Below are positions 1-24,140 of a stretch of DNA of 24,140 nucleotides, in pieces. Location: positions 1 through 24,140 of the forward strand of contig BBVC01000071.1 in NCBI GenBank assembly GCA_001192655.1, read 5' to 3'. A program made the translations under genes and the position numbers. Each line of letters opens with the position of its first letter. Position 1 is the first letter of the stretch. The notes beneath the pieces were generated by a model. That model searched no databases and had not been told where the DNA came from. It saw nothing but the letters and a program-made list of their open reading frames with translations. Source of the stretch: Caedimonas varicaedens (GTDB lineage: Bacteria > Pseudomonadota > Alphaproteobacteria > Caedimonadales > Caedimonadaceae).

Positions 1-7633: not shown

Positions 7634-9418
7634 ATGGGCGGACAAAAAGCTTTTCCTTTTATCCTGAAAATGATTCGTCCTTTTCCGGGATCGATCGTGG
7701 TTATGTTTTTGGTTGCCTGTGTATGGGCGATTGATGTTTCTTTGCGACCTTATATTCTGAAGGTTATTTTAAATAGGGTCACCGAAGCCCCTTCCCAGGA
7801 AATTTTTACATATTTAGCTTTTCCTGCAGCTGCCTGGCTTCTCATGTCTTTTCTGCTCTCCAGTATCTTTCGGCTCTATGGATATTTCGTTGAAATCAAA
7901 ATGATTCCTGACCTGCGGCAGAAAATCGCTTATTCCTGCTTTGACGGTTTATTGGAACAAAGTCACTATTATTACCAAAATCAGTTTTCGGGAAGTCTTG
8001 TTAATAAAGTGGACGATCTGATCAACAGTATTCCTGACATTGTGCAAGTGACGATCGATCGTTTTTTCAGCCATTTCCTGGCGTTAGCCATTGCTATTTT
8101 TGTCTTGTGGCAAGTCAATGCCAAATTTGCGCTTTTGATGTTGAGCTGGACAACGCTTTTTGTGGGAATATCCATTTTTATGTCAAGGCGGCTTATACAT
8201 CTTTCAGATATCTGGGCTGAACGCGGTACAAGAACTGTGGGCAGGATGGTTGATGTTCTATCGAATATTTTATCTGTCAAGCTATTCTCAAGGATAAAAC
8301 AGGAAAAATCATCTTTTGAAATGACATTACAAAAAGCTATTCAGGCTGAGAAAAATCTTCAGTGGACTTATTTTTTGATGTGGTGTGTGTACGGATATTC
8401 TTTTGTTATCCTTCAGGGATTTAATCTCTATTTTTTGATAGAAGATAAACGTCAAGGACTCATTACACTGGGGGATTTTGCACTGGTTTTATCTATTAAT
8501 ACAGCCATTGTTGAATTTTTTTGGAATCTTGTTAAGGAAATTTCTAACTTTTCCAAAGCGTCCGGGAAAATAAGTCAGGCTTTGCGAGCGCTGGTTGTTA
8601 CGCCCGATATTCAAGATAGACGCCATGCCAGGGAATTGGTTGTCAGTAAAGGTGAGATTATTTTTGAGGATGTTCAATTCTCTTATCAAGGGAGCGATCC
8701 TCTCTTCCAGAATAAATCTGTCAAGATCGAATCGGGTCAAAAGGTGGGTCTCGTTGGTTATTCAGGAAGTGGAAAATCAACGTTCGTCAATCTTATTTTG
8801 CGGCTTTTTGACGTGACTTCCGGGCAAATTACTGTGGATGGGCAAGATATTCGCCATGTAACTCAGGATTCTTTAAGAGCTAATATTGGCATGATTCCTC
8901 AGGATCCTTCTCTTTTTCATCGTACTCTTGGGGAAAATATCCGCTATGGAAAAGCCAATGCAACGGATGAAGAAATCGTAGAAGCGTCCAAAAAAGCCCA
9001 TGCTCATGCTTTTATTTCTGCTCTGACACAAGGCTATGACTCTCTTGTAGGAGAAAGAGGCGTTAAACTTTCAGGCGGACAACGCCAGCGCATCGCTATT
9101 GCTCGTGCAATCCTTAAAAACGCCCCTCTCCTGATTTTGGACGAAGCAACGTCTCAGTTGGATTCAGTCACTGAAGGCGATATCCAGGACTCTTTATGGC
9201 AACTGATGCAAGGGAAAACGACGATTGTGATTGCTCATCGTTTGTCAACTCTTCTGCATATGGATCGTATTCTCGTGTTTGATGAAGGCAAAATTGTGGA
9301 AGATGGAACACACCAGGCATTATTGACCCAGGGGGGACTTTACGCTACGCTTTGGAATGCCCAGGTCGGTGGTTTTCTACCTGAAAGTCGAGTATTAAGA
9401 GAGGGATATAATGATTGA
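7634..9418 (+). CDS. ABC exporter, fused permease/ATPase (MsbA/MdlB-like type I exporter)
   Basis: 594 aa. N-terminal six-helix-like hydrophobic domain. Walker A GYSGSGKST, Q-loop IPQDP, signature LSGGQRQR, Walker B LLILDEATS, H-loop IAHRLST. Confidence 0.9.
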   Translation: MGGQKAFPFILKMIRPFPGSIVVMFLVACVWAIDVSLRPYILKVILNRVTEAPSQEIFTYLAFPAAAWLLMSFLLSSIFRLYGYFVEIKMIPDLRQKIAYSCFDGLLEQSHYYYQNQFSGSLVNKVDDLINSIPDIVQVTIDRFFSHFLALAIAIFVLWQVNAKFALLMLSWTTLFVGISIFMSRRLIHLSDIWAERGTRTVGRMVDVLSNILSVKLFSRIKQEKSSFEMTLQKAIQAEKNLQWTYFLMWCVYGYSFVILQGFNLYFLIEDKRQGLITLGDFALVLSINTAIVEFFWNLVKEISNFSKASGKISQALRALVVTPDIQDRRHARELVVSKGEIIFEDVQFSYQGSDPLFQNKSVKIESGQKVGLVGYSGSGKSTFVNLILRLFDVTSGQITVDGQDIRHVTQDSLRANIGMIPQDPSLFHRTLGENIRYGKANATDEEIVEASKKAHAHAFISALTQGYDSLVGERGVKLSGGQRQRIAIARAILKNAPLLILDEATSQLDSVTEGDIQDSLWQLMQGKTTIVIAHRLSTLLHMDRILVFDEGKIVEDGTHQALLTQGGLYATLWNAQVGGFLPESRVLREGYND

Positions 9419-9833
9419 TCATTGTTCAATATCTGTGAAAGACTATGATAAGAGTTTAAAATTTTATGATCACAGTCTTCTTGCTCTGGGGTACAAACGC
9501 CTGATTACAATCGACAAGGACGAGATGAAGTATGCTGCTTATGGCAAGGATCCAAAGCCTTCTTTGTGGATTGGCCCCATGGGGCGGGAAGATGAAGAAA
9601 TTGGACGTGCGCGGGGAATGCATCTTGCATTTACTGCCCCTGGTGTAAAATCAGTCCACGATTGGCATGCCAGGTGCCTTGAGTATGGTGGACGCGATAA
9701 TGGTGCACCGGGGACAAGACCAGAATATCATCCGGGTTATTATGGCGCCTTTATTATTGACCCTGATGGTTGGCGTATAGAAGCAGCTTTTCATCACTAC
9801 ATCAGTTCCAAAGCAATATCGAAAGCCGAATAA
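9411..9833 (+). CDS. VOC (glyoxalase/bleomycin resistance/dioxygenase) family protein
   Basis: 140 aa. N-terminal IDHCSISVKDYDKSLKFY and C-terminal YGAFIIDPDGWRIEA are typical of the VOC fold. 8-bp overlap with the upstream ABC gene. Confidence 0.7.
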   Translation: MIDHCSISVKDYDKSLKFYDHSLLALGYKRLITIDKDEMKYAAYGKDPKPSLWIGPMGREDEEIGRARGMHLAFTAPGVKSVHDWHARCLEYGGRDNGAPGTRPEYHPGYYGAFIIDPDGWRIEAAFHHYISSKAISKAE

Positions 9834-10011
9834 GAAAGACTGATATCTTTTCCTGAGTGAAGAGCTTAAGAGTGCTAAATCTCATTAAATTGCTTCTCTA
9901 TACCATTCAGAAACGATGGATAAACCCATATTTTTCAGGAACTGGTGTTTGGGTTCATCGTGATGACCACAGACAACAAGAATCCGCATATCTGGATGAA
10001 GACAAAAATAG

Positions 10012-10152
10012 ACTTCTTTCGAAACCCAGCATTTGGGTTCAGGGCTAGGAAAAAATTTGTGAGTGACCCGCAGTGTACATGGGAGTACATGAGGATCACG
10101 AACAAATTTTTGACAACGCCCTGGAGTCAAAGGCGAAGGTTTCAAAAGAAGT
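10012..10152. repeat. Palindromic intergenic repeat element, copy A (about 141 bp)
   Basis: Terminal inverted repeat ACTTCTTTCGAAACC (10012-10026) / GGTTTCAAAAGAAGT (10138-10152), 14 of 15 complementary, with further imperfect pairing inward. The core at 10059-10107 (GTGAGTGACCCGCAGTGTACATGGGAGTACATGAGGATCACGAAC) is about 70% identical by eye to 23663-23708. It lies 5 bp from the yqgE stop, between convergent 3' ends. Confidence 0.6.
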
Positions 10153-10156
10153 TTAT

Positions 10157-10744
10157 TCAGGCATGACCTGTCTGAGAAGATAAGAGCGCCGGGTCTACAC
10201 CTATTTTTTTTAGCGCCTTTTTCCACATGTTCGAAAGGTCAGATGAAAACACAAGGTCAAGATCTGCATCCGTCTGCAACCAACTGCTTTTCTGAATCTC
10301 CGCTTCCAGTTGGCCAGCGCTCCATGCCACATATCCTAAAGCCAGAATTTTTTGCTTAGGGCCTTCTCCTTCTATCAATAAACTCAGAATTTCAACGGTA
10401 GAGCTGAGAGCCATTTCATCTAAAATTTTTACTGATCCATCCTGCAGATAATCGGTGGAATGGATGACAAAACCCCTACCCATTTCTATAGGCCCTCCAA
10501 AATGAACCGAAATAGGTACATTCATCGTTTTTGAAGATTGAAGTCCGATTTGTTCAACAAGATCTTTTAGCGTTAAATCATCAATCAGTCGATTTAAAAT
10601 AATTCCCATAGCACCATTGAGGTCATGTCCACAAACAAGAATCACTGAATGGAAAAAACGTGAATCAGTGATTTGAGGGCTTGCGATAAGCAATTGGCCC
10701 GTTAAATATTTTTGCTCTTCAAGAGGGGAAATTATTTTATTCAT
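10157..10744 (-). CDS. yqgE: YqgE/AlgH family protein (UPF0301)
   Basis: 195 aa. LLIASPQITDSRFFHSVILVCGHDLNGAMGIILNR, GGPIEMGRGFVIHS, LALGYVAWSAGQLEAEI and the C-terminal GVDPALLSSQTGHA all parallel E. coli YqgE. Confidence 0.85.
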   Translation of the reverse strand: MNKIISPLEEQKYLTGQLLIASPQITDSRFFHSVILVCGHDLNGAMGIILNRLIDDLTLKDLVEQIGLQSSKTMNVPISVHFGGPIEMGRGFVIHSTDYLQDGSVKILDEMALSSTVEILSLLIEGEGPKQKILALGYVAWSAGQLEAEIQKSSWLQTDADLDLVFSSDLSNMWKKALKKIGVDPALLSSQTGHA

Positions 10745-10769
10745 TGCCTGACAATCTTAAAGGTATAAT

Positions 10770-12614
10770 ATGCTTTTTGCAGTAGGTATAGCGAGGATAA
10801 TTCATGACAATTTCCAGATCTATTATTTTTTTTTCTTCATCATAACAGGTCTTATGGGACTCGTACAGAAAACAGGAGCACAGGCTCTTTATTCCTCTCA
10901 TAATCCCCCTTTTTCCGTAGAGTTACTCTCTTCCACAACAACTTTGGGAGAAGCACAAGAAATTCTGATGGGACTTCGATTCAAACTTCCACCAGCATGG
11001 AAAATCTATGCTCCCGATGATGAGAAAACCTCTGCGACTCTTTCTTCCGCTCCTAAAATAACGTGGACCGGATCAAAAAACGTTCAGGACATTCATATTC
11101 TCTGGCCTTCATCCAATAAATATTCCATTGAAGGCTTTGTTTTTCACGCCTATGAAGGAGAGCTTATTATCCCTATCCTTGTTAAAATTGTAAACTCCAA
11201 GGAACCTCTTACCCTTCACCTTCAGTTGGCTTATTCTGTTTGTTCCAAACTTTGTATGCCTATACAACATGACTTGAGTGTCACGCTGACGCCCGGTGTT
11301 GCCATACCCACATCTGCCGCCGACCTTCTGCATAAAGTGCACGCATCTAGCATTACGGGAATACCGGATACAGACCTTCAAAAGGAAAAATCCTATTTTA
11401 TGATGCTTATTTTTGCGTTTTTAGGGGGTATTATCCTTAATTTTATGCCCTGCGTCCTTCCTGTTATTTCCCTGAAAATAATGAGTATCGCAAAGAAAGG
11501 TCGCAGCACATCTTTAAAAAATCTTCATTTTCGTCCCTCGTTTCTAGCAACTTTTGCGGGCATTATGGTTTCGTTTGCTTTTTTGGGTGGACTCGCGGTT
11601 TTTTTAGATACTTTGGGAGAATCTGTCGGATGGGGGCTTCATTTCCAGCAACCCTCCTTTCTATGCTTTCTGATCGTTGTGACAACACTTTTTGCAAGTA
11701 ATCTCTGGGGGTTTTATGAAATAGAACTACCTCTTTTTATGCGGGATACAATTGGTAAACTCCTTAGGTATGAGCATGAGCATCATGCAGGATTAGTGGA
11801 AGATTTTGTGGCTGGTATTTTTGCAGCATTTCTTGCAACACCCTGTACAGCTCCTTTTTTGGGAACAGCTCTGGGTTACGCCTTTTCCCGCAGTGGGGGG
11901 GAAATTTTTCTGTTCTTTATGGTTTTGGGGCTGGGATTTTCCCTTCCCTACTGGTTGGGTGCCATTTTACCGCGTCATTGGCTAAAGCTGCCCAAACCCG
12001 GCGCATGGATGCTGACATTATCCCATATTCTGGGATATGTCCTGGCAGCAACCGTTTTCTGGCTGCTTTGGATCTTAAATGAGACAAGCTCCTTTAGTGT
12101 TGCCTTTTATGTGGGACTGGGCGCACTGATCATGACTCTCCTTTTCTGGAAGGGGAGAAAATATCCTAAAATTAAAAGACTCAATTGGGTTCTGATTCTC
12201 TTGATGCTTGCCGTTCCTTTGATTTCCACCCCTGACTCTCAAATAAAACCTTACGTGCAAGAACATTGGGGGCGTTTCCGTCCTGAACTGATTCCCAATC
12301 TTGTTCAACAAGGGAAAGTTGTTGTCGTTGATATTACCGCTTCGTGGTGCTTGACATGCAAGATCAATAAAACCTTTGTTCTGGATTCCAAAGAAGGAGA
12401 ACAACTTTTAGTCCAAAAAGATGTTGTCCTGATGCGGGCTGACTGGACACGGCAAGATCCGATCCTTGCAAGTTACCTTGCTTCTTATGGACGGGCAGGC
12501 ATCCCTTTCAACGTTGTTTTTGGACCTCATGCTCAGAGCGGCATTGTTTTACCTGAAATTTTGAACATCAAGAGTTTGAAAAATGCCCTTACCCAGGCAA
12601 GAGGAGAAAAGTAA
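10770..12614 (+). CDS. DsbD-family protein-disulfide reductase (N-terminal periplasmic domain, DsbD transmembrane core, C-terminal thioredoxin domain)
   Basis: 614 aa. Membrane-core Cys motifs FMPCVLPVISLK and ATPCTAPFLGTALGYA. C-terminal thioredoxin CxxC (ASWCLTCK). The start is uncertain (see the T9 tract finding). Confidence 0.85.
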   Translation: MLFAVGIARIIHDNFQIYYFFFFIITGLMGLVQKTGAQALYSSHNPPFSVELLSSTTTLGEAQEILMGLRFKLPPAWKIYAPDDEKTSATLSSAPKITWTGSKNVQDIHILWPSSNKYSIEGFVFHAYEGELIIPILVKIVNSKEPLTLHLQLAYSVCSKLCMPIQHDLSVTLTPGVAIPTSAADLLHKVHASSITGIPDTDLQKEKSYFMMLIFAFLGGIILNFMPCVLPVISLKIMSIAKKGRSTSLKNLHFRPSFLATFAGIMVSFAFLGGLAVFLDTLGESVGWGLHFQQPSFLCFLIVVTTLFASNLWGFYEIELPLFMRDTIGKLLRYEHEHHAGLVEDFVAGIFAAFLATPCTAPFLGTALGYAFSRSGGEIFLFFMVLGLGFSLPYWLGAILPRHWLKLPKPGAWMLTLSHILGYVLAATVFWLLWILNETSSFSVAFYVGLGALIMTLLFWKGRKYPKIKRLNWVLILLMLAVPLISTPDSQIKPYVQEHWGRFRPELIPNLVQQGKVVVVDITASWCLTCKINKTFVLDSKEGEQLLVQKDVVLMRADWTRQDPILASYLASYGRAGIPFNVVFGPHAQSGIVLPEILNIKSLKNALTQARGEK

Positions 12615-12616
12615 AT

Positions 12617-13105
12617 TTAGCCTGCACCCTGCATCATGCGCTGAACAATGGCATTGCGAGCCAACAGGTCGGCTCGTTCATTTTCTGGATGTCCTGAATG
12701 CCCCCGAACCCAATGCCATTCAATCTCATGTTTTTGAGAGAGCTCATCAAGACGGCGCCATAAATCCAAATTTTTGATTCCTCTGCTGACAGCATCAAGC
12801 CAATCATTCTGCTTCCACTTGGGCATCCATTGCTTCATGCCATCCCGAAGATACATACTGTCCGTATAAAGAGCGATCTTTTGTCCCTGGCATTTTTCTA
12901 CAGCTTCCAGCCCCCTGATGGCTGCCATCAATTCCATACGGTTATTCGTGGTGTGCGCTTCACTGCCCGAAAGTTCTTTCTCTGCCCCCTGTCGCAAACG
13001 CATAATGACACCCCACCCTCCCGGTCCAGGATTTCCACTACAGGCACCATCAACAAAAATTTCAATACAGGGAGAAAATGCATTCATTGGGGTCACGTTC
13101 GTCAT
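12617..13105 (-). CDS. rnhA: Ribonuclease HI
   Basis: IEIFVDGACSGNPGPGGWG, TTNNRMELMAAI, YTDSMY and WHWVRGHSGHPENERADLLAR match the RNase HI catalytic DEDD context. The ORF is open up to 13180, but ATG 13105 (or 13087) gives the normal length of about 155-160 aa. Confidence 0.85.
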   Translation of the reverse strand: MTNVTPMNAFSPCIEIFVDGACSGNPGPGGWGVIMRLRQGAEKELSGSEAHTTNNRMELMAAIRGLEAVEKCQGQKIALYTDSMYLRDGMKQWMPKWKQNDWLDAVSRGIKNLDLWRRLDELSQKHEIEWHWVRGHSGHPENERADLLARNAIVQRMMQGAG

Positions 13106-13243
13106 ATATTTTCCAATCGGGCTGAAGACACGAATTCCAGGACATTTCTCCACAGGAAAAGGCGTTTTCTCGGCCAACATCCGGTTCCACGGGAACGATC
13201 AAAAACGGAATATCTTCAATTAATCCATGAAGGGCAGTATAAC

Positions 13244-14422
13244 CTAAGGTCGTTCAATAGCAAGAGCTGTTGCTTCACCGCCGCCGATACATAAAGAAGC
13301 AATTCCTCTTTTCAGATGATGTGTTTCAAGAGCATGGAGCAACGTCACGACGATGCGACTTCCGCTTGCACCGATGGGATGTCCCAGAGCACATGCTCCA
13401 CCGTGGAGATTGACTTTAGAAGGGTCTAATTTCAGCTCCTTAACAGCCGCCATGGTAACCACAGCAAAGGCTTCATTGATTTCATATAAATCGACATCAT
13501 CCTTCGACCATGACATTTCTTTTAAAAGACGTGTTAACGCCTGAACCGGTGCAAGCGTAAACCATTCAGGTTCCTGGGAATGCGTTGCATGTCCAACAAT
13601 GTAAGCGCGAATGGGCAAGTTGCGCTTTTTAGCTTCTTTCTCTGACATTAAAATAAGAATAGCAGCGCCGTCCCCAATGGAACTTGACGAAGCGGCTGTA
13701 ACAGTCCCTCCCTCTCGAAAAGCGGCTTTAAGCAGGGGTATTTTCTCAGGTTTGACTTTAAGAGGAGTCTCATCTTCCATAATATCTCCGCTTTTGGTCG
13801 ATACAGAGACGATTTCTTTCTTGAACCATCCTTCTCTCATTGCTTTCAGTGTTTTTTCCGTTGTCCGAATAACGTATTGATCTTGTTCTTCACGGGAAAA
13901 TCCCAAATGTTCAGCTGTATTTTCGGCAAAGACCCCCATAGCGCACCCTTGCTGATAGGCGTCTTCTAGTCCATCACGCATCATGGAATCTATAACTTTC
14001 CCATGTCCAAAACGATAGCCTGACCGCCCTTTGGGAAGAAAATAGGGAGCATTTGTCATGCTCTCCATCCCTCCAACAGCCATGGTTGTTCGCACACCTG
14101 CTCGGATTAAATCATATCCAAGCATAATTGCCTTCATGCCCGATCCACAGACTTTATTAAGCGTGGTTGCTCCTACTGAATAGGGCAAACCAGCATAATG
14201 ACCAACCTGACGCGCGGAATTTTGTCCTAATCCTGCCTGAAGAACACATCCCATGAAAAGCTCATCAATATCTCCTTCTTTCCCTTGGAGATTGACTTCT
14301 GCAAGCGCTGCCTTAAGGGCGTATCCTCCCAATTGAGGCGCCGTTAATTCAGTAAAAACGCCCTGAAAGGCACCAATGGGCGTGCGTTTGGCGACGATAA
14401 TAGCAATACGATCCTGTGGCAA
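13244..14422 (-). CDS. Acetyl-CoA C-acetyltransferase (thiolase II)
   Basis: Active-site Cys context NKVCGSGMKA, C-terminal NLHGGACALGHPIGASGSRI and CIGGGEATALAIE. Likely start is TTG at 14422, 5 nt after GGAGG, giving 392 aa beginning (M)PQDRIAIIVAKRTPIGAF as in other thiolases. The track ORF extends to 14512 with an implausible Cys/Lys-rich leader. Confidence 0.9.
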   Translation of the reverse strand: MPQDRIAIIVAKRTPIGAFQGVFTELTAPQLGGYALKAALAEVNLQGKEGDIDELFMGCVLQAGLGQNSARQVGHYAGLPYSVGATTLNKVCGSGMKAIMLGYDLIRAGVRTTMAVGGMESMTNAPYFLPKGRSGYRFGHGKVIDSMMRDGLEDAYQQGCAMGVFAENTAEHLGFSREEQDQYVIRTTEKTLKAMREGWFKKEIVSVSTKSGDIMEDETPLKVKPEKIPLLKAAFREGGTVTAASSSSIGDGAAILILMSEKEAKKRNLPIRAYIVGHATHSQEPEWFTLAPVQALTRLLKEMSWSKDDVDLYEINEAFAVVTMAAVKELKLDPSKVNLHGGACALGHPIGASGSRIVVTLLHALETHHLKRGIASLCIGGGEATALAIERP

Positions 14423-14777
14423 TTTTTCCTCCCCGCTTTTTTTAATTTTTTTATATCTCTTCTGGCAACAAGTAGGGGAGCTGAAACAGCATTTTTCCTG
14501 TCGTTGCCACAAGAATGACTTTTATACGCAACTACAGACTACGTTATTTTAATTTATATTGTCGATCGTTTTTGTAAAAAGTAGATTATCTTCTTTATCT
14601 CATTGGATAATATAATAAATAAGAATTAATATACCATGTATTGATAAAAAGCATATCATAGTATAGAATAACAAAGGTGTCCTGGTCAAAATAACAAATT
14701 ATTTTTAGATAATAATTGCCAGGACTGAACTTGCCAACCTAACTTGTTGTAATAATTAAGAAAAGGAAGAGAAATAA

Positions 14778-15155
14778 ATGAGTCATTTTAAATATATTAT
14801 TGCGCTATGTTATGCTTTTGCGTTTCCAGGTTTTGCAGGCGCTGTCGATATTAATGCAGGGCCTATTTGGAACCAGTCTGACGCCCAAACAAAATGTCCT
14901 GGCGTCTGTTCATCCAAAGGTTATTCCTGGAACGGAAATTGGACAACAACAGACCCAGGAAAGATGTCCGTTTGCGGCTGTGAGGGCGCTACAGACGTTA
15001 ATGCAGGCCCTATCTGGAACAATGCCGATGCCAAGACAAAATGCCCCGGCGTTTGTGAAGAAAAAGGAATGCAATGGAATGGTCAGTGGACTACAACGGT
15101 CCAAGGTGAAATGTCCGTGTGCGGGTGCCTTCCCAAATCAAATCAGGGTGCCTAA
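14778..15155 (+). CDS. Secreted tandem-repeat cysteine-rich protein, MVL-like (mannan-binding lectin family) candidate
   Basis: AAGGAAG upstream of the ATG. Signal peptide MSHFKYIIALCYAFAFPGFAGA. Two 46-aa repeats (nt 14844-14981 and 14991-15128, 33 of 46 identical), each with AGPIWN..DA.TKCPGVC..KG..WNG.WTTT..G.MSVCGC and 4 Cys. The AGP(I/L)W.N..A...P....G.W.GQW.T...G.MSV pattern matches my recollection of the two-repeat Microcystis viridis lectin MVL. Confidence 0.7.
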   Translation: MSHFKYIIALCYAFAFPGFAGAVDINAGPIWNQSDAQTKCPGVCSSKGYSWNGNWTTTDPGKMSVCGCEGATDVNAGPIWNNADAKTKCPGVCEEKGMQWNGQWTTTVQGEMSVCGCLPKSNQGA

Positions 15156-15165
15156 AATTAAAGTA

Positions 15166-15199
15166 CTTTAGAGCGAGTCTAAAATGTCTCGCTCTAAAG
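15166..15199. terminator. Bidirectional intrinsic terminator hairpin between convergent genes
   Basis: Perfect 12-bp stem CTTTAGAGCGAG (15166-15177) / CTCGCTCTAAAG (15188-15199) with a 10-nt loop. It lies between the stops at 15155 (+) and 15211 (-), with T/A-rich flanks on both sides. Confidence 0.7.
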
Positions 15200-15210
15200 C
15201 TACACTCTTT

Positions 15211-15645
15211 TTATTCCGACTCGCTTAAAAACAGGGGCGGCCCTTGATACAACGCTTCTACAACAATTGCTTTATTTATCAGATGAACTTCCAGATTTTT
15301 TATAAGTGAAATTTTGGGTTTAAAAATTGTTATGTCGAGCAGTGCTTTCTCAAAGCATGTTTCAAAAGCATATTTATTATCATGAAGAGTAAAAATAATT
15401 CTTTCTATTCTCTCCCTGGGGATTTCAATCGAAGGAATTTCAGATGTTTTCGGGGTAAGGGGAGGAATAGAAATAAAATCAACTCGGTTTCTATCTCTAT
15501 ACGTTACGCTTACACCAAGCTCTGTTTTTATTTCCCATATTTCATTGTAAATGGATACCGAACAAGACAAAGCTGCATTGAAACATCCCCAGAAAATCAT
15601 TATTATTAATAGATAATGAAATTTTTTTTTCAATTTGTTATCCAT
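15211..15645 (-). CDS. Hypothetical exported or membrane-anchored protein
   Basis: 144-aa ORF with an N-terminal Lys-rich n-region plus hydrophobic segment (MDNKLKKKFHYLLIIMIFWGCFNAALSCS). No recognisable family. Confidence 0.45.
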   Translation of the reverse strand: MDNKLKKKFHYLLIIMIFWGCFNAALSCSVSIYNEIWEIKTELGVSVTYRDRNRVDFISIPPLTPKTSEIPSIEIPRERIERIIFTLHDNKYAFETCFEKALLDITIFKPKISLIKNLEVHLINKAIVVEALYQGPPLFLSESE

Positions 15646-15937
15646 TTTTTGCTTGAGTAGGCTTTGAATATCATATTTCTAATTAAATATAAAGTATCTG
15701 TCTGATAACGAAAATTTGTGTTTCCGTAAAAAGCATCTCAACACTGATGTTTCAAACAAATGATCGCAATTTTCTTCTCTTCCCTAACTTTTTAAATTAT
15801 TAATTCGGACATCTTGATAAATAAAATCTGGAAAAAGAAAAATAAGTGATTTTGACTTTCCTAAATTTTCTTGTGTTTAAAGAGAGCGCGAGTCTTCTCT
15901 TGAGAGCTCGTTCTTGCTATTCTGCTTTATATTAATC

Positions 15938-16579
15938 ATGGAGAGTAGGACAAACCAGATGGATCTTCAAATTCAGCATCACTTTCACGATCTGCCTGAG
16001 CATATTGACTTTGGAACTTCGGTCGCGATTGATACAGAAACCATGGGTCTGTGTCTTCATCGAGACCGGTTATGTGTCGTTCAACTTTCGGGGGGGGACG
16101 ACGTGTGCCACGTTGTTCAACTGAATCAGGATCGCCTTTATAACGCTCCAAACCTGAAGAAAATACTCACAGATCCCAAAGTTACCAAAATCTTTCATTT
16201 TGCGCGTTTTGATATTGCAGCTCTCTATCAATACCTGAAAGTTATAACTCAACCCGTCTATTGTACAAAAATCGCCTCAAAGCTGGTGCGTACCTTTACT
16301 GATCGACATAGTTTGCGAGATTTATGCAAGGATCTTTTAAATGTTGATATCTCAAAAGAACAACAAATGTCGGATTGGGGAGAAAAAAATTTGAAACCTG
16401 AACAGTTGAAATACGCTGCAACAGATGTTCTGTATCTTCATAGAATTAAAGAGGTTTTAGATAAAAATCTGGAAAGAGAAGAAAGGCAAGAAATTGCTCA
16501 GGCATGTTTTGATTTCTTGCCCACTTGCGCAAAGCTTGATCTTTTAGGATATTCTCAGCTAAATATATTCGAGCACTAA
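15938..16579 (+). CDS. 3'-5' exonuclease, small RNase D-like (DEDDy family)
   Basis: DEDD motifs AIDTETMGL, FHFARFDIAAL and YAATDVLYL. Start ambiguous: TTG 15914 (track), ATG 15938 or ATG 15959. Confidence 0.8.
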   Translation: MESRTNQMDLQIQHHFHDLPEHIDFGTSVAIDTETMGLCLHRDRLCVVQLSGGDDVCHVVQLNQDRLYNAPNLKKILTDPKVTKIFHFARFDIAALYQYLKVITQPVYCTKIASKLVRTFTDRHSLRDLCKDLLNVDISKEQQMSDWGEKNLKPEQLKYAATDVLYLHRIKEVLDKNLEREERQEIAQACFDFLPTCAKLDLLGYSQLNIFEH

Positions 16580-16656
16580 ATATTAGGAAAATTTTTTACT
16601 TCTCGCATATTGTGTTATTGTTTTATTGACTATAAAAATAGTAAAAGGCTTTAATT

Positions 16657-17649
16657 ATGGCTTCTATTGTTCCTTTCCCTGCACGTTTTGAACTTCAGGA
16701 AGCGCAGCGCGTGCTGAATTTAGAGGCTGAGGCTTTAAAAAAGCTGAGTCAGAGTCTGGATGATTCTTTTGCAAAAGCTGTCAAAATTCTTCATGATACC
16801 AAAGGACGCGTTGTCATTACAGGAATGGGGAAAAGCGGTCATGTAGCACGCAAAATCGCCGCCACATTGTCTTCGACGGGGACCCCTGCCCTGTTTGTCC
16901 ACCCTGCTGAAGCAAGTCATGGGGATTTGGGTATGATTTCTTCGAAAGACAGTATTGTCGCACTTTCTGTATCAGGAGAAACCAGTGAACTTTCTGATAT
17001 TATTGAATATGCCCGACGCTGGTCTCTTCCCTTGATTGCTGTCACCCAACATTCCAAAAGCACTCTTGCAGAAGTTGCCACCATCACCCTTCAATTACCC
17101 AATATTGAGGAAGCGTGTGCCATTGGCCTTGCGCCAACCACGTCCACGACAATGATGATGGCATTAGGAGATGCCCTGTCCACCACATTGATGAAATATC
17201 AGGGGTTTTCTCCTGAAAATTTTGGCGACCTTCATCCAGGTGGCAAATTGGGACAACGTCTCAAAAGAATACGTGACCTCATGCACACAGGAAATGAAAT
17301 TCCCTTGGCTTCCCAGAATGTTTCAATGAAAGAAGCCCTTCTCGTGATCACATCAAAAGGATTTGGATGCGTGGGTCTGGTTGATGATAATGACGGATCG
17401 CTCAAGGGTATTATTACAGATGGAGATTTGCGACGCCACATGAGTTCTAATCTTCTGGATCTTCCCGCATCCGAAGTAATGACAACCGATCCAATGGCTG
17501 TTGAAGGTCATGTTTTGGCTCAGGAAGTTCTAGCGCTTCTTAACCAGTATCGTCGGACGAACTTGTTTGTGATAGAAATGAAAGAGGGAAAAAGGATGCC
17601 TATCGGCATTGTTCACATCCATGATTTTTTGCGTGCAAATATGAATTGA
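16657..17649 (+). CDS. kpsF: Arabinose-5-phosphate isomerase (KpsF/GutQ family; SIS domain plus tandem CBS)
   Basis: SIS motif VVITGMGKSGHVARKIAATLSSTGTPALFVHPAEASHGDLGM, followed by a C-terminal CBS pair. 330 aa. Sits directly upstream of lptC-lptA-lptB, as in many proteobacteria. Confidence 0.9.
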   Translation: MASIVPFPARFELQEAQRVLNLEAEALKKLSQSLDDSFAKAVKILHDTKGRVVITGMGKSGHVARKIAATLSSTGTPALFVHPAEASHGDLGMISSKDSIVALSVSGETSELSDIIEYARRWSLPLIAVTQHSKSTLAEVATITLQLPNIEEACAIGLAPTTSTTMMMALGDALSTTLMKYQGFSPENFGDLHPGGKLGQRLKRIRDLMHTGNEIPLASQNVSMKEALLVITSKGFGCVGLVDDNDGSLKGIITDGDLRRHMSSNLLDLPASEVMTTDPMAVEGHVLAQEVLALLNQYRRTNLFVIEMKEGKRMPIGIVHIHDFLRANMN

Positions 17650-17654
17650 GAAAA

Positions 17655-18311
17655 ATGAAACTGTCAAACTCTTCAAAACATCTCCCTATAGGCGCCATAC
17701 AGCATCACCGTAATGCTAAGTATACGCGACGCGTGCAGAAATTGCGCAAGGCTCTTCCTTTCTTTGCCAGTATCTTATTTATGCTGATTATCTTCTGGCC
17801 GGAAATGAGAGCGTTTTTAGAAAAATCTTCTCTACCTGAAACAAATATTAAGAAAATGATCCAGGGACGCAACCGGTTGAGTTCCCCACGTTTCCAATCA
17901 ATCGACGAAAAAGGAAGACCCTATTATTTGACTGCCAAAAATGCCATCCAAAAAAATAATCATACCGCAGACCTTGAAGTTCCTTACAGTAAAATGCAGA
18001 TGGAAGATGGCGCTATTGTTGAAATTAATTCAGACATTGGCTTTTACAATGACCTTACCAAAAAATTGGATTATAAGGATAATGTCAAATTAAGAAGCGA
18101 TACAGGCTATGACTTGAGAACATCTCTTGCGCATGTGAATTTAGAGAACAAGCAGGCGGACGGAGACAGAGACGTAGAAGGAGAGGGTCCCACAGGAAAA
18201 ATCTGGGCTCAAGGATTTCATACAACTCAGGGTGGTGTTATCCATTTCAAAGGAAAAAGCCGTTTAATCATTGACAAAAACAAGCAAGCCAGTCCTAGGG
18301 AGAAATCGTGA
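17655..18311 (+). CDS. lptC: LPS export system periplasmic anchor protein LptC
   Basis: N-terminal single TM helix (LPFFASILFMLIIFWP) followed by a beta-rich periplasmic domain. Position between kpsF and lptA. The track start TTG 17646 overlaps the kpsF stop; ATG 17655 is in frame. Confidence 0.7.
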   Translation: MKLSNSSKHLPIGAIQHHRNAKYTRRVQKLRKALPFFASILFMLIIFWPEMRAFLEKSSLPETNIKKMIQGRNRLSSPRFQSIDEKGRPYYLTAKNAIQKNNHTADLEVPYSKMQMEDGAIVEINSDIGFYNDLTKKLDYKDNVKLRSDTGYDLRTSLAHVNLENKQADGDRDVEGEGPTGKIWAQGFHTTQGGVIHFKGKSRLIIDKNKQASPREKS

Positions 18312-19462
18312 AATCAAGCTATCTACTCTATGCTCTCTCCGTACTTTTTCTTTTGGGAGAGGGAGAGAGTCTTTCTTCTAATTCTGCTCATCAAAGTGGC
18401 AATCCTCTGGATATATCACGGGATCTCCCTCTCGAAATCAACTCAGAAAATGGCATTGTTTGCGAAAAAGAAAAAAATATCTGTATAGCATCCGTCAATG
18501 TGATTGCCTCTCACGGCGACTATGTGCTGAATTGTGATACCCTGATTGCCTATTTTCGGGAAGGAAAAGACAAAAAAACAGAACTTTGGCAGGTTGAAGC
18601 TCAAGGAAATGTTATCCTGCATTCAATAAAAGATCATCGTGTGGCTTATGCCCAGCATGGTTTTTATACGTTGGACGATGAGCACGCCATCCTGACAGGC
18701 GATAATTTAAAGCTGGAAGTGGATGATCTGACTGTCACTGCCACAGATGCTCTTGAGTACTTCAAAAGTAAAAACATTGCTCTTGCCAAGGGGGATGCTG
18801 TCGCTGTTAAAAAAGACCAAATGATTAAGGGAGAAACGCTGATCTCTTATTTTCGGGAAGGAAAAGATAAAAAAACAGAGCTTTGGCAACTGGAAGCCCT
18901 GGAAAATGTGACGATCCAGTCGACGACTGATCATCATGTGGCTTATGCTCAGCATGGTCTTTATACATTGGATGATGAACACGCTGTTCTGACAGGCGAT
19001 AATTTAAAACTGGAAGTGGATGATCTGACCGTCACCGCCAGAGATTCCCTTGAGTATTTCAAGAACAAAAATATCGCCTTTGCTAAAGGAAATGCTGCAG
19101 CTACTAAGGAAAATCGACTGATTAAAGGAGAAATGCTTAAGGTTTATTTTGGCGAGAACAACGAGGGCAAGCAGTATATCAAGAAAATCGAGGCCTTTGA
19201 AAACGTGTTGATTTCCACAGAGACTGAAATTGCAACAGGTGATTATGGACGTTATTTGAAAGACGAAGACTTTGCTATCCTCGAGGGAAATGTCAAAATT
19301 AGTCGCGAGGATGGACAGATGGATGGACAATACGCTGAGGTAAAGCTGGACACGGGGGTGAGTAAAATGTTACATCACTCTTCGAATGCTTCAGAAAATC
19401 CCAAAAAAAAAGATGGACGTGTCCATGTTCTGCTTTTACCGAAACAAAAGAAAGCACCGTAA
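18308..19462 (+). CDS. lptA: LptA-like periplasmic LPS transport protein (OstA-like repeats), unusually long at 384 aa
   Basis: GTG start overlapping the lptC stop (GTGA). Signal peptide MKSSYLLYALSVLFLLG. Repeated OstA-type pattern (A.GNV.I......A.A..G.Y......A.L.G). Position between lptC and lptB. Lys-rich C-terminal tail. Confidence 0.75.
   Translation: MKSSYLLYALSVLFLLGEGESLSSNSAHQSGNPLDISRDLPLEINSENGIVCEKEKNICIASVNVIASHGDYVLNCDTLIAYFREGKDKKTELWQVEAQGNVILHSIKDHRVAYAQHGFYTLDDEHAILTGDNLKLEVDDLTVTATDALEYFKSKNIALAKGDAVAVKKDQMIKGETLISYFREGKDKKTELWQLEALENVTIQSTTDHHVAYAQHGLYTLDDEHAVLTGDNLKLEVDDLTVTARDSLEYFKNKNIAFAKGNAAATKENRLIKGEMLKVYFGENNEGKQYIKKIEAFENVLISTETEIATGDYGRYLKDEDFAILEGNVKISREDGQMDGQYAEVKLDTGVSKMLHHSSNASENPKKKDGRVHVLLLPKQKKAP
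18542..19135 (+). repeat. In-frame tandem duplication inside lptA: 2 x 297 bp (99 codons each), followed by a diverged third unit from 19136
   Basis: Unit 1 (18542-18838) is LIAYFREGKDKKTELWQVEAQGNV...MIKGET. Unit 2 (18839-19135) is LISYFREGKDKKTELWQLEALENV...LIKGEM. About 75 of 99 aa are identical by my count, with long identical nucleotide runs (for example TATTTTCGGGAAGGAAAAGA). Confidence 0.9.
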
Positions 19463-19470
19463 CGTAATAG

Positions 19471-20232
19471 ATGCAACCAAATTTAAATAACGATTCTCTT
19501 CCCCTCTCTTCCATGGGATTACAAGCCAGGGATTTATATAAATCTTATCGCAAACGTGCTGTTGTTCAAGGCGTAAGCTTACAGGTACAAAGGGGAGAAG
19601 CTGTAGGACTTTTGGGCCCCAATGGCGCTGGCAAAACTACTTGCTTTTCCATGATTGGCGGACTCGTTAGTCCTGATAAGGGAGCCATTTACCTTGACGG
19701 CCATGACATCAGCTCCCTGCCTATGTATCGACGAGCGCGTCTGGGAATAGGCTATCTTCCCCAGGAAGCTTCTATTTTTCGCGGGATGACTGTTGAAGAC
19801 AATATTCGCGCCATTTTGGAAATTACAGAACCTGACCGGGATAAACGCGAAGATACTCTTAATAATCTGCTTTCTGAATTTATGATTACGCATTTGCGAC
19901 GCTCTTCAGCGCTGACGCTTTCAGGAGGGGAACGTCGACGTGTAGAAATTGCCAGAGCACTTTCGGCTCATCCCCATTTTATTATGCTTGATGAACCTCT
20001 TGCGGGAATTGACCCCATTGCCGTACACGATATTCGCGAGCTGATTTCTCATCTTAAAAATCGTCATATCGGCGTTCTGATTACAGACCATAATGTGCGC
20101 GAAACCCTTGATATTGTAGATAGAGCATATATTATCAATGAGGGTCGTGTTTTAATGGAAGGAAGCCCCTCAGATATCATTGCAGATAAGAATGTGCGGC
20201 GCATTTATTTGGGAGAAAGCTTCAAGCTCTGA
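19471..20232 (+). CDS. lptB: LPS export ABC transporter ATP-binding protein LptB
   Basis: Walker A GPNGAGKTT, Q-loop YLPQE, signature LSGGERRRVEIARAL, Walker B IMLDEPLAGIDP, H-loop ITDHNV. Possible later start at 19513. Confidence 0.9.
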   Translation: MQPNLNNDSLPLSSMGLQARDLYKSYRKRAVVQGVSLQVQRGEAVGLLGPNGAGKTTCFSMIGGLVSPDKGAIYLDGHDISSLPMYRRARLGIGYLPQEASIFRGMTVEDNIRAILEITEPDRDKREDTLNNLLSEFMITHLRRSSALTLSGGERRRVEIARALSAHPHFIMLDEPLAGIDPIAVHDIRELISHLKNRHIGVLITDHNVRETLDIVDRAYIINEGRVLMEGSPSDIIADKNVRRIYLGESFKL

Positions 20233-20271
20233 ACGACATCAAAGAGAATTTTAATTATAAATGACAAATCC

Positions 20272-20300
20272 TTGAGGATTAAAAGTCTAAGGATTATAAT
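20272..20300 (+). promoter_or_regulatory. Candidate sigma70 promoter for hpf
   Basis: TTGAGG (20272-20277), 17-nt spacer, perfect TATAAT (20295-20300), about 70 nt upstream of the hpf ATG. Confidence 0.35.
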
Positions 20301-20371
20301 AAAAACATGAGGGAGATAAAATTTTGGGAAACTTTACTCTCTTTTCATATCTCAGCAAGTAAGGATATAAA

Positions 20372-20950
20372 ATGACTATTTCTGTATCGGGTCGCCACGT
20401 TGACATTAGTGATGCTTTTAAGGGACATGTACTGAACGGATTGAATGAATTGTGGGCGAAACATCATGTAACGCCAGTTGAAGCCCATGTCATTCTTTCC
20501 AAAGAGGGTGTTTTTTTTCTTTGCGACATTTCCGCGAAGCTTGGTAAAAGCTCTTCCTTGCGATGCCAGGGAAAAGGAGATAAAGCTTACTCAAGCTTCG
20601 ACAACGCCCTTGTTACCTTGACGCAGCGGTTAAGACGCCATCGCGAGAAAATCAAGGATCTACACTATCACACCGGACATGACAAGACAGGATCTCTGCC
20701 GCTCTATGTACTGAATGGTACTGCTCCTGACGAGACAGGAAAAGAGTTGGAAGAGCATCATACAGCGGCAATCATTGCTGAAATTAAAACTGAAATCCCC
20801 TTGCTTTCTGTCAGCGAAGCAGTGATGGAGCTTGATTTAACCGATAGTGAAGCTTTCGTCTTCCGCAACAAAACCCACCATAAAATTAATATGATTTACC
20901 GTAGACGCGATGGTCATATTGGATGGATTGATCCTAGTAGTGTGGAATAA
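20372..20950 (+). CDS. hpf: Ribosome hibernation promoting factor, long form (S30AE domain plus C-terminal dimerisation domain)
   Basis: AAGGA upstream of the ATG. N-terminus MTISVSGRHVDISDAFKGHV. C-terminal domain LLSVSEAVMELDLTDSEAFVFRNKTHHKINMIYRRRDGHIGWIDP. 192 aa. Confidence 0.9.
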   Translation: MTISVSGRHVDISDAFKGHVLNGLNELWAKHHVTPVEAHVILSKEGVFFLCDISAKLGKSSSLRCQGKGDKAYSSFDNALVTLTQRLRRHREKIKDLHYHTGHDKTGSLPLYVLNGTAPDETGKELEEHHTAAIIAEIKTEIPLLSVSEAVMELDLTDSEAFVFRNKTHHKINMIYRRRDGHIGWIDPSSVE

Positions 20951-20975
20951 ATGAGAAGATCTGAAGAGTTGTCTC

Positions 20976-21005
20976 TTGACATGGGCGGCGACGTCGCCCT
21001 ATAAT
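20976..21005 (+). promoter_or_regulatory. Consensus sigma70 promoter (TTGACA-N18-TATAAT) with a GC-rich palindrome in the spacer
   Basis: -35 TTGACA at 20976-20981 and -10 TATAAT at 21000-21005. The spacer contains the perfect 12-bp palindrome GGCGACGTCGCC (20987-20998). The same GC hairpin followed by a T6 run could alternatively act as the hpf terminator. Confidence 0.5.
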
Positions 21006-21030
21006 TTTTTAGAAACTTTTTAGAAGTGTT

Positions 21031-21099
21031 ATGAAAACTTATTTCAACAATTTTTTCTTTTCTTACTTTTATTTTGCGCCAACAAGCGCAAAATACTAA
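21031..21099 (+). CDS. Candidate 22-codon Phe/Tyr-rich leader peptide ORF (MKTYFNNFFFSYFYFAPTSAKY)
   Basis: ATG about 25 nt downstream of the consensus -10. 6 Phe and 4 Tyr in 22 codons. Its 3' part overlaps a perfect 9-bp hairpin. It lies upstream of aromatic amino-acid permease genes. Caveats: the region is T-rich, so Phe/Tyr/Leu-rich translations arise in any frame, and the SD (AGAAG) is weak. Confidence 0.35.
   Translation: MKTYFNNFFFSYFYFAPTSAKY
21071..21094 (+). promoter_or_regulatory. Leader hairpin 1
   Basis: ATTTTGCGC (21071-21079) / GCGCAAAAT (21086-21094), a perfect 9-bp stem with the 6-nt loop CAACAA, spanning leader codons 14-22. Confidence 0.5.
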
Positions 21100-21139
21100 T
21101 TCTATTCCCCTTATTCGTTATCTAGTAATCTCATCACTC

Positions 21140-21164
21140 AAATCCCCCCTTAAGGGGTATTTTT
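21140..21164 (+). terminator. Terminator-like hairpin directly upstream of the permease SD (candidate attenuator)
   Basis: Perfect palindrome CCCCTTAAGGGG (21146-21157). Outer AAAT/ATTT pairing is possible, and it is followed by a U-rich run to 21164. The SD AGAGGAAG starts at 21165. The stem is short (4 G-C pairs), so function is uncertain. Confidence 0.3.
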
Positions 21165-21174
21165 AGAGGAAGTT

Positions 21175-22401
21175 ATGAAAAAAGTAATTCTTTCTGCCTG
21201 TCTTGTTGCAGGCACATCCGTAGGAGCCGGTATGATCGCGCTCCCTATGGCGCTCTGTAAAATTGGCATCTTACCCACGATCATTCTGATTTTGGGCGTA
21301 TGGTTTTTTATGTATGTTTCTGGAATTTTGGGAATCGAACTCAACTTGCGGGCGGGACGTGGACTTCCCCTGGGAAAACTTGCACGTCTTTATAGCGGAC
21401 CCATTGCGTCAAGTATCGGAACAATCAGCCTCATTCTTCTGATTTACGCCTTGCTGTGCGCCTACCTCTATGGGGGCGCTTCCATTTTGCAAAGCTTTCT
21501 TGCCTCTCATGTGGGATGGTCATTGGAATTAAAAAGCATTGTTCTTGTATATGCCTTTTTGTTGGGGCTCTTGCTCATTTTTCCTGTGGGATCCATTTTG
21601 CAAGTTAATCGTATTTTATTCACAATTCTGCTGGTTTTTTTCAGTCTTTTAGTCTGTGGGCTTTTGTATAAAATTGAGCTTTCTCATTTGCCTCTTTTAG
21701 ATCATTCGGCTACCAACCTGCGATCCTGGACAGAAGCGATTCCTGTTTTATTTACTTCCTATGGATTTCAGGTCATTTTTCATACACTGACAAATTTTTG
21801 TGATAAAAACCCTGTTATCCTGAAGCGCTCTATTTTTTGGGGGAGTTTGATTCCCGCGATTGTTTATATCATCTGGACGATCAGCACGTTGGGGGTACTT
21901 TATCGCTATGCTCCACAAGAGTATCAGCAATTGCTGGCAGGAAAATTGGAAGTCGGACAATTTATCCAGGCTCTAGCACAAACAGCATCCTGGCCGCTTG
22001 TACAAATCCTTGCCAGTGTCATTTCCATATTAGCGATTATGAAGTCATCCATAGGCGTAGGATTGGGTTTATTCGAAGCCTGGCAAGAACAATTCAATAT
22101 CAGGCGACCTGACAAATCAATCCTGCTAAATATCGTGTGCGTGACGCTCACTCTTGTGCCACCCCTGATCATTGCCCTCTTTGTACCTCAATTATTCCTG
22201 AAGGCATTAAGTTTTGCGGGGATGGTTCTTGTCATCATTGCCCTATTGTTACCTCTCTGGTTGATTCATCAACCAAAGGCACAACAAATAAAGGCCTTTT
22301 ATACTCTTGTTGAACATCGAGGATTACAACTGGTTTGTCTTGGTTTTGGACTCCTGGTTATTTTATGTGAAATGACCAATATGCTGGTATGGAGAGGATA
22401 A
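21175..22401 (+). CDS. Aromatic amino-acid permease, HAAAP family (TyrP/Mtr/TnaB-like), paralogue 1
   Basis: 408 aa and polytopic. The N-terminal signature CLVAGTSVGAGMIALPMAL parallels E. coli TyrP/Mtr (VAGTTIGAGMLAMP). SD AGAGGAAG. Confidence 0.9.
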   Translation: MKKVILSACLVAGTSVGAGMIALPMALCKIGILPTIILILGVWFFMYVSGILGIELNLRAGRGLPLGKLARLYSGPIASSIGTISLILLIYALLCAYLYGGASILQSFLASHVGWSLELKSIVLVYAFLLGLLLIFPVGSILQVNRILFTILLVFFSLLVCGLLYKIELSHLPLLDHSATNLRSWTEAIPVLFTSYGFQVIFHTLTNFCDKNPVILKRSIFWGSLIPAIVYIIWTISTLGVLYRYAPQEYQQLLAGKLEVGQFIQALAQTASWPLVQILASVISILAIMKSSIGVGLGLFEAWQEQFNIRRPDKSILLNIVCVTLTLVPPLIIALFVPQLFLKALSFAGMVLVIIALLLPLWLIHQPKAQQIKAFYTLVEHRGLQLVCLGFGLLVILCEMTNMLVWRG

Positions 22402-23621
22402 TGAAAAAATTAATTCTTTCAATTTGTCTTGTTGCAGGTACATCCATAGGAGCCGGTATGATCGCGCTTCCTATGGCATTGTGCAAAATTGGTATCTTGC
22501 CTACTATTGTCCTGATTTTGGGTGTATGGTTTTTTATGTATCTCTCAAGTCTGATAGGGGCAGAGATAAATCTTCGTGCTGGTCACGGACTTCCTCTGGG
22601 CAAGCTTGGGAGCCTCTATAGCGGTCCTATCGCATCAAGTATTGGAACTGTCAGTCTTATTCTTCTGATTTACGCCCTGCTGTGTGCCTACCTCTATGGG
22701 GGCGCTTCCATTTTGCAAAGCTTTTTTGCCTCTCATCTGGAATGGTCTCTGGAATTAAAAGGCATTGTTCTTATCTACACACTTTTATTGGCGATTGTGC
22801 TAGCAGCCCCTGTGGGATCAGTTCTGGAAGTTAACCGCGTCTTGTTTGGCAGCCTTTTAATCTTTTTTGCGTTGTTGGTTCTTGGGCTTTTGTACAAGGT
22901 AGATTCGACTCATCTTCCTCTTGTAGAGAAATTATCGCTCCAGTTAGACTCGTGGACAGGGGCTATTCCTTTGCTGTCAACGTCTTTTGGATTTCAGGTT
23001 GTTTTGCATACCCTAACAAATTTTTGCGATAGAGACCCTGTACTCTTAAAACGCTCTATTTTCTGGGGAAGCCTGATTCCCACGATTGTTTATATCCTCT
23101 GGACAATCAGCACACTAGGAGTTCTTTATCACTTTGCTCCGCTAGAGTATCAGCAATTGCTGGTGGGAAAATTGGAAGTCGGCCAATTTATTCAGGCTCT
23201 GGCACAAACAGCATCCTGGCCTCTTGTCCAAATGCTTGCTGCTGTGATCTCGATTGTTGCCATCGTTAAATCTTCTGTTGGGATAGGATTGGCCTTATCC
23301 GATGCCTGGCAAGAGCAATTCGGAAAATTGAATGCCAAAAGGCAGAATACCCTGAAGATGGTATCGGTCGTTCTCACACTCATCCCACCTCTTGGAATGG
23401 CGCTCTTTGTCCCTCAGTTATTCCTTAAAGCCTTGAGGTTTGGTGGAATGGTCTCTATTGTGATTGCAATTTTGCTGCCATTATGGCTGATTACCCGTCC
23501 AAAAGCCCAGGAAAGGAAGGTTTTTTACGCTCTGACCCAACGTCAAGACATTCAGATGCTCTGCCTTGGTTTTGGTATTTTGGTCATTTTATGTGAGGTG
23601 ATCAATATAATCATAAATTAG
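22401..23621 (+). CDS. Aromatic amino-acid permease, HAAAP family, paralogue 2
   Basis: Start ATG 22401 shares one base with the TAA of paralogue 1 (TAATG) and is preceded by GGAGAGGA. The track ORF starts 4 codons earlier. About 70-80% aa identity to paralogue 1 by eye, with long identical DNA stretches. Confidence 0.9.
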   Translation: MKKLILSICLVAGTSIGAGMIALPMALCKIGILPTIVLILGVWFFMYLSSLIGAEINLRAGHGLPLGKLGSLYSGPIASSIGTVSLILLIYALLCAYLYGGASILQSFFASHLEWSLELKGIVLIYTLLLAIVLAAPVGSVLEVNRVLFGSLLIFFALLVLGLLYKVDSTHLPLVEKLSLQLDSWTGAIPLLSTSFGFQVVLHTLTNFCDRDPVLLKRSIFWGSLIPTIVYILWTISTLGVLYHFAPLEYQQLLVGKLEVGQFIQALAQTASWPLVQMLAAVISIVAIVKSSVGIGLALSDAWQEQFGKLNAKRQNTLKMVSVVLTLIPPLGMALFVPQLFLKALRFGGMVSIVIAILLPLWLITRPKAQERKVFYALTQRQDIQMLCLGFGILVILCEVINIIIN

Positions 23622-23635
23622 GTATACCCAAAGGA

Positions 23636-23737
23636 TTTCAAAATCTGAGAGACGGACGAGCGGTGAGTCCCGCACAGTGTACATGAAATACGTGAGCAGG
23701 AACGAATTCCAAAGTCCAACGACCTCAGATTTTGAAA
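23636..23737. repeat. Palindromic intergenic repeat element, copy B (about 102 bp)
   Basis: Perfect 14-bp terminal inverted repeat TTTCAAAATCTGAG (23636-23649) / CTCAGATTTTGAAA (23724-23737). The core at 23663-23708 (GTGAGTCCCGCACAGTGTACATGAAATACGTGAGCAGGAACGAATT) is related to copy A. It lies between convergent 3' ends. Confidence 0.6.
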
Positions 23738-23773
23738 AGAGAAAGGTATATTTCCGTTTTGATATCCTGCTCT

Positions 23774-23956
23774 TTATCCCAACACTTTTTGCAAGCCCGG
23801 GATTCTGAGCAGGATTTTCTCAGAGAGTAACCATGAGCCGCCAAACCCTAAACCAAAAACAATCAGAATCTTAGCAACAGTGGGCAATTCAACTCCAATC
23901 AGCCCGTACTGAAGCCAGATCACCATCGCCTCATGGGTCAGGAAAATAGCATATAG
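23774..23956 (-). pseudogene. Probable 3' remnant of a membrane-protein gene truncated by the adjacent IS
   Basis: Minus-strand reading frame LYAIFLTHEAMVIWLQYGLIGVELPTVAKILIVFGLGFGGSWLLSEKILLRIPGLQKVLG*, with the stop at 23776-23774. It is open right up to the in-frame TAG at 23959-23957 beside the IS end and has no credible start. It is hydrophobic and resembles a C-terminal helix pair. Family not recognised with confidence. Confidence 0.3.

Positions 23957-24140: not shown

Follow-up and report, generated by a model that had tools for sequence, protein, structure and literature searches.

A conserved leader ORF rich in phenylalanine and tyrosine codons most likely senses aromatic amino-acid shortage upstream of tandem permease genes in Caedimonas varicaedens

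Organization of the leader-permease locus

The window, i.e. the whole 24,140-nt stretch of Caedimonas varicaedens DNA that was analysed, carries two adjacent permease genes behind a single promoter and a long leader. The features of this region are as follows:

20976..21005, + strand: sigma-70-type promoter (TTGACA 20976-20981, 18-nt spacer, TATAAT 21000-21005)
20983..20999, + strand: GC hairpin GGGCGGCGACGTCGCCC within the promoter spacer, then TATAATTTTTT (7 pairs, 6 of them GC)
21031..21099, + strand: leader-peptide ORF of 22 codons plus TAA (ATG 21031, TAA 21097-21099), encoding MKTYFNNFFFSYFYFAPTSAKY
21035..21166, + strand: +1 reading frame free of stops for 43 codons; it runs from leader codon 2, crosses H1, the spacer and H2 and ends at a TAG directly before the permease SD; significance uncertain
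21040..21075, + strand: aromatic codon run, leader codons 4-15, Phe/Tyr in 10 of 12
21071..21094, + strand: hairpin H1 (ATTTTGCGC 21071-21079, loop CAACAA, GCGCAAAAT 21086-21094)
21095..21145, + strand: pyrimidine-rich, G-poor, rut-like spacer containing the conserved TTCCCCTTA motif (21105-21113)
21146..21164, + strand: hairpin H2 (CCCC-TTAA-GGGG; CCCCTTAAGGGG 21146-21157) and U-run (TATTTTT 21158-21164)
21165..21177, + strand: SD (AGAGGAAG 21165-21172) and ATG start (21175) of permease 1
21175..22401, + strand: permease 1, 408 aa, HAAAP / Trp_Tyr_perm family (TIGR00837 match)
22401..23621, + strand: permease 2, likely start ATG 22401, overlapping the TAA of permease 1 as TAATG

The promoter of the leader-permease transcript scored 12/12. 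An earlier note on this DNA, made from the sequence by eye, had described a leader of about 165 nt after a consensus promoter, a 22-codon ATG ORF with 6 Phe and 4 Tyr codons, a perfect 9-bp hairpin overlapping the end of the ORF, and a second hairpin with a U-run abutting the permease SD; each of these was found at the positions listed above. The GCG of H1 is also an in-frame Ala codon of the ORF. Within the promoter spacer, the GC hairpin resembles a terminator and might serve the upstream hpf gene; its strain variants consist of G-C to G-U changes only.

The earlier note had also called the two genes tandem aromatic amino-acid permeases. Both match the aromatic amino acid transporter model TIGR00837 over their full length (2.7e-70 and 6.1e-63), although below its curated subfamily cut-off, and the TyrP, Mtr and TnaB models likewise match both below their curated cut-offs. 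Pfam PF03222 is recorded on all of the permease homologues. These full-length family-model matches place both proteins in the HAAAP / Trp_Tyr_perm family. The ATG of permease 2 is preceded by GGAGAGGA, and no separate leader belongs to this gene; in a conspecific contig the gene was called from the equivalent ATG.

The leader ORF is conserved in frame among Holosporales-like relatives

We compared the window with 14 diverged leaders located 5' of homologous permease genes in Holosporales-like alphaproteobacteria (class B, the window's own class; some analyses used 12 of them), bearing in mind that these loci are phylogenetically non-independent. The permeases are 45-68% identical, and the leaders share one architecture in spite of very different sequences: promoter, ORF, aromatic run, in-frame Ala codon and H1, next a spacer that is rich in C, poor in G and contains a CCCC motif, and after it H2, a U-rich segment and the SD. 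A TTGACA-type promoter lies directly 5' of the leader ORF in relatives too, and the promoter-then-ORF arrangement is the same in 13 of them; in 10/14 the ORF begins only 6-9 nt past the -10 element, so that these transcripts would be nearly leaderless. Four contigs from the same species (L081-L083 and L089) show 98-99% identity over their whole length and are uninformative on conservation.

An ATG- or GTG-initiated leader ORF of 15-22 codons is kept in all 14 relatives. In every one an invariant in-frame Ala codon terminates the aromatic run and opens H1, a hairpin with a GCGC core; the ORF stops within the H1 loop or shortly 3' of it. The distance from the ATG to the Ala codon is 39, 42, 45 or 48 nt, i.e. 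phase 0 in 14/14, and length differences among the leaders are always multiples of 3. The residue immediately preceding the Ala (position -1) is aromatic in each of the 14 relatives, and that at position -3 is aromatic in most. TAY triplets are distributed over frames 0, +1 and +2 as 13/3/4 across the relatives, or 11/2/3 in 8 lineages (p = 0.004). In two relatives (L005 and L091) a Tyr UAU codon replaces a Phe UUU codon at the cost of one H1 mismatch, which indicates that aromatic coding is selected over pairing. The earlier note had stated beforehand that lack of conservation would count against a leader-peptide gene; all 14 related leaders retain both the ORF and its frame. The comparative evidence thus indicates that the 22-codon ORF is a genuine conserved leader-peptide gene.

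The leader is absent upstream of several close permease homologues (L086, at 73% identity, L092, L093/L094 and L099), and another locus (L088) has only a 12-codon MFFFCLKIISCF ORF. Searching the window and 545 kb of related loci with a covariance model of the ORF-end/H1/CCCC module brought up no additional copies. A metagenome scan returned only 6 loci.

We also considered whether T-rich sequence could generate such an ORF, the earlier note having cautioned that it inflates Phe and Tyr content in every frame. This caveat applies to Phe, for which frames +1 and +2 of the window leader give 3 and 5 codons against 6 in frame 0, but not to Tyr, for which frames 0, +1 and +2 give 4, 0 and 0. When 21006-21174 was shuffled 20,000 times with dinucleotides preserved, 86 shuffles (0.4%) produced an ATG ORF that was 10 or more codons long and had 10 or more Phe, Tyr or Trp residues; at least 9 aromatic residues per 12-codon window arose once. 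Across 89 loci, small ORFs with at least 5 of 8 aromatic residues upstream of the permease numbered 19 on the sense strand and 1 on the antisense strand (shuffles 1.75 +/- 1.2), and those with at least 6 of 8 numbered 11 and 0 (shuffles 0.23), i.e. the sense strand was enriched about tenfold over controls. These statistics indicate that T-richness does not account for the small ORF.

Leaders with a related design in other host-dependent bacteria

Leaders with a Phe run also precede tyrP-like permease genes of Chlamydiota (class A; L008, L009, L013, L021, L023, L025, L035 and L057). As in the window, an F/Y-rich ORF stands at the same position, and the permease that it precedes is homologous (42-46% identity). 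Unlike the window, they have a near-invariant terminator (CCCCGCC-AAAA-GCGGGG-T9) and a GGCGGG antiterminator strand that overlaps the ORF end, and a clear ribosome-dependent switch of the textbook terminator/antiterminator type is predicted for them. Their leaders have no sequence similarity to that of the window and were missed by the covariance model of the window's class. Their classical switch is the source of the regulatory logic that we assume for the window. Finniella-like leaders have the same design as the window, and their ORF-end hairpin covaries; MAFFT misaligned these hairpins, so the covariation was taken from the raw sequences only.

Hairpins H1 and H2 and the search for an antiterminator

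The GCGC...GCGC core of H1 is invariant in 12 aligned members and is also present in L100 and L101. Pairing was possible in 86% of H1 cells, compared with at most 56% when the partner strand was slid. There is almost no covariation, only one compensatory change having been found, and the loop varies from 4 to 7 nt. What supports an RNA structure for H1 is therefore its conserved potential to pair, together with a loop of variable length, and not covariation. The CCCC motif of the spacer is likewise conserved among the aligned members. In the window H2 is a 4-bp GC stem with an AU extension, and its stability (-7.1 kcal/mol, z = -0.6) is no better than that of shuffles; we regard it, with the TATTTTT that follows, as a weak terminator-like or pause element. 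A hairpin of differing sequence occupies the H2 position in 11/12 relatives tested (family mean z = -1.6), in every other member the sequence is different and not G-rich, and where relatives have a strong H2 stem, 4-9 nt separate it from the U-run. A hairpin followed by a U-rich stretch resembles an intrinsic terminator and would favour the type of hairpin-based mechanism that our analysis failed to find.

We used folds of truncated transcripts with ribosome footprints masked to look for a switch, with the class A leaders as controls. In the controls the switch was detected in 6/6, with pairing falling from 0.83-0.99 to 0.04-0.33. In the window, the 5' arm of H2 was 0.00-0.01 paired in every ribosome state and these folds revealed no antiterminator, in agreement with the earlier note, which had seen no convincing one by eye. 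A starvation-type switch was found in 0/12 class B members by the same test; pairing changes in L090/L097 went in the opposite sense and those in L003 were inconsistent. Equilibrium folds of full-length leaders with ribosome masks were dropped as a test, as they predicted the terminator even in textbook class A leaders. Pairings between the A-tract 3' of H1 and the U-tract, seen in constrained folds of L001, L096, L003 and the window, were weak and inconsistent in position and were rejected.

Proposed mechanism

Taken together, these results suggest that the aromatic leader ORF most likely senses Phe/Tyr shortage and turns on the importers, by some means other than a textbook hairpin switch. 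We infer ribosome stalling, the direction of regulation (by analogy with the Chlamydiota homologues) and the involvement of Rho. The ORF would report the charging of Phe-tRNA and Tyr-tRNA and control two translationally coupled permeases from the promoter at 20976-21005. Under Phe or Tyr shortage, a ribosome would stall in the proposed sensor, the aromatic run at 21040-21075, and permease expression would rise; when both are plentiful, the ribosome would reach the stop codon just past H1 and leave, and most transcripts would end early in the leader. That the leader peptide is a functional aromatic sensor we regard as probable.

Terminator/antiterminator hairpin competition does not appear to provide the read-out in the window's lineage. 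The likeliest read-out would be factor-dependent (Rho-type) termination: the leader is a pyrimidine-rich, G-poor stretch with C in excess of G, split by H1 in the manner of a hairpin-split rut site. A ribosome parked on the 5' half of the leader, or one translating further, would hinder Rho loading, and H2 with its U-run might act as a pause or release point. The indication for Rho is one of base composition, i.e. the C/G ratio of 4.5 in the 21031-21156 region, which ranks among the highest 0.13% of 78-nt windows when both strands of the window are counted, and an excess of C over G in the spacer of 14/14 relatives; in most relatives the spacer is more U-rich than C-rich (C 17-29%). Moreover, a stalled ribosome would cover the RNA up to the H1 loop but not the CCCC motif, so occlusion of Rho is not obviously sufficient. 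Granted a functional sensor, we put forward the Rho-type read-out only tentatively, whereas for the explanation as a whole, a charging-sensor leader with Rho-type read-out controlling both permeases, we see the case as evenly balanced. The scant covariation in H1, the few aromatic codons of L101 and the non-independence of the loci are points that weigh against it.

Alternative explanations

The earlier note had proposed attenuation of the pheL/trpL type. In such a scheme H2 and its U-run would be an intrinsic terminator, and on stalling an antiterminator would be formed by the proximal CCCCTTA copy at 21107-21113 or by the 3' arm of H1 once released. Of the note's proposal the conserved aromatic-codon sensor ORF stood, but the hairpin switch was absent from the ribosome-masking folds. 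A hairpin and U-run immediately 5' of the permease SD, the recurrence of a hairpin at this position in relatives, the resemblance of H1, whose 5' arm carries regulatory codons and whose loop lies near the stop, to the trpL 1:2 pause hairpin and the prediction of exactly this mechanism for the homologous Chlamydiota permeases all argue for it, as does the MFE fold of the window, in which the distal CCCCUUA pairs with UAAGGGG. However, the 5' arm of H2 paired with nothing upstream in any state under conditions where every class A control switched, the H2 of the window is no more stable than shuffles, and the U-run is displaced from the stem in relatives with a strong H2. The motif CCCCTTA does occur twice in the window (21107-21113 and 21146-21152), giving the GGGG segment two potential partners as the note had observed, but the duplication is window-specific; since the distal copy would use the same 3' strand beside the same U-run, a hairpin before the U-run would stay, and since H2 is not G-rich in other members their CCCC motif cannot compete. 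We consider the classical mechanism rather unlikely. The ORF might instead be a chance feature of a T-rich leader, with H1 acting as an operator palindrome in the DNA or as a stabilizing RNA hairpin, as could be argued from the near-invariance of the H1 palindrome essentially without covariation, the Phe codons in all frames of T-rich sequence and the persistence of the whole architecture in L101 with just one Phe and one Tyr codon. The absence of a sensor is nevertheless unlikely given that the frame is kept throughout with indels in multiples of 3 only, that Tyr codons are frame-specific, that aromatic small ORFs are enriched on the sense strand, that a loop of 4-7 nt is unlike a protein operator, and that Finniella-like leaders have the same design with a covarying hairpin.

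A stalled ribosome could free the permease SD from the U-rich leader or protect the mRNA 5' end from decay, and would sit at the extreme 5' end in those relatives whose ORF follows the -10 element closely; in MFE folds the SD is frequently paired with leader codons or with the CCCC motif. Dinucleotide shuffles of the leader, however, gave an SD and start that were no more accessible than the real ones (mean z = -0.25), sequestration by the CCCC motif or the Phe codons was rejected on the same grounds, and a conserved SD partner was not found, which leaves translational or stability control quite improbable. A ribosome waiting at a hungry codon could also shift to the +1 frame in the U-rich run, read to the TAG at 21164-21166, melt H2, shield the RNA from Rho and reach the permease start. 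Of the first 12 relatives, 8 have a +1 frame that stays open until at most 16 nt remain before the permease ATG, against 3.2 expected from spacer shuffles (P ~0.004, uncorrected) and 2/12 for the +2 frame, the +1 stop of L005 overlaps the permease start as ATGA, and E. coli pheL undergoes 15% +1 frameshifting, although its authors considered this incidental (PMC3082878). With L100 and L101 included the frame is open in 8/14; it is closed in both of these and in L003, L090/L097 and L091, and grouping by lineage (~5/9 open, P ~0.07) removes significance. A pyrimidine-rich spacer contains few stop codons anyway, and we judge frameshifting very unlikely. The least credible reading is a TnaC-like arrest peptide, in which free Phe/Tyr, not charging, would stall the ribosome at the ORF end and block Rho, so that substrate induces the permeases. 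It draws on a C-terminal aromatic-Ala-Leu-stop conserved in most relatives, the C>G region 3' of the stop and the membership of tnaB in the same transporter family. Against it, 4-10 clustered codons for the same amino acids mark a charging sensor and not an arrest peptide, the Ala-Leu codons are also the H1 stem and their conservation is explained by RNA, the ORF of the window, L066 and L012 runs 3-7 codons further with unrelated residues, and the Chlamydiota homologues use starvation logic. We found no conserved nascent-peptide arrest motif at the stop codon; the peptides share just aromatic richness and the H1-encoded Ala(-Leu), and the ORF end varies.

Significance and comparison with known systems

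Attenuation by leader peptides is classical and has been described chiefly for tRNA synthetases and biosynthetic operons in free-living bacteria. In the present case an attenuation-type leader would act on importers in host-dependent bacteria (Holosporales-like alphaproteobacteria, Chlamydiota and Finniella-like bacteria), in which uptake takes the place of synthesis. From the codons of the leader, Phe and Tyr are predicted to be the physiological substrates of these uncharacterised TyrP-like permeases. Because class B appears to lack an antiterminator that its sister class has in front of homologous genes, the two offer a natural comparison for how a stall is read out without hairpin competition. 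It is possible, but on balance doubtful, that the class B leaders represent a distinct attenuator design (aromatic leader ORF, small ORF-end hairpin, no antiterminator, C>G spacer and second hairpin) that is read out by Rho-site occlusion or +1 frameshifting and is general among intracellular alphaproteobacteria; if so, its recurrence in Finniella-like bacteria would point to a general way for these organisms to tune amino-acid import.

A search of positions 20200-21400 against Rfam gave no relevant match at E up to 10 (including the Phe_leader, other leader, riboswitch and T-box families), 11 related loci gave nothing at gathering score except one tRNA, and a full-text literature search found no description of these leader elements. 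The uORFC-13-1 motif 5' of aroF in Acholeplasma, a candidate Phe-codon uORF beside a terminator proposed from comparative genomics alone, differs from the window in gene, taxon and architecture (PMC8632094).

Among characterized systems, the trpL 1:2 pause hairpin resembles class B in having its regulatory codons in or before the 5' arm and its stop in or beside the loop, as in 10/14 members (in the window the stop codon is 3 nt past H1); unlike in trpL, the GCGC core of the H1 3' arm has no complement further downstream, and there is no 2:3 or 3:4 pair. In tnaC-tnaAB, which the earlier note had cited as a precedent, a leader peptide also lies 5' of a permease gene of the same family (tnaB) with a C>G region after the ORF, and a parked ribosome hindering Rho may be a shared mechanism. 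The precedent holds for the gene family and perhaps for Rho, but not for the peptide, in which the conserved features of TnaC are all missing: TnaC senses free Trp via a conserved nascent-peptide motif at the stop codon, whereas the window has a codon run and no conserved peptide beyond that dictated by the RNA hairpin. The rut site of lambda tR1 consists of rutA, the boxB hairpin and rutB, i.e. pyrimidine-rich, G-poor RNA broken by one small hairpin, to which the window can be likened as an analogy of layout only.

Of the features of attenuators of the trpL/pheL/hisL type, a leader ORF downstream of a promoter and conserved in-frame regulatory codons were found here; an antiterminator was not. 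E. coli pheL-pheA/pheST (Rfam Phe_leader) differs from the window in that the latter controls importers and not biosynthesis or a tRNA synthetase, mixes Tyr with Phe codons, has no predicted antiterminator and belongs to another phylogenetic group (a Holosporales-like alphaproteobacterium) with nearly leaderless relatives. Both nevertheless have a short 5'-leader ORF with a Phe run, a hairpin at the ORF end and a hairpin with a U-run before the gene, and the presumed signal in common is Phe-tRNA charging.

The permease locus

In the window (G+C about 42%) kdsD, lptC, an lptA-like gene, lptB and a long hpf are followed by two tandem permease genes, whose products are 72% identical. Both products match the aromatic amino-acid transporter models TIGR00837, TyrP, Mtr and TnaB over their full length, with scores under the curated cut-offs, and Pfam PF03222 is carried by all of the permease homologues. 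Permease 1's stop codon shares bases with an ATG of permease 2 (TAATG), ahead of which lies GGAGAGGA; downstream of the 224-nt hpf-permease spacer the two genes are therefore translationally coupled as a single unit. The nearest species representatives are uncultured alphaproteobacteria, one labelled Holosporales, with permeases only ~60% identical to those of the window; more distant homologues are found in Chlamydiota, Rickettsiales and Finniella-like bacteria, and the lineages with homologues are host-associated.

Opposite 21175-23621, the conspecific contig L082 has a single hybrid permease, with its 5' part from permease 1 and its 3' part from permease 2, reflecting either recombination between tandem paralogues in the population or assembly collapse. 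Paralogous permeases occupy separate loci in two MAGs: NCGZ01 (L001 and L005, each with its own leader, encoding different peptides) and CANMHY01 (L002 and L004; the contig ends within the L004 leader, so that only its 3' part is visible). The window differs in having both genes in tandem behind one leader.

The leader ORF in the window

The elements that the earlier note had read from the sequence were all found, and its observation is confirmed. On the forward strand they are:

20976-21005: promoter, TTGACA, 18 nt, TATAAT
21031-21099: leader ORF encoding MKTYFNNFFFSYFYFAPTSAKY
21071-21094: H1, a perfect 9-bp hairpin at the end of the ORF
21107 and 21146: two copies of CCCCTTA
21146-21157: CCCCTTAAGGGG (H2, the second hairpin), followed by TATTTTT and the SD

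ATG ORFs with 10 or more aromatic residues appeared in 0.4% of 20,000 dinucleotide-preserving shuffles of the leader, and 9 or more such residues within 12 codons were seen a single time. The caution that T-rich sequence inflates aromatic codons in every frame holds for Phe, whose codons occur in all three frames, but not for Tyr, as all four Tyr codons lie in frame 0 only.

The permease promoter has its spacer taken up by a GC-rich hairpin, GGGCGGCGACGTCGCCC (20983-20999), with TATAATTTTTT (21000-21010) after it. This stretch could thus double as hpf terminator and -10 region of the following promoter; among strain variants the hairpin shows G-C to G-U changes only.

Conservation of the leader in relatives

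Contigs of the same species (L081-L083, 98-99% identity) were uninformative on conservation. Thirteen further leaders share the design of the window's, i.e. an H1 starting at an Ala codon, a C-rich spacer with a CCCC motif, and H2 (L001, L002, L003, L005, L012, L066, L090, L091, L095, L096, L097, L100 and L101). Their permeases are ~45-63% identical to the window's and their gene neighbourhoods are unrelated, which indicates that the leader travels with the permease. The earlier note had named loss of the ORF or its frame in relatives as evidence against its reading; when tested, the related leaders were found to keep both. Mean column identity in the nucleotide alignment is 57%. Example peptides are MMLNISSVFFCRYFSFAL, MMKKNLFSYFYTAFYFAL, METVLSFFFFSELYYAL, MKKHLKYSFFSYFQFAR and MMLKSFSFSPFSFAL.

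The start codon is kept (ATG, GTG once), and the aromatic run terminates at an invariant Ala codon, GCG, which is the first triplet of the invariant GCGC...GCGC core of H1. From the ATG to this GCG there are 39, 42, 45 or 48 nt, and every length change is thus of whole codons. The stop codon lies inside the H1 loop in 10/14 leaders and just past H1 in the remainder; the CCCC motif is kept 15-20 nt downstream, and a second hairpin, differing in sequence per lineage, precedes a U-rich stretch and the SD. TAY triplets number 13/3/4 in frames 0/+1/+2 (11/2/3 when counted in 8 lineages, p = 0.004). In L005 and L091 a Tyr UAU replaces a Phe UUU within the H1 stem at the cost of a mismatch, so aromatic coding takes precedence over pairing. 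L101 has the full architecture with a single Phe codon and a single Tyr codon.

Of 89 non-redundant loci, 19 have an ATG sORF ahead of the permease in which 5 or more of 8 residues are aromatic; the antisense strand gives 1 and shuffles 1.75 ± 1.2. At a threshold of at least 6 of 8 the numbers were 11, 0 and 0.23. A role for the leader peptide as a sensor of aromatic charging is well supported by sequence comparison. In 10/14 leaders the gap from the -10 element to the ATG is only 6-9 nt (L002, L005, L091, L095, L096, L100, L101 and probably L001, L090 and L097), and the mRNA of the leader ORF would thus be leaderless or nearly so; the window departs from this, with a gap of 25 nt.

A covariance model of the ORF-end/H1/CCCC module recovered the known members only, and Rfam gave no family match in the window or 11 related loci. 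Full-text literature searches, with the most relevant papers (on chlamydial Trp regulation, pheL, uORF motifs and a genome-wide survey of attenuators), gave no description of an aromatic leader peptide ahead of tyrP-like permeases, which, as coverage is incomplete, is absence of evidence only.

Sister leaders in Chlamydiota and Finniella-like bacteria

A Phe-run ORF (e.g. MKTFAFNNFFFFFTLPERREVL) also precedes the homologous permease at eight Chlamydiota loci (L008, L009, L013, L021, L023, L025, L035 and L057). Behind the ORF come a conserved GGCGGGAGG, a small hairpin that covaries and the terminator CCCCGCC-AAAA-GCGGGG-T9, which is nearly invariant. One example is:

L057:2858-2978: Chlamydiota leader, upstream of the permease

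We folded transcripts cut before the terminator 3' arm and placed the ribosome footprint in one of two positions, on the run's first aromatic codon or on the stop codon. In the first state the terminator 5' arm pairs with the antiterminator strand GGCGGG (probability 0.83-0.99), and in the second this pairing falls to 0.04-0.33. The switch was predicted in 6/6 Chlamydiota loci, which thereby serve as a positive control for the ribosome-masking test. On these folds the Chlamydiota tyrP-like permease leader is a textbook attenuator, one without an Rfam family, and it suggests a physiological logic for this permease family, in which starvation would turn the permease on.

Finniella-like alphaproteobacteria have a third type of leader, with the layout of the window's class and a different ORF-end hairpin that varies on both sides. 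At the end of its aromatic-rich ORF is a covarying CCC/GGG hairpin (e.g. UCGCCC/GGGUGG, UUUCCC/GGGAUA and UUACCC/GGGUAU), and the stop codon lies within or close to the loop:

L044:2823-2896, L060:2812-2885, L058:2812-2885: Finniella-like leaders
L051:2814-2887, L055:2770-2843, L074:2814-2887: further Finniella-like leaders

Three sister genomes (L059, L061 and L077) have the same proximal 5' UTR and lack the leader module.

Read-out of the leader in the window's class

The pheL/trpL-type hairpin read-out proposed in the earlier note was tested by the same folds and not found in the window's lineage. The H2 5' arm was predicted to be unpaired or unchanged in every ribosome state in 12 class members (0.00-0.01 paired in the window), and the GCGC of the H1 3' arm has no complement downstream. 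Two alternative CCCCTTA partners for the GGGG segment are indeed present in the window; they are peculiar to it, and either pairing would set a helix before the same U-run. Relatives have other H2 arms (UCUGA/UCAGA, ACCUGAUC/GAUCAGGU, UUGACU/AGUCAA and CCUCCGA/UCGGAGG, among others), so the conserved CCCC motif cannot be H2's competitor. H2 is nevertheless a family feature (mean z = -1.6, down to -4.8). In the window H2 alone folds no better than shuffles (z = -0.6) and the whole leader somewhat better (z = -2.5). Where H2 stems are strongest the U-rich tail is 4-9 nt off, a poor geometry for an intrinsic terminator, and masking of the SD by the leader was not above shuffles. H1 pairing potential is conserved (86% of cells pair vs at most 56% with a slid partner), with one compensatory change only; the variable length of the H1 loop (4-7 nt) favours RNA over a protein operator.

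Hungry-codon +1 slippage on the UUU-rich runs is plausible and suggests a second, though improbable, read-out. Relative to the leader ORF, the +1 frame has 43 codons free of stops (21035-21166); it runs from codon 2 across H1, spacer and H2 and ends with a TAG next to the SD. It was open in the same way in 8 of the first 12 relatives, where 3.2 are expected; in L005 the +1-frame stop overlaps the permease start as ATGA. Beyond the window it is open in 7/13 relatives, L100 and L101 being among those where it is not, and counted by lineage the signal drops to about P = 0.07. Frameshifting of 15% occurs in E. coli pheL, but its authors considered it incidental (PMC3082878).

Judged from base composition only, Rho-type termination is instead the most likely read-out. 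Region 21031-21156 has a C/G ratio of 4.5 (top 0.13% of 78-nt windows), second-highest in the 24-kb window on either strand, and C exceeds G in 14/14 spacers (C 17-29%, G 5-13%). Such pyrimidine-rich, G-poor RNA, split by one small hairpin, looks like a Rho-loading site. A ribosome on the 5' half of this rut-like leader would give starvation-dependent read-through, with no antiterminator needed.

Other features of the window

The only region with a higher C/G ratio (12) than the permease leader is the DNA of a 100-aa ORF at 6728-7030, which ends in a Pro/Ser-rich tail (SSPPSSTSPAPQPPSPPPVPQRR). A small ORF at 14778-15155 encodes a hydrophobic N-terminal segment resembling a signal peptide and two ~45-residue Cys-rich repeats (D.NAGPIWN..DA.TKCPGVC..KG..WNG.WTTT...MSVCGC). 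The LptA-like protein (18308-19462, 384 aa) contains an internal tandem duplication of ~100 residues (...YFREGKDKKTELWQ.EA..NV... twice), and its match to the LptA model falls into two stretches. Just downstream of permease 2 lies a long-range inverted repeat, CAAAATCTGAG (23639-23649) and CTCAGATTTTG (23725-23735); slightly beyond it, from about 23900, identity to the conspecific contigs falls sharply.
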